DNA of 64,000 nucleotides from Thermoproteota archaeon (GTDB lineage Archaea > Korarchaeota > Korarchaeia > Korarchaeales > Korarchaeaceae), in contig JAOZGC010000002.1 in assembly GCA_027491915.1 (NCBI GenBank), forward strand, positions 96,001-160,000, read 5' to 3'. Within the stretch, counting starts at the first letter, position 1. Every line of letters begins with the position of its first letter. Below, piece by piece: positions 1 through 64,000 of the stretch. The position numbers and the translations under genes were made by a program. The notes under the pieces were generated by a model, which saw nothing but the letters and a program-made list of their open reading frames with translations, was not told the DNA's origin and did no database searches.

Positions 1-1
1 C

Positions 2-337
2 TATCGGGAGCCTGGCCCCGACCGCCCAGTGCAGCACCTCGTGCATGAGCAGGAGCCCCTGGCTGGCCGTGGCCGTGAAGGCCCTGGCGCCCACGGTGGA
101 GGCCCCTATGGCCGCCGCCATCGCGCTGTGCTCGCTCTCGACCCTTATGTACCTGGCGTCGAGCTCTCCCCTCTCTATGAAGTCGGCCAGATACTCCACT
201 ATGGTGGTCTGGGGGGTTATGGGGTAGGCCGGGACCACCTGCACCCTGGCCAGCCTGGCGGCGTGGGCGACCGCGTGGTTCGCGGTTATTATGTCCCACC
301 TTCCCCCCTCAGCCAGCCTGGAAGCCTGCGCGGTCAA
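2..337 (-). CDS. porA: pyruvate/2-oxoacid:ferredoxin oxidoreductase alpha subunit, 5' part (runs off window edge; not in ORF track)
   Basis: Manual translation from TTG at 337 (overlaps the porD stop) gives ...[32 protein letters not shown]...VESEHSAM...[17 protein letters not shown], with the PorA YPITP and ESEH motifs. Confidence 0.93.
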
Positions 338-606
338 AGGGAGTTCCCCCTCCCCTCGGGAACCATCTCTATGGCCTTGGTGGGACATTCATTGGCGCAC
401 ATGCCGCACCCCTTGCAGTAAGTGTAGTCTATCTCCGGGAATCCGTCCGCTCCCTCGCTTATCACCTCCTCCTGACAGTACAACCAGCACAGCCAACACT
501 TCACGCACTTCTCCTTATTTATCACCGGCCTGAAGACCCTCCAGATGCCTGTCTCGCCCGAGGCCCCGGCTTCTGGGAGGGACACCGGGATCACGTTTGT
601 AGCCAC
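334..606 (-). CDS. porD: 2-oxoacid:ferredoxin oxidoreductase delta subunit (2x[4Fe-4S])
   Basis: [26 protein letters not shown]...[17 protein letters not shown]. Confidence 0.93.
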
Positions 607-711
607 CGGTCTGTCACCTGGCCGCCGACGCCCCGGTCGAATAAAATATGTACCAGTCGGAGGACTGCGGCAGGAGGGGCGCGCGCAGGGATCAAAAAGT
701 TTGGAGGGGGC

Positions 712-990
712 TCACAGGCCCCGCTCTGGCCTGGGCCGCCTCTCGGGGATGCTTTCCTCCTTAACGGAGATGCTCTTCCCCTCGAACTCCAGCTCGAGGG
801 TTCCCCCTCCCAGAGAGCCCGGCTTGACGCTGACCTCTATCGGAACCTCGGACCTCATCGGGTAGAATATCTTCCACACAGCCGACTTGAGACCGGGCTG
901 CTTCTGGTCCAGGAACTCCAGTATCCGATCCGTCATGGGAACTCCGACGCGCCTCGCGGACATATGCACCACCTCTGGCGGGGCCACCAT
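712..990 (-). CDS. hypothetical protein (92 aa)
   Basis: Protein-like composition; TTTAAA box at about 1023-1028 upstream; no family recognised. Confidence 0.6.
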   Translation of the reverse strand: MVAPPEVVHMSARRVGVPMTDRILEFLDQKQPGLKSAVWKIFYPMRSEVPIEVSVKPGSLGGGTLELEFEGKSISVKEESIPERRPRPERGL

Positions 991-1101
991 TCGAGTGACC
1001 TTGGGTTGGACGGTGCATCCCCTTTAAAATATTATGCGGTCTTCCCCACCGGCAGAGCCGAATCTCCGGCTGCCGGAGTCAGCCTGACGTCGAATCTCAG
1101 A

Positions 1102-1140
1102 TTTATATCTTTGTCCGACCTTAACAACAGGGGGAGGTGA
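1102..1140 (+). promoter_or_regulatory. TATA box (TTTATAT 1102-1108) and Shine-Dalgarno (GGAGGTGA 1133-1140) for the small ORF at 1147
   Basis: Consensus-like archaeal elements at plausible spacing. Confidence 0.55.
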
Positions 1141-1146
1141 GCCGCG

Positions 1147-1293
1147 ATGCCTTCGATTCTCCCCGATCAGATCGATGACTGGGATACCGCGCTGTACTTC
1201 GTCTACCTCTACCTGGCCGAGGAGGAGGAACCCCCAGGGGCCAGGGTGAGGGGATCCGGCGAGAAGAGCCGCAGGCTCGAGGTGCTCGTGTAG
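1147..1293 (+). CDS. small hypothetical protein (48 aa, below ORF-track cutoff)
   Basis: MPSILPDQIDDWDTALYFVYLYLAEEEEPPGARVRGSGEKSRRLEVLV*; strong SD 6 nt upstream and a TATA box; fills an otherwise empty gap. Confidence 0.65.
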   Translation: MPSILPDQIDDWDTALYFVYLYLAEEEEPPGARVRGSGEKSRRLEVLV

Positions 1294-1327
1294 GGGTAAT
1301 AAACTGGGCCCCCGCCGCCCAGCCCCG

Positions 1328-2233
1328 ATGGCGCGCGCGATTAGGCCGGGTGGTCCCTGGGAGCCCAACCCCTCACTCTTTCTTGGATACAACCAGTCAT
1401 ACGAGAAGTCTAAGTACGTCGTGCTGCCGGTCCCCTCGGACTCAGGCTCGACCTGCCTCCCGGGTGCCAGGTTTGGCCCCCAGGAGCTGATATCCGCGAG
1501 CCGATTTCTCGAGCCCTACGACCCCGAACTGGATTTCTCTCCGGCCGACGCGGGCATCCACACCCTGCAGCCGCTGGAGCCAGTTCAGGGGGATCCGAGA
1601 TCGACAGCCGAGAGGGTCGGTAGGCAGGTGGCCGCAATATACAGCTCGAACAGGATCCCGGTCATAGTTGGGGGGGATCACTCGATCACTCCCGGGGCAG
1701 TATCAGCCCTGTCGTCGGAGCTCGGGGGAGACCTGAACCTCGTGGTCTTGGACGCCCACCTGGACCTCTACGACGAGTACGGCGGCTCGCGTTTCAGCCA
1801 CGCCTGCGCGATCCGCAGGGCCGCAGAGGCCAGCCGAAAGACGGTCATAATCGGCGTTAGATCGGCAGGGATAGAAGAAATCACCTTTCTGCGGAATTCA
1901 AGCGGCATTCAGGCAATCTGGAGTCGGGAGATCAGGGACGGGGGGGTGGACGTGATCTCTGAGGCGATGAGGAGGTTGCCCCCTCATCCGACCTACCTGA
2001 GCCTGGATCTGGACGTCATGGACCCCGGCGCCATGCCCTGCGTCGGCTGTCCTGAACCTGGAGGCTTGGACTGGTGGGAGACCACCGGAGTGTTGGAAGC
2101 TGTATTCAGGCTGGTCGACGTGATCGCCTTCGACCTTACCGAGTTCACGCCGTGCCCCGGCTCAGGCCTGAGCTCGGCCTACACGGCCGCCAAGCTGCTC
2201 TACAAGATGATCGCCCTCTCCGAGCTTAGTTAG
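1328..2233 (+). CDS. speB: agmatinase (ureohydrolase family)
   Basis: GGDHSIT, DAHLD, SHAC, SLDLDVMDP and PEPGGL motifs. Confidence 0.92.
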   Translation: MARAIRPGGPWEPNPSLFLGYNQSYEKSKYVVLPVPSDSGSTCLPGARFGPQELISASRFLEPYDPELDFSPADAGIHTLQPLEPVQGDPRSTAERVGRQVAAIYSSNRIPVIVGGDHSITPGAVSALSSELGGDLNLVVLDAHLDLYDEYGGSRFSHACAIRRAAEASRKTVIIGVRSAGIEEITFLRNSSGIQAIWSREIRDGGVDVISEAMRRLPPHPTYLSLDLDVMDPGAMPCVGCPEPGGLDWWETTGVLEAVFRLVDVIAFDLTEFTPCPGSGLSSAYTAAKLLYKMIALSELS

Positions 2234-2734
2234 GGCCGGGATCAGGAACTCGGCCAAGACGCCTAAGACCGCGATCTCGCCCCAGGCCTTGATCACGATC
2301 CCCATCACCACCCACTCACTCAGGTACGCATACTCCGCGCCCAAGAGCAGGGACCTCGCCATCTCCAGAGTGAAGTAAGTCAACACAGATTCCGGAATGT
2401 ACCCCACCAGAACGGCCAGGATTGGCCTGACTCCCCTCCTGAGGAGGAGACCCCAGACCACCCCGCTGATGGCTTTACCCGGGAATATGAGCGCCCCCAC
2501 CAGCGGCGGTAGGTAGCCCAGTAGGGAGTACCTGACAAACGGCGTCACGGAGACCGCGCATCCGACCAGCCCCCCCCACCCCGGCCCCATCAGGGCGGCC
2601 GCGGCCAGCGTACCGACGTGGCTAAGGTCTATCGCGATTTGGGGCGCCAGATTGCCTAGAGCCATCGAAAGAATCGCCAGGGCATTTCCCAGGGCCCCAA
2701 ACATGCCAGCCAGGGCGACCTCCCTCGTACTCAT
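2162..2734 (-). CDS. ECF transporter S component (substrate unknown)
   Basis: MSTREVALAGMFGAL N-terminus, IDLSHVGTLAAAALMGPGWGGLVG, about 5-6 TM helices. Confidence 0.75.
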   Translation of the reverse strand: MSTREVALAGMFGALGNALAILSMALGNLAPQIAIDLSHVGTLAAAALMGPGWGGLVGCAVSVTPFVRYSLLGYLPPLVGALIFPGKAISGVVWGLLLRRGVRPILAVLVGYIPESVLTYFTLEMARSLLLGAEYAYLSEWVVMGIVIKAWGEIAVLGVLAEFLIPALTKLGEGDHLVEQLGGRVGRAQA

Positions 2735-2775
2735 CTCGCTCTAGCCCACCCCGACCATATTTCTTATTTTTGGAT

Positions 2776-3918
2776 TTAAATCTCAATATTGGAAACTATC
2801 TCGGACGGGGACTCCCTCTCCCCCAGCCTCTCGAACAATGAGTGGACGAGATCCTCCAATCCGAATCCACTCTTGGCGGACACCAGAACCATCGGTATAT
2901 CCCTCACCTCCTCCCTCAAGGAGGCCACCCTGACCGCGAGGGCCCTCTCGTCCACCAGGTCCACCTTGTTCAACACCAGGATCAGGGAGTCCCTTGGGAC
3001 CCCTATCCTCTCTAGGATCTCCAGGGCCTCCCTCGTCTTGATCCTTATCATCTCCGCGCTGTCGGAGACGTCGGCGACCAGCAGGACGATGGAGGAGTTG
3101 ATCACGTCGAGCAGGTTAAGGTTGAAGGACTGTATTAGCCGAGGGTCCAGGTCGAGCACGAACCCTATGGTATCTACGAGGTATACCCTCCCTCCCGCCA
3201 GGCTGGCGTACTTGCTGGAAAGGGTGGTGAAGGGCTCGGGACTGACCGGCTTCCTCATCCCGGTGAGGGCGTTGAAGAGGCTGGTCTTCCCGGCGTTGTA
3301 ATATCCAGTCAGGGATACTATGCTTCCACCCTCCCTCTTTATCCTCTCTATCCTCAGCAGCTTGTCCCTGGTCAACTTCGCTATCTTATCTCGGAGGACC
3401 TTCATCCTCCTCTGCACCGCCCTCAGTTGGCTGTGATACGCGTATTCCCCCCCACCTCGAAAGCCAGCCTTCACCCTCATATACTTCATCCTGGCGGCCA
3501 GCTTTATGTCAGGGAACGATCTGGACAGCTCCGCCAGTTCTATCTGGAGCTTAGAGAGAATGTCCCTGGCGGCCATCCTGAATATCCTGAGCGTGACGTC
3601 GTACCTGTCCAGCACCTCCGTCCTCAAGACCCTCTCCAGGTTCCACCTCTGCTTGCTGCTGAGGACGTTGTAGAAGACTACCATGTCTGGCGAGAGCTTT
3701 CTGACCAGAGCCCTCACCTCTTCGACCTTCCCCCTGCCCAGGAGAAAGTTGGTCGTCGGCCTCCGCCTGACTTGGATCACCCTGTGAATTGTGGCCACTC
3801 CGAGCGTGTCGAGCAGTGACTCCAGCTCCGCCATCCTGATCTTGAACATTACGTGATCGTGCACGTCCGTCTTAAGCATCACCGTGATCGCGCGCCGTCT
3901 CTCCCTCCTCCTGGGCAT
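2776..3918 (-). CDS. hflX: ribosome-associated GTPase HflX
   Basis: LGRGKVEE, LQIELAEL, GGGE; G1 GYYNAGKTS, PFTTL, DTIGF, NKVD, VSAK. Confidence 0.92.
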   Translation of the reverse strand: MPRRRERRRAITVMLKTDVHDHVMFKIRMAELESLLDTLGVATIHRVIQVRRRPTTNFLLGRGKVEEVRALVRKLSPDMVVFYNVLSSKQRWNLERVLRTEVLDRYDVTLRIFRMAARDILSKLQIELAELSRSFPDIKLAARMKYMRVKAGFRGGGEYAYHSQLRAVQRRMKVLRDKIAKLTRDKLLRIERIKREGGSIVSLTGYYNAGKTSLFNALTGMRKPVSPEPFTTLSSKYASLAGGRVYLVDTIGFVLDLDPRLIQSFNLNLLDVINSSIVLLVADVSDSAEMIRIKTREALEILERIGVPRDSLILVLNKVDLVDERALAVRVASLREEVRDIPMVLVSAKSGFGLEDLVHSLFERLGERESPSEIVSNIEI

Positions 3919-3948
3919 TCTCTCTGACCCCGGCGGGAGGTGGCCAAT

Positions 3949-5304
3949 TTAATCTTCTCCAGCGCCGTCCGGGATGATCGGTCTCTCGAACAGGTCCCTA
4001 GGTCCCTTTACGGTCGCGTCTATCACGAGCTTTGATCGGGGCAGCTCCACTAGGGCCTTCCTGCCGTCTACCCTCATAACCCTCACGTTGCTGTGATCCA
4101 GGGTGGATCCCATGAGCCCCCTGATGACATGGTAATCCGAGGCGGGATCGGCCCTCTGAACCACGGCTGACATGACCTCACCGTAATCTGCCACGTTAAC
4201 GTCGGAATCGACAATTATGACTCTCTTCAGGCTCTTGTGGGCGTACATAGCTGCCAAGGCCACTGAGAGGGGCTGTCCCTCATCCTCCTTCTCTATCGAT
4301 ATGGCCACCTCCACCCACCCCCCGCCCGCGGGCGTCATGGCCACCCCCCTAACCTCGGCGAACTTGGATGCGGCCTCCCATATCAGGGGCTCCACGGGCA
4401 GCCCCATCAGGAGAGAGTGCTCTCTGCCCGCCGGGAGGATCGCGTGGTAGCATCCCCCCCTCTCGTACCTGATCTCCGACACCTCGAGGACCGGCTGCTT
4501 TCTCACGATATCCTTCCCCATTATCTCATAGAAGGGTCCCTCCTCGGCCAGCCTATCAGGGAATATCCTCCCCTCAAGCACCAGGTCGGCGTCCACCACC
4601 GCGTCCGCGTCCACCGTGTCGCATGGGGTCACCTCCACGGGAGAACCTGCCAATCCCCCGGCGATGCCCAACTTGTCCCCGTCTTCCTTCGGCGTGGCGG
4701 CGGCCACCATGATCTCCGGCCTGACTCCAATCGCGACCGAGACCTCCAGGGGTCGTCCTTCCCTGCCGGCCCTTGAGATCATCCTGTGGAGCCTCCTCCC
4801 CTCGACCGCCCTGAGGACCAACTCCCTCCTCCCTACAAGCAGCATCCTGTGGAAGGAGGCGCTGTGCGATCCGTCCTCATCCCTGGCTACGACGATGCTC
4901 GAGGTCATGTATGGACCCGGCTCCCCGACGTAATGCCTCAGGATAGGTATGCGTCGAAGGTCCACCTCGTCTCCCCCCACCTCAATCTCCCACTCCCAGT
5001 CGACCGTCTTGGGATCTAACCTCTTCCTGACCGCTTCGGCCATCTTACGCCACAGAAGTCTCTCTTCAACCCGCAGGGCCTCGGCCAGGAACTTTCTGCT
5101 TGCGGCCACTCCTCCAACGACCTTCAAATCTGCCGCGCTTCCGTCCCTGAGCCTCACATCCTCCATAGAGACTATCTTCGTGCCCTCCCACTTCTTTATC
5201 TCCCTGGCGGCCTCAAAGTCGACGCTCCTGGGATCGCTCACAACTTCTACAAACTCTGGCCGGATCTCGCTCAGGAATCCGCTAAGACCGCGGGTCGCGC
5301 GCAC
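3949..5304 (-). CDS. UbiD-family (prFMN-dependent) decarboxylase
   Basis: GPYMTSSIVVA, SFHRM, VLEG...EEGPFYE, IIVDSDVN, KLVIDAT. Confidence 0.88.
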   Translation of the reverse strand: MRATRGLSGFLSEIRPEFVEVVSDPRSVDFEAAREIKKWEGTKIVSMEDVRLRDGSAADLKVVGGVAASRKFLAEALRVEERLLWRKMAEAVRKRLDPKTVDWEWEIEVGGDEVDLRRIPILRHYVGEPGPYMTSSIVVARDEDGSHSASFHRMLLVGRRELVLRAVEGRRLHRMISRAGREGRPLEVSVAIGVRPEIMVAAATPKEDGDKLGIAGGLAGSPVEVTPCDTVDADAVVDADLVLEGRIFPDRLAEEGPFYEIMGKDIVRKQPVLEVSEIRYERGGCYHAILPAGREHSLLMGLPVEPLIWEAASKFAEVRGVAMTPAGGGWVEVAISIEKEDEGQPLSVALAAMYAHKSLKRVIIVDSDVNVADYGEVMSAVVQRADPASDYHVIRGLMGSTLDHSNVRVMRVDGRKALVELPRSKLVIDATVKGPRDLFERPIIPDGAGED

Positions 5305-5366
5305 TCTAATATATCCGGTCGCCAGTTTATATAGGACGACGGGTCCGCCCGCGAACGGGGGGGAAC

Positions 5367-6662
5367 TTGTTCAGGTTCTCCAAAACCCACTACGCCTCCG
5401 AGGCCCTCGGGCTCGGGGAGGGATCCAGGGTCAGGCTGGCCGGTTGGATCTTCAGGAAGAGGGAGCTCGGGGGGGTCATCTTCATAGTCCTCAGGGACTC
5501 TACCGGCAGCATACAGGTCGTGGTTAGGGAGCCGGAAATAGGTCCATCTCAACTCAGATCCGCCAGGGAGGCCGGGTTAGAGAGTTCCATAATCGTGGAG
5601 GGCGTGATCAGGAAGGATCCCAGAGCCCCAGGGGGAACCGAGGTCTTGGCCAACTCTCTGGAGGTGGTGGGAGAATCCGACAACTATCCGATAAGGAAGG
5701 GGGCCGGAGAGGAGTTCCTGCTGGACAATCGTCACCTCCATCTGAGGAGCAGGAGCATGTGGGCCATACTGAGGATCAGGGCCGAGGCCCTGCGGGCCGC
5801 CAGGGAGTGGTTCGATTCCAACGGATTCACGTCCGTGGAGGCCCCGAGCATAGTAGGGGCGGCCGTAGAGGGGGGAGCCACCCTCTTCGAGATAAACTAC
5901 TTCGGCAAGAAAGCCTATCTTACCCAGAGCTCCCAGTTCTACTTGGAGGCCGCCATATTCTCTTTGGAGAACGTGTACACGATACAACCTAGTTTCAGGG
6001 CGGAGAAATCCCGGACCAGGCGGCACCTCACGGAATTCTGGCACGTGGAGGCCGAGATGGCCTGGGCGGATCTGAACGGGGTCATGGAGGTAGTCGAGGG
6101 GCTCGTGGGTCACATGGCATCGGCCGTGGCCGAGAGAGGGGCGGAGGAGTTGGAGATACTGGGCAGAAGGTTCGACCCACCCGATACCCCCTTCCCCCGC
6201 ATATCCTACGACGAGGCCGTGGACATCGCCAAGAGGAAGGGGGTGGACATAGAGTGGGGGGACGACCTATCCACAGAGGCCGAGAGGGCCGTCTCCCTAG
6301 AGTTCGACTCCCCCGTCTTCGTTCACAGGTATCCCAAGTCGGCGAAGGCCTTCTATCACATGCCAGATCCATCCAGACCGGAGGTGGTGCTCTGCGTCGA
6401 CCTGCTTGCTCCGGAGGGGATAGGAGAGATAGTCGGAGGTGGACAGAGGATCCACGACTACGACCTCCTGGTTCAGAGGATAAGGGAGGAGGGCCTCAAC
6501 GTCGAGGACTACAAGTGGTACCTGGACCTGAGGAAGTACGGATCGGTTCCCCACGGCGGGTTCGGCCTGGGCCTGGAGAGGACCGTCAGGTGGATTGCCG
6601 GTCTCCCCCACATCAGGGCCGCCGTTCCGTTCCCGAGGACCATAACCAGGGTGACCCCCTAA
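5367..6662 (+). CDS. asnS: asparagine--tRNA ligase
   Basis: OB-fold N-terminus; YLTQSSQFYLE, SFRAEKSRTRRHLTEFWHVEAE, YGSVPHGGFGLGLER. Confidence 0.9.
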   Translation: MFRFSKTHYASEALGLGEGSRVRLAGWIFRKRELGGVIFIVLRDSTGSIQVVVREPEIGPSQLRSAREAGLESSIIVEGVIRKDPRAPGGTEVLANSLEVVGESDNYPIRKGAGEEFLLDNRHLHLRSRSMWAILRIRAEALRAAREWFDSNGFTSVEAPSIVGAAVEGGATLFEINYFGKKAYLTQSSQFYLEAAIFSLENVYTIQPSFRAEKSRTRRHLTEFWHVEAEMAWADLNGVMEVVEGLVGHMASAVAERGAEELEILGRRFDPPDTPFPRISYDEAVDIAKRKGVDIEWGDDLSTEAERAVSLEFDSPVFVHRYPKSAKAFYHMPDPSRPEVVLCVDLLAPEGIGEIVGGGQRIHDYDLLVQRIREEGLNVEDYKWYLDLRKYGSVPHGGFGLGLERTVRWIAGLPHIRAAVPFPRTITRVTP

Positions 6663-7288
6663 ATCGGCAGCCCCCTCTCCTCCCCCCTCTTCTCTCCCAC
6701 CTCCCTCAACAGGGCCTTGAACTCCCTTGCCCTCTTATCCCCTATTACCTCCCTCAACTCCGGGATCCCCGCGGCGAACACCCTCTCTAGGCTGCCGAAT
6801 CTCTCCAGCAGCCTCTCGGCCAGCCTGGGACCTATCCCGGGAAACGCCTCCAGAACGGCCACGCGCCTCTCCTTGGGGTTGACCCTCCTCCTGATCCTGG
6901 CCGCCGGGAGAAGAGATCCGACCGGCTCCAGTCTGGCCAGCGCCTCCAGGAATCTGGGACCCGTGCCCTCGGGAATGCAGACTATTGGGACCCCCGACAC
7001 GATCGACTTGGCGGCGGCCCCTACCACCACCTTCCTCTCCCTCTCGCTCAGTGAGGGCAGGGGCACCTCCACCATCACGAGCCCGCCGCCCCGCGCCTCC
7101 ACCATCCTGCGGATTTGATCAAATAATCTACCATCATACACCGATTTTAGAAAGTCTTTTAGAGTTTTCCTCTCAATGCATATAACTCCATTGACTATAT
7201 AGTCGCACGGATCAAGCTTTCTCCTCTCAACGGGGATCCCTCCCTCCCTCAACTTCCTGTAAACCCCATTCGGCTCTCCAGAATCCAC
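6659..7288 (-). CDS. xpf: short XPF/ERCC4 structure-specific endonuclease (nuclease + HhH2)
   Basis: CDYIV...IERKTLKDFLKSVYDGRLFDQ; FPGIGPRLAERLLERFGS; no helicase domain. Confidence 0.88.
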   Translation of the reverse strand: MDSGEPNGVYRKLREGGIPVERRKLDPCDYIVNGVICIERKTLKDFLKSVYDGRLFDQIRRMVEARGGGLVMVEVPLPSLSERERKVVVGAAAKSIVSGVPIVCIPEGTGPRFLEALARLEPVGSLLPAARIRRRVNPKERRVAVLEAFPGIGPRLAERLLERFGSLERVFAAGIPELREVIGDKRAREFKALLREVGEKRGEERGLPI

Positions 7289-7290
7289 GA

Positions 7291-9027
7291 CTATCCTTCT
7301 CGGCCCGCTTGCCCTGGTCGTCTTTCCTCACCGCCCAAGTATCCCTCAATCTCGCTGATTACCATCTCAGATTCCTCCAACGGGTCGGCCTCCTCAAGGT
7401 AATCTGCGAACATTACGACCACGGAAGAGGACTCGTCATACCTCAGGTTTCCGCCCGCCCTGATCTCCTTCCCGATCAACCTGGAACTGACCTCGTCAGC
7501 TGGCATTGAATCCTCAGGAAAGCCCTCCTGCTCTATTATCTCCAACACCTCACCTGGCGACTTGCCAAGCACCTCCTCCGCCCTGTCTCCCGTGAATATC
7601 ACCCTGGCCACGCCAGCCCCATCGTCCACCCAGAGGTGAAAGGTGAGCGACGGGCGCGCCTCCTCCACCTCGCCGCAGTTGGGGCACGCGAAGACCCCGT
7701 ACTCCCTCCTCACCTTGGACCCGCACCTATTGCAGTGCCAAGTCACCCTGACGAATCCGGAAGTTCCGACGACCGTTCCCCGGATCTCCCTGTAACCCTC
7801 TCCCTGGCTGAGATCCAGCCAGGTCCTCGGGTACCTGAGCGAGTAGGCTATCCTCTCGGCCGACGCGGGTACCCTCCCCTCGCCTTGGGAGATCACCTCT
7901 ATATTCCCATAATCCCCAACGTTGGCGATTTTGGAGTCTCCCCCCACGGTCCAGAAGACGTTGCTGATCCTCACAGTGGCGGGCAGGTCGAGTCCGATCA
8001 CCTCGTCCACCCTGTTTCCCCACGCCCTCACCAGCCTGGGTCCCTCCTCCGTGATGAGCAGGAAGTCTACCATCCTCTTTCCGCTGGGCCTCTCGCTCGG
8101 TCTGAACACGTAGACTATCCTGCCCTTCAGGTCGGATGATAGGCCGCCCTTCCCCTCCTCCTCCACCTCGACGCTGGTCCTTGGGGTGCTGTGGATCTCG
8201 ATCTCCCCATTTCTCAGCGATACTCTGCAAGCCCTTATCGTGATCTTCGACCCGACCGGAACCGACGACAGGAGGTTCACCGCGTCCCCCCAGAACACTA
8301 CCCTGATCTCCTCCTCCATGGAGCAATCTGACAGTATCGCGGTCGCCATCCTCCCAACCGACCCGTCCCTCCTGGTGAACTCCCTCTCGCCGCTCACCAC
8401 GGTCAGGATACCCCTGACGTCCACTTCCTCCCCCACTGTGTCCTCAGTGACCTCGTGCACCTCCAATACCGGATGGGCGGGCAGCGGGAACTCCGGGTGA
8501 TCTCCGGGAATCTTCTCTATTGTCGACTCCGATCCGACGTGAATCACCTTGGAACCGTCCATCCTCTTTCCTATCCTGGCGTTGACTATCTCAACGACGT
8601 CTCCCTCCTTGAACTCCCCAGAGGAGAATCGGCCCACTTTTCCCTCATCCCAAACTATGGTGAGCACGTCTCCCGTGCTGTCAGAGAGCATGAACTCTAT
8701 CCTCACTCCCTCTGTTCCGTCCCTCCTGGCGTATCTTATCGGTCTGTATAGTCTGGTAATCCTCCCAACCACGCGGGCTCTTCTCATCCCAGGTATCAGC
8801 TTGGATATGCTCACGATCCTCGGCCCCTGAGATTCCCCGCCCATTACAGGAGCTAGAGATAGACCGAGTTCCTTGGCCACCATGTATAGAGCGGCGTCGG
8901 CGCTTATCATCCCAGAGTACCTCTCTATATAGGACTCGGCGATCGATCTTATCTCCTCGGGGGTCCTACCGGAGGCTTCACTTATCTTCCTCAGGAGGCC
9001 CTCATCCCAACCTTGTTCATATCCCAA
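7291..9027 (-). CDS. rpa: replication protein A (multiple OB folds + Zn finger)
   Basis: Repeated OB folds (LSDSTG..IVWD, REFTRRDGSVG..IRVVFWGD); CNRC..CPNC; C-terminal VDDGAG OB fold. Confidence 0.85.
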   Translation of the reverse strand: MGYEQGWDEGLLRKISEASGRTPEEIRSIAESYIERYSGMISADAALYMVAKELGLSLAPVMGGESQGPRIVSISKLIPGMRRARVVGRITRLYRPIRYARRDGTEGVRIEFMLSDSTGDVLTIVWDEGKVGRFSSGEFKEGDVVEIVNARIGKRMDGSKVIHVGSESTIEKIPGDHPEFPLPAHPVLEVHEVTEDTVGEEVDVRGILTVVSGEREFTRRDGSVGRMATAILSDCSMEEEIRVVFWGDAVNLLSSVPVGSKITIRACRVSLRNGEIEIHSTPRTSVEVEEEGKGGLSSDLKGRIVYVFRPSERPSGKRMVDFLLITEEGPRLVRAWGNRVDEVIGLDLPATVRISNVFWTVGGDSKIANVGDYGNIEVISQGEGRVPASAERIAYSLRYPRTWLDLSQGEGYREIRGTVVGTSGFVRVTWHCNRCGSKVRREYGVFACPNCGEVEEARPSLTFHLWVDDGAGVARVIFTGDRAEEVLGKSPGEVLEIIEQEGFPEDSMPADEVSSRLIGKEIRAGGNLRYDESSSVVVMFADYLEEADPLEESEMVISEIEGYLGGEERRPGQAGREG

Positions 9028-10075
9028 TTCCCCTCACCACCACTCTTCCCGGCCCCCCTTCCTCTCCCTCGAACTCTGCGCTCACGCCCAGGAGCGACTC
9101 GCACAACTTCACGTTGCTTATCGCGTGGAGGGTGAGACGGGAGATCCTTATCTCTGACTCTCCGGGGGCCAGCGCCAAGTACGGTATCACCATGTCCCCG
9201 GAATGGGGATCCATAGGGGCCCCGGAACGCAAGGCCCCGATCAGGGCCTCGGCCGCCTCCAGCCCCACGACCTCACTGGGCTTCCCCCTCCTCCCGAGGG
9301 AATCTCCCCCGAGCGTGGAGACGGAGGTTTTAGCCCACAGGGTTATTCCCGCTCCGGGCCCGAGACCCTCTCCCACCTCCCTTTCCACCCAGGCGCGCCA
9401 CCCCTCCTTCGCTATCCTCTCCTCAGCGGATCTGGCCATCCTCTCGGCCACGTGGCCCGGTAGAGAGGTGGCGTGCGCCCGGCCTCGGATCTCTCGAACA
9501 TCTCCCCTCTCGACGAGTCTGATGGGCCTGACACGTCCTCCTCCCCTCACCTCCAGCACGGCTCTTCCCCCACCCCTCGGGTAATGTCCCCTGCGGACGA
9601 CCTCTATTCTTGCCTCTACCCCCATTATCCTGAGATTCTTTAGGAAGACCTCCTTCATGTAGTCTATGGGCGGGGCCCTCGGGACGTCGGTGCCCCCGAC
9701 CGCCTCCACCCTGACGTCCTCCTCGGATCCCACGCTGGCCGCGAGTGCCGCCTGAAACAGCAGGGATATGCTCCCAGCTGTCCCTATATCTACGGAAAAT
9801 CTGCCGCCTGGTCTCCGTCTGGGTCTGAACACAACTCTGGTTGATCCAACCTCTGCGCCCTCCACGTCTGCGTCGGCCATCTCCTTCAGAAGCCTGACTA
9901 CCGCCAGGTGCTGCGGTCTGAGTCCGGGCCGGCTTCTCCTTGCCCTCACGTTGTACACCTCCACCGGCTCTCTAATCACACACGCCAGGGCCAGGGCATA
10001 CCTGAGGATGGATCCTCCTCCCTCCCCCACGCTGCCGTCTATCCTGATCATCGTTTTCCCCTCCCTCAGGTTCAA
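9017..10075 (-). CDS. rtcA: RNA 3'-terminal phosphate cyclase
   Basis: IDGSVGEGGGSILR, RPGLRPQH, TAGSISL, GGTDV, RRGHYPRGGG. Confidence 0.93.
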   Translation of the reverse strand: MNLREGKTMIRIDGSVGEGGGSILRYALALACVIREPVEVYNVRARRSRPGLRPQHLAVVRLLKEMADADVEGAEVGSTRVVFRPRRRPGGRFSVDIGTAGSISLLFQAALAASVGSEEDVRVEAVGGTDVPRAPPIDYMKEVFLKNLRIMGVEARIEVVRRGHYPRGGGRAVLEVRGGGRVRPIRLVERGDVREIRGRAHATSLPGHVAERMARSAEERIAKEGWRAWVEREVGEGLGPGAGITLWAKTSVSTLGGDSLGRRGKPSEVVGLEAAEALIGALRSGAPMDPHSGDMVIPYLALAPGESEIRISRLTLHAISNVKLCESLLGVSAEFEGEEGGPGRVVVRGIGI

Positions 10076-10104
10076 TTAAATTTGGGATAGGCCCCACGGA
10101 GCTG

Positions 10105-10728
10105 ATGTACCCCGTAATCCTGCGGACTATCAGAACGAGGGACAGATACGTCGGCCTAGCTTTCTATGGAAATCTCCTGGCCGCGAACACAATACCCCTC
10201 CCGTCGAGGGAGGAGGCCCTCTTGGAGCTCAGGGCTTCCCTGTCCGCCTCTGGAATCCACCCCCCCAGCAACCCCTCATCCCCTCTCGTTCAGGATGTGG
10301 GCGGGGATGTCTCCCAGCTCGGCTCGATGATATACAGGCTGTTCATGGGCGAGGAGGTTTCCCCCTCGCCAGCCCCTGTAGTCCTCTTGAAACCCGACAA
10401 CGACCTCACCGCCAGGGTCTTGGAGGTCGTCGCCCGAATTCCCAGGGGGAGGGTTGCAACCTACTCGGCCGTGGCCGAGGTGGTCGGCACTTCTCCCAGG
10501 GTGGTGGGAAACAAGTTGGCCCTAAACCCATTTCCACTCATAATACCGTGTCACAGGGTGATCCGGAGCGATCTGTTTGTGGGAAACTACGGATACGGCG
10601 CCCTGGTCAAGGGTGGGATCCTGGAGAGGGAGGGAGTAACCGTGGACGTCCCCTCAGGGAAGGTCTCTCGGAGCGCGTTGATCTCATCCTCCGAGCTACT
10701 CCGTTTAAAGAGCAGCGTTCCCTGGTAG
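10105..10728 (+). CDS. ogt: methylated-DNA--protein-cysteine methyltransferase
   Basis: IPRGRVATYSAVA, SPRVVG, NPFPLIIPCHRV. Confidence 0.92.
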   Translation: MYPVILRTIRTRDRYVGLAFYGNLLAANTIPLPSREEALLELRASLSASGIHPPSNPSSPLVQDVGGDVSQLGSMIYRLFMGEEVSPSPAPVVLLKPDNDLTARVLEVVARIPRGRVATYSAVAEVVGTSPRVVGNKLALNPFPLIIPCHRVIRSDLFVGNYGYGALVKGGILEREGVTVDVPSGKVSRSALISSSELLRLKSSVPW

Positions 10729-10744
10729 GCCGAGGGATGCGCCC

Positions 10745-12022
10745 TTGCCTCCCCAGAGAGCCGTCTATGCGGAGGACTACGGAACGTCTTACTTCAAATT
10801 CGGCCCCGTCTGGATAGGGAAATACCCGGAGATGGTAGAGAACAGGGGCTACTTTCCAAAGATATCCAAGGCCGTGGCTGAGATAAGGGGGATCGAGGCC
10901 AGGACCGTCGTGGTAGGCCCCGAGGTGTCGAACTACCTGGAATCCAGGGAAGAGTTGAGAAGGTTATACTATCCAATGCGAAACGGAGTTATCGATAGAG
11001 ATGATAGAAATGGGTGGTTAATTGTTAAAGAATTGACGAGATATGGGCTCAAGAAATTCGCCCCCGTCGGCCGCGAGTCACCCATCGGTCCCTTCGACGG
11101 CTTCTACGTTGTGGCCGCCCTGGCGGCCCAAGCCCCGAGGTACATGTACGAAGAAATCTTCTCGATACACGAGGAGATAAATTCTGAGGAGGGTGGATCT
11201 CTGGTGAAGGCCGTCACCATAATTCCGCAGCCCCTGGCGGTCGCGATAGCTGAGAAGGCCACCACCTGCACGGTCTTGGAGGCCGGCCACGGGAACACCC
11301 AAATAACCCCAATAAGCAGGGACGTCATAAGGTCGGCTCTGATACCTCTCAACCGCGGCGGCGCCGACTCGAACGCCATAACCGCCCAGATATTGAAAGA
11401 TCTTGGCTACGGAAACCTGGCTCGGGAAGAAAAATTCGTCAGGATCTTCAAGGAGATGGCCGGCCTCGTCCCGATAAACCTCGACGAGGCGGTAGAGTGG
11501 GCGAAATCCCATCCGGGCTCCCTCACGAGCTCTTTCACCGTGCCGGGAACCACCGTCAAGGTCGACATGGGGGAGAAGGCCTGGCAGCGCTTCCTGATAG
11601 GGGAGTACTTCTTCAATCCTGGCCACGAGATGTTTGAGAGCTACTATTCGGTGGGATTCACTCCCCCGAGGGACACCGTCCTGCCGGGGGAGACCATCCC
11701 GGGAGACGTTTCCCTGGCCGAGGCCATCCTCATGGCCGTGCGTAAGACACCCGTCGAGATACAACCCGGACTGCTCAGTAAGATCCTCCTATCCGGAGGG
11801 GCCTTCGGCTGGAGGGTGCCAGCTGGCCTGGAGGGAATAGCAGCCGACGCGACCCAGAAGCTGGAGACCATGCTCAGATCCCTTGGCGTGTCGACCTCCC
11901 CGAAGATGGTGGCGGAGCCCCAGTTCTCCGTGTGGCGCGGCTCGATGGTCTACGGACTGTACCTACCCGAGAGGCTCAGGTGGAGCTGGAAGAGCATGGA
12001 AGGGTGGCATCAGATAAGTTGA
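10745..12022 (+). CDS. crenactin (archaeal actin)
   Basis: DYGTSYFKFGP, YPMRNG, PQPLAVAIAE, EAGHGNTQITPIS, LNRGGA, RFLIGE, LSGGAFGWRVP, EPQFSVWRG, EGW; colinear with Thermoproteales crenactin as recalled. Confidence 0.93.
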   Translation: MPPQRAVYAEDYGTSYFKFGPVWIGKYPEMVENRGYFPKISKAVAEIRGIEARTVVVGPEVSNYLESREELRRLYYPMRNGVIDRDDRNGWLIVKELTRYGLKKFAPVGRESPIGPFDGFYVVAALAAQAPRYMYEEIFSIHEEINSEEGGSLVKAVTIIPQPLAVAIAEKATTCTVLEAGHGNTQITPISRDVIRSALIPLNRGGADSNAITAQILKDLGYGNLAREEKFVRIFKEMAGLVPINLDEAVEWAKSHPGSLTSSFTVPGTTVKVDMGEKAWQRFLIGEYFFNPGHEMFESYYSVGFTPPRDTVLPGETIPGDVSLAEAILMAVRKTPVEIQPGLLSKILLSGGAFGWRVPAGLEGIAADATQKLETMLRSLGVSTSPKMVAEPQFSVWRGSMVYGLYLPERLRWSWKSMEGWHQIS

Positions 12023-12768
12023 CGATCTAGGACCATCTTCCTGAACTCTAGGGCGTTGTTCCACATGTCCATATTGTTAAAGAGTACGTAGGCTTCTTTT
12101 TTGTTCATTTTTTCTAATTTACCCAACAAATCCTGAAATTCTTGAGTTGAATATGAATATTTATATAAAATTTTTCCATCCTTTCTCCCACCGTGTAGCC
12201 TGAAATAGGCCAAGTCTGAGCCGTCCAGAGGCCTCCGGTAGAAGGGATCCACGACGTGAATTAAATCCAGGTCGTCTAGGAGTCTGATGAGGCCGCGCTC
12301 GTCGATCCACCAACTCTCGTCTCTCGGTTCCCACCCAACCGCGAGCCCTCCCCTATCCAGAGATGAGAAGAAATCTCTCAGATCCCTCTCCGTGAGATCC
12401 GATCTCCTGAACGACGGTGGGGACTGGAAGATCACTATCTTGGAGCCCAACTTCGCCGCCACGACCCTCACCATCTCCCAAGCGGTGAAATTCCCCTCGG
12501 TGGGCCTGAGCATCCCACAATCCGCGCAATCTATTCCGGCCTTCCGCCACACCGGTCCCCCGGGGCGGTGGGTTATGGCCGCCCAGGCCTTCAACGTGTA
12601 CTCAAAATCCTTCGGCGACTCCTTCCTCCATCTCTCCACGGTCGACGCGCGGGGGATCCGGTAGAATGTACGCTGAATTTCCACCAGACCGAATTCCCTG
12701 AAATACCTCTTCCTGGAGGTCGGGAATCCGCAGCAGCCTACCTTCACCCTCATCGGGCGTCTCAACAT
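12010..12768 (-). CDS. DUF72 (YecE-like) protein
   Basis: VGCCGF, VEIQRTFYRIP, FEYTLKA..ITH, FQSPPSF, WEPR, YFRLHG, YVLFNN. Confidence 0.9.
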   Translation of the reverse strand: MLRRPMRVKVGCCGFPTSRKRYFREFGLVEIQRTFYRIPRASTVERWRKESPKDFEYTLKAWAAITHRPGGPVWRKAGIDCADCGMLRPTEGNFTAWEMVRVVAAKLGSKIVIFQSPPSFRRSDLTERDLRDFFSSLDRGGLAVGWEPRDESWWIDERGLIRLLDDLDLIHVVDPFYRRPLDGSDLAYFRLHGGRKDGKILYKYSYSTQEFQDLLGKLEKMNKKEAYVLFNNMDMWNNALEFRKMVLDRQLI

Positions 12769-12790
12769 ACCACCCTTAATACCAGATGAG

Positions 12791-13828
12791 GTGCGCCCTC
12801 CCAGATGGCCTATGGACCTCCCCTCAGAGGTCTACGAGATAGCCCGTGATATACGCGACATGAAGATCAGGGGAGCCGGTAGAATAGCCAGGGCGGCCGC
12901 CAAAGCTCTCCTGAAGGTGGCGCGGGAATACGAGGCCAAGGACGCGGATGATCTGGTTTCTGCGCTGCTGAGGGCATCTAAACTGCTCGTTGAGACGAGG
13001 CCGACCGCGGTCTCCCTGCCCAACGCCCTCAGGTACGTCGTGGTTAGGGTGCTGGAGGGGGTCGATAGGGGGTACGATCTGAGTGGCATAAGGGAAATCG
13101 CGTCAAAGGCTGCCGAGGAATTTACTGAGTTTTCAACACGAGCGGTCGAATACATCTCAAAATTTGGCTCACACAGGATCAGAGACGGTGATCTGATAAT
13201 GACCCACTGCAACTCGGACGCGGCGATCTCCACCCTGATACAGGCCTGGGAGGAGGGGAAAAGGTTCGAGGTCCTGGCCACCGAGACGCGGCCCAGGTTT
13301 CAGGGGAGGCTAACAGCCGCCAGGCTGGCGGATGCCGGAATCCCAGTGACCCTGATAGTGGACTCGGCGGCCAGGTACTTCATGGAAGACGTCGACGCCG
13401 TGATCGTCGGGGCGGATGCCGTCGCGGCCAACGGAGCCGTGGTGAACAAGATAGGAACCTCTTCCATAGCCCTGGCGGCCCACGAAGCCAGAGTTAACTT
13501 CTTCGTCGCGGCCGAGACCTACAAATTCTCTCCAGAGACCATGCTCGGTTCCCTCATAAGGATAGAGGAGAGAGATCCGTCCGAGGTGGTGGACCGTGAT
13601 TTCCTGGCCGCCCACCCGAACGTCAAGGTTAGAAATCCGGCCTTTGACGTGACTCCTGCGATGTATATAGACCTGATAATAACCGAGAAGGGAGTCATTC
13701 CACCCAGCGCCGCGGTGATAATACTGAAGGAGGAATACGGGTGGTTCACGAGGTCCAGGCTCCCAGAGTTTCTCACAGGCGGGTTGGGGTCGGCCAGGAT
13801 AGAGGAAGACTCCCCCACCACGGCCTGA
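12791..13828 (+). CDS. ribose-1,5-bisphosphate isomerase (eIF2B-like); start possibly ATG 12812
   Basis: IRDMKIRGAGRIA, TRPTAVSLPNA, MTHCNS, TETRPRFQG, VGADA, NKIGT, RNPAFDVTP. Confidence 0.92.
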   Translation: MRPPRWPMDLPSEVYEIARDIRDMKIRGAGRIARAAAKALLKVAREYEAKDADDLVSALLRASKLLVETRPTAVSLPNALRYVVVRVLEGVDRGYDLSGIREIASKAAEEFTEFSTRAVEYISKFGSHRIRDGDLIMTHCNSDAAISTLIQAWEEGKRFEVLATETRPRFQGRLTAARLADAGIPVTLIVDSAARYFMEDVDAVIVGADAVAANGAVVNKIGTSSIALAAHEARVNFFVAAETYKFSPETMLGSLIRIEERDPSEVVDRDFLAAHPNVKVRNPAFDVTPAMYIDLIITEKGVIPPSAAVIILKEEYGWFTRSRLPEFLTGGLGSARIEEDSPTTA

Positions 13829-13830
13829 GA

Positions 13831-14925
13831 TCACGGCCTGTACCCCCATCTCTCTAGGGCTATCCTCAGATCCTCGCTCACTTTTGCAGCCTCTAAAACA
13901 GTCTCTCCCCTCAAAAAAGCGTCTATCGCCTGCCTGATTGCTGAGATCCCACTTTCCTCTCCGTTCGGATGGAGCCATGGAGAGTCCGGCATTATTAGTA
14001 CTTCCTCAATAGAGTTCTCCAGATTAGATTCCACGGTTCCAGGGTGGATCGCCCCCTGTATCACCGGCATGGACTTCCCGATCCGGTCCTCAGAGGTCAG
14101 CGCGTTCACGGCCCGCCTGAATTCCCAAACATCCGTCCCGTTCCCAACCGCCGGAACTCCCACCATGCTGCCGCCGAGCAGCCTGGCCAGGCGGCACCTG
14201 GCCGGAGGAGACAGGCCCTCCGTCTCCCTACCGTAGACGAAAATGGGGACCGCACCGAGATTCCTCCTGAACTCCAAGAGCCCCATCCAACCTCCATATC
14301 TGAGAGAGAAGCCCAGCAGCCTCGCTCCAGAATCCATGGCTCTATTGGCGTTTTCCACCGCCTTCCACCCTGACACGTTCACCACGTAGTCCACCCTACG
14401 CCCGGTCTCCTCTCTGACCCTGTCTCTCATGTCGGCAATATGCGACGACCTGGCGCTTACCTCATCAGGCTTGACCAGCCAAGGGGGATCTACTCCGACG
14501 TCCAGGCCCCTGAGGGCAAGCTCGTAGAACCTGCGCCCCACATCAGCCGGGGCCGCGCCCGGAGGAAGTCTGATGTGGGAGGCTACTCCCGGGCCCCTCA
14601 GCCCCAGTTCCCTGGACAGGTCGATCAGCCCAACCCCGGGCCCGCCGAGGCGGGATTCGACGTCGGGGGGAACCTCGAAGTCGTTCACCATCCCCACCCG
14701 GGTCAAGTCACCGAGCACCCCTATCAGGGCCTGCTCTCCCAAATCCCGGAGGATCTCAGGCGGCAGTCGTATGGTGATCCTATCACCGTGGGTTTCTACC
14801 CTTCCCCCCATGAAAGAGGCCCACTTCTCCGCCATCTCCACGGAGTCGGAGATAGAGACCGACCCGGTCAGGTTCACCTCTATTAGTATCGTCCGCCCCG
14901 AATCCGACCCAGCCAGCGGGGCCAC
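13831..14925 (-). CDS. RuBisCO large-subunit homologue with degenerate active site (putative pseudoenzyme)
   Basis: GPGVG, REETGRRVDYVVNVSG, ARLLG, MPVIQGAIHPG, HPNG..GISAIRQAIDA...LRIALERWG; the KDDE motif is replaced by VDPP. Confidence 0.8.
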   Translation of the reverse strand: MAPLAGSDSGRTILIEVNLTGSVSISDSVEMAEKWASFMGGRVETHGDRITIRLPPEILRDLGEQALIGVLGDLTRVGMVNDFEVPPDVESRLGGPGVGLIDLSRELGLRGPGVASHIRLPPGAAPADVGRRFYELALRGLDVGVDPPWLVKPDEVSARSSHIADMRDRVREETGRRVDYVVNVSGWKAVENANRAMDSGARLLGFSLRYGGWMGLLEFRRNLGAVPIFVYGRETEGLSPPARCRLARLLGGSMVGVPAVGNGTDVWEFRRAVNALTSEDRIGKSMPVIQGAIHPGTVESNLENSIEEVLIMPDSPWLHPNGEESGISAIRQAIDAFLRGETVLEAAKVSEDLRIALERWGYRP

Positions 14926-14975
14926 CCACCACCTCCCGGCCGGGTCGTTATAATCTTCCCCCGTCCTCCGGGCCG

Positions 14976-16226
14976 GTGCCGGTGGAATTAGACCTGGACC
15001 CCGGAGAGGGCCTGCTGGTGAGAACGCCGTGCTATCTCTCGATGGCCGGCGGCGACGTGGACGTCTGGGGCCTACCCCTGGAGGGAGGCCAGCTTAGGAT
15101 AGGAATCCCGGAGCTCACCCTCCTTGTGACCGCGCGCTCTCGAACGACGCTGAGACTGGAGGCGGTCGGCCACAGGATCGTGAGGAACCCAATACCTGAG
15201 GAGTGGTGGTCGGCCGCCGAGAAGGCCAGGGATGCGGAGAGGGTAGTCATACTGGGCGAGACCGACTCTGGGAAGAGCGGGCTTCTCTTCTACCTGGCGA
15301 ACGTCCTCTCCATATCGGGACTGAGGGTGGGAATCGTGGACTCTGACCTGGGCCAGAAGGACCTGGGCCCTCCGGCCACCGTGGCGGCGGCCGCCTTCGC
15401 CTCGCCGCCCCTCCACCCCGGCCTAGCCGAGCCGGAGTTCCTGTACTTCGTCGGAGATACAAGTCCCAGGGGGCACCTCCTTCAAGTGGTCGCCGGGGTG
15501 CGCTCATCTCTGGATTACCTGGGAAGACGCCCAGACGTCACCCTAGTAAACACCAGCGGGTACGTCTCCGGGAGCGCCGCCCGGGCGCTGAAGTATCACA
15601 AGCTGGAGGTGATCAGGCCTGATCTGGTCTTCGTAATCGGCGATCGGGGAGAGGTCTCCCACTTGCCGAGGGTGATTCCCCCAGGTCCGGAGGTCCAGAT
15701 CCTGCCAGGTCCTCCGTCCATAATCAAGAAAGACCGGTCCAGGAGATACGCCGTCAGGAGGGCCAGGTGGATCCGCTACCTGTCGGGCGCCTCTGAGACT
15801 AAAGTGGATTTCTCTGAGGTCAGGGCACTCGGAACCCTCCTCTTCACCGGAAGGCCGTCTCCGGCGGCAGCCTCGTTGGCGTCGGATCTTATCGGGAGGG
15901 AGATTAACTACCTGGAGATCTCCCCGGACGTAGTCTCCATCTTGGTCGAGGGGGGGCTCTCTAGGGCGGAGATCAGGGCACTCGCCTCGTCTTTCGGGGT
16001 TGAGGTTCGTGCCGCCGCGCCGTCCTCCTACGACGGCCTCCTGGTGGGTCTCATGTCTGAGACCGGAGGCTGTTTGGGTCTGGGACTGCTGTCGGACCTC
16101 AATCCAGGTGAGATGAGGGGTTCCGTGATCTCCAGGGTAAAGAAGTTCGCTTATGTTAAATTCGGATACATAAGACTCTCCAGATCCTTGGAGGAGATCG
16201 GGAGGAGGGAGGTGGCCGCACCGTGA
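14976..16226 (+). CDS. Clp1/Grc3/Nol9-family polynucleotide 5'-hydroxyl kinase
   Basis: GETDSGKS, DSDLGQKDLGPP, YFVGDTSP, VNTSGYV, R..RR..W..Y lid. Confidence 0.88.
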   Translation: MPVELDLDPGEGLLVRTPCYLSMAGGDVDVWGLPLEGGQLRIGIPELTLLVTARSRTTLRLEAVGHRIVRNPIPEEWWSAAEKARDAERVVILGETDSGKSGLLFYLANVLSISGLRVGIVDSDLGQKDLGPPATVAAAAFASPPLHPGLAEPEFLYFVGDTSPRGHLLQVVAGVRSSLDYLGRRPDVTLVNTSGYVSGSAARALKYHKLEVIRPDLVFVIGDRGEVSHLPRVIPPGPEVQILPGPPSIIKKDRSRRYAVRRARWIRYLSGASETKVDFSEVRALGTLLFTGRPSPAAASLASDLIGREINYLEISPDVVSILVEGGLSRAEIRALASSFGVEVRAAAPSSYDGLLVGLMSETGGCLGLGLLSDLNPGEMRGSVISRVKKFAYVKFGYIRLSRSLEEIGRREVAAP

Positions 16227-17599
16227 TGATCAAGAACTTCGGGGAGCTGCTGTCTAACGCCCCCTCGGAGGTCGACAGGAAGGCCCGCTGGCTGGCCCTG
16301 TCGGCCGTAGAGGCGGCCATACGGGAGGCTGATCCGGAGGAGGCAGTGACCTCCGCCTTATCGCTCTCTAGTGGCTCCATTGAACTCCGATCCGGCCAGA
16401 CTATTCCCCTAAGCGGAAGAGTATTCGTCGTCGGGGCAGGCAAAGCCACCGGCTTGATGTGCAAGGGGGTACTCAGAGTCCTGTCGGACCTCCCAGTAGA
16501 GGGCGCGGTGAACGTGCCCCGGGGGACCGAAGGACTATTCGATCTGAACAGCGTGGAGATCACGCCCGCGGGTCACCCCCTCCCGGATAGGGGAACCCTA
16601 GAGGGAACCCGCAAGATAGTGGAGATAGCCGAGAGATCCGGCGAGGGGGACGTCCTGATCGCCCTCATATCGGGCGGCGGGTCGGCGCTCATGGAGCTCC
16701 CTGAGGGCAATATATCTCTCAATGATCTGAGAAAAATGAACGATTTATTGATAAAATCCGGAGCTAAAATACAAGAAATAAACAGCGTTCGCAAGCACGT
16801 GTCCCGCGTCAAGGGGGGGAGGCTGGCGGCCTTGGCCCAGCCAGCCAGCGTGGTGTCCCTGATAATCTCAGACGTGATAGGAGACCCCCTGGACTCCATA
16901 GCCTCCGGGCCGACCGCCCCGGATCCGACTACCTATGAAGATGCCTGGGAAGTCATCCAGAAGTACGGACTCGGAGACGATATGCCGGAATCCATCTTGG
17001 AGGTACTCAAGAGGGGGATGAGGGGAGACCTGCCGGAGACCCCCAAGCCCGGGGATCCGGTTTTCGAAAACGTGGTCAACCTCATAGTCGCCAGCAATTG
17101 GGACTCTCTGAGGGCTGCCGAGGCCGTCCTCTCCCGAAATGGCGTTAGGGTCGTCAACTTGGGCCCCCTTGTGGAGGGAGAGGCGAGGCATGTGGGAGTC
17201 GTCCTGGCCTCGATCCTGAGGGCGGCCAGCGAGGGTAGATTTTCGACACCTCCTCCCGTGGCCCTGCTGGCCGGTGGAGAAACCACGGTGAGGGTGACCG
17301 GGAGCGGAATCGGCGGGAGAAATCAAGAGCTGGTGCTCGGCGCGGTCAAGAAGCTGGCTGGCCTGCGCGGAGTCGTTCTAACTTCTGTCGGGACCGACGG
17401 GGTAGACGGAGTCACCGAGGCGGCCGGGGCCCTGGCCGACGGATCAACCCTCGACAGGGCTTACTCCATGGGAATGGACCCTGATTTCTACTTGGAGAAC
17501 AACGACTCCAACACCTTCTTCGGCAGGTTGGGCGATCTCGTGGTGACCGGGCCCACCCTAACCAACGTCATGGACGTCATGGTGGGAGTGGCCCTGTGA
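16223..17599 (+). CDS. glycerate 2-kinase (MOFRL family)
   Basis: GAGKA, GHPLPD, ISGGGSAL, RKHVSRVKGG, SDVIGD, IASGPT, GGETTV, GGRNQE, GTDGVDG, TGPTLTNVMD. Confidence 0.93.
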   Translation: MMIKNFGELLSNAPSEVDRKARWLALSAVEAAIREADPEEAVTSALSLSSGSIELRSGQTIPLSGRVFVVGAGKATGLMCKGVLRVLSDLPVEGAVNVPRGTEGLFDLNSVEITPAGHPLPDRGTLEGTRKIVEIAERSGEGDVLIALISGGGSALMELPEGNISLNDLRKMNDLLIKSGAKIQEINSVRKHVSRVKGGRLAALAQPASVVSLIISDVIGDPLDSIASGPTAPDPTTYEDAWEVIQKYGLGDDMPESILEVLKRGMRGDLPETPKPGDPVFENVVNLIVASNWDSLRAAEAVLSRNGVRVVNLGPLVEGEARHVGVVLASILRAASEGRFSTPPPVALLAGGETTVRVTGSGIGGRNQELVLGAVKKLAGLRGVVLTSVGTDGVDGVTEAAGALADGSTLDRAYSMGMDPDFYLENNDSNTFFGRLGDLVVTGPTLTNVMDVMVGVAL

Positions 17600-17643
17600 A
17601 CCTCGGCCCTTATTAATTCGGCCAGCCCAGATCTTAGGAGAGA

Positions 17644-17958
17644 ATGCCTAGGCGCAACCCGAAGGCCAAGCCCGGCGGGACGGGCGGCAGGCGCAGGTGG
17701 CTTGGCAGGAGGGGTCGGGTCAACCTCTCCACCCACAAGTCAGCCATCCCCCAACGGCCGATAGCCACCGAGGAGAGGGGTCCCAGGGAGGGAGACAGGA
17801 TAGAGGTCCTGATAACCGACGTGAACAGGAGGGGGGAGGGCGTCGGGAGCTACGGGAACATGAGGGTTACCGTGAGGGGGGCGGCCGATCCGGGCGAGAT
17901 CGTCCGGGCCGTGGTTAAGAGGATCAGGGGTAGAGAGATCTACGCGGAGATGGAATGA
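17644..17958 (+). CDS. single TRAM-domain protein with basic N-terminal tail
   Basis: GDRIEVLITDVNRRGEGVG...V.GAADPGEIVRAVV. Confidence 0.75.
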   Translation: MPRRNPKAKPGGTGGRRRWLGRRGRVNLSTHKSAIPQRPIATEERGPREGDRIEVLITDVNRRGEGVGSYGNMRVTVRGAADPGEIVRAVVKRIRGREIYAEME

Positions 17959-18680
17959 CGAGGTCGCCTCGCGGATCCGGACTTAGGAGGGCGCTCTTGG
18001 ATCTGGGCCTGACCCCGAAACAGGTCGAAGTCTACGTCGGGCTCTTGAGGGTGGGAGTCCCCCTCTCAGCGGCGGAGGTCGCCGAGATCGTGGGCATCCA
18101 CAGGACCGGAGTATACAGGATCCTGTCGGAGCTGGAGAATATGGGTCTGATCAGGACGACTCCGGGCAGGCCTGCCCACTTTGCCGCCAGGCCTATCGGG
18201 GAGGCCGTCGGCTCTCTGGTGTCTATCGAGTTGGAGAGGATCTACTCCTCCGCGATGGAGGCCCTCAACTTCAGGGCCCCCCTGTGGAGCGACGACTCTG
18301 AGTTCAGATTGGGGATAGACCTCCTAACTGTGAGGGGGGCCAGGGCCGTCAAGACGCTCCTCTTGGACCTGATCAGATCCGCCCAGAAGAGGATCCTGAT
18401 ATTGAAATCCGGGACGTTCGAGGAAATCTTCAGATCGGTTGAGGGGGAACTGCGTGCGGCCCGAGAGGCAGGGATAGAGGTTATCCTGAGGACCACCAGG
18501 CGGGTACAAGAGGTTGGGGGGGCCTCATCGGACTCCGGATGGACCATCTTGGCACTGCCTAGCTCCGATGGTGGAATCGTAGCGATCGCGAGCAGCAGAG
18601 AACCCACCTCCGGGGTCCTCAAGAAAGTTCTGGCCTCGCTCTCCGGAGCGAATACCTTTATCCATCGCCGGGGGATCTGA
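17955..18680 (+). CDS. TrmB-family transcriptional regulator
   Basis: LGLTPKQVEVYVGLL...AAEVAEIVGIHRTGVYRILSELENMGLI...GRP. Confidence 0.85.
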   Translation: MTRSPRGSGLRRALLDLGLTPKQVEVYVGLLRVGVPLSAAEVAEIVGIHRTGVYRILSELENMGLIRTTPGRPAHFAARPIGEAVGSLVSIELERIYSSAMEALNFRAPLWSDDSEFRLGIDLLTVRGARAVKTLLLDLIRSAQKRILILKSGTFEEIFRSVEGELRAAREAGIEVILRTTRRVQEVGGASSDSGWTILALPSSDGGIVAIASSREPTSGVLKKVLASLSGANTFIHRRGI

Positions 18681-18692
18681 GGTCGACCCGAG

Positions 18693-19061
18693 ATGCCTGT
18701 CGATTGTGGAGAGGGCAAGGGAGATAAGAAGCCGGAAGTGGTATCCCTCAGGCTCTCTTCGATCAGGGATCTCGCTAGACTGGCCTCCTCCGTGTCTCAG
18801 GTCGTGGCCCTCATCTACTTTGAGAAGGAAGGCGTCAACGTCCTGGGGACATTCGCACAGCCCTTCGGATCAGTGGACTACACCATTTTCTCCTACGCGG
18901 TCGTGGACTCACCCCCAGAAGGAAACTTCCTGGTTTACTCGGCCGAGGAGACTGGAGAGGAAGTCTCCTACTCCAATTTCATACAGTCCGGTGGGAGATA
19001 CTCCGTCTTCCCCATAATAAAACTTGAAAGTCCCCCGAATTGGCTGCCCCTATGCGTCTGA
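18693..19061 (+). CDS. conserved hypothetical protein (resembles an uncharacterised crenarchaeal family)
   Basis: LSSIRDLARLASS...PIIKL pattern; fits the operon spacing. Confidence 0.6.
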   Translation: MPVDCGEGKGDKKPEVVSLRLSSIRDLARLASSVSQVVALIYFEKEGVNVLGTFAQPFGSVDYTIFSYAVVDSPPEGNFLVYSAEETGEEVSYSNFIQSGGRYSVFPIIKLESPPNWLPLCV

Positions 19062-19085
19062 CACCCTTCCGTCGAGGGGGGATCC

Positions 19086-20363
19086 ATGAGGATCTACGCC
19101 GACCTCCACGTCCACTCTCTCTTCAGCAGGGCGACCAGCTCCTCCATGGACATCCCGAGGATGGCCGCCGGGGCGGCAAAGAAGGGGCTCAACCTCATAG
19201 GGACCGGCGACTTCACCCATCCGGCGTGGCTCTCGAAGCTGAGGGAGGTCCTCTCTGAGTCAGAATTTCCTGGTTTTTTCACCTATAAAGACGACATTAA
19301 CGTCTTTTTTATATTACAAACCGAGATAAACGTCGAATTTTATCAGAATGACTCCATTAAGAAGATACACCTGATCCTGCTCGCCCCGGACTTCGACTCG
19401 GTCGAGGAGGTCAGGAGGGTGCTCTCCAAGTGGGGCGACCTGACGTCAGACGGCAGGCCCACCGTCAGGGTGGACGCGCCCACCCTAGTCGAGGAGGTGA
19501 CAGAGGCCGACGACCGGGTCGAGGTGATTCCAGCGCACATCTGGACCCCCTGGTACTCCCTCTTCGGCTCGAAACACGGGTTTGACTCACTGGAGGAGGC
19601 TTTCGGATCTCAGGTCGGGAAGATCCACGCGCTAGAGACCGGTCTCTCCTCTGACCCACCTATGAATTGGAGGGTCAGCTCCCTAGATCGATTCAAGCTG
19701 ATAAGCAACTCCGACGCCCACTCTCCTCATCCCTGGCGGATCGGCAGGGAATTCAACGTCTTCGAGCTCTCAGATCTTGGATACGACGGCCTGTTGAAGG
19801 CCCTCCGATCAAATTCTGAGCGAAATCGATTGGTGATGACCGTGGAGGTGGATCCGGCGTACGGCAAGTATCACTACGACGGCCACAGATCCTGCGGCGT
19901 CCGCCTCCACCCCAGAGAGGCCAAGAGATTAGGCAACAGGTGCCCCGTGTGCGGCAGGCCCCTGACGGTGGGGGTGCTCCACAGGGTCGAGGATCTGGCC
20001 GACAGGCCGGAGGGCTACGTCCCACCGGGCGCCCCACGATTTGTGGACACGGTCCCCCTGCCGGTGTTGATCTCGTCGGTTTTGGGAAGGTCAACCTACT
20101 CGAGGGTCGTAACCAACACCTACGAAGAGTTGATATCAAAATTTGGGAGCGAGATAGAGTTACTGCTGAACTCCCCCATGAAAGAGGTGGTCAAGGTTGC
20201 CGGGAAGAGACTCGGCCATGCCCTTCGGGCCATGAGGGATGGGAGACTCCGGATCGAGCCAGGTTACGACGGGGTCTACGGCGAGGTTAAAGTGGATCTC
20301 GATCAGGTCGGATCCGCGGGAGGACGCGGGAGCGATTTTTCCGGTCTGGAGGACTACCTATGA
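19086..20363 (+). CDS. endoQ: endonuclease Q (PHP domain + Zn ribbon)
   Basis: ADLHVHSLFSRATS, GTGDFTHP, PAHIWTPW, ETGLSSD, SNSDAHS, GKYHYDGH, CPVCG, PGYDGVYG. Confidence 0.9.
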   Translation: MRIYADLHVHSLFSRATSSSMDIPRMAAGAAKKGLNLIGTGDFTHPAWLSKLREVLSESEFPGFFTYKDDINVFFILQTEINVEFYQNDSIKKIHLILLAPDFDSVEEVRRVLSKWGDLTSDGRPTVRVDAPTLVEEVTEADDRVEVIPAHIWTPWYSLFGSKHGFDSLEEAFGSQVGKIHALETGLSSDPPMNWRVSSLDRFKLISNSDAHSPHPWRIGREFNVFELSDLGYDGLLKALRSNSERNRLVMTVEVDPAYGKYHYDGHRSCGVRLHPREAKRLGNRCPVCGRPLTVGVLHRVEDLADRPEGYVPPGAPRFVDTVPLPVLISSVLGRSTYSRVVTNTYEELISKFGSEIELLLNSPMKEVVKVAGKRLGHALRAMRDGRLRIEPGYDGVYGEVKVDLDQVGSAGGRGSDFSGLEDYL

Positions 20364-20722
20364 GGGAAAAAGGAGTCTCGCTGGGAAAGACCTTGGTCCT
20401 CACTCTGATCCTAGCCTCCGTCTCGAGCGTTTACCTATCTCTGAGAACCCGCCCACAGCCGGAGCTGAACCTGGAGCTCTCCGCCGCCGGGGGGTCGGCC
20501 GTCCTGAGAATTACCGACGTAGGTAAGGGTGCCGCGGAGCTGGAGCTAATAGTAATACGCCTTTCCCGCGACTCCCCCTTTCTCCTCAGGGCGAGGGGTC
20601 TCCGCGTTGATCCGGGTGAGACAATACAGGTAGACCTGGGGGTTGACCCTTCGGACGTCGAGTGGGTCTCTGTGATCACCCTTCAGGGGGACTGCTTCTC
20701 AGCCCGCCCAGGAGCTCCCTGA
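20360..20722 (+). CDS. putative archaeal type IV pilin-like protein
   Basis: Class III signal peptide-like MREKG|VS plus hydrophobic helix; beta-rich LRITDVG..VDPGET..VITLQG. Confidence 0.5.
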   Translation: MREKGVSLGKTLVLTLILASVSSVYLSLRTRPQPELNLELSAAGGSAVLRITDVGKGAAELELIVIRLSRDSPFLLRARGLRVDPGETIQVDLGVDPSDVEWVSVITLQGDCFSARPGAP

Positions 20723-21455
20723 TCCTGCTGGGGGAGTACACCCCTATCGCCGCCCCTGGGAGGCGAGGACCCACCCTCGGTACGAGGCCCACGCCGCGGG
20801 TGTTCCCCTTGCAAAAGACGGCGTGGGCCAGGAAGGCCAGCCTCTCAATCCCAACAACATCTCTTGCGTGGTCGCTCTTCCTCAAGGCCCTCCTGACATC
20901 CCTCAGGGTGGCCCCAGTTATGACGAGTACGTCCAGGTTCCTGGCCATCCACCTGTCGTACATCTCCAGGGTTTCCCGGCCCAGCTCTCCCTCGACGGTC
21001 CCCCGCCCCATCCTGGTTATCCTCACCATGAGGGGCATGTGTTCGACCATCCCCCAGAGCCACAGGATCTTTCTCAGCGGTAACCTCCTTCCTCCTGTAA
21101 GATCTCTCCTCAGAGAGAAGAGGGGGATTAAGACGTCCTTGGATCCAGGGAAGAAGTCCACGTAGATCCCGTATCCGTACTTTCCCGGCTCGACCAGGAA
21201 CCCCCTAACCTCGTCTCCTGGGGACACGGCTCCCACGTCCTTCACCTGACCGTACCTCAGCTTCACCAGGTTCGCCGCCGCTACCTCGTCCTCCCCGTCT
21301 ATCTCGACCTCCACCCATCCCCCTTCAATGATCCTCACGTCCAGCGAGTCTATCTTGAGATCCTCAAGGGAGGATGCTATCTCCCAGCCGAGCCTCTCCA
21401 GCTTGTCCTGCCTGTTCTTCCCATATATCTTCTCCCCCAAGACTATCCTCATCAT
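20676..21455 (-). CDS. DUF2110-family protein
   Basis: GEDEVAAANL, GKYGYGIYVD, IERLAFLAHAVFCK.NT...GLV..VG. Confidence 0.75.
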   Translation of the reverse strand: MMRIVLGEKIYGKNRQDKLERLGWEIASSLEDLKIDSLDVRIIEGGWVEVEIDGEDEVAAANLVKLRYGQVKDVGAVSPGDEVRGFLVEPGKYGYGIYVDFFPGSKDVLIPLFSLRRDLTGGRRLPLRKILWLWGMVEHMPLMVRITRMGRGTVEGELGRETLEMYDRWMARNLDVLVITGATLRDVRRALRKSDHARDVVGIERLAFLAHAVFCKGNTRGVGLVPRVGPRLPGAAIGVYSPSRIRELLGGLRSSPPEG

Positions 21456-21994
21456 TCCTGCTCTCCCAGTAGAGCGTCTTCTATTCTGTCGAGCGTGGAT
21501 AAGAGATTCCTTATCTTATCCAAATTTCTGCTCCTGTCTGCCGGCTCGAGCAGTGCCCCGCACACCGGGCAGGAAGGCGGCTCTCCCCCCAGGAACTCCA
21601 TCAGTATCTCGTCGAAGGGGGCCCTGTAGTGGGACGGATCCGCGGCGCACACGTAATACTCGACGTTCTCCTCTAGGTGAGACCTCTCCAGGAGCGCCCG
21701 TCTGACCATTTCTATCCTACCTCTGAGGAAATCCCTGACGGCCCCGTAGTTAATCCTCCAGTAGACGTGCTTCGTCCCGTCCTTGGTCTCCTTCACCCTG
21801 ACCCTGTGGGCTAAGTTGGCGTCCTGCAGCATGTACAGCATCTTCCTTGTCTCCTGCTGGGATATGCCCATCCTGATGGATATCCTGGTCTCCTCCACTA
21901 TCCCTTTCCTCATGGCCTCCCTCAGTCTGTGGGCCAGATCGAAGTCCTGGACCACTGCCGCGATGGCTAGGTCGACGAGGTCCTCCTCACCCAT
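21452..21994 (-). CDS. tfe: transcription factor E (TFE alpha)
   Basis: wHTH TRKMLYMLQDANL...YWRIN; YYVC...H...CPVCGALL Zn ribbon; next to DUF2110. Confidence 0.85.
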   Translation of the reverse strand: MGEEDLVDLAIAAVVQDFDLAHRLREAMRKGIVEETRISIRMGISQQETRKMLYMLQDANLAHRVRVKETKDGTKHVYWRINYGAVRDFLRGRIEMVRRALLERSHLEENVEYYVCAADPSHYRAPFDEILMEFLGGEPPSCPVCGALLEPADRSRNLDKIRNLLSTLDRIEDALLGEQE

Positions 21995-22058
21995 CTCCCG
22001 CCCTCAACCTTCCCGGGTAAATATTATAGAATCACCACCCTGAGCCAAGTTACGGGGA

Positions 22059-22131
22059 GCCCCGGTAGCTCAGTTGGCGGAGCGGCCGCCTCGTAAGCGG
22101 CAGGTCGCGGGTTCGAATCCCGCCCGGGGCT
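22059..22131 (+). tRNA. tRNA-Thr(CGT)
   Basis: GCCCCGG/CCGGGGC acceptor; GCCGC-CTCGTAA-GCGGC anticodon arm; GGTTCGAATCC. Confidence 0.95.
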
Positions 22132-22244
22132 TGCACTCATCTCCCCTCTAAGATCTTGAAAAATCGCACTTCGCCTGAAGATCGCCCGGATGGGTGAGAG
22201 GAGAGAGTTCCTTCCATCCGTATCTTCACGTCGTGGATGGGGGA

Positions 22245-22317
22245 TGGGGCCGCCGGGATTTGAACCCGGGTCTCGAGGTCCCGAACCTCGTAGGATGCCA
22301 AGCTACCCCACGGCCCC
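22245..22317 (-). tRNA. tRNA-Pro(CGG)
   Basis: GGGGCCG/CGGCCCC acceptor; CGAGG-TTCGGGA-CCTCG; GGTTCAAATCC. Confidence 0.95.
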
Positions 22318-22842
22318 GCCCCGCCGCGCTCCGTCCCCTCGTTTTAAAATTTGCTCGGCCCTCTCAGTGATCTCTGGTTTGAGGGACCTGTAAGTCGACT
22401 CTAGCGACTCGCTGACGACCTTGGTGTCGGCTATAACCGGCATGAAGTTTGTGTCTCCGCTCCACCTTGGGACCACGTGCACGTGTAGGTGTCCCTCAAA
22501 GCCGGCGCCTGCTATCCTGCCCAGGTTCATCCCCAAATTGAAACCGTGAGGTTCCATGACCGATTCCAGGGCACCTATCGATGCCCTCACCAGCGAGAAG
22601 ATCTCCCAGGCCTCCTCCCACCCTAGGTCTCTCGGGGACGCCACGTGTCTGTAGGGGGCCACCATCAGGTGACCCGGATTGTAGGGGAACCTGTTCATCA
22701 GTATGTAGGCCCTTTCTCCCCTGAAAAGTATTAAATTTTCCTCATCATTTCCTCCTGGAAGTTCACAAAATATGCATCCTTTCCGATCCTTCGCCGCCAC
22801 TTTTATATAATTTACCCTCCAAGTGGCCCACAGCCTCTCCAT
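22303..22842 (-). CDS. HIT-family hydrolase (Ap4A phosphorylase-like)
   Basis: LWATWR..Y, CIFC, NRFPYNPGHLMVAP, AGAG..HLHVHVVPRW. Confidence 0.92.
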   Translation of the reverse strand: MERLWATWRVNYIKVAAKDRKGCIFCELPGGNDEENLILFRGERAYILMNRFPYNPGHLMVAPYRHVASPRDLGWEEAWEIFSLVRASIGALESVMEPHGFNLGMNLGRIAGAGFEGHLHVHVVPRWSGDTNFMPVIADTKVVSESLESTYRSLKPEITERAEQILKRGDGARRGGAVG

Positions 22843-22909
22843 ATCGATCGGGGCGGGCGGCGCGGCGGACTTATTTAGGGCTGCCCACGATCGGACCCGG
22901 TGGCCTCCC

Positions 22910-23509
22910 TTGTCAGAGGAGATCTACGTCTGCGAGGTCTGTGGGGGAACCTTCTTTGGCCGGCCGATAAAGGTAAAGGTGGACGGCTACACCGCGTTGG
23001 TCTGTCCCTCGTGCGCGAGGACCATAAGGCACCAGGCTGGAAGACGAAGGGAACCCGTCGATCTGAGTGGCAGGAGGGCTTCCGCGCCCCTGAGGGAGGC
23101 CCGGTCGAGACCCATGAGGCCCAAGGTCTCCACGAAGGAGACCGTCAGGGCGAGGGAGGTCAAAAGAGAGGAGGCTAGGATCGCCGCCAGGCTGAGTCCA
23201 GACACCTACGAGCTGGTGGAAGGTTACGGATCCGTGCTGAGACGGGCCAGGGAGGAGATGGGGCTGACCCTAGATCAGGTTGCCAAGGCCGTCAACATAA
23301 AGACGTCCCTCCTCCGAAATATAGAGACCGAGAGGATGGTCCCTCCCCTCAGGATTGTCAGGGCCTTGGAGAAGTTGTTGGACGTAAAGATAACCACGGT
23401 GGTCTCGGATGTTGAATCGGCCGCCGCCCCTCCCGCCTCGGACACCCAGGACAGACCCCTTACCCTGGGCGAGATATTGGAACTGAAGAAGAGGAGAGCG
23501 GTCGATTAG
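22910..23509 (+). CDS. archaeal multiprotein bridging factor (Zn ribbon + HTH); start revised to TTG 22910
   Basis: CEVCG..VCPSC; ELVEGYGSVLRRAREEMGLT; LTLGE. Confidence 0.87.
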   Translation: MSEEIYVCEVCGGTFFGRPIKVKVDGYTALVCPSCARTIRHQAGRRREPVDLSGRRASAPLREARSRPMRPKVSTKETVRAREVKREEARIAARLSPDTYELVEGYGSVLRRAREEMGLTLDQVAKAVNIKTSLLRNIETERMVPPLRIVRALEKLLDVKITTVVSDVESAAAPPASDTQDRPLTLGEILELKKRRAVD

Positions 23510-23523
23510 AGTCGGGATCACAG

Positions 23524-24684
23524 ATGCCGACCAACATTCCTCCAGAGGCCTGGGCCAAATTTGAGGAGTATAAATCGGCCAGGACCCCTGAGGAGAAGCT
23601 GCGGAAGCTGAGGGAGTTCCTGGCCCTGATGCCCAAGCACAAGGGAACTGAGAAGATGGAAAAATTCGTTAGGAGGAGAATATCTCAACTTAGAGAGGAA
23701 ATAGAGAAAAAAAGAATGAAAAAATCTGGGAGGAGGGGCCTCCTCGTTGAGAAGAGGGGGGCGGCCCAGATAGTGCTGCTGGGATTCACCAACTCCGGGA
23801 GGAGCACCGTCCTTTCCGCGTTGACGAACGCCAGGCCGCCCATCTCCCCCTCACCCTTCACCACCTCCAAACCCGTCGAGGGTATGATGCAGTTCAGGGG
23901 GGCTCAGGTCCAGGTGGTCGAGGCCCCCCCACTCGTTAGGGGGGGTGGGGGAACCAGTCCGATCGCCTTGGCCCTCGCCTCGAACTCGGACGTTCTCGGA
24001 GTTGTCGTGGACGGGACCGGTGATCCCGTCGGCGACGCCGAGGAGATCATGAATGTGCTCTCCTCCCGGGGAATAGGCGTAGGTCGAAGTGGAGGGAGGG
24101 TCAGGGTGAGGCGGACTCAGGGCGTCCCCACCATCGTGGTTAGGAACAGGGGCACTATCCTGGACGGGGACGAGTCCGATCTGAGGTCTGCATTGGAGTC
24201 TCTTGGAATACACAGGGCCGTGGTCGAGATAATCGGCAGGGTGACCCTGGCAGACGTCGAGAGGGCAATCCTCGGAGAGAGGAGCCATAAACCGGCGGTG
24301 GCTTTCGTGACCCGATGCGATTTGAGGCGAGGCCTACTCGGCTGCGGGAACCTGAGGTCCAGGCTGGGGGACAGGCTGGCCGACGTGATCTGCTTCTCTC
24401 CAGAGAACCCGCCAGATCCCGAGGACCTCGGTCCCCGGATCCTGAAACTCCTCGGTCTGATAAGGGTATTCACCAAACCGGTCGGTCAGAAGACCCCCTC
24501 TGAGAGGGCCCTAATACTCGAGGAGGAGTCCACCGTGGCCGACGCCGCAAGGGCAATACACCGGGATCTGGTCGATAGGATGAGGTACGCCAGGGTCTGG
24601 TCTGAGAGGCTCCCATATAGCCCTATGAGGGTGGGCCCTGATTTCAGGCTGGAGGACCTAGACGTGCTGGAGATAAGGGTGTGA
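23524..24684 (+). CDS. DRG/Rbg-like GTP-binding protein with TGS domain (atypical G motifs)
   Basis: MPTNIPPEA, PKHKGTE, GFTNSGRS, PFTT, IRVFTK..TVAD.A..IH..YARVW TGS domain. Confidence 0.85.
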   Translation: MPTNIPPEAWAKFEEYKSARTPEEKLRKLREFLALMPKHKGTEKMEKFVRRRISQLREEIEKKRMKKSGRRGLLVEKRGAAQIVLLGFTNSGRSTVLSALTNARPPISPSPFTTSKPVEGMMQFRGAQVQVVEAPPLVRGGGGTSPIALALASNSDVLGVVVDGTGDPVGDAEEIMNVLSSRGIGVGRSGGRVRVRRTQGVPTIVVRNRGTILDGDESDLRSALESLGIHRAVVEIIGRVTLADVERAILGERSHKPAVAFVTRCDLRRGLLGCGNLRSRLGDRLADVICFSPENPPDPEDLGPRILKLLGLIRVFTKPVGQKTPSERALILEEESTVADAARAIHRDLVDRMRYARVWSERLPYSPMRVGPDFRLEDLDVLEIRV

Positions 24685-25376
24685 TGATGTCCCTTGAGGA
24701 GGAGAAGGCGGCGGCCGCCGAGGCCGCCGTCGACATGATCCCCAGCGATGCCCGGGTTATCGGCCTGGGATCCGGCTCCACGGTGGCGCACTTCGTCCGG
24801 AGCGCGGCGAAGAGACCAGCTCTGAGGGATCTCACTTACGTCCCGTCGTCGTCGCAGATAATGGACGAGGCTCTTGGGGCAGGACTCCGGGTGATCGACG
24901 TGGACGAGGTTGAGTGGGTGGATCTGACCGTGGACGGGGCAGACGAGATCACTCCCGGAGGAACCCTGCTCAAGGGCGGCGGGGGCGCCCTGACCAGAGA
25001 GAAGGTGCTCGCGGTTAACTCCGACTTCTACCTGATAATAGCGGATCACACCAAGCTGGTCGGGGCCATATGCGAGACGAGGCCGCTGCCGGTGGAGATA
25101 CTGAGCTTCGGCAGCTCGAAGACTGTGAAGCTTCTGGAGGAAATGACCGGCTGGAGAGCATCCCTCAGGGAGGTGGGTGGCAGGCCCTTCGTCACCGACA
25201 ACGGTCAACTCATAGTGGATCTACATCCCCCAGATCCGCTGGAGGATCCAGAGTCGGTCTACACGAACCTCAAATTGGCGCCCGGCGTGTTGGAGGTGGG
25301 CATCTTTCTGGAACTTGCCGACGAGGCCGTGATCGCGAGGGGAGACCTCGTGGAGGTCCTTACCTTCTCCGCCTGA
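24681..25376 (+). CDS. rpiA: ribose-5-phosphate isomerase A
   Basis: IGLGSGSTV, DGADE, KGGGGALTREK, PVEI, TDNG, PGVLEVGIF. Confidence 0.95.
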   Translation: MMMSLEEEKAAAAEAAVDMIPSDARVIGLGSGSTVAHFVRSAAKRPALRDLTYVPSSSQIMDEALGAGLRVIDVDEVEWVDLTVDGADEITPGGTLLKGGGGALTREKVLAVNSDFYLIIADHTKLVGAICETRPLPVEILSFGSSKTVKLLEEMTGWRASLREVGGRPFVTDNGQLIVDLHPPDPLEDPESVYTNLKLAPGVLEVGIFLELADEAVIARGDLVEVLTFSA

Positions 25377-25602
25377 TCAGCCGGAGCAGCGCCTGCGCCT
25401 CCTCCCTTTTCCTGTGAGATAAAAACCAGTCCAAGGCCTCGGAGACCTCGACAGGTGGAATGGGATTAGACTCGAAGAATTCCAGCATGCCTTGGAATAT
25501 TACCTCCACCCGCTGACCGGGACTGAGCCTTCTGATCCCCCGCAGGTATCCCCTCTCGGCCAGGTACCTGTGGGCCCTCTCGGCCCACTTCTCTCCCTCC
25601 AA
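25360..25602 (-). CDS. hypothetical protein (80 aa); possibly a remnant of the gene partnered with the decayed methyltransferase
   Basis: Starts immediately after the last MTase fragment on the same strand; no family recognised. Confidence 0.4.
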   Translation of the reverse strand: MEGEKWAERAHRYLAERGYLRGIRRLSPGQRVEVIFQGMLEFFESNPIPPVEVSEALDWFLSHRKREEAQALLRLIRRRR

Positions 25603-25603
25603 A

Positions 25604-27305
25604 TCAGGTCCCCCCCGTCCTGTCGAGCTCGTCCCCCGCCATCTCCTGGATCTCGTCGATCGTCTCCCGGGCGGCCGCTCCGTGTAGCCCCAACATCTCG
25701 GCCGCCAGCGAGTCTATTCTATCCCTCAGCTCGGGATTCATCTGCTCCCTGAAATCCGAGAGGATCTCGCCTTCCAACGATTCGATGAGCGAGCGGGCCT
25801 TCAACCTCAGTTCCTCCAGGCATGATTTGTGCGACGAGACCGGCATGCTCGCGAAGTCGGACCTGGGGAACCTAGTCCACCTGCCGCCGACCTGTCTCCC
25901 GGCGAGCAGCAGGCATCCCAAGAAGAAGGTGGGGTTGAACCATGCGGCCAGGAGTCCCTCCCCCCAGGAGGCAGATCCGGCCCAAACTATGTAGAAATTC
26001 TTTGTGGCCGAGACTGGTATCTCAGTCAAGTTTGCATAGACTCCTGGAAGTCAAATTCTGTCGATATACGTGGTAGTACCAGACTTCTCCGGAGGACCTG
26101 ATGGCCAGCGAGGCCGCGCCGGATCTCTCCCCCACCTACCTACACCTCCCCTACCTACACCTACCTACATATACTCTATAGGACGCCCTCGGGGAGGCCC
26201 TCCCTCCTCCGTCGGCGGTATTGCCACTAAGTGGTGGATCTCACCGGGGAACACCTCTCAGGAGTAGAGTCGCGGCCTCCTGAGGGCCGGGACGAGGAGA
26301 GACCTCGGGAGGTGGATTTGTTTTCCCCCGCCGTCTCTCAGGATTGACTTTCCATTGTCAGGAGATAACTCCCACACTCTGTTGGGAAGGAAGAAGAAAT
26401 CTGGGTCGTACATCCCCAACTCCACTGACTAGGCTGGAGAAGATCTCCCGACCGGCGAAGAGCCTCCCCTCCCTCAGACCCTCTTCAGAACCCGGAACAG
26501 GATCTCCTTCAGCTGGCCCCCCTCAACACGCTCAGATCGTTGAGGAATATCTCCCTCCCCGAGACGACCTGTTCCCGCAATCTCCCCCTCCCGGGGACGC
26601 TCACAGGGTCGCCGTCCAGAATACCCGTGGTGGAAGCCCGAGAACCCGAGGCCCCTGGTGGCCACTAGGAGGATCTCCTTGAAGCCGCTTCCCGTCGGCA
26701 GGGAGACGCCCCCTATCCTCCATGACCGCGACGGAGTCGAACCTCTCCACCAGCATGCCGGAGAACCCCGTACCCATAATTCGTGCAGAAGATTGAGGCC
26801 GGCAGGACAGCCGCCAGGACGCCCGACTCGGAGAGGCTACGATCGGTCAGGCGATCATATTCACCACTCCCTCGCGGATTCGAGGACGATCCCCCTCTCC
26901 TCTCCCTCTAAACGCTCCCCACCTGATGAAGGGAGAATTCGTGACGACCACGTCAGCGGCGGTAATCTTCTTCCAAACCCTGAATGCGTCCGCCCTCAGC
27001 ACCTCCAGCGAGAACCCCATCCTCGCCGCTTCCCCCGATATGGAACCTTCTGCCGCGTCGGCGGCCTTCGGATCAACGTCTACACATACCACGAGCCTTG
27101 GCCCAGCACCCCTCTGAAGTAGGGATTTTTATCAATTACCCGGCCCGCAGAAGGGATCTACCACGGTCTCGATCTTCCTCTCCACTGATTCGAGGACCTC
27201 CGCCGCCATCCTGTCGGCGACCCACTCCTTCGTGTAGAATGACGAGATGAGTTTTCTCCTCCCTTCGGCGAAAGGCTTCCTCGGGCTGATGAGACGGGCC
27301 GTCAA
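25604..27305 (-). pseudogene. decayed N6-adenine DNA methyltransferase (gamma class, TaqI/Eco57I-like)
   Basis: From TTG 27305: SFYT, DPFCGPGN, then in-frame TGA TAA (27129-27134), VCVDVDP, DVVVTNSPFIRW (NPPF-derived); frameshifted GVLAAVLPASIF and GSGFKEILLVA; C-terminal LLAAWFNPTFFL..GR..G.WTRF..MPV. Confidence 0.8.
26135..26170. repeat. three copies of CCTACCTACA(C/T) inside the pseudogene
   Basis: Read directly: cctacctacacctcccctacctacacctacctacat. Confidence 0.6.
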
Positions 27306-27395
27306 ACTTTCTCCCCCCTCACGCCGCCGATCTCCGCTGGCCGCGCGGTACCATCCGCTAACGCTTAAATAAAGGAGAGGAGAGGGGCTTTAAGG

Positions 27396-27515
27396 GCCGG
27401 GGTAGCTCAGCCTGGTTAGAGCGCGGGACTCATAATCCCCTATCGGCGGGCCGCCGCGCCGCCGGGCTGATGGGAGATCCCGAGGTCGCGGGTTCAAACC
27501 CCGCCCCCGGCACCA
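27396..27515 (+). tRNA. tRNA-Met(CAT), probably elongator, with 42-nt intron at 37/38 (27435-27476); CCA encoded
   Basis: GCCGGGG/CCCCGGC-ACCA; BHB with CTCA:TGGG helix and TAA/AGA bulges; spliced arm CGGGA-CTCATAA-TCCCG. Confidence 0.9.
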
Positions 27516-27585
27516 CCCTCCTCGACCTCCTGGATCTCCCTCCCGAGGGCAGAATTTTATTGACCGGAGGCGGCGCCCGCGCCGG

Positions 27586-27662
27586 GGGGCCGTGGTCTAG
27601 CTTGGTAGGATGCCGGCCTTGGGAGCCGGCGGCCGTGGGTTCAAATCCCACCGGCCCCACCA
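27586..27662 (+). tRNA. tRNA-Pro(TGG); CCA encoded
   Basis: GGGGCCG/CGGCCCC-ACCA; CCGGC-CTTGGGA-GCCGG. Confidence 0.95.
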
Positions 27663-27730
27663 TCAAGATAGGAGCTGGGTGGGCCTAGGCTGAGAAGAAA
27701 CCTAAAATACACCCGGGCGGCTCCTCTCGA

Positions 27731-27830
27731 GCCGGGGTGCCCTAGCCCGGTAGGGGGCCGGCCTGCTAAGTGTCACCGCGGACAGCCGGTGGCCCAATGG
27801 GCCGCGCGGGTTCGAATCCCGCCCCCGGCG
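27731..27830 (+). tRNA. tRNA-Ser(GCT) with 15-nt intron at 37/38 (27769-27783)
   Basis: GCCGGGG/CCCCGGC-G; CTGC:GCGG helix with TAA/ACA bulges; long variable arm GGCCCAATGGGCC. Confidence 0.9.
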
Positions 27831-27835
27831 CTCTC

Positions 27836-27926
27836 GGGCCGGTGGTCTAGGGGTATGACGCCGCCCTTACACGTCGATTGGCGGAGGAAGAGGCGGAGGT
27901 CGGGGGTTCGAGTCCCCCCCGGCCCA
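27836..27926 (+). tRNA. tRNA-Val(TAC) with 19-nt intron (probably 36/37, 27871-27889)
   Basis: GGGCCGG/CCGGCCC-A; CCGCC..GGCGG anticodon stem interrupted by an insert. Confidence 0.88.
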
Positions 27927-27957
27927 CTTTCCACATCTTGGGGGCCGCGGTGATTCC

Positions 27958-29544
27958 ATGGCTAGGAGGATCGGGATCCTGGAGGAGGGAGGATTCTACG
28001 ACAGGGATCCGAGGAACTATGATCTCAGGGTTGCGGTGGTTTTTCCAGGGCCCTACAAAGAATCAATCAACTCCCTTGGCCATCAGCTGATCTACTTCCT
28101 GGCGAACTCGGTTGAGGGGGTCATGGCAGAGAGGTTCACGTCGGACATACCCGGTTCCGTAGAATCCGGCTCAAAACTGCGTGATTTTGACGTTGTGTTG
28201 GCCTCCGTTCACTACGAAGGGCAGATCCACGTTCTGCTGCGGATGCTCGCGAGGGAAGGGATATTGAGTCCCGGTTCCGGCGATCGCCCAATCGTGATGG
28301 CCGGGGGCCCTGCTCTTAGTAATCCCCTACCTGCCTCCGTCTTTCTAGACGGAGTTTTCCTAGGAGATGGGGAGAGATCCGTCCCTGCCGCCATCAGGAC
28401 GCTGGCCCAGGGGGGGAGCCCTTCAGATCTATCCGGTTACGGGGTCTACACCGGGGAGGGGAGGGTGAGGTTCGAGAGATCACCCATGGACTTCCTCCCA
28501 CCGAGGCAGCTTAGGGCGATCCTCCCCGACGGCAGACGGAACCCATTCCTCTTGGAGGTATCCAGGGGGTGCTCTAACGGGTGCAGGTTCTGCCTCATGG
28601 GATGGATCCAGCGTCCCAGGAGGGACAGGAGCTGGTCCGAACTCAGATCTCAGGTTGACCTGGCCAGGGAATTGGGATACGAGAGGATATACCTCATAGG
28701 GAGCGACGTCCTAGGGAACCCGAGATCTCTCGACCTGATGAGTTACATCTTGGACAGGGGACTGAGCTTCTCCTTGCCGTCCATCAGGGCCGACAGGATC
28801 TCCCAGGATCTGCTGGAGATCATCAGGATGGCCAGAATAAAGAGCGTCTCGCTCGCCCCGGAGACCGGGAGCCTCAACCTGGCCAAGTCAATAAACAAAC
28901 CGGTGGATCCGGATATCTACATCTCGACCGCCAGTGACCTCAGAAACGCCGGGGTCAGGAGGATTAAAGCCTATTTCATTCTGGGCCTACCCTTTGAATC
29001 TGAGGAGGACGTCTTGGAATCCGCCCGCCTCGCGTCCAAGATGTCCTCCCCCGGAAATCCCATCAAGGTAACGATAAGCCACTTCGTCCCCAAACCTCAC
29101 ACGCCGTTCGAGCGCCTCCCCATGATCCCTCCGGGCAATTACAGGGAGAGGGTGAGGCTGTTCAGGAGCCACTACGACGGCCCCATAAACGTCATGCATC
29201 CGGGGAGAGCGGCCGTTCAGGCCGCCCTTTGTCTTGGAGACGAGTCCATCGGCAAGATCGCCGTCTCGGCCGCCAGCAGACCTTTCTCCAAATATTCTTA
29301 CTGGAAGATCGCCAGGAGAGAGGGGATAGATCTCGACCGGCTGGTCTACGGGGAGAGGCCTGCTCCCTGGCGCGACGCCGTCGACGTGGGGGTGAGGGCC
29401 GAATTCTTGGAGGAAGAGGCAGATAGGGCCGTTATTGGGGAGATTACTCCATCCTGCGACGAATACTGCTCCCTGTGCGGCGCGTGTCCCCTGGGGTTCC
29501 CCGAGCGAGACGGGGCCACCCGTACATCGAGGCCAGGGCCATGA
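27958..29544 (+). CDS. radical SAM protein (YgiQ/COG1032-like) with C-terminal Cys cluster
   Basis: EVSRGCSNGCRFC, SLPSIRAD, LAPETGS, YFILGLP, FVPKPHTPF, CDEYCSLCGAC. Confidence 0.87.
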   Translation: MARRIGILEEGGFYDRDPRNYDLRVAVVFPGPYKESINSLGHQLIYFLANSVEGVMAERFTSDIPGSVESGSKLRDFDVVLASVHYEGQIHVLLRMLAREGILSPGSGDRPIVMAGGPALSNPLPASVFLDGVFLGDGERSVPAAIRTLAQGGSPSDLSGYGVYTGEGRVRFERSPMDFLPPRQLRAILPDGRRNPFLLEVSRGCSNGCRFCLMGWIQRPRRDRSWSELRSQVDLARELGYERIYLIGSDVLGNPRSLDLMSYILDRGLSFSLPSIRADRISQDLLEIIRMARIKSVSLAPETGSLNLAKSINKPVDPDIYISTASDLRNAGVRRIKAYFILGLPFESEEDVLESARLASKMSSPGNPIKVTISHFVPKPHTPFERLPMIPPGNYRERVRLFRSHYDGPINVMHPGRAAVQAALCLGDESIGKIAVSAASRPFSKYSYWKIARREGIDLDRLVYGERPAPWRDAVDVGVRAEFLEEEADRAVIGEITPSCDEYCSLCGACPLGFPERDGATRTSRPGP

Positions 29545-30025
29545 GGACCCCGTGCTCGTACAGGCCCGTCCTGTCCACCGCTCCCCCGGTGAGGAACCCT
29601 ATGGCGCCCTTACCCCTCTTGGCCTCAGGTTCTCCGGTGAGCTGGGCGATAACGTCCCCCAACTCTTCCCCACGGATCAGCCTCTCGAGGATCTCGGGCG
29701 GGCACTCAAACAGCCCCGAGAAACCCCTCCCGACGGTGCCGTCCCTAGCCACCACGTAGACCAGCCCGCCGAGGTAGTGGACGCCCGCTACCCTCACGAC
29801 TCCGCCCTCTATGCCCACCCCGAAATCAGCTCTGGCAACGATCTCCATCGCCCTCTCCGCCCTGTTCTTTGCCCCCCTCAATACCTCCGAGTAGAAGGGC
29901 TCCGGCGAGGTCCCGCTGCTGACTTTAACCGCCTTTACCTCGGGGATTTCTCCGAAGAAGGCTCCAAAGGCCCTCTTCACCGCGTTGACCTTAACCGGAT
30001 TGTCCGACCCGACGGCCGCCAGCAT
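29444..30025 (-). CDS. yjjX: non-canonical purine NTP phosphatase (YjjX family ITPase/XTPase); start revised to ATG 30025
   Basis: AVGSDNPVKVNAV, GAKNRA, GVGIEGG, GEELGDV, GAIGFLT. Confidence 0.88.
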   Translation of the reverse strand: MLAAVGSDNPVKVNAVKRAFGAFFGEIPEVKAVKVSSGTSPEPFYSEVLRGAKNRAERAMEIVARADFGVGIEGGVVRVAGVHYLGGLVYVVARDGTVGRGFSGLFECPPEILERLIRGEELGDVIAQLTGEPEAKRGKGAIGFLTGGAVDRTGLYEHGVLMALASMYGWPRLARGTPGDTRRTGSSIRRRME

Positions 30026-30088
30026 CTCCTTCCGGTTCTCCGGGGCAAATATTAATTGAGATCGGGGACCACCTGATTGGTGGGCGTC

Positions 30089-30367
30089 ATGCCAACTTAC
30101 GTGTTCCTCGTCTTTTACAAACTGGACTACCTCTCTCCAGAGGACGAGGAGAAGGCCAGGAGACAGTGGGAGGACATAATGGAAGAGTGGCCGGCCGAGG
30201 TAAGGTTCGTGGGAGTCTTCGACCACGCCTGGGGGACAGAGTACAACGGTTTTATAATGATGGAGGGTGAGAGCATGGATGCTTATGTCAAATTCTGGAA
30301 ATGGTTCAGAGACAAGATCCGATGGTACGTTAAAGAGACAAAAACGGTCATAGCCGTGAAGAGGTGA
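30089..30367 (+). CDS. small hypothetical protein, possible dimeric alpha/beta-barrel (GYD-like)
   Basis: MPTYVFL...VRFVGVFDHAWGTEYNGFIMMEGES...ETKTVIA; ferredoxin-like strand/helix pattern. Confidence 0.6.
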   Translation: MPTYVFLVFYKLDYLSPEDEEKARRQWEDIMEEWPAEVRFVGVFDHAWGTEYNGFIMMEGESMDAYVKFWKWFRDKIRWYVKETKTVIAVKR

Positions 30368-31097
30368 GCCTGCGTAGCATAGACGAGCGGAGCAGGAGTC
30401 CGGTCCCCCAGCCCCTGGCCTCCTCCTCCCACCTCCTCAGGAATCTGGATATCTGCCTCGGATAGACCTCGAATTCAGCGTCGCACTTGGTCTCCGCCAG
30501 GAGCAGGCCCTCGCCGGGCGCGGTGGAGACGGTCGGTCTCCCCATCCTCACGTAATTCTCCGCCGCGCCCACGATCCTCCTGACCGCCTCCCAGCAGAAC
30601 CTCTCCCCGGATATTCTTATCAAGATCCCCCAATCCACCTCTTCCACCCCGACGTCGTCGACCTCGAGCCGCCCCCCTCCCCTGCACAGCCTGCTAGGTC
30701 CCAGGGACAGGGCGGCCTCCAATCCCTCTCTGAAGACCTCCGGATCCAAAGGCCCCGGGATGAAGTAGACGTAGGTCTTGAGGCGACAGACGTCCCTCAA
30801 CCTGACTCCCTCAGGCGCCTTCCCCATGGCCCATGCGGAGACGTCCCCTGGCAACAGGTAGTTCAGCCTCCCGATGCGGCACGGAGAGCCGGGACTTCCA
30901 ACGACCGACACCACGTTATCCAGCGCCGATACTCCCCTGTCCGTCCTGGAAGAGACCTCCAGCCTCGGCTGAGTTTCGGCGCATTCAGATCTCCTTAGGG
31001 CCTCCTCCAACTCCCCCTGAACCGTCCTCAACCCCGGCTGCCTCGCGAATCCGTGGAACCCCGGGCCCAGGTAGGCCACCCTCAGCAGGAGCCTCAA
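30348..31097 (-). CDS. truA: tRNA pseudouridine(38-40) synthase; start revised to TTG 31097
   Basis: VAYLGPGFHGFARQPGLRTVQGEL, SSRTDRGVSA, FCWEAVRRIVG, APGEGL. Confidence 0.9.
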   Translation of the reverse strand: MRLLLRVAYLGPGFHGFARQPGLRTVQGELEEALRRSECAETQPRLEVSSRTDRGVSALDNVVSVVGSPGSPCRIGRLNYLLPGDVSAWAMGKAPEGVRLRDVCRLKTYVYFIPGPLDPEVFREGLEAALSLGPSRLCRGGGRLEVDDVGVEEVDWGILIRISGERFCWEAVRRIVGAAENYVRMGRPTVSTAPGEGLLLAETKCDAEFEVYPRQISRFLRRWEEEARGWGTGLLLRSSMLRRLTSSRL

Positions 31098-31115
31098 CGG
31101 CGGCGGCTCCCCCCG

Positions 31116-31126
31116 TTTTATTATAT
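31116..31126. promoter_or_regulatory. shared AT-rich TATA element between the divergent truA and phi genes
   Basis: TTTTATTATAT lies about 19 nt from both revised start codons. Confidence 0.5.
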
Positions 31127-31144
31127 GGTCGACCGATCTCTTGG

Positions 31145-31747
31145 GTGCCCCCAACGGGTGTCGCCGAGAAAGCCCTGAGGCTCACGGAAATGATTCGGGA
31201 GAACCTGTCGAAGGTGGATGAGGGGGAACTGGATGGCCTAATAAGGGCCCTCCTGAGGACCATAGGCTCAGGGAAGATCTTCGTCGTCGGCGCTGGAAGG
31301 TCCGGTCTGGTCGGCAGGGCATTCGCAATGAGGTTGATGCACGTTGGATTCAGCGTCTACGTTGTTGGAGAGACCGTCACCCCTGCCCTCAAACCGGGAG
31401 ACGTTCTAATTGCGATAAGTGGGTCGGGAGAAACTAGATACCCCATAACCATAGCCCAAGAGGCCAAGAAGATAGGGGCCCTGGTGGTGGCCGTGACCAG
31501 CTTTCCGAATTCCACCTTGGGCAGCCTCGCCGACGCCGTGGTGACCATAGGGGGGAGAGTCGTCCCGAGGGGACAGAAAGACTACGAGGCCAGACAGATA
31601 ATGGGGATACACGAACCCCTGACCCCGCTGGGGACTCTGTTCGAGTTGAGCGCCATGGTCCTGCTGGACGCCGTTATAGCGGAGATGGTCCACCTGTTGG
31701 GTAAGAGCGAGGAGGACCTGGCGAACCGACATGCCACAGTCGAGTGA
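31145..31747 (+). CDS. hxlB: 6-phospho-3-hexuloisomerase (SIS domain); start revised to about 31145
   Basis: IFVVGAGRSGLVGRAFAMRLMHVG, VGETVTP, AISGSGET, PLGTLFE, RHATVE. Confidence 0.93.
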   Translation: MPPTGVAEKALRLTEMIRENLSKVDEGELDGLIRALLRTIGSGKIFVVGAGRSGLVGRAFAMRLMHVGFSVYVVGETVTPALKPGDVLIAISGSGETRYPITIAQEAKKIGALVVAVTSFPNSTLGSLADAVVTIGGRVVPRGQKDYEARQIMGIHEPLTPLGTLFELSAMVLLDAVIAEMVHLLGKSEEDLANRHATVE

Positions 31748-33125
31748 GGAGAAGCTGAGTGAGATCCTGGATTTGGCGGCCGCCCGGGTGACCCCCTCCA
31801 GGGAGGAGAGGGAGAGGGTCAGGGAGGTCGTTTCGCGGGCCGCGTCCAAGATGAGGGAGGCCCTCTCCAAGCTGGGCGTCAGGGCTCACGTGACGTTGGT
31901 CGGATCGATCGCGAGGGATACTTGGATATCAGGGGAGGCCGACGTTGACCTGTTCGTCCTCTTCAATAGGGATTTCCCGCCGGAGAGGCTCGGTCCCACT
32001 GTTCTAGAGGCGGCAGGCGCGGCCTTCGGTTCTTACGAACTTCGGTACTCGAGTCACCCCTACGCCAGGGTAACCTTAAACGGGTACCACGTGGACATAG
32101 TCCCGGCCTACGAGATAAGGGACGCCAGCGAGCTGGTAACCGCGGTGGACAGGAGCACCCTCCACAACTCATACCTAATTGAGAGGATGACCGAAGAGCA
32201 CAGAAAACAGGCCAGACTGCTCCGGGCCTTCATGAAGGCCATCGGAGCCTACGGGGCCGAGGTCAAGGTGGGGGGATTCAGCGGATATCTATGCGATCTG
32301 CTCATACTGGCTTACGGATCCTTCTTGAACCTCCTCCGTCGATCCATCGAGTGGAGGGAACCTCAGCTGGTGACTGTGGGAGGAGTCCTCCCAACGATGG
32401 ACATAGACTCCTACGGCAGGCCCCCCCTATTGGTTCCCGACCCGGTTGACCCCAGGAGGAACGCCGCCGCGGCGGTGAGCAGGACCCAGTTTCACCGCTT
32501 CAGGGCCGCCGCCAAATCTTTCCTGAGGTCTCCCTCGGTGAGCTTCTTCTCCGGGTGGGGAGGGAGACCCCACGTCCCTACCGCGTCCGAGGTGGTTGGG
32601 CGCAGGCTGGACCACATCCTCTTGGTGAAGTTCAGATCTCCTGCCCCTCCAGACACGGTCTGGACCCAGGTGAGGGCGGCGGAGAGGTACTTGGTCTCCG
32701 GTCTCGAGAGGGAGGAGTTCAGGGTACTCGGCTCCGACTCGTGGACGGACGAGCGGGGCGTCGCCGCCGTGCTGGTGGAGCCCTACTCCTTGAATCTCCC
32801 TCCGGTCGTCAGGAGGGTGGGGCCGCCGGTGTGCACCGACTGGGAGGAGGGATTCCTGGCCCGCCACCTGAAATCGGATCGATTGATCGCCGGACCCACC
32901 GTGGAGGGTGACAGGTGGGTGGTCCTGCTGAGAAGGAGGTGGACGGCGGCTGCCGATCTCCTCGCTCACCTGTGTGACTCTGCTGGCATGCCCAAACTTC
33001 TGAGGGGAGGATCTCCCGAGGTGATCCCAGGGAGGGAGGCCATCTCCGACCGGGATGTGGCCGACTTCGTAGAATCCTATCTCTTCGCTGGCGAACCCTT
33101 TGCCGCTGGTCTAGTCGATCCCTAG
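31731..33125 (+). CDS. cca: CCA-adding tRNA nucleotidyltransferase (class I)
   Basis: VGSIARDTWISGEADVDLF, HPY, VDIVP, AVDRS, YGAE..VGGFSGY, DPVDPRRN. Confidence 0.94.
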   Translation: MPQSSEEKLSEILDLAAARVTPSREERERVREVVSRAASKMREALSKLGVRAHVTLVGSIARDTWISGEADVDLFVLFNRDFPPERLGPTVLEAAGAAFGSYELRYSSHPYARVTLNGYHVDIVPAYEIRDASELVTAVDRSTLHNSYLIERMTEEHRKQARLLRAFMKAIGAYGAEVKVGGFSGYLCDLLILAYGSFLNLLRRSIEWREPQLVTVGGVLPTMDIDSYGRPPLLVPDPVDPRRNAAAAVSRTQFHRFRAAAKSFLRSPSVSFFSGWGGRPHVPTASEVVGRRLDHILLVKFRSPAPPDTVWTQVRAAERYLVSGLEREEFRVLGSDSWTDERGVAAVLVEPYSLNLPPVVRRVGPPVCTDWEEGFLARHLKSDRLIAGPTVEGDRWVVLLRRRWTAAADLLAHLCDSAGMPKLLRGGSPEVIPGREAISDRDVADFVESYLFAGEPFAAGLVDP

Positions 33126-34415
33126 AGCCGATTCCCCGGCGAAGACCGCCTCTGAGCCGAGTTCCTCCTCTATCTCCAGCAGCCTGTTGTACTTGGAGAC
33201 CCTCTCGCCGCGCGCCGGGGCCCCCGCCTTTATTTGTCCACATCTTAGGCCCACCGCCAAGTCGGCTATTGCTGGATCCGTCGTCTCGCCCGACCGGTGG
33301 CTCACCATCACCGAATAGCCTGCTCTGAGGGCAACTTCGGCGCAGTGAAGGGACTCGCTCAGGGTTCCTATCTGATTTATCTTCAGGAGAAGGGCGTTTC
33401 CCGCCCTCATCTTTATCCCTTTCTTCAACCTCTCCACGTTCGTTGTGAAGAAGTCGTCCCCCACAAGCTGGACTCTTCCCCCTATTTTTTTCGTTAAGGA
33501 GGAAAACGACTCGAAATCCTCCTCGTGAAACGGGTCCTCTATGCTCACTATCGGATACCTCTCCACCAGATCAAGGTAGAAATCTTCCATCTCTCCAGGG
33601 GACATGGACCTCCCGTCCACGAGGTACTTACCGTCCTCCTCGTCGAAAAACCCGCTGGCCGCGGCGTCGAGCGCCAGCTTAACCTTCCCTGAGAATCCAA
33701 CCTCCTCTATCGCCCCGACCAAGATCTCCAGCGCCTCCTCTGATCTACCGATGGGTGGGGCGAACCCCCCCTCATCTCCGAGGTTCTTGGCCGATCTGCC
33801 GTACTTTCCAATCAACAGGGACTTGAGCTCCCTGTAAACCTCCACCCCGGCGAACAGCGCCTCTCTGAACGTGTTGAACCTGAGCGGAACTATCATGAAC
33901 TCTTGTATGGCCAACTCGTTGCCGGCGTGGACACCTCCGTTTATTACGTTCATGAAGGGAACGGGAATCTCCCGCGCTCCCACTCCCCCCAGGTACCTGT
34001 AGAGGGGCTCCCCCAGGCCTGCGGCGGCCGCCCTGGCGGTCGCCATGGAAACCGACAGGATCGCGTTTCCCCCGAACCTTGACTTGTTCTTGGTCCCGTC
34101 CGCCCTCACCATCGCCTCGTCAATTTCCCACTGCCTCCTGACGTCTCTCCCCCTCACGACCTCGGCCAGGGGACCCTCAACATTCGCCACCGCGGTCAGG
34201 ACCCCCCTCCCTCCCAACCTCTTTCCGCCGTCTCTCAGCTCGAAGGCCTCGGATCTGCCTCGAGACGCGCCCGCCGGAACCGAGAAGGAGCCAGAGAAAC
34301 CCCCCTCCGTTGAGATCCTGGTCATTATGGTAGGCTCTCCCCTAGAGTCGAGGATCTCCATCGCCCTGACCTCTGATATCGAGAAGGCCGCCAACCCAGA
34401 CCCCACGTCGGGCAT
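33111..34415 (-). CDS. eno: enolase; start revised to ATG 34415
   Basis: EILDSRG, ELRDGG, NVINGGVHA, GDEGGFAP, VGDD, LLKINQIGT, SHRSGET, KAGAPARGER. Confidence 0.96.
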   Translation of the reverse strand: MPDVGSGLAAFSISEVRAMEILDSRGEPTIMTRISTEGGFSGSFSVPAGASRGRSEAFELRDGGKRLGGRGVLTAVANVEGPLAEVVRGRDVRRQWEIDEAMVRADGTKNKSRFGGNAILSVSMATARAAAAGLGEPLYRYLGGVGAREIPVPFMNVINGGVHAGNELAIQEFMIVPLRFNTFREALFAGVEVYRELKSLLIGKYGRSAKNLGDEGGFAPPIGRSEEALEILVGAIEEVGFSGKVKLALDAAASGFFDEEDGKYLVDGRSMSPGEMEDFYLDLVERYPIVSIEDPFHEEDFESFSSLTKKIGGRVQLVGDDFFTTNVERLKKGIKMRAGNALLLKINQIGTLSESLHCAEVALRAGYSVMVSHRSGETTDPAIADLAVGLRCGQIKAGAPARGERVSKYNRLLEIEEELGSEAVFAGESALGID

Positions 34416-34496
34416 CTCCCGGCGCCGAAATATAATAATCGGCGGGACCAGCGCCGTTTTAATCGTCCCGTCGCGACCTTCCACCGGCGTTTTCGG

Positions 34497-35546
34497 ATGG
34501 ATAGGGAGTGGGAAGAAGAGGTCATCTCTATAATAGAATCTCTGGTGTCTATCCCGACGGTCACGGGACACGAGCACACCGCCGTCGAGAAGATCGGGGA
34601 CATGCTCTCGGATGTCGTCGACGAGGTATCCTCCGACAGGTGGGGCAACCTGGTGGCGACCGTGAATCCCGGATCGGACAGATCCCTGATGCTCGCGGCC
34701 CACTTGGATCAGATAGGGTTCATCGTGACGTCGGTGGACGAGGACGGATTCATCAGATTCGCCCCCGTGGGGGGGTGGGATCCACGCGTCGCCTATGGCT
34801 CCAGGGTCCTCCTGCTGGCGGAGGGCGGTCTAGTTCCTGGGGTCATAGGATCCGTCCCTCCCCACCTCAGGGAGAGGACGAAGGGTGAGGAGAAGCTGGA
34901 TTTCAAGGATCTAGCGATGGACGTTGGAGCCTCCTCCAGGGAAGAGGTGGAATCCATTGGAATAGGGGTTGGAACCTACGCCGTCCCGGATCTCAGCATC
35001 TGGAAGACCGCGGTTGGCACCAGAATATGCGGGCCGGGGATGGACGATAAATCGGGCCTGGCCTCCATCTTGGTTGCAGCCAAGATGCTGGCCCGAGGAC
35101 CAGGGACCGACGCCGCCGTGCACTTTGTCTCCACCGTGCAGGAGGAGATAGGCCTGAGGGGGGCGGCGATGGCGGCCTTCAACCTATCTCCCGACGTCGC
35201 GATCGCGGTCGACGTGACCCACGCCAGGGCCCCGGGGATCCCCCGGGACAGGGTTAGGGTGGAGCTCGGCAAGGGGCCCGTGATATCTCTTGGTCCCATA
35301 TACCACAGAGAGGTGGTAGACCTCCTTTTGAGGGCCGCCGACAAGGTCGGGGCCCCTTATCAGAAGGAGGCGGATCCCAGGGGAAGGGGCACGGATACGT
35401 GGGCGATTCAGACGGCCAGGGGAGGGATTAAGACGGGTCTACTCTCCATACCTAATAGATACATGCACAGTCCCGTAGAGATGGTGGATGTGACCGACGT
35501 CTACAACGCTGGCAGGATCCTGGCTGCCGCCGCCACCCTGATCTAA
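34497..35546 (+). CDS. M42-family (TET) aminopeptidase
   Basis: AAHLDQIG, GGWD, DDKSG, QEEIGLRGA, AVDVT, GTD, RYMHS. Confidence 0.92.
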   Translation: MDREWEEEVISIIESLVSIPTVTGHEHTAVEKIGDMLSDVVDEVSSDRWGNLVATVNPGSDRSLMLAAHLDQIGFIVTSVDEDGFIRFAPVGGWDPRVAYGSRVLLLAEGGLVPGVIGSVPPHLRERTKGEEKLDFKDLAMDVGASSREEVESIGIGVGTYAVPDLSIWKTAVGTRICGPGMDDKSGLASILVAAKMLARGPGTDAAVHFVSTVQEEIGLRGAAMAAFNLSPDVAIAVDVTHARAPGIPRDRVRVELGKGPVISLGPIYHREVVDLLLRAADKVGAPYQKEADPRGRGTDTWAIQTARGGIKTGLLSIPNRYMHSPVEMVDVTDVYNAGRILAAAATLI

Positions 35547-35549
35547 CGC

Positions 35550-35915
35550 CTAGCACGTCACATGAAATATCCCCAGGACGTCGACCCCGGCCGATTCCAT
35601 CTCGTTGAAGTCTCTTATGACCTCAGGCGTTGGCCCGACCACGACCCTCTCCACTCTGGATCTCAGCATCTCCAGGTCCTCGACGGGCAGCGCCCCATAC
35701 TGTCCGGTCCCGATCACCACTGCCTGCGGGGGGTTGTCCCCCAAATAACTCCTGACCTCGGCCCACGTCAGGGGAGTGTGCCCGTGCGTTCTCCTCAGGC
35801 GGGAAGAGATCTCCTTTTTCCTCTCCTCGATCGAATCTCCCCTGACGACCACGTCGTGATGGTATTTCCTACCTGACACCGAGATCCACCCGAATCCCGT
35901 CTCATCCACCTTCAA
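35550..35915 (-). CDS. Mth938-like (DUF498) protein
   Basis: GFGWI..Y.HDV, VIGTGQYG, PTPE, FHVTC. Confidence 0.85.
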   Translation of the reverse strand: MKVDETGFGWISVSGRKYHHDVVVRGDSIEERKKEISSRLRRTHGHTPLTWAEVRSYLGDNPPQAVVIGTGQYGALPVEDLEMLRSRVERVVVGPTPEVIRDFNEMESAGVDVLGIFHVTC

Positions 35916-37605
35916 CTCCCCTCGCCTCCCCCCTCTCTCGCTCGCCTCTCCTGCGGAGGAGGAACTCCAGACTCAACTCAAAGACGCCAACCGGGTTCTT
36001 GATCCTGTTGATCTCCAGCACCTCCGGAGACACCTCGGCTATGATCCCTATCTCGCGTCCCCCCGAGCGAATCGAGGCGCACCTTCCGCTCAGGGCCCAG
36101 GGCCTGTCCGTAGGCGTGAGCTCAGCCTCGATTCCGAGGCCGACGGTCAGCGAGAAAAGGTGGGACTGAACGTCCTCGAAACCGACCTCCGTGTCCTCGT
36201 AGGCTGCCGCCACCCTCCTCTCATCCCTGGCCCTGGTCTCCTCAGCAGGATCCGGTATGACCACGTCCCCCACCTCGAACACCTTGTGTGGGAGGGGCTC
36301 TGCCTGATTCTTCGACAGGAAGGCCACAATTCCTGGTATTAGCGTGTCCCTCAGGACGGAGTAAGATTCTGACACCGGATTGGCCACCTTGACTACCTCT
36401 CTGGGGGGAGATCTCATCCTGCGGAACAGTACGTCACCGCTGGTCATCACGTAATTGAGGATCTCCTGGTAGCCGAGGCCAATCATGAGTTCCCTGACTA
36501 TCCTGGAAATCCTCTCCCTGAGGTGTCTGGCGCCAAACGTGTCCACGTATCCCGGGAGTGCTGGCCTCAGCTTATCGTAGCCCACGGCCACCGTAAGCTC
36601 CTCCACCAGATCCACCGGATGCAGGAAGTCGTCTCTGTAAGCTGGTATCTGAACCGAGATCTCTTCCCCAACGGGCTCGGCCCCCAACCTCATCTTCCTG
36701 AGCAGGGAAGCTATCTCTTTGCCGGAGTAGTCAGTTCCGGCCACGAGGTTGAGGTAGTCTACTCCGACTCTCATGGGTGTGGGCCTCAGGTCTGGCGTCA
36801 CGACGGCCTCTCCGTCCGGTCGGATTACCCTAACGAGTCCGATCTTGCCGCCCCTCTCTGCCAGCGCGGTGACCAGCACCCTCAAGGTTTTCCTAACCGC
36901 CCTCTCATCCGGCCCCGTGACGTCTACGAACATGTCCCTGGTTTCCTCCGTCACCCTCGTCATATCGGAGTTTATTATCGGTGGGATCGACAGCACCTTC
37001 CCCCTCGAATCTCTGAGAACGGGGATCAGATCCCCGGGAACCAGGTGAGCGTACTTTCTTCCCTTCTCAGTTTCAGATAATATCTGGGACACTGTCATCT
37101 CATAATCTCCCCTCAGAGGGACGAATCGAACTTCTTCCTTCCTCTCGGCAGAGTATCTTATTGGAGGAACTATGGGGGAGGCGTCGTGTAGTCCGGCGGA
37201 CACCTTCCTCCTGTCTCTGCCTATCGTCGCGTGGATCTTCTCCTGGGCCTGCATCAACTCGGCGACTGCATCAGGGGAGAGATTCACTCCCTCAACGACG
37301 CCGCAGGCTATGTAAGGCCTAAGGGGAAGGACCTCTCTCTCCACCTTGACTTCGAAGCCCGAGTCGAACGTCTCATATTCCGGGATCCCCTCCTCCAGGC
37401 CCAGAATCCCCCTAACCGCCCGAGCCAGCCCCTCAATCGTCACAAGATCCAACCTATCAGCCGTTATTTCTAAGATTATATTTCCATTTTCCTCACCTTC
37501 AAAATTGACTTTCAGCCTCTCCAGCGAGGAGACGAGGTCGTCGAAACTCAGCGGGGCCCCTATCAGATTAAGGAGATCGGAAATTGACGCCTCAATCACC
37601 GGCAA
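35902..37605 (-). CDS. pheT: phenylalanine--tRNA ligase beta subunit
   Basis: DRLDL, QEKIHATIGRDR, SIPPIINS, DVTG, YRDDFLHPVD, NPVSE, FEVGDV. Confidence 0.95.
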   Translation of the reverse strand: MPVIEASISDLLNLIGAPLSFDDLVSSLERLKVNFEGEENGNIILEITADRLDLVTIEGLARAVRGILGLEEGIPEYETFDSGFEVKVEREVLPLRPYIACGVVEGVNLSPDAVAELMQAQEKIHATIGRDRRKVSAGLHDASPIVPPIRYSAERKEEVRFVPLRGDYEMTVSQILSETEKGRKYAHLVPGDLIPVLRDSRGKVLSIPPIINSDMTRVTEETRDMFVDVTGPDERAVRKTLRVLVTALAERGGKIGLVRVIRPDGEAVVTPDLRPTPMRVGVDYLNLVAGTDYSGKEIASLLRKMRLGAEPVGEEISVQIPAYRDDFLHPVDLVEELTVAVGYDKLRPALPGYVDTFGARHLRERISRIVRELMIGLGYQEILNYVMTSGDVLFRRMRSPPREVVKVANPVSESYSVLRDTLIPGIVAFLSKNQAEPLPHKVFEVGDVVIPDPAEETRARDERRVAAAYEDTEVGFEDVQSHLFSLTVGLGIEAELTPTDRPWALSGRCASIRSGGREIGIIAEVSPEVLEINRIKNPVGVFELSLEFLLRRRGERERGEARGVEGG

Positions 37606-39067
37606 GGCCCACCGCCCTCCCCACGGGGAATTTCCTCAGGAACGCTAGATCCTGGGAGTGTAATTGCCTTATGTCCCCTATTCCAAGCTTCACCATGGCC
37701 AGCCTCCCTATTCCTATCCCCCACGCCAGGGCCTGGACCTTCGGATAGTCATACCCCATTGGTATCAGTATCTCCGGCCTGAAGAGTCCGGATCCGGCTA
37801 TCTCTATCCATCCGAGCCTGGGGTGCCTGACATAAGCCTCCACGCTCGGTTCGGTGAAGGGGAAGTAGGCTGGCCTGAACATGACCTCCCCAAAACCCAG
37901 CCTCTTGGCGAACTCCTCCAGGTAGCCGAGCAAGTGCCTGACGTTCAACCCCTCCGCGAGGACCACTCCCTCACACTGGTGGAACTCCATGGAATGGGTT
38001 CTGTCCAGGGCCTCCGGCCTGAACACCCTGTCTATCGCGAATATCTTCAGCGGGGGGTTCGGAGTTCCGGCCAGCGTCCTGGCCGACGCCGCGGTCATCT
38101 GAGACCTGAGGATGAGTCTCCTGGCGATATCGAAGTCCCACTCGTAGCCCCATCCGGTAGATCCCGTTCCCTCACCAGTCTCGTGCGCCCTCTTAATCTT
38201 CTCCACCAATTTCAGATCCTTAATATCGGCCGGACCCGCGGGAACCGACACGGCGTAGGAATCGTGGACCTCTCTGGCCGGATGATCCTGAGCCTGGAAC
38301 AACGCGTCGAAATTCCAGAATTCGGCCTCAACTATGGGGCTCTTCACCTCAAGAAATCCCATCCCAACCAGTATCTCTCTGACCTCGTCTAAGAACTCCA
38401 CGTAGGGATGCGGCTTTCCCGGGTAGACGGTCGGGGGCATGGAGGTGACGTCATATGCCTTGATCTCTACCTCTCTCCACCTTCCACTCTCTATGAGTTC
38501 TCTACTTAGTCTCGCAACCTCTCTCCTGACGGTCAACCTGCCGGATAGGACTGCCTCACCTAGGTCCGTGATCTCCAGGTACACCTCCTTGCTCTCGTCT
38601 ATCTCTACCAGTCCCCTCTTGACTAGTTCCCTCACGACATCTGTTGGGAGATCCCCCTCTTCCGCCACCCCTCCTTTGAGCCTGTCGAGCGCCTCCCTGA
38701 GGGGGTATTCATCTGGGATCTCCTTGAGCGCAACGACTACCCCGCTCCCCACCCTCTCCAGCCTAACCCACCCCCTCTTTTTTGCGATCCCAAGGGCGAC
38801 GTTGAACTCCTCCCCCGACCCGGGGAAATCCTTCCTGATCTCGTCGATCTTCCTGGCCTCACCGATTGATAAGATTTTGAGAAGCTTCTCCTCTGGAAGG
38901 CCAGAGTCGGCCGCCTCCCTGCCCCTGTCGGTGAGTTTCAAGAACTTCCGCGCCTTAACAGATATCCTGACGAGCCCCTTCTCCTCGAGCAGTCGACCGA
39001 GGGCGGCGGCAGATTCCCTCCCGAGGGAGAATGCGTCGGCGGGCAGGAACCCCCCGCGGAAGCTCAC
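37592..39067 (-). CDS. pheS: phenylalanine--tRNA ligase alpha subunit (true start may lie upstream)
   Basis: WNFDALFQAQDHPARE, RVFRPE..DRTHSMEFHQ, YFPFTEPS, AWGIGIGRLAM. Confidence 0.95.
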   Translation of the reverse strand: MSFRGGFLPADAFSLGRESAAALGRLLEEKGLVRISVKARKFLKLTDRGREAADSGLPEEKLLKILSIGEARKIDEIRKDFPGSGEEFNVALGIAKKRGWVRLERVGSGVVVALKEIPDEYPLREALDRLKGGVAEEGDLPTDVVRELVKRGLVEIDESKEVYLEITDLGEAVLSGRLTVRREVARLSRELIESGRWREVEIKAYDVTSMPPTVYPGKPHPYVEFLDEVREILVGMGFLEVKSPIVEAEFWNFDALFQAQDHPAREVHDSYAVSVPAGPADIKDLKLVEKIKRAHETGEGTGSTGWGYEWDFDIARRLILRSQMTAASARTLAGTPNPPLKIFAIDRVFRPEALDRTHSMEFHQCEGVVLAEGLNVRHLLGYLEEFAKRLGFGEVMFRPAYFPFTEPSVEAYVRHPRLGWIEIAGSGLFRPEILIPMGYDYPKVQALAWGIGIGRLAMVKLGIGDIRQLHSQDLAFLRKFPVGRAVGLAGD

Positions 39068-39186
39068 CTCCTTGAGTAGACGGTGCTCCCCGTCGGTCAG
39101 CCGTATAGCCTCTCTCCCGCCCTCCCCCGAAACAATAAGGACTCACCAGAACGGCCTGCCCTCTCCGAATTATAAAAAGTCTGCTC

Positions 39187-40230
39187 TCACGGCTCCGGCC
39201 TGGCCAGGTATACGTTGTCCTTATTCCTCAATATCCTGACGCGGACCTCGGCGCCGATCGGTATCCCCAAAGCCGAGACCACGGTCACCACCCTGTCCCT
39301 CGCCACGCCCAGGACCTCACCCCTCCTCCACCCAGGCGCCACCACCCTCACCAAGACCTTCTCCCCCACCTCCATGGTCTTGGGGACCTCCCTGTCCTTC
39401 TTTATCCCGAAGTCTCCCGGCTCGAGAACCAACTTCACGCCGTACTTCTCCTCCCACCTGCGCAAGGCCCGGTAGAAATCTCTCCACCTCATGGGTCTGA
39501 CTCCCGGAGGTCTCCTGCCGTGGCGGTGCTCCTCGTACTTCTGTATCCCGAGGGGAGGCCACCTCTTACCGGCGCCTATATCCAGCGCGAACTCTATTAT
39601 TTTCGGGATGTCCTTGTCGTTTACTCCCGGCACCCAGACGGGGGCAATCAACAGATCGACCTCACTATTTGCCAGCACTTTGGCGAATTCAATCACCCTG
39701 CTGACGTCGTACGAGCTGGTCCCCGCGAGGAGGCGGGCCTTCGCTGGGTTCAGGCTGTCGATGCTGAGGTTGACCCTATCGACCCCTGACTCCTCCAGCC
39801 TCTCAACGTCTCCCGGCCCCAGCAGGATACCATGGGTCTGGGTTGAGACCACGGCAGTTTCTTTCTTATTTTTCAACTCTCTGAATAATTCATATATACG
39901 AGGGTAGGTGAAAGGGTCTCCGACGGTATCCACGTGGGCCTCCAACCTCCCCGAGACTTTGATCGATGCGACCAGATCGTACCATTCAAGCAGGTAATCC
40001 AGGTCCACCAAGTACTCGGCCGCGCGCGTCCTGCTTCGGGGTCCGGCGTCGGTCGAGCAAAAAATGCATGACATGGAGCACGAGCTCGAAGGCCTAACCT
40101 GTATGAGTGAAGTTCCCCTATCTATTACTCCAAAGGCCACCGTTCCAATCAGCGGAATCCCGGATCTATCAGATATCCTAACTATCTGCAGATCTCCCGC
40201 CGCGTCTCGGAGGAGAAACTTCCCATTCAC
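39187..40230 (-). CDS. radical SAM protein with C-terminal TRAM domain (COG2100-like)
   Basis: IPLIG..FGVIDRGTSLIQVRP, CSMSCIFCSTD, IAPVWVPGVND, GIQKY. Confidence 0.88.
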   Translation of the reverse strand: MNGKFLLRDAAGDLQIVRISDRSGIPLIGTVAFGVIDRGTSLIQVRPSSSCSMSCIFCSTDAGPRSRTRAAEYLVDLDYLLEWYDLVASIKVSGRLEAHVDTVGDPFTYPRIYELFRELKNKKETAVVSTQTHGILLGPGDVERLEESGVDRVNLSIDSLNPAKARLLAGTSSYDVSRVIEFAKVLANSEVDLLIAPVWVPGVNDKDIPKIIEFALDIGAGKRWPPLGIQKYEEHRHGRRPPGVRPMRWRDFYRALRRWEEKYGVKLVLEPGDFGIKKDREVPKTMEVGEKVLVRVVAPGWRRGEVLGVARDRVVTVVSALGIPIGAEVRVRILRNKDNVYLARPEP

Positions 40231-41018
40231 CCCTCAGTCCACCCTCCGGGTCGCTCTTCGCCGCCGGCAGGTCCGACGGATCCAAGGACCTCTGTCGTTA
40301 TCTCGCGTATTATGTCCTCCTCCGGCCTATCATCTTCCAATAGCTGATACCTGTCGTAGCCCTCCTTCCTCTCTTCCCCTCCCAATTCTCGGGCGGACAG
40401 GGATATGGCCCTCCTGAGCGGGTGCATCTCCACCTCGACGGCGGCCCTCGCCAGGTTCTCCATAGTGGCCTCCTGAAGAATCAATTTTGATCCGTCCCGC
40501 AACACAATAACCGTTCTGGCGTGCTTGTGACCCTCCGGTACCCCTATTAGCACCTTTTTGACGTCTCTGTTTTTGATCACCAGTGAGAAAGGTTTCCTGA
40601 TCTCTTCTATCAATTTCCTGGTTCCGTCGGTTAGCATTAGATGGAGGGAATCCTCCAGCCTTGTCCACCTGACCTCCTTGGCATCGCCGCCCGGCCTCAG
40701 GGATCCCCCCACCCTCCTGCAGAGGTAGTCCACTATGACGTAGTGGTATCTTACCCTCCCCTCCCCGTCCACCTCCACGTAATCGAAGGCGTAGATCGGT
40801 CTCTCCGCGGCGACCCTCAGCCCCGTCTCCTCCGAGACCTCGCGCTCAACAGCCTCGTCCAGCCTCTCCCCCAACCTCACCAGGCCGCCTGGTATGGACC
40901 AGAGCCCCTTCCCCGGTTCGTTCTTCCTCCTGATCAGTAAAATCTTGTTATCTTCCAGGAGGACTCCGCCCACCCCAACCAACGGGACGTCAGGATACTC
41001 CCTCCTCAGGCCCCTCAC
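40227..41018 (-). CDS. Nudix hydrolase fused to an uncharacterised C-terminal domain
   Basis: PGGLVRLGERLDEAVEREVSEETGL Nudix box; extra roughly 110 aa (GHKHART..LQEAT..HP..KEGY..YQLLE). Confidence 0.85.
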   Translation of the reverse strand: MRGLRREYPDVPLVGVGGVLLEDNKILLIRRKNEPGKGLWSIPGGLVRLGERLDEAVEREVSEETGLRVAAERPIYAFDYVEVDGEGRVRYHYVIVDYLCRRVGGSLRPGGDAKEVRWTRLEDSLHLMLTDGTRKLIEEIRKPFSLVIKNRDVKKVLIGVPEGHKHARTVIVLRDGSKLILQEATMENLARAAVEVEMHPLRRAISLSARELGGEERKEGYDRYQLLEDDRPEEDIIREITTEVLGSVGPAGGEERPGGWTEG

Positions 41019-41866
41019 CTCCCAGGGAATGTCTCCTCCAGCAGGATCTTCTTGGCGGCCCCTATGGCCGTCGCGTACGCAGCCAGTCTGGGCACCCTCC
41101 CCCTCCCGCCGAACAGCGATATGGTCCTGATGATGGCGTTCGCCACAAGTGGGTACTCCACCAACCTACCGACTAACACTATCCTATCTTCCAACCCCTC
41201 AGACTTTGCCGCGAAGTAGGAGACGGTGCCGACGACCTCCGATATCATGTTTACTATCCCTATGGCCGCATCCTCGGGTCTCGTTTGATCTCCCACCTTG
41301 CCGAAGTTAGACGCCGTCGTATCAGGGGGGAGGTCCCCTATCCCCCTCCCTACGATCTCCCCTATGGATAGGTCGACCCTGCCGAGATCGCCCTCCTCGG
41401 CCATCCTCAATATGCTCTCAGGTTCCGTCTTATTCAGTATGAGCCTGCCAAGGCCCATTAAGGTTCCGCCCCCGACGCCGGTCCCGCCTACGTGCTTGAC
41501 TCTGATCCCACCCCTTCCCCTCCAGGCCGCGACCACCGCGGTCCCCGTGCCCACGCTGACCACGGCCGCGGCGTCGGAGCTCGATAGATAACACCCGCCT
41601 ATCCCTATTCCCTCCACCTCCTCTACCTTGGACACGGGAAGGCCCAGTATCTTCCCCCCAATGAAGTTGGCTCCTCCCCCACTGGCCGATATGGCCTCGA
41701 TCTCTTTCAAGCCGATTCCGGCCTCCGTCAGCAGCTTACCAACCGCGCCGGACGCCGACGCTATGGGATCCGACGCCCTGACGTCTGTGTATCCCTCCAC
41801 CCCCCTCTCGCTGAAAAGAACCGCCTTGGTGGTGCTGCCCCCGACGTCCAACCCTATTACCAGCAA
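41015..41866 (-). CDS. type II (Fumble/CoaW-like) pantothenate kinase
   Basis: GLDVGGSTTK, SGGGA, VSVGTGT, HVGGTGVGGGTLMGL, GD...VDL.I.EI, ASNFGK, YATAIGA. Confidence 0.82.
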   Translation of the reverse strand: MLVIGLDVGGSTTKAVLFSERGVEGYTDVRASDPIASASGAVGKLLTEAGIGLKEIEAISASGGGANFIGGKILGLPVSKVEEVEGIGIGGCYLSSSDAAAVVSVGTGTAVVAAWRGRGGIRVKHVGGTGVGGGTLMGLGRLILNKTEPESILRMAEEGDLGRVDLSIGEIVGRGIGDLPPDTTASNFGKVGDQTRPEDAAIGIVNMISEVVGTVSYFAAKSEGLEDRIVLVGRLVEYPLVANAIIRTISLFGGRGRVPRLAAYATAIGAAKKILLEETFPGR

Positions 41867-41873
41867 TCGAGGG

Positions 41874-42563
41874 TCACCTTGCCGTCTCCAGGACCTTGAC
41901 CAGGGGCGGGCCGAGGAGGATTATGAATGGTATCTCCGAAGAGTAGGTCCACAGGAACCACAGCGCGGCCGCGGCGGCGGGCAGATTCGACTCCCCGGTT
42001 GGCAGCACGAAGAACTGACTGAAAGTCCAGACTCCGGCCCCTATAACGGCGCTGCCCAGCATGAGACCTATGGATCCGGCCAGGAAGAAGTCCACCCACC
42101 TTCCCCTCCACCTGCCGACCAAGACTATCAGGATCGTTGAGATTCCGCAGGCGATCGCGTAAGCCGCGGCCACCGGATCCTGGGTGAGGAACCAAATCGT
42201 TCCAGAGGCCGTCAGCGGCAGGATCTGGACCGTTATCGCCGCGGCTAGTTGATTTTCCCCCTTGATCCTGTTGTAGATCCATCCCATGGTGTAGAAGCCC
42301 AAGAAGTTGGCCGGAACGCCCACGATTAGGCTTAGCAGGGCGTTCCCGTGTATCAACATGTCGGAGACGAATATGCCCACGGCGGCCCCCAACCCACCGA
42401 CCGTCGGACCGAAGACTGCGGAAAACGATGCCGGAATAACGACGGACGGCCAAAACCGGACCACGCCGAAGATCGGCGCGAAAATCCCGAGGTAAGTCAT
42501 GTACCCCACCGCGGCGTACAGGGCGGCGTTGACCCCGGCGAGCGAGACCTCCCTAGTGTCCAT
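41874..42563 (-). CDS. ECF transporter S component
   Basis: MDTREVSLAGVNAALYAA, VRFWPSVVIP..FGP.VGG..AAVGIFVSD; multiple TM helices. Confidence 0.8.
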   Translation of the reverse strand: MDTREVSLAGVNAALYAAVGYMTYLGIFAPIFGVVRFWPSVVIPASFSAVFGPTVGGLGAAVGIFVSDMLIHGNALLSLIVGVPANFLGFYTMGWIYNRIKGENQLAAAITVQILPLTASGTIWFLTQDPVAAAYAIACGISTILIVLVGRWRGRWVDFFLAGSIGLMLGSAVIGAGVWTFSQFFVLPTGESNLPAAAAALWFLWTYSSEIPFIILLGPPLVKVLETAR

Positions 42564-42583
42564 CGGTCGGACCGCACCCTCAG

Positions 42584-42629
42584 AAATAAATATTTATTTT
42601 CTATATAAGAGTAAGATATCTATATAGAT
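42584..42629. promoter_or_regulatory. AT-rich divergent promoter with two perfect palindromes
   Basis: AAATAAATATTTATTT (42584-42599) and ATCTATATAGAT (42618-42629). Confidence 0.5.
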
Positions 42630-42638
42630 GGGGAGATA

Positions 42639-43637
42639 TTGGAGGGCGTGAGGCAGATCCGCAAGGTCCAAGAGGTTGGAGGGGGCACCCTGGTAATCTC
42701 CCTTCCCAAGGAGTGGGCCGTAAGGGTCGGCCTCCAGAAGGGGTCTGAGGTCGTTGCCCAAGAGGCTCCTGGGGGGTTACTCTTGATCTATCCACTTTCT
42801 GCCACCGTCCGGATCGGGTGTTCGGCCCGGCACGTCCCTGGCCAAGTCGGGAACACTTTGGACTCCATACTGGAGGCGTACCTCGAAGGCTGCGACGTGC
42901 TGGAAGTGGAATGTTCCGGTCGCCTGGGGCTGGAGGACAGGAGAGCGATCAAAAAACTTCTGGCTTCTCTGGTGGGCTCCGAGATAGTTGAAGAGGGAGA
43001 GGGCATCCTGAAGGTTCAGTTCCTCGTTGACTTGGACGCCACCGATCCACACGGGCTGCTGGAGAGGATGATAAGATCGGCCGGCAACATGCTCCTGGAC
43101 GCCATAACCGCAATCTCCCTCGGAGACAATGAGCTTGCGAATTTGGTGATCGAGAGAGACGATGAGATAGACAGAACTTACTTTCTACTAGTTCGTGCTC
43201 TGAGGAAGGCGGCCCAAGACGTTAGGGCCCTTGCGAGGGCCAGGTTGTCCCCCATGATTCTACTGGATCTGAGGGTGGCCGCCCTGATCGCCGAGGGCAT
43301 AGCCGATATGGCGGTTGACGTTGCCTCCCTGGCCAGGAAAGGGGTGAGAGTCGACATAATTGACCTGAAACTTCCCTTCAAGACCCTCTTCTCACTGCTG
43401 GCCCCCATCTCCAGGGGGCGCGGGACCGACAGCAGGGTCGAGAGGATACGCGAGATCAACAGGCTGATATCCGACCGGCTGCTGAGGATGGTGGAGGAAG
43501 GAGGGGGTGGGACCATGGAGGCCGTCGTCGCTGAGAAGCTGATGGCCTCCTCCAGGGCCGCGCTAGATCTGGCGGATCTGTTCCCCTCGAGAGGGGTCCT
43601 CCTAATGAGATCTCGGGCGGAACCGGAAGGATATTAA
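42639..43637 (+). CDS. phoU: phosphate uptake regulator (AbrB + PhoU domains)
   Basis: RKVQEVGGGTLVISLPKEW, AYLEG.D, ERDDEIDRTYFL, E.IAD. Confidence 0.85.
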   Translation: MEGVRQIRKVQEVGGGTLVISLPKEWAVRVGLQKGSEVVAQEAPGGLLLIYPLSATVRIGCSARHVPGQVGNTLDSILEAYLEGCDVLEVECSGRLGLEDRRAIKKLLASLVGSEIVEEGEGILKVQFLVDLDATDPHGLLERMIRSAGNMLLDAITAISLGDNELANLVIERDDEIDRTYFLLVRALRKAAQDVRALARARLSPMILLDLRVAALIAEGIADMAVDVASLARKGVRVDIIDLKLPFKTLFSLLAPISRGRGTDSRVERIREINRLISDRLLRMVEEGGGGTMEAVVAEKLMASSRAALDLADLFPSRGVLLMRSRAEPEGY

Positions 43638-43660
43638 CTGTTATATCTCTCCCCGCGCCC

Positions 43661-44200
43661 GTGCGCGGGAGACCCCGGAGGGCCCTAATGATCGGCAGGT
43701 TTCAACCCTTCCACTTGGGTCACCTCAAAGCTGTGGAGTACGTGCTCTCTCAATCCGAGGAGTTGGTCATAGGCCTAGGAAGCTCTCAATACAAACGGAC
43801 CCCCAGGAATCCCCTCTCTACGGACGAGAGATACGAGATGATCGTGAGGGTGATGAGGTCCGTCGAGATAGATCTTTCCAAGGTCTTCCTGGTTCCGATC
43901 CCAGACACTGAGTCCCGAGAGGAGAGCTGGGGGTCCATAGTCCTGGATAGGATTCCCAGGGTCGACGTCGCTTACACGAACGATCGGGAGACCAGGATCG
44001 ACCTGGAGGCCGTGGGAATGGAGGTCTTTCCCATTCCCCTGTATCGCAGGGATATACTGTCGGCCACTAACATAAGGAGGTTGGCGGCGAGCGGCAACTC
44101 CCTGTGGAGGCAGTTCGTCCCGGACCCCGTGGCCTCCTTCTTGGACGAGATAGATTTTGAGGGGATTATGAGAGATATCACCGAAGGCGGTAAATCCTGA
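43661..44200 (+). CDS. nicotinamide-nucleotide adenylyltransferase
   Basis: IGRFQPFHLGH, GSSQ..NP...ER, SATNIR, W..VP. Confidence 0.92.
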   Translation: MRGRPRRALMIGRFQPFHLGHLKAVEYVLSQSEELVIGLGSSQYKRTPRNPLSTDERYEMIVRVMRSVEIDLSKVFLVPIPDTESREESWGSIVLDRIPRVDVAYTNDRETRIDLEAVGMEVFPIPLYRRDILSATNIRRLAASGNSLWRQFVPDPVASFLDEIDFEGIMRDITEGGKS

Positions 44201-45803
44201 GGACACCCCTCTCCAGGGCCTCCGAGATCCTCCTGCCGTAAGGCCCCCTCTTGGCCAGGGATATTCTTCCCCTGGAATCGGTGACGAACCTGCCTATCTC
44301 ACCGCCCTCATCCCTGATGGAAACCTCAATCGAGGCATTCTCCGGTCCCAAATCAACCACTAGGATGTGTTTTTTCCTCCTGATGCTATACCTGAGACCT
44401 GCCTCCTCCTCGGCCCCCTCGACGTGCCCGCGTCTCACCCGGGAGGGGCCCCCCCTACCGAGGGGCATCACAACTATCTCGTCGCCGAACTTGTATATCT
44501 CGTATTCCGGCCTCCCCGTCTCGAAATCGCTTACGGTCACCACCGGCCTGGCCAGAGAGGGATCCCTCATTCCGGTCGGCAGCTTGACGGATATCCTGAG
44601 ACCGTATACTTTCTCGACCTTTCCACCTTGAATGAAGATAACCGTGTCCACCACGTGCGGCAGGACGCCCAGGTCCACCCTCCCTATGAACCTCTGAATT
44701 GCCTCTATCGGCGATCCGCAGTGCACCACCCCCACCATTCCTATCCCAGCCAACCTCATGTCGGTGAATATGGAGAAGTCCTCATCCCTTCTCATCTCGT
44801 CGAAGGCGACGTAATCCGGCCTGACCAGGAGGAGGAGATCTACGGTGTTGGCGAAGCTCCCGTCCAACCTGCCGTACTGAGTGACCTCCGGCCCAACCAT
44901 CAGGTCCCTGGGCGACTCGAGAGTCTTCACTATCTTACCCATCGACCTGTAGAACTCGATCAACGCGCTGGTGAACGTGGTTTTCCCGGATCCCGGGGGG
45001 CCGGCGATGATCAACCCCTCCGCCCGCAGGGAGAGCCTCTCCCTGAGCCTATCGCTCAGGTCGTAGTCGTCCAGCGTCACCCTGACCAGCGGCCTGACGG
45101 CGGTGATCTCTATGCCGTTAGAAAAGGGTGGGAACGCCACCAGAATCCTGTACTCCCCCATCTGAATCACGTAGGCATCCCTCCTCTTGACCTCTAGGAA
45201 GGCCTCCGGATCGAGCTTCGCAGTCTCTATCACCCAATAAGCAAGTCTTCTCATCTCTTCCGACCGTAAGGGCTCTTCTCTCAGCTTGACCAGTTTGAAT
45301 TCTCCCGGTCTGCCCATCTTCGCCATGGGAGGGGCTCCTTCCTTGAGGTGGACGCTCATGACCCCGGGTTCGAAGAAATCTCTGACGTCCCCCGCCGCGC
45401 AGATCGAGCCCGCGTACGTCACCTTTACTCCCCTGTTCTTCAGCACGAGCGCCCTGACTCCATCTCCCGTCAGTACCCTGGCGCCGTTCTCCATGGCCAG
45501 GGAGATCAGGGCGTCCGTTCCCTTCTTCCCCGACTTCGTCTCAGCTATCTCAAATCTCAACACCTTACCCTCTGCCTCCATCCTCCTTAGATCATCTATC
45601 TCGGCCAGGCCCACCAGGGCCCTCTTGTCTCCCAACCTGGCCGACCTCTCAAATTCCGCCACCACGTAGTCCGGGATCAGGATCTCCCTTCCCGAGATGT
45701 GGCTGACCAGGCTCTCGTCCTTCAGGAGGGAGTTGAGCAGAACGTACTCGTCCAGCACCACCCTATCAGGTTCGGCCTGGGAGCCCCCCCCAGCCGCCCT
45801 CAT
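44178..45803 (-). CDS. PIN-domain + PilT-type ATPase (PINA/PINc-VapC ATPase family)
   Basis: PIN-like N-terminus; MSVHLKEG, EITAVRP, AGPPGSGKTTF, ESPRDL, RPDY..FDEMR, DMRLAGIGMVGVVH. Confidence 0.9.
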   Translation of the reverse strand: MRAAGGGSQAEPDRVVLDEYVLLNSLLKDESLVSHISGREILIPDYVVAEFERSARLGDKRALVGLAEIDDLRRMEAEGKVLRFEIAETKSGKKGTDALISLAMENGARVLTGDGVRALVLKNRGVKVTYAGSICAAGDVRDFFEPGVMSVHLKEGAPPMAKMGRPGEFKLVKLREEPLRSEEMRRLAYWVIETAKLDPEAFLEVKRRDAYVIQMGEYRILVAFPPFSNGIEITAVRPLVRVTLDDYDLSDRLRERLSLRAEGLIIAGPPGSGKTTFTSALIEFYRSMGKIVKTLESPRDLMVGPEVTQYGRLDGSFANTVDLLLLVRPDYVAFDEMRRDEDFSIFTDMRLAGIGMVGVVHCGSPIEAIQRFIGRVDLGVLPHVVDTVIFIQGGKVEKVYGLRISVKLPTGMRDPSLARPVVTVSDFETGRPEYEIYKFGDEIVVMPLGRGGPSRVRRGHVEGAEEEAGLRYSIRRKKHILVVDLGPENASIEVSIRDEGGEIGRFVTDSRGRISLAKRGPYGRRISEALERGVLRIYRLR

Positions 45804-45888
45804 GCCGCTTGCCCCCCACTTAGACGCGGGCCGCCGCCCCGAAACGGGCCCACCCTAGACGAATCGGTCTCGCGCGTTCCAATACCCC

Positions 45889-46464
45889 TCAGAACAACTC
45901 CCCCTCCAGGAGGGTCTTCGGGGCGACGAAGATGTAATAATTCTCCTTGCCAGAGATCTCGCTCATGACCCGAGCTGCCAGGGCAGAAACCGGATTCTTC
46001 ATCCCGGTTCTCTCCTCCAGATCGGAGTAGCTGGAGAAGGGTCTCTCTTCCCTGGCCTCCAATATGCGCCCCAGCATCTTTTTGCCGACCCCGGGAATAA
46101 GCTCCAGTTGATGCAGTCTCCTCGTTATTGGGACTGCCTGATTGAAAAACTCTATGAAGAAAGCCTCCCCCTCTGTGAGTATCCTCCTAACCGCGTCCTC
46201 GAGACTCTGCCTCGCCGACGGATGGAGCTCCTCATAGTCTAGATACCTCAAGAATCTGCTGACCTCCTCCCTCGGTCCCCTCCCCACGTAGACCTTCTGT
46301 CCCTCCTCAACCTCGACACCCTGCCTGAGGGAGAACTCCATCAATATGAAGTACCTGTCTCCTATTACCTGGACCACCCGCCTCCTGGATACCTCCACCC
46401 CCAGCACGTAGGCCCAGTTATCGTGGGGTCTCTTTTTCCCGCTAGAATACCTCCACAAGATCAA
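45889..46464 (-). CDS. DUF655 putative nucleic-acid-binding protein
   Basis: VQVIGDRYFILME, FFNQA.PIT.RLHQLELIPGVGKK. Confidence 0.9.
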   Translation of the reverse strand: MILWRYSSGKKRPHDNWAYVLGVEVSRRRVVQVIGDRYFILMEFSLRQGVEVEEGQKVYVGRGPREEVSRFLRYLDYEELHPSARQSLEDAVRRILTEGEAFFIEFFNQAVPITRRLHQLELIPGVGKKMLGRILEAREERPFSSYSDLEERTGMKNPVSALAARVMSEISGKENYYIFVAPKTLLEGELF

Positions 46465-46799
46465 TCGCCCTCCTTTAGGGTCCTTAGGATCTCCAGTATC
46501 CTCGAGTACGCCTCGTCTCCCAGAAGCGGGTAGGACTTGTAGAGGAAAACTCTCAACTCATCTTTGGTCTCGGGTATCACGTTAACCAGATTTATGGCGT
46601 CCTCCTCATCTAGATTGAACTCCTCAACCAGTCTGTTCACCGCGGCCCTAGCCGCCTCGGCGTCCTCCACCTTGACGAACTTCGCCAGGTACTCCATGAG
46701 CCTCTTCTGATCAGAAGTCAGTGATGCCTGCTCGGACGCCCATCGTGAGAAGACGAGAGCCTTAACTTCTGAGAGGGTCAGGGGCCTCTTGTTGGGCAA
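46461..46799 (-). CDS. rpoF: RNA polymerase subunit F (Rpo4)
   Basis: LTLSEVK, EYLAKF, AINLVNVIPETKDELR; L21e-rpoF-DUF655 synteny. Confidence 0.9.
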   Translation of the reverse strand: MPNKRPLTLSEVKALVFSRWASEQASLTSDQKRLMEYLAKFVKVEDAEAARAAVNRLVEEFNLDEEDAINLVNVIPETKDELRVFLYKSYPLLGDEAYSRILEILRTLKEGD

Positions 46800-46802
46800 G
46801 CT

Positions 46803-47129
46803 TCAACCCTCTCTCCAACTCACCGGCTCGCGATGTGGTCTCAGGTGGACGGGCGAGACTATGAGGTGCTTTAACTTCTTCCCGAGCCTCACGTCCACCA
46901 GGTAGGCGCCCCCCCTCCTGCCGGTCACCACCCCAACCTTCCCTTGATACCTCCTGTGGGGCATTCCCCTCCTCTCAGAGGGGGTCACGTCTATCACAAC
47001 CTTCTGGCCGACCTCGAACCTCTGAAGGTACCTAGATACCGGGGGCATCCCCTTCTCCCTCGGGCCCTTCTTCAGGAACTTCCTGGATTTATGTAGGTAT
47101 CCCGCCGACCTCTTCCCCAAGAAACTCAC
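46803..47129 (-). CDS. rpl21e: 50S ribosomal protein L21e
   Basis: GMPHRRYQGKVG, PVHL. Confidence 0.95.
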   Translation of the reverse strand: MSFLGKRSAGYLHKSRKFLKKGPREKGMPPVSRYLQRFEVGQKVVIDVTPSERRGMPHRRYQGKVGVVTGRRGGAYLVDVRLGKKLKHLIVSPVHLRPHREPVSWREG

Positions 47130-48352
47130 CTCTGGCGAGAGGAGCCTGTCGGGTTCACCACGGCGAGTACATCGAGCTCCCTACAAAAAGCTTTTTTCCC
47201 CAACAGGGAGGCGACGCTTGGCCTAGTTCTTCCATCGTCTCCTGATATCAGCTCCTTGACATATAATCCACCGTCACATATTACAATTATTTTAAAAGAT
47301 TTTCCGTCTAATGGCCATGTTTTTACCCGATATACCCTCTTCTCCCTTACCATGTCGGCCCTCCTCTTTAGGACCCTGCGCGGCGTCCTCTGGGATATCA
47401 CCGCGCCGCTGAGGGCCCTCTCAATCAAGGCCAGGTCTCCCAAGTCGTACCCCCCCTCCACCTCAACCCGACACCTGTAGACCTTCTTGCTCTTGGGAGA
47501 CTCTTCTTTTAACCGGATCACGGTCCCCCAATCGCTGTAACTGAGCTCGGACACCTCAATCCTCCCGCCCGCCTTGAGGTTGATCTCCTCTCTGAGCCTC
47601 TCCAAGTCGGCTCTCCTCTTCCTGGGTCTCCTGATCTCAAGGACGAAGGGCCGACCCGTCCCCAGCATCCGCGCGTCGACGTCCTCCCGGCCCGCCCCGT
47701 GCAGCCTGTAGTCTTCTCCCCCGAACGCCTCCACGGCGGGTTCTCCTATCATCTCCTCCACGGACGGATTGTCCGGGTTGGCCTCTCCACCGTATCTCGT
47801 CTGGGGAATGCCCCTGACGAGCTTCTTGTACCTGCCAAATATCAAGACTGGCGCAAACCTAACCGAGACCCTACCAGCCTCGAAATCCAATAGTCCCTCG
47901 GCCTCCGGCCTGTGGGGGTCTATCTCCGTACCGGGAAACTTTTCCACCACGAAGGCGTCCACGTACCTAGATATGGTAACCTTTATCGCCTGAGGAGAGG
48001 AAGGGACCAGAGAGGCCCTCAACTCGTCGAAGTTCTCCTCTACTTCCGGGGGTATCCTCGTCCCAGACTTAAAAGACTTGAACTCGACATCTTCCAGCTC
48101 CCGCGTGAGCTCTTCCAACAACGCGTCCAGTTTTTCCTCAAAGAGACCTCCACACACCGAACAACCTCCGCTCAGGTCGGCCGCCGAATTGGAATCCCGG
48201 ATCTCTCTCAAGATCTCTCCAGCTCTCCCGACGGGATCATCGCCCAACTCTCCCGCCAAGAGGCTCGCAAGGCAGAATCGACATATCGGCCCCCTGGCCA
48301 GCGCCTCGGCCACCAGCCCGCCATTTTCCGCCATAGGGGCACCTTGGGCCAC
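47126..48352 (-). CDS. pus10: tRNA pseudouridine(54/55) synthase Pus10
   Basis: GRYKKLVRGIPQT, HGAGREDVDARMLGTGRPF, QRTP.RV..RR, GGLYVKELISGD.GRT. Confidence 0.94.
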   Translation of the reverse strand: MAQGAPMAENGGLVAEALARGPICRFCLASLLAGELGDDPVGRAGEILREIRDSNSAADLSGGCSVCGGLFEEKLDALLEELTRELEDVEFKSFKSGTRIPPEVEENFDELRASLVPSSPQAIKVTISRYVDAFVVEKFPGTEIDPHRPEAEGLLDFEAGRVSVRFAPVLIFGRYKKLVRGIPQTRYGGEANPDNPSVEEMIGEPAVEAFGGEDYRLHGAGREDVDARMLGTGRPFVLEIRRPRKRRADLERLREEINLKAGGRIEVSELSYSDWGTVIRLKEESPKSKKVYRCRVEVEGGYDLGDLALIERALSGAVISQRTPRRVLKRRADMVREKRVYRVKTWPLDGKSFKIIVICDGGLYVKELISGDDGRTRPSVASLLGKKAFCRELDVLAVVNPTGSSRQR

Positions 48353-48367
48353 GCGGTGAAGTCCGCC

Positions 48368-48769
48368 TCACCTGGTCCTTATCACCTTCTTCTTGCCCAG
48401 CGCGACCCAATACTCCACCTCGACTCCTGGCTCCAGCCTACCGGCGACCTCCGGATCCAGATCGTCAACGCTCACTTCGAATACGTCCTCGTAGTTCTCC
48501 ATGTCCATTATCTGAACGATACCGCCGCTGACTGAGATGACCTGTCCAACCCTCTTGTCTATTATGGGTATCTCGACGTCCGCCCCGGCGGGGAATATCC
48601 TGGACCTCCTGTTCCCGTCGAACAAACCCCTGGCTTCTATCCTCACCTTGGCGGCCCCGTGCTTCCCGGGCTTTGACTTGGAGACGTCCAGGACGACGCA
48701 CGGCTCCCCATCTATCACTATGTAACTTCCTTTCCTCAGATCTCCGGCAGAACCGTGGGTTATCCCCAT
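48368..48769 (-). CDS. eif5a: translation factor aIF-5A
   Basis: KSKPGKHGAAK hypusine motif. Confidence 0.96.
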   Translation of the reverse strand: MGITHGSAGDLRKGSYIVIDGEPCVVLDVSKSKPGKHGAAKVRIEARGLFDGNRRSRIFPAGADVEIPIIDKRVGQVISVSGGIVQIMDMENYEDVFEVSVDDLDPEVAGRLEPGVEVEYWVALGKKKVIRTR

Positions 48770-48808
48770 GAGGTCACCCGGGTAGGAAGCTCATCCAGAT
48801 GCTAATAA

Positions 48809-49243
48809 TCACCTATACGACTTCTGGAAGCGTGCCCTGGCCCTTCTTCCCCCGTACTTCTTTGGCTCCCTCTGTCTCGGGTCGCCAGCCAATATGGTCC
48901 TGTCGTACTCCTTGTACAAGTTCTCCAACTCCTTAGATCCCGTGTAGGCAACCAGCGCCCTGCCTATCGCCATCCTGACGGCGTCAGCCTGCCCCATGAA
49001 TCCTCCTCCCTTGACCCTGACCCAGATGTCGACGCCGCCGATCACGTCCTCTCCGGCTAGCCAGAGAGGTTCTAATATCTTCATTCTAACGAACTCGTTT
49101 GGCGCGTAGACTTCAACGGGTCTTCCGTTGATGAACAACCTACCGCTTCCGGGGGTAAGCCTGGCGAACGCCCTGGCCGTTTTCCTCCTGGCTGATGCGT
49201 ATACGACCCGCCCACCGCGGCTCTCAGAAACCAACACCCTCAC
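48809..49243 (-). CDS. rps9: 30S ribosomal protein S9
   Basis: GGGFMGQADA, DPRQREPKKYGG..ARARFQKSYR. Confidence 0.96.
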   Translation of the reverse strand: MRVLVSESRGGRVVYASARRKTARAFARLTPGSGRLFINGRPVEVYAPNEFVRMKILEPLWLAGEDVIGGVDIWVRVKGGGFMGQADAVRMAIGRALVAYTGSKELENLYKEYDRTILAGDPRQREPKKYGGRRARARFQKSYR

Positions 49244-49697
49244 CTCCTCTCCACCCCATCCTCTCAGCCAGCCAGCCCAGGGTCACGTAATCCCTCCTCT
49301 TCTTGGGTTTGAGGTGTTCTACGGTGTAATCCTTTGGCATCCGGATGGCCCTCTCCAACTCTATCCCCGGAGGGATCCCGATATAGACCCTTATCCTCCG
49401 CATGGCCTCCCTGCCCCTCGGCTTCTTGATGGGAAGCATCCCTCTTATGGTCTTCCACAGGATCCTGTCTGGCACTCGAGGCTGCACCGGTCCCTTCTCG
49501 GGGCTGGGCTTTCCCTGGATGCGCCTCCTCTTGAGGTATTTTTCCAGAATTGACCTCCTATTCCCCGTGATGACTGCCCTCTCCGCCCTTATTATAGTCA
49601 CCCTTTTACCCTCCAAGGCCGCCTTGGCGGCATAGCTGGCCAGCCTACCCAGTATGGCGCCGTCCGCGTCTATGATTAGATCCCGTCCGCCGCCCAA
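49224..49697 (-). CDS. rpl13: 50S ribosomal protein L13
   Basis: IDADGAILGRLAS, IRGMLP. Confidence 0.95.
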   Translation of the reverse strand: MGGGRDLIIDADGAILGRLASYAAKAALEGKRVTIIRAERAVITGNRRSILEKYLKRRRIQGKPSPEKGPVQPRVPDRILWKTIRGMLPIKKPRGREAMRRIRVYIGIPPGIELERAIRMPKDYTVEHLKPKKRRDYVTLGWLAERMGWRGGEGVGF

Positions 49698-49710
49698 GAG
49701 GCATCACCTC

Positions 49711-50073
49711 TCATACCACTATCCGCACTCCTGTCCCCTTGGGGTTCTCTCCGACGGCTTCCACGAGGCTGATGGCCCTACCACCCACCCTTTCTATCTT
49801 CTTCCTGGCGGAGACCGAAAACTTGAGCGCGGCCACCGTGATCGACTTTGTCAAGTCGCCGAACGCCAGTACCTTCCCCGGGACGACCACGAAATCTCCC
49901 TCCGAGGCGAGCCTCTCTATCTTCCCCAGGTTGACCTCTACCCTCCTCCTGGGGGAAGATATCTTATCGGCCACCGCCAGCCACACTCTGGCCTGATTTT
50001 CCCTCCCCGCCTTCTTGAGGGCCCTGTAAGCTATTCTTATCTCCTCACTAGTCGGACCGCTCGGCTTGGGCAA
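49711..50073 (-). CDS. rpl18e: 50S ribosomal protein L18e; start revised to TTG 50073
   Basis: EVNLGKI, VVPGKVL, AALKFS.SA, NPKG. Confidence 0.94.
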   Translation of the reverse strand: MPKPSGPTSEEIRIAYRALKKAGRENQARVWLAVADKISSPRRRVEVNLGKIERLASEGDFVVVPGKVLAFGDLTKSITVAALKFSVSARKKIERVGGRAISLVEAVGENPKGTGVRIVV

Positions 50074-50126
50074 GCCTATCCCGGAGCCGGGCGCGGCGGG
50101 TGATAAATAAACGTGACCACCGAATC

Positions 50127-50215
50127 TGGTGCGGGGGGTGGGATTCGAACCCACGCGGGCCTGCGCCCACTCGGCCCTCAACCGAGCGCCTTGGACCTGG
50201 CTTGGCTACCCCCGC
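50127..50215 (-). tRNA. tRNA-Leu(GAG); CCA encoded
   Basis: GCGGGGG/CCCCCGC-ACCA; CTCGG-TTGAGGG-CCGAG; long variable arm. Confidence 0.95.
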
Positions 50216-50254
50216 AACCTCTGGGTTCGTCTCCCGAAATATAATCTTGTCGAG

Positions 50255-51058
50255 CTATCCCCCGCCCTCCGCATTGGATATTTTCTCCTTCAATGAGTTA
50301 AATTTTTTCAATAATTCGTCCGTCGCTGCCACGAGAATTTCCCCTATTGTCAGGGCTTCGGTAGTCTCAAAGCTCATGATGAACCGACTGCCGTCCCAGT
50401 CCTCCACCTCGACGGATTCAGGATCCCTTCTCCTCTGGACCTCAATGCAGTCCTCCAACCCAGGGCAGTCTAGGTAACTCTCAACGACGTAATCTCCCCC
50501 TTCTTTCCTGAAGGAACCGTCGGGGCACCTCTCGACGTACTTCCTGCAGGCCCTGACGGCCCCTCCCCTCAACCTGTAGATCGGGTAATAGGAGTATCCG
50601 AGCCCGCTGACCGCCTGCCACTTGCTGTGCCACTTGCCTTTTCCCATCCTCACTATGGCCTCCAACTTTATCCTGGCTCCTTTGTGCATCTTCACTATGG
50701 GTATCCTCTCGTTCGCCGGGATCACAACCGGATCTGAGCTGACCAGATCCCCAGAGTAGACGATCTCCCCGTCCTCCTCTGCAACCCTGTCCAGACTAAG
50801 GGTGACCACCTTCCCATCTCCTACGGAATATGATCTAAGATCGGTCCTTATGGGCACCATCGCCAACCTGTGAGCCACGTACTCGTCAAAGTAGTGGGTC
50901 GTGTTGGTGAAGAAGACGACCTCGTCGACGGCCATGACCGGAACCTCGCCGAGGAGGGCCCTCCTAAAGGCGTTTGCGAGCGCCGGATTGGCTTTTTCTA
51001 AAACAAATTTCACGGAAATTGGTGTATGAGATACTATCTTAATCCGCATCCTCACCAC
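50255..51058 (-). CDS. rpoD: RNA polymerase subunit D (Rpo3)
   Basis: ANAFRRALLGEVPVMAVD, AHRLAMVP, VYSGDL, GKWHSKWQ. Confidence 0.95.
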   Translation of the reverse strand: MVRMRIKIVSHTPISVKFVLEKANPALANAFRRALLGEVPVMAVDEVVFFTNTTHYFDEYVAHRLAMVPIRTDLRSYSVGDGKVVTLSLDRVAEEDGEIVYSGDLVSSDPVVIPANERIPIVKMHKGARIKLEAIVRMGKGKWHSKWQAVSGLGYSYYPIYRLRGGAVRACRKYVERCPDGSFRKEGGDYVVESYLDCPGLEDCIEVQRRRDPESVEVEDWDGSRFIMSFETTEALTIGEILVAATDELLKKFNSLKEKISNAEGGG

Positions 51059-51998
51059 CCTTCTCCGACAGCACCCGGGCCCAGGGATTGTCCCGGGCGA
51101 ACTCCTCTATCAACTCGAAGGATATTGAACCTTCCGGGGGCGGGATCACCGCCTCGTCTTCCTCCCCCCTCGAGGTCGCAGTGGTCTCCTCTCCCTCCGT
51201 AGGTCGTCCTCTGGCCCCCGCCACATCACGGACGATAGATCTCCCCGAAATCGGAGCCGTTCCGGCTCTCTCCCTCGGGAGGTTTTGGAAGCCTGCCAGA
51301 TCTGAATTGATCTCTTCCCACAACGGCGGGATGCGGTCGGCGGAGCGGACAGCGATCTCCCTGTCGGCCAGCAACTTGACTATGGTCTCCAATAGATCCA
51401 ACCTCTTCTCCAGAGACCTTAACCTCTCCCGGAAGAGCTCCTCTCGGGCGGCCCCTTCACCCACCTCTCTTCCCCCTCTCGGGGGCACCACCGAGACATC
51501 GGCCTGCCGCGCGTCAAATGGGAGCCCACGATCGGTCCCGCTGGCTCCCGGGACAGGCCTCACACCCGCCCTATCTCCCTGGAGGGACATCCTGTCGAGG
51601 CTGAGCAGTTGTCCCACAACCTCTCCCCTTACGGAGAGTGAAGAGAGACTCCTAAGCTGTATTCTATCGAATATTTGCCGGTAAGCGGGCCTCTCCCTTG
51701 CCTGCGCCTCTATGAACTCTCTTAGCTCCTCGAGCTCCTCCGGCCTGATCCAGACGTGTATGGCAGATAGCTTCAATCCCCTCCCCTTGGCGTCGGAGAG
51801 CAGGGCTGCGAGCCACCGCAGGAACTCCCTCCCGGCGTCCCCGTCGTATATCGCCGACGCCACGTTTATTCTCCTGCCTGCCTTCAGATCCAGACTGAGA
51901 TAGGCCGAGGCCTCGTCCGGACCCGGTTCCAGCACCTCGGCTTCTATACCGCGCTCCCTGTACCAGTGCATCAAGAGGTCCGCGGCCGAAATGGGCAA
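51039..51998 (-). CDS. hypothetical protein (globular N-terminus, coiled coil, disordered linker, C-terminal DNPW helix); candidate arcadin-2-like
   Basis: 319-aa ORF between rps11 and rpoD with its own TATA; ends ELIEEFARDNPWARVLSEKG. Confidence 0.7.
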   Translation of the reverse strand: MPISAADLLMHWYRERGIEAEVLEPGPDEASAYLSLDLKAGRRINVASAIYDGDAGREFLRWLAALLSDAKGRGLKLSAIHVWIRPEELEELREFIEAQARERPAYRQIFDRIQLRSLSSLSVRGEVVGQLLSLDRMSLQGDRAGVRPVPGASGTDRGLPFDARQADVSVVPPRGGREVGEGAAREELFRERLRSLEKRLDLLETIVKLLADREIAVRSADRIPPLWEEINSDLAGFQNLPRERAGTAPISGRSIVRDVAGARGRPTEGEETTATSRGEEDEAVIPPPEGSISFELIEEFARDNPWARVLSEKGGEDAD

Positions 51999-52023
51999 CC
52001 CTAACTCCTTTACCCCCAGACCG

Positions 52024-52033
52024 TTATAATAAA
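52024..52033 (-). promoter_or_regulatory. TATA box for the orphan-rpoD unit
   Basis: TTTATTATAA on the minus strand about 26 nt before TTG 51998. Confidence 0.55.
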
Positions 52034-52037
52034 TGAT

Positions 52038-52436
52038 TCAGACCCTCCTGCCCCTCCTGCCGTGGGGCCTGCGAGTCCCGTCGTGAGGTATCGGCGTGAC
52101 CTCCTCCACCCTTATTATCAGCATGCCGGATCTGGCCAATCCCCTTATTGCCGCCGCGGCGCCCGGCCCAGGTATCCTGCTCTTTATGCCCCCGGGAGCC
52201 CTAACCTTGACTATCAACTGGTTCACCCCCTTGGACAAGGCCTCCTTCGCGGCCGCCATGGCCGCCTTCAGGGCGGCGTAAGGGGATCCCTCGAGTCTGT
52301 CCGCGTCGACGAACATCCCTCCAGATGCCCTGGCTATGGTCTCCCCGCCGGTTACGTCTGTTATGTGGACTATCGTGTCGTTGAACGAGGAGTATATGTG
52401 GGCCACTCCAATCCTACCTTTCTTCGGCTGCGACAT
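52038..52436 (-). CDS. rps11: 30S ribosomal protein S11
   Basis: [36 protein letters not shown]. Confidence 0.97.
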
Positions 52437-52986
52437 TCTCTATCTCACCTCCCACGACTCCCTCGGGGGTCTCTTGACCGGACTCGGTGGACTCTCCTCC
52501 CTCGGAGAGGCACGAGGGATGGCGACACTCTATCAGATCCTCCTCGTCCGACCTGACAAGATAACCGGGCTGCCTGATCCTCCTCCCGGCCACGTATATG
52601 TGCCCGTGAACCACAAACTGCCTGGCCTGATAGGGCGTCCTCGCGAATCCCTTCTGCCACACCAGGGTCTGGAGTCTCCTCTTCAGGAAGTCTTCGGCCG
52701 TCAGATCGAGGAGGCTGTCGACGGTTGCATCCTCGCCCAGCACCCCGAGCCTCCTGAGCCTCTCCATAACCGGCCTCAGCTTCCTCTCTGCCTCCTCCGG
52801 GCCGACGGCCAGATACTTCCTAACCAGCCGTCTATATCTCTTGGCCAGGTAGGCGGCCCTCCAGAGCTCCCTCTTGTTCCTTATTCCATAAATCCCAGCG
52901 AGCCTGTTGGTCTCTTCGAGCATGAATCTGTCCCATGGTTTGAGAGGTCTCTCATATTTCTTCCTTGGTTTCTTTGGATCTCCCAA
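52414..52986 (-). CDS. rps4: 30S ribosomal protein S4
   Basis: [38 protein letters not shown]. Confidence 0.97.
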
Positions 52987-52998
52987 AGATGTCTCACC

Positions 52999-53466
52999 TC
53001 ACTTCTTCTTCTGGTACCCCACGGTCCGGCCCACCCTTCCAGTGGACTTGGTCCTCTGTCCCCTGACCTTCAAGCCGAGGTGATGCCTGATCCCCTTCCA
53101 AGAGCGGATCCTCTTCATCTTGGCTATATCCTGCTTTACCACGAACGCTATGTCGTCTCCCAGGAGGTGCCGCGTCTCTCCCGTCTCCGGATCAAACCTC
53201 CTGTTTTGCATCCAATCTGGGATGCCAAAGTCGGACGGCCTGCTTAGTATCTCCTCTATCCTGCTCACCTCTTCCTCCGTGAGCTCTCCCAGCAGCCTGT
53301 CGCCGGGGATGCCCGCCGCCTTGGTGACCGCCTCGGCCATCCTGAATCCCACCCCCTTTATGTGGGTAAGGGCCACCCTGAGGTGTTTCGTGCCATCCAG
53401 GGAGGTATTGGCGATCCTAACTATCCTCTTCATCTCCCTCTGGGCCAACCGAGCTCTCCCCCTCAC
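52999..53466 (-). CDS. rps13: 30S ribosomal protein S13
   Basis: IVRIANT.LDG, IKGVG, WKGIRH..GLKVRGQRTKSTGR. Confidence 0.97.
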   Translation of the reverse strand: MRGRARLAQREMKRIVRIANTSLDGTKHLRVALTHIKGVGFRMAEAVTKAAGIPGDRLLGELTEEEVSRIEEILSRPSDFGIPDWMQNRRFDPETGETRHLLGDDIAFVVKQDIAKMKRIRSWKGIRHHLGLKVRGQRTKSTGRVGRTVGYQKKK

Positions 53467-53518
53467 AGCGGACCTTCTCCTCTCTCCCCTTATTTAATGG
53501 TTGTCGGTGCCGTCCACG

Positions 53519-53607
53519 TGGCGCCGGGGGTGGGATTCGAACCCACGCGGCCCTCGCGGGCCACGGGCTCTCCAGGCCCGCCCCCTTCCGGGCTAGGGCA
53601 CCCCGGC
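53519..53607 (-). tRNA. tRNA-Ser(GGA); CCA encoded
   Basis: GCCGGGG/CCCCGGC-GCCA; CGGGC-CTGGAGA-GCCCG; long variable arm. Confidence 0.95.
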
Positions 53608-53630
53608 CCAATCGTCGTCCGGATTTCACG

Positions 53631-54663
53631 TTATAAACTCTTTCTCTCCTCCCCCCCAGATCCCTTCGGCCAGACCCTGGGATAGATTCCCCTCTCCATT
53701 ATTATCCTCTCCGGGACCGCGGCCACCCCCCTCTCTAACGTGAGGACTTCCTTCGTTCTCCGGGACGCCCTGGCCGTCCCTATCACCTCTCCCTTGAGGG
53801 TTTTCAGGAGGACCCTCTGGCCGGGCGAGATCCCAGGACTGAGCATCGCCACTCCCCTAACCTTGAGGCTTGCCCCGTGGACCACGCTCTCGACTGCGGT
53901 ATCCTTAACCACCATGACCGGGAGATCGGGTAGGACCTCCTCCACCGGCCTGACCACCTTCCTCAGGAGATCCTCGTTACCATCCTCCCTCCAGATCCTG
54001 ACCGCCCTGCGCAGATCCTGCAGCGTAACGAGCTCCTTCTCCCCTATATCACCGACCCTCACCCGCCTGAGCTCCCTCATGCTACCTCCTACACCCATCA
54101 CTTCCCCTATGTCGTAGAACAGCTTTCTGATGTATGTTCCAGCCTCGACCTCGGCTCTTATCAGAAAGTATCTTCCGTCTATTTCATCCAACACCTCCAT
54201 AGAGAAGATCCTACGGACCCTGAGCCTCCTCGAGACCGCAGACTTCACTGGGGGTCTCTGATATATCGGGCCGATGAATTCCGAGAGGATGCGCCTTAGA
54301 TCGGAGACGTCCACCCTATCATGGAGGTAGAGAACTCCGACGTACTCCTTGCTTTCTCCCGCCACAAGATCGGCCAGTCGGGTCGCTCTTCCCAGAAGTA
54401 TCGGGAGGACTCCGGTCACCTTGGGATTTCCCCGGCGAGATCCCTAGGGTCCCGCAGTGACCCATTCGATCGATCCCCAGGATCCTCCCGACCCACCTGG
54501 TCACGGTGTGGGAAGTGGGCCCCCTGGGCTTGTCCAGCTTCACCACCCCGTACCTCAGTAGGAGGTCGGGCGGACGCTCGCCAGGGGGAAAGCCGTGGGG
54601 ACCCGGCTCGGCCTCCTCCCTGACGACCAAATCTCTGGGGAGCCAAGGATCGCCTCCCTTCAT
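53631..54663 (-). CDS. cbf5: H/ACA pseudouridine synthase Cbf5, two exons: 54663-54444 joined to 54427-53631 (338 aa)
   Basis: Exon 1 DKPRGPTSH...GHCGTL; exon 2 DPKVTGVLP...KEYV...YQRPP..GTYIRK, PUA domain; removing 16 nt restores GTLDPKVTG. Confidence 0.93.
54428..54443 (-). other. 16-nt bulge-helix-bulge mRNA intron in cbf5 (GGATCTCGCCGGGGAA)
   Basis: GGGA:TCCC outer helix, CCCT:GGGG central helix, bulges AG|G and AA|A. Confidence 0.9.
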
Positions 54664-54947
54664 CAAATCTTCCCTCGCCCCGTTCCCTTAGAGAACTCTT
54701 CCAACAGATTCGCCTCGCGCAGGGCCTCCCTCACACTCTCGTCGTCGGCCCCCTCATCTATCTCCACCTTCTGCGGCAGCGGAACCAGGTGCCTGACGTT
54801 GACCTTCCGCCTCCTGACGCCTGATACGTCCTTCGGACCGGTCACCTCAACGAATTTTTCGTCCAGCACCCTGACTACCACGCACCTCCGGCCAGCGTCC
54901 CTCCCGGCTATCTTGACGCACACCCGGCCGATCTCCATTACCCCCAC
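54663..54947 (-). CDS. rpl14e: 50S ribosomal protein L14e; start revised (GTG 54947 or ATG 54938)
   Basis: EIGRVCVKIAGRDAG, VTGPK.VSGVRRRKVN. Confidence 0.95.
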   Translation of the reverse strand: MGVMEIGRVCVKIAGRDAGRRCVVVRVLDEKFVEVTGPKDVSGVRRRKVNVRHLVPLPQKVEIDEGADDESVREALREANLLEEFSKGTGRGKI

Positions 54948-54961
54948 CGCACATTCCCCCC

Positions 54962-55249
54962 TCAAGACAGCGCGGCGGCGAGGTGGACCTTCCTGGCGCA
55001 CCTGGAGCAGAGGTATCCTCCAAACGGCCTGTTTGGCCTCCTCTCGCTCTTGGCCAGCTTGCGCATCTTGAACTTAGGTCCCGTGGGGGTGCCGGTCAGC
55101 GGCCTGCCGCACAAGGCGCACCTGGCCTTGGAGTGGACTTTGTGCCTGTATTGCACGACGACCCGCCCGCCGGGGGTTCGAACCCGGATAGCCCGCTTCT
55201 TTAGTCTTCTTCCCCTCCCCGGATCCTCCTTCCTCGCCAAACCGCCCAC
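54962..55249 (-). CDS. rpl34e: 50S ribosomal protein L34e
   Basis: RTPGGR, CALCG, RPNRPFGGYLCSRC. Confidence 0.95.
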   Translation of the reverse strand: MGGLARKEDPGRGRRLKKRAIRVRTPGGRVVVQYRHKVHSKARCALCGRPLTGTPTGPKFKMRKLAKSERRPNRPFGGYLCSRCARKVHLAAALS

Positions 55250-55288
55250 CGCCCACCTCGACTCAAGGGGCCTATTTAAGTCTCCCCC

Positions 55289-55783
55289 TCAATCCAGGGA
55301 CGTTCCAGCGATCCTCTGCAGGATCAGGGTGAAGAAATAGGAGGCCATTATGTAGTAGCCCAGGTATCCCACAACGTCCGGGGAGAACACAGTCTTCCTG
55401 ATCATGTCTATCATGGGGATCTCAAAGGGGAGCCTGACGACGGGCACCTCGTAGTAGATGCCCCTCAGCGCCCAGAATATCAGCAGCATCGGTATAGTCG
55501 TGTAGAGAAGCGGCCTGAAGGAGGCCCTGCTTATCTCCATCTGAGCCCGCTGATAGGCTGGCGTCATCTTCTCAACCTTCCTCTCTAATTTCTTATCTCC
55601 GGACAGGAGAGCCTTCCTCTTTAGTTCTGTATACTCCTTGACGATCTGCCTGTTCCTTCTCATCTTCTCGTAGTCTATCAACCTCCTGTTCAGGAGGATG
55701 GTCCCCGCCGAGATCCCCAGCGCCAGGACGGTCAGGAAGAGCACGGAGTATGGCGGGAAGAGGATGGCCCAGGCGAGATTCAA
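55289..55783 (-). CDS. EMC3/TMCO1 (DUF106, Oxa1 superfamily) membrane protein
   Basis: TM - coiled coil - FRPLLYTTIP - YI; canonical position after secY. Confidence 0.87.
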   Translation of the reverse strand: MNLAWAILFPPYSVLFLTVLALGISAGTILLNRRLIDYEKMRRNRQIVKEYTELKRKALLSGDKKLERKVEKMTPAYQRAQMEISRASFRPLLYTTIPMLLIFWALRGIYYEVPVVRLPFEIPMIDMIRKTVFSPDVVGYLGYYIMASYFFTLILQRIAGTSLD

Positions 55784-55796
55784 ATCCTCAACCCCC

Positions 55797-57212
55797 TCAC
55801 TTGAGGCCGAGGAACTTGCTCAGTCCCGGATACAGCTCCAGGGCCCTCTCTCTGGCTATGACCTCGTAGAACGAGGCTATTATCGTGACGGCCAGCAGTA
55901 TTCCGCTTCCCGTACCCAACGCTCCACTGAAGTCTGCTCCGGCAGCAAGAAGCCCGACGAGGGCGCCCCCAGCTATGGTAACCGAGTTTATGTATCTCTT
56001 TATCGCATCGGCGACCGTCTTGTATCTGGACCTCCTCCCGGGCATCACCATCCCCTGGGCGATCAGCTGTCTGGCTACGCTCTCCGCGTCCATCCCAGAT
56101 GTTATCACCCACACCTCCGAGAACACTATGGAGAGAAGGACGAAAAGCAGTAGGTACACGAGCGCTCTCACGGGATCTGTGAATAGGATCTGCGGTCCCC
56201 TGGGGACTTGAACGTAGTACATCAGCCCCCCCGACGGATAGACCGTCCCAGTGTTGGGGTCAACCTCAAACGTCCCTAGCACGCTGGCCAGGAAGCCGAG
56301 CAGCTGATCCCCCGTCTCCCTGAACCTGTTCCACACTATGTTGGCGACTATGTTCAGGTCTCCATACAGGGCCTGGGTGAATATAATCGGTATGTTGCTC
56401 ACGTACAGGAGCCTCAGGGGGTACCTCACCCTCTGACCGCCGACCAGCGAGTGGGCTATTGGGACTTCTACCCTGACCTCGTAAGCCCATATGACTATCA
56501 AGAACACCACCAGGGTGGCTATCAGGCCAGCCAGGTCCGGGAGCTGTCCCCTGATCAGCGCGCCGGCTCCCTCCGTGAACAGGGCCGGCACTGCGCCTAC
56601 TAGGAATCCCTCCCTGGTGGTTAAGGGAGAGAACGCCTCCCAGAAAACCCTCTGAGACACTCCGGCCAGTATGAACAGACTTATCCCGCTGCCTATTCCC
56701 CACTTGCCCACCAGATCATCCAGCACCATCAGCAGGAAGGAGCCCAGGGCCAACTGGGCGGTCACGGAGAGGGCTGTCACAGAATCGAGGTATCCGTAGG
56801 ATCCACCCATCACGTATGCCGCGTTCTCGAAGAGAATGAAGAAGAGGGCGGCCACCCTCTGGGCCTGCTGGAAGTAGGTCCTGTTCTCCGGTTCGGTCAG
56901 ATCCAGGGGAATTATCCTGCTGCCTACCAGCAGCTCCAGCACTATACCCGCGGTCACCACGGGACCTATCCCCAGCTCTATGATGCTCCCCCTCGTCCCG
57001 GCGAAGATCAACCTGAGCTCGCTCAGTATGTCCCCCCCGGTCACCCTGACCCCGTATATGGGTATCTGAGCCATGATGTAGTACAGAATCAGGACCACGG
57101 CGCTCCACCCGAGCCTCTCCTTCAGCGATGGTCTCTGCTTTGGTTTCTCAACCTCTGGAATGACTCTGTTAATGGCCGAGATCGCCGACCTGAACACGCC
57201 CATCTCAGCCAC
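55797..57212 (-). CDS. secY: protein translocase subunit SecY
   Basis: ELGIGPVVTAGI, KWGIGSGISLFI, YVSNIP, GTGSGILL. Confidence 0.97.
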   Translation of the reverse strand: MAEMGVFRSAISAINRVIPEVEKPKQRPSLKERLGWSAVVLILYYIMAQIPIYGVRVTGGDILSELRLIFAGTRGSIIELGIGPVVTAGIVLELLVGSRIIPLDLTEPENRTYFQQAQRVAALFFILFENAAYVMGGSYGYLDSVTALSVTAQLALGSFLLMVLDDLVGKWGIGSGISLFILAGVSQRVFWEAFSPLTTREGFLVGAVPALFTEGAGALIRGQLPDLAGLIATLVVFLIVIWAYEVRVEVPIAHSLVGGQRVRYPLRLLYVSNIPIIFTQALYGDLNIVANIVWNRFRETGDQLLGFLASVLGTFEVDPNTGTVYPSGGLMYYVQVPRGPQILFTDPVRALVYLLLFVLLSIVFSEVWVITSGMDAESVARQLIAQGMVMPGRRSRYKTVADAIKRYINSVTIAGGALVGLLAAGADFSGALGTGSGILLAVTIIASFYEVIARERALELYPGLSKFLGLK

Positions 57213-57675
57213 CCGCCTGCTCCTCCACTGCCTCCACTATCTCCCCGCCAGCCTCGGCTATCTTCTCCGCGGCCTTCCTGCTGAACTCCCTCACCCGAAT
57301 CCTCATGGCGGTTCCGACCCTTCCGGCCCCTAGGAGCTTGTCGTATCCGGCCCTGGTCAGGTCGACAAGTAGGATCTCGCCCTCCCTCTTGGCCGTTCCC
57401 GACTCTATGAACTTCTCCAATCTGGACTCTATCTCGCCGACGTTTATTGTCTTTGGTTCTCTGGGGGAACCCGGCCTTCTGAACCCCCTGCGGCCGCGCC
57501 CAAAGTAGTCTGGCCAGTGGGCGGTGTACCAGGTCCACCCGTGCTTGTGTGACCCGGCGTTGCCGAATCCCCCTCCCCTTCCGCTCCTCCTGTGTTGCCT
57601 CTGAAGTCCGAATCCGTGTAGTCTGCTCCCTCTGAGCTTCCTGGACTTCTTCCTCCTCCTCGGGATGGTCCTCAT
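57205..57675 (-). CDS. rpl15: 50S ribosomal protein L15
   Basis: RGSRLHG, GRGGGFGNAG, KLLGAG, A.EKI..AGG. Confidence 0.95.
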   Translation of the reverse strand: MRTIPRRRKKSRKLRGSRLHGFGLQRQHRRSGRGGGFGNAGSHKHGWTWYTAHWPDYFGRGRRGFRRPGSPREPKTINVGEIESRLEKFIESGTAKREGEILLVDLTRAGYDKLLGAGRVGTAMRIRVREFSRKAAEKIAEAGGEIVEAVEEQAGG

Positions 57676-57676
57676 G

Positions 57677-58174
57677 CTACATCATCCTCCTTAGGAGATC
57701 TTCTATCTCCCTCCCCCTGTATCCCAGCTCTCCGCCGGCTCGCCACCCCCTCTTGGTGCTCCTCTTAAATCCCCCTTTGGGGGGGCTCAGCCTGAAGTAG
57801 GGAAGTATCCAACGGAGCTTGTGAAAATTCAACCTTCCGCTGCAAATTGCCTCCGCCAACTCCCATATGCTCCCAAAATTGCTCTCCGATCGGACGACCT
57901 CGTCCGTGACTCTCCCCCCTCGCCTCAGCCTTCCCCTTCTGCTCAGGAGGAGAGCCACGGTCTCTGGCCCAACCTCGCCGTAAGTGGAGTAATCCTTCAC
58001 CTTCCTCAACATGCCAGCGTAGGATGGGGTCGGCTCCACGATGGTTGCCCAGAACTTCCGCCTGATGTGTAGCATCTCCAGGGTGGCCCTTATGTCCGGC
58101 TTTAACCCCGTCCTTCCCCTCAACCTGACGACCACTATGGGACTGGAATCGCTATCCCCCTCCGGGTCCATCAA
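57677..58174 (-). CDS. rpl30: 50S ribosomal protein L30 (uL30)
   Basis: VVRLRG, GMLRKVKDY, FRLSPPKGG, GELGYRG. Confidence 0.95.
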   Translation of the reverse strand: MMDPEGDSDSSPIVVVRLRGRTGLKPDIRATLEMLHIRRKFWATIVEPTPSYAGMLRKVKDYSTYGEVGPETVALLLSRRGRLRRGGRVTDEVVRSESNFGSIWELAEAICSGRLNFHKLRWILPYFRLSPPKGGFKRSTKRGWRAGGELGYRGREIEDLLRRMM

Positions 58175-58260
58175 GATCGCCTCCGTGGCAAGCCGCCATC
58201 GAGCGCCCCGGCGCGCCTAACGGCATGCCCGACCCAATCGGCTCTTCCACCCTAATATAG

Positions 58261-58911
58261 TTAACCGCCCTCCGGAGGCTGCGCTGTCCTCCAATCGGAG
58301 GGTAGGTGCATCTTCAAAAGCCTTTCGAGGGCGTCCATCACCGCGTAAGCGTAGTTCATCCTGTTTCTGGTCTCCCCCCTTGAGAATACCCTCACGTCCT
58401 TCAGTCCGCCCAGCGACAGTATGACCTTGCCCACCTCACTGGCCACCAGACCGAGCCCTCTGGGGGCAGGCATCAGGGTCACCCTGACGGAGCCAGACTT
58501 GCCGGTCACCGTTGCCGGTATGGAGTGAGGTCTCCCACATCCACACTCGAAGGACCCGCAGCCTTTTCTCACCTTGATCATGTTGAGCTTGGCATCCTTT
58601 ATCGCGTCTGATAGGGCCTCTCTGAACTCCCTTCCCTTGCCCCTTCCAACTCCCACATACTCCTGGCCGTCTCCGACCGCCACTATTATTCTGAGTTGGG
58701 TCATCTCACCGGCGTCCGTCTGCCTCTGAACCCTCCTGACCTCTATTATCTCCTCCTTTAGACCGGGCAGGAGGGCATCCACGATCTCTGGCTCCTTGAT
58801 TATGTAACCCTGCCTGAGAATCTCGTCCAGAGACCTTATCTTACCCTGGGCGACCGCCAACCCTAGCCTGGTCCTCGGAACCCACTCCTCCGTCTCTCCG
58901 ACCCTGCTCAA
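58261..58911 (-). CDS. rps5: 30S ribosomal protein S5
   Basis: WVPRTRLG, QRQTDAG, GCGSFECGC..PHS, PAPRGLGLV. Confidence 0.96.
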   Translation of the reverse strand: MSRVGETEEWVPRTRLGLAVAQGKIRSLDEILRQGYIIKEPEIVDALLPGLKEEIIEVRRVQRQTDAGEMTQLRIIVAVGDGQEYVGVGRGKGREFREALSDAIKDAKLNMIKVRKGCGSFECGCGRPHSIPATVTGKSGSVRVTLMPAPRGLGLVASEVGKVILSLGGLKDVRVFSRGETRNRMNYAYAVMDALERLLKMHLPSDWRTAQPPEGG

Positions 58912-59498
58912 GATCGCTCACCCCTCAGTCTCTCCAGCACAGAATCAAAAATTCGTCCCATATCGGTCGGATCCGCGCCGCCCTCGATGTAGCCAGAGAA
59001 CTGCCTCTTGTAGAGATCTTCCCTAGCTTCTCTCAATTCCTCAGCCCAGGAGGAGATGTGCTCCCCCCTAACCCTGTCATCGGCGGGCAGGACCTCCTCC
59101 GAGTGGGGGACTTGGAGGCCGGCGTCCAGGGCCCCCTTGAGGGCGGCGTACAATCTCGATCCTGGCGTTGACGGGAAGCGGCCGAGGTCCAGCACCGCCT
59201 CCCGATATCCGGCCCTCACGGCGCGCAGTCCGGCCAGATAGCCCGTGAGATAAGCGGCCGGCACGTTCTTTCCGGAGTACTTCCAACCGTACCTCGTCAG
59301 CTCCTTCGAGTGGGCTCCGACGATTGTCCTATCCCCCTTCGGATCGTACTCCACGAGCTGTACCGTTATGTACCTGTTGCTTCTTCTCACGACCAACCTA
59401 GGCATCCCGCTCTTGAGGAGGGCGAGGCGCTTCCTGTAGTCGGTCTTTCCCTCCCTCCTCCTCCTGAACTTGACCCTGTACCTGCCGGACCTGGCCAC
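58908..59498 (-). CDS. rpl18: 50S ribosomal protein L18 (uL18); start revised to GTG 59498
   Basis: RRRREGKTDYRKR, RLVVRRSN, N.PAAYLTG, GALDAGL.VPH. Confidence 0.95.
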   Translation of the reverse strand: MARSGRYRVKFRRRREGKTDYRKRLALLKSGMPRLVVRRSNRYITVQLVEYDPKGDRTIVGAHSKELTRYGWKYSGKNVPAAYLTGYLAGLRAVRAGYREAVLDLGRFPSTPGSRLYAALKGALDAGLQVPHSEEVLPADDRVRGEHISSWAEELREAREDLYKRQFSGYIEGGADPTDMGRIFDSVLERLRGERS

Positions 59499-59500
59499 CT

Positions 59501-59941
59501 CTACCTCCCCCTCACTACGGACGACCTCAGGTGCGACACGGACGAATACATGCCCAGTCTCCTGTAGATCTTCCTGTAATCCGCCCTGGAGATCTTGCCG
59601 GAGTCTCTCAACTTCTTCAGCTCTCTCCTCAGCGCCCTGATCTTGTTGATCCACCTTCTCTTCCTGCTGAGCCTAGAGTACTTCCCTCCTTTCCTCCTCC
59701 CGGGCCCCCTTCTCCTGCCCCTCCTAACCCGGGCCCTGCTCACTCCTCTCTTGGGGGTGATCCTGATAAAGCCGAGTGAGATCATCTTCCTGACGTCCTC
59801 TCTCGTTACGGCCTCCCCTATCTCCACCAGCTTCCCCGGGTCGAGTCTGACCCTGCTCACCCCAACTCCGGCCACCTCGGCGGCCACCCTCTTCACGTAC
59901 CTGAGATCTCTAGGATTCACCTCCTCCTCGCCGACTGCCAT
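59501..59941 (-). CDS. rpl19e: 50S ribosomal protein L19e
   Basis: KRVAAEV, TREDVR, RGPGRRKG, WINKIRALR. Confidence 0.95.
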   Translation of the reverse strand: MAVGEEEVNPRDLRYVKRVAAEVAGVGVSRVRLDPGKLVEIGEAVTREDVRKMISLGFIRITPKRGVSRARVRRGRRRGPGRRKGGKYSRLSRKRRWINKIRALRRELKKLRDSGKISRADYRKIYRRLGMYSSVSHLRSSVVRGR

Positions 59942-59942
59942 G

Positions 59943-60356
59943 TCACTCCACCTCCTCCCTTACTCTCGCCTCAATTGGGTTGGCGATCCTCACCCCCATC
60001 TCCTCGGCGGCCTTCTGGAGGACCACGCGCTTCCTCTTGCCGACCGTGGCCCCGATGTAGACCATCCCATACCCCTCCTCTTTGGCCTTCCGGAGCTCCC
60101 CGACATTGTGGACGATGGTCCACCTGAATCCGGAAGGGTGAAGTCCTCGGATAGCCTCGGGATTCTTATATCCCACCCCAGGGAGCCTCGGCCTGCTCTT
60201 CAACCTGAGCCTCTGCTTGTTGTCTATTCCCCTGGGCCTGCGCCAGGACTTGACGGATCCGTCGTGCCACCACCTGGCCAGATTGATGAATCTGGGCTTC
60301 CTCCTCCTAATCTTCCGCCTCAGGAACCTAAGACGGGCCGATTTCTCCTCCCTCAT
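59943..60356 (-). CDS. rpl32e: 50S ribosomal protein L32e
   Basis: WRRPRGIDNK, GY..P..IRGLHPSG. Confidence 0.95.
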   Translation of the reverse strand: MREEKSARLRFLRRKIRRRKPRFINLARWWHDGSVKSWRRPRGIDNKQRLRLKSRPRLPGVGYKNPEAIRGLHPSGFRWTIVHNVGELRKAKEEGYGMVYIGATVGKRKRVVLQKAAEEMGVRIANPIEARVREEVE

Positions 60357-60390
60357 AAATCACCACACCTCAACCGCTCCCCTCCAACGG

Positions 60391-60942
60391 TCACTCCACG
60401 ACGTATATCCCGTCCATGAAGACCCTGGGATCCTTGCCCCTTATCTTGGTAGCCTGCCTTATGTTGGCGGCGGTCTGCCCGACGTCGTCCTTGGACGGCC
60501 CCTCTATCACTATTCTGTCACCTCCCTCCAGCCGGACCTTTGCGCTCCCCACTATCCTCGCGTACCTCGGACTCTTCTCTCCCAAAAAATTGTTTATCTT
60601 AACAACCTTATTTTCTTCATCTATCTCAACTCTTATCGGGAAGTGGGAGAAGACGATCACCATCTCCTTCCTGAATCCCCTGGTCACCCCCTCGATCATG
60701 TTCCTCACGTGAGACGCCATGGTTCCCAGGTAGGCCCTGTGGAACTTCCTCCTGCCGAAGACGGCCAGCCTAACTTCCCCATCCTCCACGGAGATCTCTA
60801 TCATCCTGCCGTTGTAGGGCTTCTCCACGCTGCCGAGCGGGCCGCTCACCCTGATGACGTTCTCCGGGTCGACCTCTACCCGAACACCCTCCGGTATGGG
60901 TACCCTTATCTCGCTCTCGCGTCCGGATACCTCGGCCCTCAA
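60391..60942 (-). CDS. rpl6: 50S ribosomal protein L6
   Basis: IPEGV, SHFPI, NFLGEK, KDPRVFMDGIY. Confidence 0.96.
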   Translation of the reverse strand: MRAEVSGRESEIRVPIPEGVRVEVDPENVIRVSGPLGSVEKPYNGRMIEISVEDGEVRLAVFGRRKFHRAYLGTMASHVRNMIEGVTRGFRKEMVIVFSHFPIRVEIDEENKVVKINNFLGEKSPRYARIVGSAKVRLEGGDRIVIEGPSKDDVGQTAANIRQATKIRGKDPRVFMDGIYVVE

Positions 60943-60960
60943 CGCGAATCCTCTCCCTCC

Positions 60961-61353
60961 TCAGTAGTAGAAGCCTATGAGGACTCCACCGATGCCCAGC
61001 TCCTTGGCCTCTCTGTGGGTCATCACCCCTCTGTTGGTCGATATCACTATGCTACCTATCCCGGCGGCGGGGAGGTACCTCTTCTCCAGCTTCTCTATCT
61101 CCGCCCAACCGACCGAGAACCTGGGCTTTATCACTCCGGCCTTGTTCAATCTCCCGATAAGCCGCACCTTATACTTCCCGAACCGTCCGTCGTCCACGTA
61201 CTCAAATTCTCCAATATAACCGTCTTCCCTCATGAGTTTTAGAACCCTGCCGATCAGCTTCGAGGCAACGGGTATCACGACCTCCCTCTTGCCCAGCCTG
61301 GAGGCGTTGGTGAGGGCGCTCATGGCGTCGGCCAGCGGATCTAGTCTGGTCAC
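60961..61353 (-). CDS. rps8: 30S ribosomal protein S8
   Basis: DPLADA, GYIGEFE.VDDGR, IKPRF, ST..GVMTH. Confidence 0.96.
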
Positions 61354-61369
61354 CCGGAGACACCCCCTC

Positions 61370-61525
61370 TCACTCGTACTTCTTCCACCCCATCAGGGGG
61401 GCAACTTCCCTGAAGCAGGACCTGCACAGGTAGAGGTTGTACTTTCTGATGATCCCGTATCCCCTCCTCCCACATCTCCTGCAGACGTAAGCTCCTTTCC
61501 CCCTCCTTTTCCTCTTCTCCACCAC
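61370..61525 (-). CDS. rps14: 30S ribosomal protein S14, Zn-binding (51 aa; not in ORF track)
   Basis: Manual translation [51 protein letters not shown]; SD GGTGA upstream. Confidence 0.95.
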
Positions 61526-61547
61526 GGAGATCACCCCTCGAAGAGGC

Positions 61548-62111
61548 TCAGGTCACCTCCATGTTTAAGTATTTCTGAGCGTAGTAGATCGACTCCTCCC
61601 GGCCTAGTCTGTGTCTCCTGGGAATTCTCCTTCTCTTGATCCGCCTCTTGGCCACCCTGTAGCCGGGTCTTCCCATGGAAACTGCCACGTCCATCCCAAA
61701 TATTCCTATCTCTGCCTTGTATTTCATTCCAGGGATATCTATGTGCTCCCTTATTCCGAAGGCGAAATTGCCCTCGTTGTCGAAAGAGCTTGCCCTGACT
61801 CTGCGACCGACGGCGTCAAGCAACCTGTTCAAGAGGGCCCCCGCCTTCTCCCCGCGGACGGTCACCGACACGGCTATGGAATCACCCTTCCTTATCCCAA
61901 AATCTCTAATCGTCCTCTTTGCCTTCCTCACAACCGGCTTCTGTCCAGTCAGCTCCTCCAGGACGGATCCGGCCCTCTGGAGGATTTCGCCTCCCCTCCC
62001 AACGCATATGTTCAGCGTTACCGATCTTATCACGGGCCGCCTCATCGGATTGTCTCCCCACGGATCAGCTTCCCTACTCCCCGCCTCGACGCCGCCCTCC
62101 ATGGAGGTCAC
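61548..62111 (-). CDS. rpl5: 50S ribosomal protein L5
   Basis: [33 protein letters not shown]. Confidence 0.96.
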
Positions 62112-62824
62112 CTCACCGTTATCGGCGGGTTGAGGCCTATCACTATCAAGTCCTCTCTCTTCGACAGGAAGGTACCGGGCTCCTCCTCCGTCCCCCTCAA
62201 CCTTATCAGGGAGTCGATTTCCTCTATCGTCCCCACCCTCCCAACGTCTCTCCCACCGAGCACTATCGCCATCTGACCGACCTCCAGGCGGAGCGTCTCG
62301 ACGATGGTCTGCTCGGGCACCCTTATCAGCAGAGAGTCGCCTATCTTATATCCCCCCTCATTAGAACCGGATTCTATCAATATATTTCTTCCATCATGGC
62401 AGGAAAGCTGAATTTTTCCGCCGCGAACGGACTTCTTACCCCTTATGGCCACTATCTTCATGTCGGCCTCCTCCCCGCCCACCTCCCTGAGCTCTAGGAA
62501 CCTCTTCCTGCTCGGGACCACCCTGAAGATCTTCCCGACCTCGGTCAGGGAGACGACGTCGTACACTCCGAGGGGGAACTTGGGATCCCTGACGATCCTG
62601 CCGTCCACCTCGACGCCTCCCCCCTTTATCACCTTCTTGGCCTCCCTGTAGGACGTTGCGAGTTCGAGCACGTCCCTGATCATTACCGCCAGCGGGATGC
62701 ACTTGCGCGCCGGGTGGGGCCCGGGGCTGGGCTTCACCGCCCACTTGAACCTCTTCCTGGGGAGCTTCCAGTGTAGTGGCATCACCGTCCTCTTCATCTG
62801 CCTGGATCCTCCCATTCTGGCCAA
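62108..62824 (-). CDS. rps4e: 30S ribosomal protein S4e
   Basis: PSPGPH, VDGRIVRDPKFPLG, HDGRN. Confidence 0.95.
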   Translation of the reverse strand: MARMGGSRQMKRTVMPLHWKLPRKRFKWAVKPSPGPHPARKCIPLAVMIRDVLELATSYREAKKVIKGGGVEVDGRIVRDPKFPLGVYDVVSLTEVGKIFRVVPSRKRFLELREVGGEEADMKIVAIRGKKSVRGGKIQLSCHDGRNILIESGSNEGGYKIGDSLLIRVPEQTIVETLRLEVGQMAIVLGGRDVGRVGTIEEIDSLIRLRGTEEEPGTFLSKREDLIVIGLNPPITVR

Positions 62825-62828
62825 TGGA

Positions 62829-63209
62829 TCATCTCCCTCCCTTCCTGTCCAGGATCTTTTGCCTCACCTGATCGTCCAGCTTCAATTTGGTTATGATGAC
62901 CTTGGAGGGGTGTATGGGAACCGGGATCTCAGTCCCGTCGACCTTCCTCCTAGTCAGGTCCTTTATGAAGATCCGCCTCCTCTTGGTGTCCACCCCTATT
63001 ACTTCTCCCTCGCGTCCGATGTGGTCCCCCCTGACGACCAGAACCGTGTCTCCCTTCCGAACCGGGAGGGACCTGGTTCCGTACTTGGACCTCAACTCGT
63101 CGCTCAGGTGGGCCCCCATGAGCCTGTGCCTGTGGTGATAAGGGGCGGCGGCCTCGTACCTCCTCTGAACCCTCGGCTTGGACGACCTGGGCCTGCCCAC
63201 TCGCATCAC
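62829..63209 (-). CDS. rpl24: 50S ribosomal protein L24
   Basis: SSKPRVQR, LS.ELR.KYG.RSLPVRKGD, PIHPSKV. Confidence 0.96.
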   Translation of the reverse strand: MMRVGRPRSSKPRVQRRYEAAAPYHHRHRLMGAHLSDELRSKYGTRSLPVRKGDTVLVVRGDHIGREGEVIGVDTKRRRIFIKDLTRRKVDGTEIPVPIHPSKVIITKLKLDDQVRQKILDRKGGR

Positions 63210-63210
63210 C

Positions 63211-63639
63211 TCACACGACCGTCGCCGATATGGATGATAACACTTCCCACCTCTTGACGGCCTCCTTGGCTATCGGCCCCTTGACCTCCGTCCCCTTGGG
63301 CGTGCCGTCGTCGTTGACCAGGATGACGGCATTATCCTCGAATAAAATCCACTGACCGCTCTTCCTCCTGTACGGTCTCCTCTGCCTGACGACGATCGCT
63401 TTCATCGGCTTGTGGAGCAGCTCGTACTTCCCCTGCTTGACCACGACCGACACCATGTCTCCCACCCTGGCCGCCGGGAGCCTCGCCTTCCTGCCCTTGT
63501 ATCCCATCACCCCTATTATCTGACAGACCCTCGCCCCGGTGTTGTCCACGCACTTCACCTTCGCCATTACCGGGAGTCCGGGAGTTATCTTCGGCAGTAC
63601 CCCCTTCCGCTTCTTCCTCCTTGCTGCCCTCCTCGCCAT
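63211..63639 (-). CDS. rpl14: 50S ribosomal protein L14
   Basis: [28 protein letters not shown]. Confidence 0.96.
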
Positions 63640-63693
63640 CTAGACCCTCCTCCTTCGGATCGAGTCGGACCTCCGCGGCCATTAATAAGCTTT

Positions 63694-64000
63694 CTAAGGC
63701 GGGGCGCCGCCCATCCTCCTTGAGATCTCCCTCCCTATCACCACGCCGCTCGCCGAGGCCTGGACGAGCCCCCTGGAGACCCCACCTGCGTCTCCCCCTA
63801 TGAAGAGGCCCTCGACGGTCTCTGTCTCCAGGGAAGGCTTCAGTCTGAACTTGGCGGTGTGGAGCTTAAGCTCCACCCCGTAGAGGAGGGTGTGATCCGA
63901 TGATATTCCAGGCATGACACCGTTGAGCGCATCCAACGTCTCCAGCAGATCCACCAAGTACCTGTAGGGATAGACGAAGCTCAAGTCGCCCGCCACGGCG
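63694..64000 (-). CDS. NAD(P)/FAD-dependent oxidoreductase, C-terminal part (enters from window edge)
   Basis: GDLSFVYP, TLLYGVELK, ET.VEGLFIGGDAGGVSRGLVQASASG. Confidence 0.8.
   Translation of the reverse strand, partial: AVAGDLSFVYPYRYLVDLLETLDALNGVMPGISSDHTLLYGVELKLHTAKFRLKPSLETETVEGLFIGGDAGGVSRGLVQASASGVVIGREISRRMGGAPP

Follow-up and report, generated by a model that had tools for sequence, protein, structure and literature searches.

The window analysed here, a 64,000-nt stretch of archaeal DNA, encodes on its minus strand (13831..14925) a RuBisCO-like paralogue (RLP) of 364 aa with a GTG start. The reading that we favor, at a probability of about 0.55, is that this is a RuBisCO-fold protein of a small clade, with a non-catalytic role that is independent of AMP salvage, and that its adjacency to the gene of an R15P isomerase is possibly a relic. 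The frame is intact over its 364 codons, with neither a stop nor a frameshift, as the original prediction had described it from the sequence, the strand (minus) being absent from that account. The motifs quoted there from the C-terminal part, LHPNGEESGISAIRQAIDA...LRIALERWG, were both found in the translation. The N-terminal domain (about residues 1-95) is reduced and is followed by a (beta/alpha)8 barrel and by C-terminal helices, and the shortening of the N-terminal domain, also noted at that stage, was evident from the comparison with the true large subunit (RbcL) of the same genome, which has 428 aa, that is, 64 residues more, with the loss being mostly N-terminal. The section closest to true RuBisCO spans residues 283-360 (13846..14079, minus strand), which corresponds to strands beta7-beta8 plus the C-terminal helices. 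Identity with the genome's own RbcL is 0.34 in this section and 0.12 in the N-domain, and the section carries the shared HP.G...G....R and W-G motifs together with the clade-specific residues D314, R339 and E341.

Profile searches placed the protein within the RuBisCO large-subunit family and outside each of its named functional groups. The Pfam model RuBisCO_large (PF00016) matched at 35.2 bits (cut-off 30.1), with the match limited to residues 283-360, the sole section that Pfam detects, and the N-domain model PF02788 gave no match in the Pfam scan. The NCBIfam model rubisco_III (TIGR03326) yielded 63.9 bits, far under its cut-off of 497.45; PRK09549 (NF007095, DK-MTP-1P enolase) aligned to residues 48-362 with 59.7 bits (cut-off 409), while TIGR03332 (MtnW) and the OiaX model gave 51.8 (cut-off 513.6) and 26.6 bits (cut-off 700), respectively. 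A profile built from 20 members of the RLP clade (alignment A1) matched 99 RuBisCO or RLP sequences of the PDB at E up to 0.001; the form III RuBisCOs came first, with E from 1.4e-55, the best value, to 1e-52, followed by the DK-MTP-1P enolases at 1e-50. The AlphaFold2 model of the window RLP, computed from the same alignment, reached a pLDDT of 89 and a pTM of 0.89, and its best Foldseek matches were the form III RuBisCOs 2d69/2cwx (E 6e-25, TMq 0.82), with query-normalised TM values of 0.82-0.84 in superpositions of about 400 aligned columns on form III enzymes and RLPs. The RuBisCO fold that had been proposed, to be checked by HMM and structure searches, was thus upheld by a Pfam score above the cut-off and by the quality of the model and of its Foldseek matches, and the protein is confirmed, at the level of the predicted structure, as a full-length RuBisCO-fold protein that includes the reduced N-terminal domain. 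A word-based homologue search, a method insensitive for this family, returned only the RLP itself and one distant match, and a protein-atlas search returned generic RuBisCO-family clusters only, one neighbour being a viral RuBisCO-domain cluster.

By sequence homology and by its combination of N-domain and (beta/alpha)8 barrel, the window RLP belongs to the RuBisCO large-subunit superfamily. It is not a bona fide form III enzyme by its TIGR03326 score, by K201/D203/E204 or by the RuBP-binding and catalytic residues, and it is not an MtnW/DK-MTP-1P enolase by the cut-offs of TIGR03332 and NF007095 or by K175/K201/D203/E204/H294. It is an RLP in the broad sense of a RuBisCO fold with substituted active-site residues. 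It can also be described as a putative pseudoenzyme, as the catalytic residues of the parent family are lost and purifying selection was found, through the orthologues, in 12/12 within-genus pairs.

The extent of the catalytic loss was evaluated in a MAFFT alignment of 122 sequences (the window RLP, its own true RbcL and 120 others), in which 17 positions were scored in spinach numbering (E60, T65, N123, K175, K177, K201, D203, E204, H294, R295, H327, K334, S379, G380, G381, G403 and G404). All 17 were retained by the 14 true form III sequences, and 9-10 by four MtnW-type representatives scoring above the NCBIfam cut-off, always with K175, K201, D203, E204 and H294 among them, in agreement with the early statement that the protein is more degenerate than the characterised form IV RLPs. 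The 15 aligned members of the RLP clade retained between 0 and 4, and the window RLP only two, namely G380 and E60, the latter lying in the divergent and uncertainly aligned N-domain. When compared with its own RbcL, KPK is replaced by R-L-P, K-D-D-E by V-D-P-P, H294/R295 by Y/G (R295 being a gap in the larger alignment), H327 by G, S-G-G by Q-G-A and G403/G404 by D/S, and K334 is absent; in the N-domain, T65 is replaced by G and N123 by D. Every active-site substitution listed in the original prediction was therefore reproduced by MAFFT against the true RbcL, and a proper alignment did not restore K201/D203/E204, finding V, P and P instead. Across the 15 aligned clade members, none has K, D or E at these three positions, save for E204 in three g2 sequences, and the K175 position is R in 10/15, with K kept in one g2 member. 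As judged from the alignment, the clade is shown to have lost by substitution the lysine that is carbamylated, the two metal ligands, every phosphate-binding residue, the loop-6 lysine and the N-domain residues contributed to the partner subunit and, because this catalytic set is replaced, it should be able neither to carboxylate RuBP nor to catalyze the Mg-dependent reactions of enolase type known from other RLPs. Outside the clade, 11 further sequences also retain no more than 4/17 positions, so that RuBisCO homologues of extreme degeneracy are not restricted to it.

The orthologues of the RLP are under purifying selection and do not show neutral decay. The dN/dS ratio (Nei-Gojobori) was 0.053-0.196 in 12/12 within-genus pairs, with values of 0.095-0.14 in the g4 pairs; the ratios are rough for the g3 and g5 pairs, where dS exceeded 1, and the g2 and g4 pairs were unsaturated. 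For comparison, the neighbouring CLP1-like and DUF72 genes gave similar values (0.10-0.20 and 0.07-0.20, respectively), and crenactin, the isomerase and the MOFRL gene 0.01-0.07. Selection of this kind implies that the RLP has a function. The genus of the window consists of one genome, so that selection on the window copy itself is extrapolated from the orthologues; read in this way, the initial suggestion that the open frame reflects selection, to be checked by dN/dS among orthologues, was borne out by ratios of 0.05-0.20.

What selection has preserved is largely scaffold. The clade-invariant residues common to RbcL are mostly Gly, Pro or scaffold positions (P96, G99, G140, E173, G175, G200, R248, G251, H319-P320-G322, G326 and W360), and a further set is conserved in the clade specifically (G111, F133, G144, R176, N301, D314, which replaces G403, R339 and E341), D314 and N301 being found in 14/15 sequences and R339 and E341 in 15/15. 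Identity between genera is lowest in the N-domain (0.19) and highest in the beta7-beta8/C-terminal part (0.38). It can be observed that a new site could be built from the clade-specific polar residues D314, N301, R339 and E341 and from the R seen at position K175, a point that speaks against a non-catalytic role. Several RLPs once without an assigned function later proved to be enzymes. An alternative that we consider unlikely is that the barrel gained a different active site and catalyzes some other reaction. It would account for the purifying selection and for these polar residues, as well as for the E-R-P found at the H327 position and the D-E at G403/G404 in most genera, and it would follow the precedent of earlier RLPs of uncertain function that turned out to be enzymes, for which NCBIfam models such as MtnW and OiaX exist. 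However, no polar residue at the barrel mouth occurs throughout the clade, and its six genera have no set of polar strand-end residues in common: the window RLP has G-V-P in place of E-R-P and D-S in place of D-E, and g3 and g6 differ again. In addition, the alignment with RbcL assigns R339 and E341 to the C-terminal helices, away from the barrel mouth, and the RLP has lost the metal ligands and phosphate sites on which every characterised family member relies.

The genomic surroundings of the RLP provided the second line of evidence. On its 3' side lies, on the plus strand, the gene of a ribose-1,5-bisphosphate isomerase of the e2b2 family (12791..13828; TIGR00511, 433.9 bits, cut-off 314.1). 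The original prediction had pointed out that the RLP ends 2 nt from this gene; the spacing and the identity of the neighbour were correct, and what had gone unmentioned is the convergent orientation. The two genes are tail-to-tail, their stop codons being 2 nt apart, and therefore they form a convergent pair that is not co-transcribed. Beyond the isomerase follows a DUF72 gene (12010..12768, minus strand; Pfam) which, in the g4 genomes, where the isomerase is missing, comes immediately 3' of the RLP, in the same orientation and sharing 22 nt with it (maps of loci L036-L038). On the 5' side, a divergent intergenic region of 50 nt (14926..14975) contains a single central TATA-like element, TTATAAT, at 14948-14954, about 22-26 nt from both GTG starts, that of the RLP and that of a gene for a CLP1_P-type P-loop protein (14976-16226, plus strand; Pfam and NCBIfam). 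The orthologous RLP spacers in g2 and g4, of 34-53 nt, likewise have one central A/T-rich element, and the region may represent a candidate bidirectional archaeal promoter, shared by both genes and giving leaderless transcripts. The CLP1_P-type gene overlaps the gene for a DUF4147/MOFRL glycerate-2-kinase-like protein (16223-17599, plus strand; Pfam and NCBIfam), and this two-gene unit (14976..17599, plus strand), divergent from the RLP, keeps its layout in the g1, g2, g3 and g4 loci. The wider block is of a housekeeping nature (aspartyl/asparaginyl-tRNA synthetase-like, ERCC4, RPA-like OB-fold, RtcA, Ogt, crenactin and DUF72). In the rearranged loci, the RLP has as neighbours an amidohydrolase and a riboflavin-kinase-like gene (g5), or a metallophosphoesterase, an amidohydrolase and a carbamoyltransferase (g6), and no functional theme was seen among these g5 and g6 neighbours when one was looked for.

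The host assembly (1.12 Mb, 91% complete) was found to encode both of the genes that had been proposed for inspection, a second, intact rbcL and AMP phosphorylase. The contig that bears the RLP has, at another site, the gene of a bona fide form III RbcL with all motifs intact (616.8 bits), and elsewhere the genome encodes two AMP phosphorylases (634.9 and 598.5 bits, cut-off 535). Given this intact RbcL and the two phosphorylases, the AMP-salvage pathway of the host is, on gene content, complete without the RLP. The Korarchaeota survey of 2026 (PMC12787533) describes, in the portion available, a form III-b RbcL with AMP phosphorylase and e2b2 in some clades; the RbcL calls are K01601 matches above threshold, and an RLP paralogue goes unmentioned in that portion.

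Across the lineage, the link between the RLP and the pathway is at the same time regular and dispensable. The RLP and the isomerase were adjacent and convergent in 12/12 genomes with both genes, including one of another family (G025) in which the other neighbours of the RLP differ. This adjacency, which extends across the family boundary, is more than a relic would need. Eleven of these 12 genomes also have an RbcL above the cut-off, and the twelfth, G025, contains a RuBisCO-like match in a 418-aa frame. RbcL, R15P isomerase and AMP phosphorylase were found above the cut-off in 0/21 g4 genomes, a set that comprises one assembled as a single contig and several with a completeness of 98-99%, and nine g4 genomes, five of them 96-99% complete, keep the RLP at the syntenic site. 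Conversely, in two g5 genomes (G008 and G004, with a completeness of 82% and 87%) the three pathway genes are all present and the RLP slot is empty: in G008, 58 nt separate the CLP1-like gene from the isomerase, and in G004 the gap is of roughly 600 nt, with no similarity to the RLP in either interval. The g4 genomes without the RLP showed a clean deletion in 5/5 examined, with 158-390 nt from DUF72 to the CLP1-like gene, and an HMM search of those five gaps gave no RLP match at E up to 10. This phyletic pattern shows that the function of the RLP is independent of RbcL, R15P isomerase and AMP phosphorylase, because the RLP is kept in genomes without an above-cut-off match to any of them and is dispensable in genomes that have them all. 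A pathway-linked role is possible in those genera that have both genes.

These observations also bear on the role suggested in the original prediction, that of a structural subunit, assembly factor or regulator of a true RbcL or of the isomerase, which was weakly supported. In its developed form, the RLP would be a non-catalytic partner in AMP salvage that binds the R15P isomerase, or whose dead heterodimers with RbcL regulate the flux, and we regard it as rather improbable. The active sites of RuBisCO are built across the dimer interface, and therefore a heterodimer of RLP and RbcL would be inactive; the convergent adjacency to the isomerase in 12/12 genomes and across the family boundary, with RbcL above the cut-off in 11, would fit such a partnership as well. 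Nevertheless, the convergent orientation precludes an operon and hence co-transcription, nine g4 genomes keep the RLP, at an omega of about 0.1, in a genus with the pathway genes in 0/21 genomes above the cut-off, and two g5 genomes have the full pathway without the RLP. Moreover, the N-domain, which would be the contact to the active site of the partner, is the least conserved part of the protein (0.19 between genera).

The distribution of the clade was examined at two scales. When 1.84 billion representatives were scanned in full with HMMER, 163 matched at E up to 0.001 and only five at E up to 1e-30, including the query itself. In genomes, the clade profile separated the RLP clade (315.6-518 bits) from true RbcLs (217.2 bits at most) by a clean gap, and clade members were found in 21/43 genomes of the phylum, that is, in 1/1 of g1 (the genus of the window), 4/5 of g2, 4/5 of g3, 9/21 of g4, 2/4 of g5, 1/2 of g6 (another family) and 0/5 of g7-g10. 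As far as searched, the clade is confined to one archaeal class, Korarchaeia. The orthologues carry in public records such names as 'hypothetical protein', 'RuBisCO large subunit C-terminal-like domain-containing protein' or 'ribulose 1,5-bisphosphate carboxylase large subunit-like protein', under the organism labels Korarchaeota, Thermoproteota or Bathyarchaeota, and the generic character of these names agrees with the early view that the protein is possibly undescribed. No paper on the RLP clade was found in the literature, with the proviso that the supplementary RbcL tree and gene table of PMC12787533 might include members.

The tree with other RuBisCO forms that had been called for was computed from 81 rows (IQ-TREE, quick search, LG+C20 PMSF) and showed a separate clade beside form III and form IV. 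The RLP clade was monophyletic (SH-aLRT 98), with a metagenomic protein, P0005, of 37% identity, as its sister (SH-aLRT 99); a starred branch separates both from every row of form III or form IV, and the clade stands apart from the groups with labelled MtnW- or OiaX-like sequences. The long stem of g4 (2.27) allows for a functional shift in that genus. A recent duplication of the host rbcL within the lineage was considered as the origin of the clade and is disfavored, albeit weakly, by its position outside the RbcL group: uniting the clade and P0005 with the RbcL group of the host lineage cost 55.7 lnL (p-AU 0.025), in a test in which the RbcL group was named after the tree had been seen and long branches were involved.

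That the window copy is a decaying relic, its frame open by chance even if the orthologues are functional, is very improbable: this copy scores lowest with the clade profile of all members outside g4 (376.6 bits versus 424-518) and departs from the clade at several conserved residues (V for R257, S for E315 and D for S154), long spurious ORFs do occur in the roughly 60% G+C DNA found here, and an omega for the copy would need a second genome in a genus that has only one, but its 364 open codons encode a protein with homology over the full length and a confidently modelled fold over the full length (pLDDT 89), the 19 residues invariant in A1 are all present, though by construction of the list, and its branch length of 1.48 lies inside the range of the other genera.

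These results can be integrated in the favored reading of a non-catalytic RuBisCO-fold protein. In this scheme, the resident rbcL copy would have lost catalysis, the work being done by a separate form III-b rbcL, and the tail-to-tail position beside the isomerase would be, most simply, the relic of an old rbcL-e2b2 linkage. The present protein would act non-catalytically, as a binding or scaffold protein with a RuBisCO fold and, by analogy with all solved family members, probably as a homodimer. A more comprehensive statement, for which the chances appear slightly less than even, is that this is a real family of RuBisCO pseudoenzymes without catalysis, selected across at least six genera for binding, scaffold or regulation, which outlived the loss of AMP salvage in one genus and which may derive from the rbcL formerly resident beside e2b2 and displaced by the form III-b rbcL.

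RLPs offer the main view of how the RuBisCO scaffold was used before or besides CO2 fixation, and to our knowledge every characterised RLP is still an enzyme dependent on Mg, in which the metal ligands and the lysine that is carbamylated are retained. If the favored reading is true, the RuBisCO scaffold serves a purpose outside enediolate chemistry, and the clade, together with its partly degenerate sister P0005, would provide a natural series of intermediate stages. There is also a practical consequence: the RLP genes pass the Pfam RuBisCO_large threshold and may be taken for RuBisCO genes when the metabolism of uncultured archaea is reconstructed.

Among known systems, form III RuBisCO (PDB 6hun, 2cwx/2d69 and 1geh/3a13) is the nearest. 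It provides the best profile matches (E 1e-55 to 1e-52) and the best fold matches (TMq 0.82-0.84), has the same two-domain architecture, and shares with the RLP the scaffold motifs F.GP..G, E.TG, R..G, HP.G and W-G. In contrast, the RLP scores 63.9 instead of 497.45 bits with the form III model, has 15/17 positions replaced and a shortened N-domain, and falls outside the tree group that holds the RbcL of its own genome. The second-best matches correspond to the MtnW/YkrW type (PDB 2oek and 2zvi), the 2,3-diketo-5-methylthiopentyl-1-phosphate enolase of form IV. The likeness lies in a RuBisCO fold without carboxylase activity, as predicted from sequence on the side of the RLP, and in the alignment of PRK09549 to residues 48-362. 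However, the scores of 59.7 and 51.8 bits compare with cut-offs of 409 and 513.6; the MtnW type keeps K175, K201, D203, E204 and H294, whereas the RLP clade has K175 in one g2 member and E204 in three g2 members; and the MtnW-type sequences fall in a different, starred tree group. The IV-Photo type (Chlorobium tepidum RLP, 1ykw/1tel), the OiaX type of the apiose pathway and the Form IV-like proteins of phages appeared as fold matches with E of about 1e-23.

The sister of the clade, P0005 (422 aa), resembles it in having V at K201 and acidic residues at G403/G404, but it keeps 8/17 positions (E60, T65, K175, K177, E204, R295, G380 and G381) and has its N-domain complete, with 64.5 bits for the Pfam model RuBisCO_large_N, and it looks like a less degenerate stage; no relatives of P0005 were found in genome contigs or metagenome contigs. 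Jaffe et al. (2019; PMC6389311) described, in the available part of their work, six clades of RLPs, each with its own partial set of active-site substitutions, and in addition divergent forms from phages. The key residues are termed there 'partially conserved', whereas in the present clade, which goes unmentioned in that part, the loss is essentially complete. RLPs are thus already known, and the clade described here is best read as a lineage-restricted, form III-related addition to them, with a near-complete loss of the catalytic residues.

The paralogue and the divergently transcribed CLP1-like P-loop gene (14976-16226) are separated by a very short spacer (window positions 14926-14975), and the orthologous spacers at five loci of relatives (L029, L033 and L036-L038) are likewise divergent, the lengths ranging from 34 to 53 nt. 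Each of these spacers, including that of the window, contains one central, A/T-rich TATA-like element located between the two start codons. The combination of such short divergent spacers with a lone central element suggests, from the sequence, that both genes would be driven by a single bidirectional promoter and transcribed as leaderless mRNAs. At one locus of genus g4 (L049, in G022:C35), the CLP1-like gene is split into three separate tblastn matches (locus coordinates 114-1098), which together span only query residues 70-401, and this copy may carry a frameshift or a break. Conservation within the block is highest for the crenactin homologue (10745-12022), at 65-74% identity across the family; its score of 587.2 bits is slightly below the NCBIfam equivalog cut-off of 630.

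Outside the window, the source genome (G000) carries two AMP phosphorylase paralogues (G000:C4:201544-203052 and G000:C4:633009-634475), scoring 634.9 and 598.5 bits with TIGR03327, both above the cut-off, and such a pair is also found in most relatives of genera g2 and g3. This genome also contains a second gene of the e2b2/IF-2B family (G000:C1:80239-81147), which scores 221.6 bits against TIGR00511, below the cut-off; most likely it encodes a paralogue of the MtnA or aIF-2B type. The same gene is the sole member of the family in the g4 genomes.

Additional RuBisCO-family genes were observed in two relatives. Genome G006 has a third gene of the RuBisCO family (L043, G006:C8:181-1401), about 10 kb from its paralogue, with a 440-aa frame and a rubisco_III score of 286.5 bits (below the cut-off), which clusters in the tree with P0056 and P0017, two sequences on the form IV side. 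In G043 (g4), the paralogue at the syntenic site is N-terminally shortened (L041, G043:C5:99410-100210; 334-aa frame, 178.9 bits), and a separate family gene of 413 aa (L042, G043:C9:4524-5693) clusters with P0052, P0073 and P0130.

Extensive loss of active-site residues is also found beyond the paralogue clade: eleven representative RuBisCO homologues (P0036, P0018, P0097, P0099, P0117, P0147, P0080, P0098, P0107, P0132 and P0148) retain no more than 4 of the 17 positions scored for catalysis or binding, and in the tree P0036 and P0018 fall within the form III side. Loss of the complete active site seems to have occurred several times among RuBisCO homologues.

Follow-up and report, generated by a model that had tools for sequence, protein, structure and literature searches.

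What does the gene between those for ribosomal protein S11 and RNA polymerase subunit RpoD encode in this korarchaeal genome, and might its product act on the archaeal actin homologue crenactin? Among prokaryotic proteins outside Asgard archaea, crenactin is structurally the closest to eukaryotic F-actin, and its cellular role is unsettled. To our knowledge, arcadin-2 is the one partner whose interface with crenactin has been solved. Arcadin-2 of Pyrobaculum calidifontis was reportedly presented as a crenactin regulator by Ettema et al. in 2011.

A conserved gene in a ribosomal-protein and RNA polymerase operon

The window, meaning the whole 64,000-nucleotide stretch of DNA that was analyzed, includes an ORF of 319 amino acids (aa) with a TTG start codon. 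An earlier reading, made from the sequence alone, placed this ORF between the S11 and RpoD genes and noted an overlap with rpoD; both statements hold. By Pfam, the gene order is S13, S4, S11, the 319-aa ORF, RpoD, L18e, L13 and S9, and a tRNA-Leu gene is situated between rpoD and L18e. The genes and signals are as follows.

52038-52436, minus strand: S11 gene (Pfam)
52024-52034, minus strand: A/T-rich, TATA-like 11-mer, 3 nt past the S11 stop codon and at -36 to -26 from the start codon of the ORF
52005-52008, minus strand: GGAG, Shine-Dalgarno-like, at -10 to -7 from the TTG start
51039-51998, minus strand: 319-aa arcadin-2-like ORF (whole gene), with homologues in the same slot in relatives
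51039-51058, minus strand: 20-nt overlap of the end of the ORF with the start of rpoD (GTG at 51058)
50255-51058, minus strand: RpoD gene (Pfam)
10745-12022, plus strand: crenactin, the predicted binding partner (Pfam Actin; PDB 4cj7/5ly3 at E 3e-104)

Overlaps of 4 to 20 nt with rpoD are also present in several relatives, as judged from locus coordinates. A plus-strand ORF at 51088-51684 was rejected as a shadow of the conserved minus-strand gene.

The 319-aa ORF has no sequence match in Pfam, NCBIfam or PDB, where the sole PDB rows are at E 0.57, and the protein was its own sole match in a word-indexed homologue search of 5.8 billion clusters. Exhaustive phmmer searching of 1.84 billion representatives found 13 proteins at E <= 1e-3, the query included, and thus 12 others. 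The same slot is filled in three families of the phylum by divergent homologues of 15-36% identity. The family profile matches 38 of the 43 species genomes of the phylum (E <= 0.01), among them 33 of the 35 genomes of family f1; the two f1 genomes that it misses are 96% (G015) and 78% (G042) complete. An ORF bearing the C-terminal tail discussed below is present in 29 of the 30 best family loci, and the thirtieth locus is split. All 29 ORFs are flanked by S11 and/or RpoD, as flagged by simple patterns (S11 in 26 and RpoD in 13). Direct reading of the loci adds a tail-bearing gene after S11 in f2 (277 aa) and in f3 (323 aa), both missed by the profile, and reveals no tail-bearing gene after S11 in two f4 genomes. 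The sequence-only reading had described an orphan inserted into the cluster. Family-wide synteny rules out this description, and the gene is an orphan only with respect to Pfam, NCBIfam, PDB and the word-indexed search.

The gene had also been credited with a TATA box of its own, with which the A/T-rich 11-mer listed above is consistent. In 23 of 25 f1 loci, an A/T-rich 8-mer (at least 7 of 8 positions A or T) lies at -50 to -21 relative to the gene start, compared with a fraction of 0.24 of the background windows, namely all 30-nt windows of the same loci, which are related and so not independent. The element fits a conserved archaeal TATA box within the operon. Similarly, many relatives have a GAGGT-like element, read by eye, at a distance from the start codon like that of GGAG here. 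The TATA-like element and the overlap with rpoD together suggest that transcription begins downstream of S11 and runs on into rpoD. With a TATA-like element of its own and presumed read-through into rpoD, the 319-aa gene is probably expressed constitutively, alongside the ribosome and RNA polymerase genes.

Domain architecture

The layout proposed from the sequence, with an alpha/beta N-terminal domain of about 125 aa, a coiled coil, low-complexity linkers and a terminal helix, is reproduced by an AlphaFold2 model and by the family alignment. In the alignment, the N-domain, the long helix and the C-terminal helix are conserved, and the long helix has a variable linker on either side. The segments, all on the minus strand, are listed here.

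51576-51998, minus strand: residues 1-141, N-terminal alpha/beta domain with a restriction-endonuclease-like fold (AlphaFold2 model)
51465-51575, minus strand: residues 142-178, variable linker 1, predicted to be disordered (pLDDT < 50 at 144-177; alignment columns unconserved)
51345-51464, minus strand: residues 179-218, conserved long helix, a putative coiled coil (AlphaFold2 and alignment)
51129-51344, minus strand: residues 219-290, a short helix and variable linker 2, predicted to be disordered (pLDDT < 50 at 239-284; length and sequence vary in the family)
51057-51128, minus strand: residues 291-314, predicted crenactin-docking helix at the C-terminus (invariant Asn304, Pro305, Trp306 and Leu310)

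In the model, the N-domain has the order H-EEE-H-E-HH-E, with pLDDT about 96 for residues 1-120, and the terminal helices are at residues 294-313. Within the long helix, L196 is invariant, and L203, E204 and L210 are nearly so. The invariant residues of the C-terminal helix are Asn304, Pro305, Trp306, Leu310 and Lys313 in the 13-protein alignment, and Asn304, Pro305, Trp306 and Leu310 are still invariant in an alignment of 32 rows.

A Foldseek search of the model against PDB gave no match at E <= 0.001. The nearest named clusters in the protein Atlas, with scores of 0.81-0.88, are PD-(D/E)xK families, which is a lead and not evidence. An active PD-(D/E)xK nuclease was considered and rejected for want of a conserved catalytic triad. 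The alignment has no conserved (D/E)xK column, and Asp28 is the one N-domain position that comes close to invariance. The arcadin-2 family likewise has no conserved (D/E)xK triad. Pfam finds no ribbon-helix-helix (RHH) domain in the 319-aa protein.

The N-domain also resembles the N-terminal domain of RPB5, a subunit of eukaryotic and viral RNA polymerases. This likeness and the conserved slot between S11 and rpoD are what might be expected of a transcription- or translation-associated factor that acts at RNA polymerase, although we consider such a role highly improbable.

The tail matches the crenactin-binding peptide of arcadin-2

In a genome whose crenactin equals that of PDB 4cj7/5ly3 (E 1e-283), the ORF downstream of crenactin encodes 203 aa. 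The last 17 residues of this ORF run from Arg to Arg and contain, exactly, the Pyrobaculum arcadin-2 peptide motif that the sequence-only reading had given. The end of the ORF fits peptide R187-R203, which, according to excerpts of Izore et al. 2016 (PMC5173319), is part of a 203-aa arcadin-2 and was crystallized in the hydrophobic groove of crenactin. The same excerpts report that the complex has a Kd of 31 nM with the tryptophan as a key contact, that the peptide alone depolymerizes filaments, and that the linker before the C-terminal helix of arcadin-2 is unstructured and not conserved.

A profile comparison with arcadin-2 had been proposed as a check, and the tail matches in both versions of it. 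Aligned by hhalign to 30 arcadin-2-like proteins, the family scores 96.6% with E 6e-10 over 25 tail columns; against an alignment headed by the Pyrobaculum protein, the tail scores 96.5% with E 8e-10. Asn304, Trp306 and Leu310 correspond, at identical spacing, to the invariant Asn193, Trp195 and Leu199 of arcadin-2. With full arcadin-2 profiles, the 319-aa ORF outranks every other one of the 9172 ORFs in its genome (E 7e-5 and 1e-4). The Pfam copy that we used holds no arcadin-2 family, and the 30 arcadin-2-like proteins gave only coiled-coil noise with it. No other ORF in the window's genome has the tail, and none matches the arcadin-2 N-domain. Because its tail matches the crenactin-binding peptide, the protein is probably the missing actin regulator of this lineage.

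Crenactin loci and co-occurrence

The crenactin gene is 39 kb from the 319-aa ORF, close to the 40 kb estimated previously, and its identity is confirmed by the matches to Pfam and PDB. An alignment of crenactin retrieved 80 crenactin loci from many archaeal groups. At 52 of the 65 loci outside the korarchaeal type (L074-L138), crenactin is followed directly by a gene whose product has an Asn-(Pro/Glu)-Trp helix at its end. These tail-bearing genes encode 197-399 aa, with a median of 236. The rest of the 65 comprise 7 loci without such a gene, at least one of which carries a Kor label, 2 without enough contig, and 4 whose crenactin ORF was not recognized by the search pattern; 3 of these 4 do show a tail-bearing gene. 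Among the korarchaeal-type loci (L059-L073), which are the closest relatives, none of the 13 that could be scored has a tail-bearing gene within 8 kb of crenactin. The S11-adjacent gene and the canonical arcadin-2 gene downstream of crenactin are complementary in distribution. In f2 and f3, the S11-adjacent gene is only 11-13 kb from crenactin.

Co-occurrence with crenactin, which had been proposed as a further check, is seen at the level of whole genomes. All five families of the phylum have crenactin, and all 9 of the more distant relatives that we searched with single-protein queries have neither crenactin nor the gene. One genome (G014), which is 75% complete, has the gene and no crenactin match. 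In another class, crenactin is present in 103 of 120 genomes, and an arcadin-2 profile (E <= 1e-8) matches 99 of these 103 versus 2 of the 17 without crenactin; such counts are descriptive, as kin are not independent. The 2 matching genomes without detected crenactin, G096 and G140, are small assemblies, and their matches are to the tail only.

In three Methanomethylicus-type loci, a tail-bearing gene of 393-399 aa follows crenactin. This contrasts with excerpts of the Culexarchaeia paper, in which an arCOG survey reports no arcadins in Methanomethylicia.

Is the whole protein related to arcadin-2?

The 319-aa protein resembles arcadin-2 of Pyrobaculum calidifontis (complex in PDB 5LY3) in its Asn/Trp/Leu tail, disordered linker, long central helix and restriction-endonuclease-like N-domain. 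Both proteins co-occur with crenactin, and the docking site predicted here is likewise the hydrophobic groove. The differences are that the window's protein is 319 aa in length and has two long disordered linkers, whereas arcadin-2 has 203 aa; that its tail has Asn-Pro-Trp, as in most arcadin-2s outside Pyrobaculum, in place of the Asn-Glu-Trp of the Pyrobaculum protein; and that its gene is located between S11 and rpoD, 39 kb from crenactin, instead of directly downstream of it. Similarity in the body of the protein is marginal.

AlphaFold2 models of both proteins begin with an N-domain of order H-EEE-H-E-HH-E and continue with a long helix, from which a disordered linker leads to the terminal helix. 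In the Pyrobaculum model, whose mean pLDDT is 90, the helix spans residues 118-171 and is followed by a disordered stretch and the terminal helix. The top-50 VIA-align lists of the two models have 18 entries in common, nearly all of which are PD-(D/E)xK-type folds. Full-length hhalign gives a collinear alignment at 97.2%, but this includes the tail. With the tail removed, comparisons of the family with arcadin-2 give P values of 2.5e-4, 1.2e-3, 0.0099 and 0.0074, and comparisons of the N-domain only give P values of 0.013-0.18, always in the same register. In searches of its own genome, the ORF ranks only 17th and 21st of 9172 ORFs with tail-less arcadin-2 HMMs, behind coiled-coil proteins, and is missed by N-domain HMMs. 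These failures count against homology of the body, and sequence homology to arcadin-2 outside the tail is only suggestive.

The weak similarity of the body and the different genomic position would be explained if an unrelated coiled-coil protein with an endonuclease fold had gained the tail independently. The tail is indeed portable, since it ends RHH_1 proteins in the same phylum and helix-turn-helix (HTH) and zf-C2H2 proteins in another class. Such a protein would be a crenactin-binding adaptor for some cargo, possibly DNA, and neither a sequesterer nor an orthologue of arcadin-2. However, the protein shares its domain order and fold class with arcadin-2, and the full-length profile alignment is collinear. 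The complementary distribution, with one such gene per genome, and the proximity of the f2 and f3 genes to crenactin also speak against such a gain. We regard independent acquisition as rather unlikely.

Predicted complex with crenactin

Multimer prediction of the tail with the product of the gene at 10745-12022 had been suggested as well. The input was a 7-row alignment of crenactin together with 12 rows of the family, cut to residues 283-319. The predicted complex scores 0.90, and the best of three controls scores 0.01. At least 56% of contacts are shared between runs, and the partner has a pLDDT of 66 or more. In a benchmark, 58 of 80 solved complexes attained the pass mark, as did 2 of 110 pairs that were mismatched. 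Tail residues 300, 304-306 and 310 (with Phe300, Asn304, Trp306 and Leu310) are predicted to contact residues 167-173 and 398-408 of crenactin. These stretches were placed in the hydrophobic cleft with the help of residue numbers that we take to be those of the actin cleft. Crenactin Q164 is equated with actin Q137 in the excerpts of PMC5173319, and the invariant Gln of the window's crenactin is Q162 in the crenactin alignment, so the contacted stretches would correspond to the hydrophobic cleft of actin. The prediction indicates likeness to a solved pair and not binding; because 5LY3 is a solved structure, the pass may reflect memory.

Perhaps the tail instead binds a different hub protein, common among these archaea, and its connection to actin is a coincidence. 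Many unrelated proteins carry the tail, G096 and G140 have tail-only matches although crenactin was detected in neither of these small assemblies, and binding in this lineage is a prediction. Against this, the homologous Pyrobaculum peptide was crystallized in the crenactin groove and has nanomolar affinity, according to the excerpts of PMC5173319. The motif also co-occurs strongly with crenactin, the canonical tail gene is directly downstream of crenactin at most of the loci counted above, and the predicted complex stands well above its controls. We consider a different partner improbable.

The interpretation offered by the sequence-only reading, an arcadin-2-like regulator of actin, gains support from the tail match, the co-occurrence and the multimer prediction, with binding itself a predicted property. 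We estimate a probability of about three in four that the gene encodes a relocated and divergent arcadin-2-like crenactin binder, the arcadin-2 counterpart of this lineage. If so, a regulator can leave the actin locus and become fixed in an operon of ribosomal-protein and RNA polymerase genes. Full-text literature searches combining arcadin with Korarchaeota, Korarchaeum or Korarchaeia found no such gene in main texts, and an earlier mention in supplements is possible. The gene thus supplies a candidate crenactin regulator for a lineage in which the literature search found none described.

Possible mechanism

As an arcadin-2 counterpart, the protein would dock its amphipathic C-terminal helix (residues about 291-314) in the groove that separates subdomains IA and IIA of crenactin. 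Within a filament, this groove receives the D-loop of the next subunit and is required for longitudinal contact. Occupation of the groove should block or reverse polymerization, or cap a filament end and hold it. The long helix probably dimerizes the protein, which would give each molecule two tails on flexible linkers. The endonuclease-like N-domain, with no conserved triad, may anchor the dimer to some other partner. Sequestering of monomers or depolymerization, the effect that arcadin-2 has in vitro, is given slightly less than even odds in our estimate. It is less probable that cargo bound by the N-domain is tethered to filaments, and some other mechanism accounts for the remaining probability.

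Partial parallels are known in other systems. CdvA of Sulfolobales joins a PRC barrel N-domain, through a coiled coil and a flexible linker, to a short peptide at the C-terminus by which ESCRT-III is recruited. Its layout is analogous to that of the window's protein; the N-domain, partner and motif differ, and no homology is claimed. In the ParMRC system, ParR is an oligomeric adaptor whose C-terminal helix is likewise placed in the groove of an actin-like protein (ParM:ParR, PDB 4A62, cited in the excerpts of PMC5173319). However, the N-domain of the window's protein is endonuclease-like and not RHH, and its gene is adjacent neither to centromere repeats nor to a dedicated actin gene. The analogy to ParR is functional only. 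Thymosin beta-4 and WH2-type binders, which are discussed in the same excerpts, also use a short helix in the groove to control polymerization. They have no sequence relationship to the tail, and the orientation of thymosin is described there as opposite to that of arcadin-2.

DNA-binding proteins with the same tail

The sequence-only reading had cautioned that similar tails occur in other archaeal proteins, and this caution was right. In this phylum, the helix is also present at the end of other small proteins, two of which are RHH_1 proteins above the Pfam cut-off. One of the two adjoins a phage-integrase-family gene and a radical-SAM gene, and the other adjoins a Cdc6-C winged-helix gene and a gene of the same radical-SAM family. 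Tail-bearing RHH proteins also share the DNA-binding fold class of ParR. In the other class, all 20 regions that were picked from profile matches to the coiled-coil-plus-tail part hold a tail-bearing ORF, of 113-225 aa. Literature searches for crenactin together with ribbon-helix-helix, conducted on the full text of articles apart from supplements, found no description of tail-bearing DNA-binding proteins.

The occurrence of many DNA-binding proteins with the same layout makes a ParR-like tethering function worth testing. We speculate that the Asn-Pro-Trp helix is a portable crenactin-docking motif, and that crenactin is a host filament that moves DNA. RHH, HTH, C2H2 and AbrB-like proteins composed of a DNA-binding domain, a coiled coil, a linker and the tail, several of them on integrated or mobile elements, would then act in the manner of ParR. 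Arcadin-2 and the product of the window's gene, whose nuclease-fold N-domains would be catalytically dead, would be chromosomal adaptors of the same class instead of simple sequesterers. We think it doubtful that this broader scheme is correct as a whole. If it is, such elements could hitch their DNA to host actin without an actin gene of their own. Defined as a short motif, the docking helix lends itself to genome-wide searches, which already yield dozens of small DNA-binding proteins. DNA segregation by archaeal actin thereby becomes an idea that can be put to a direct test with peptides and purified proteins.

Judged by eye, the N-termini of the 20 ORFs in the other class comprise 10 HTH, 3 C2H2 zinc-finger, 3 AbrB/MazE-like, 2 RHH-like and 2 ambiguous domains. 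Pfam was applied to 10 of these ORFs. All 3 HTH cases and both zf-C2H2 cases were assigned above the cut-off. Of the 2 MazE-like cases, one matched below the cut-off and the other had no match. Both RHH-like cases matched below the cut-off, and one ORF had only a weak match to a DUF.

Tail-bearing proteins outside the S11 slot

The C-terminal Asn-(Pro/Glu)-Trp helix, an arcadin-2-type tail predicted to dock on crenactin, is found in several other gene contexts. At Methanomethylicus-type loci, a gene of 393-399 aa with the same tail lies directly downstream of crenactin. The arCOG survey in the Culexarchaeia paper reports no arcadins for Methanomethylicia.

L074:9327-10508, tail-bearing gene after crenactin
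L075:9218-10399, the same
L076:6022-7221, the same

The tail also occurs in crenactin-bearing archaea of another class, where all 20 ORFs fetched from 20 loci (L194-L213; 113-225 aa) combine it with a coiled coil and begin with a segment that is putatively DNA-binding, of HTH, C2H2 zinc finger, AbrB/MazE-like or RHH-like type. Profile matches reach 13 per genome in some genomes of this class.

Within the window genome's phylum, the crenactin-type tail also terminates small RHH_1 proteins, whose genes neighbour phage-integrase-family, radical-SAM and Cdc6-C winged-helix genes. Their setting resembles that of a ParR-style adaptor encoded by an integrated or mobile element, one lacking its own actin gene.

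L193:5785-6237 (+), small RHH_1 protein with tail
L187:4000-4428 (-), small RHH_1 protein with tail
L004:1698-2117, phage-integrase-family gene listed with the L193 protein

Family f4

In f4, one family of this phylum, crenactin faces a convergent gene for an SMC/Rad50-like coiled-coil ATPase (812 and 777 aa), which recalls arcadin-4. The tail gene is absent from the S11 slot (between S11 and rpoD) of both genomes. In one f4 genome, a 230-aa PspA/ESCRT-III-like coiled-coil protein, recognized by eye only, is encoded after S11, in the position of other families' tail-bearing gene.

L023:9260-11698 (-), SMC/Rad50-like gene converging on crenactin
L024:9268-11601 (-), the same
L185:769-1461 (-), PspA/ESCRT-III-like gene (by eye)

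Other features of the window cluster

A 198-aa ORF antisense to the tail-bearing gene at 51039-51998 was rejected as a gene, being a shadow frame of that conserved minus-strand gene in G+C-rich DNA. The ribosomal-protein/RNA-polymerase cluster also encloses two tRNA genes.

51088-51684 (+), rejected antisense ORF
50127-50215 (-), tRNA-Leu(GAG), between rpoD and L18e
53519-53607 (-), tRNA-Ser(GGA), upstream of S13
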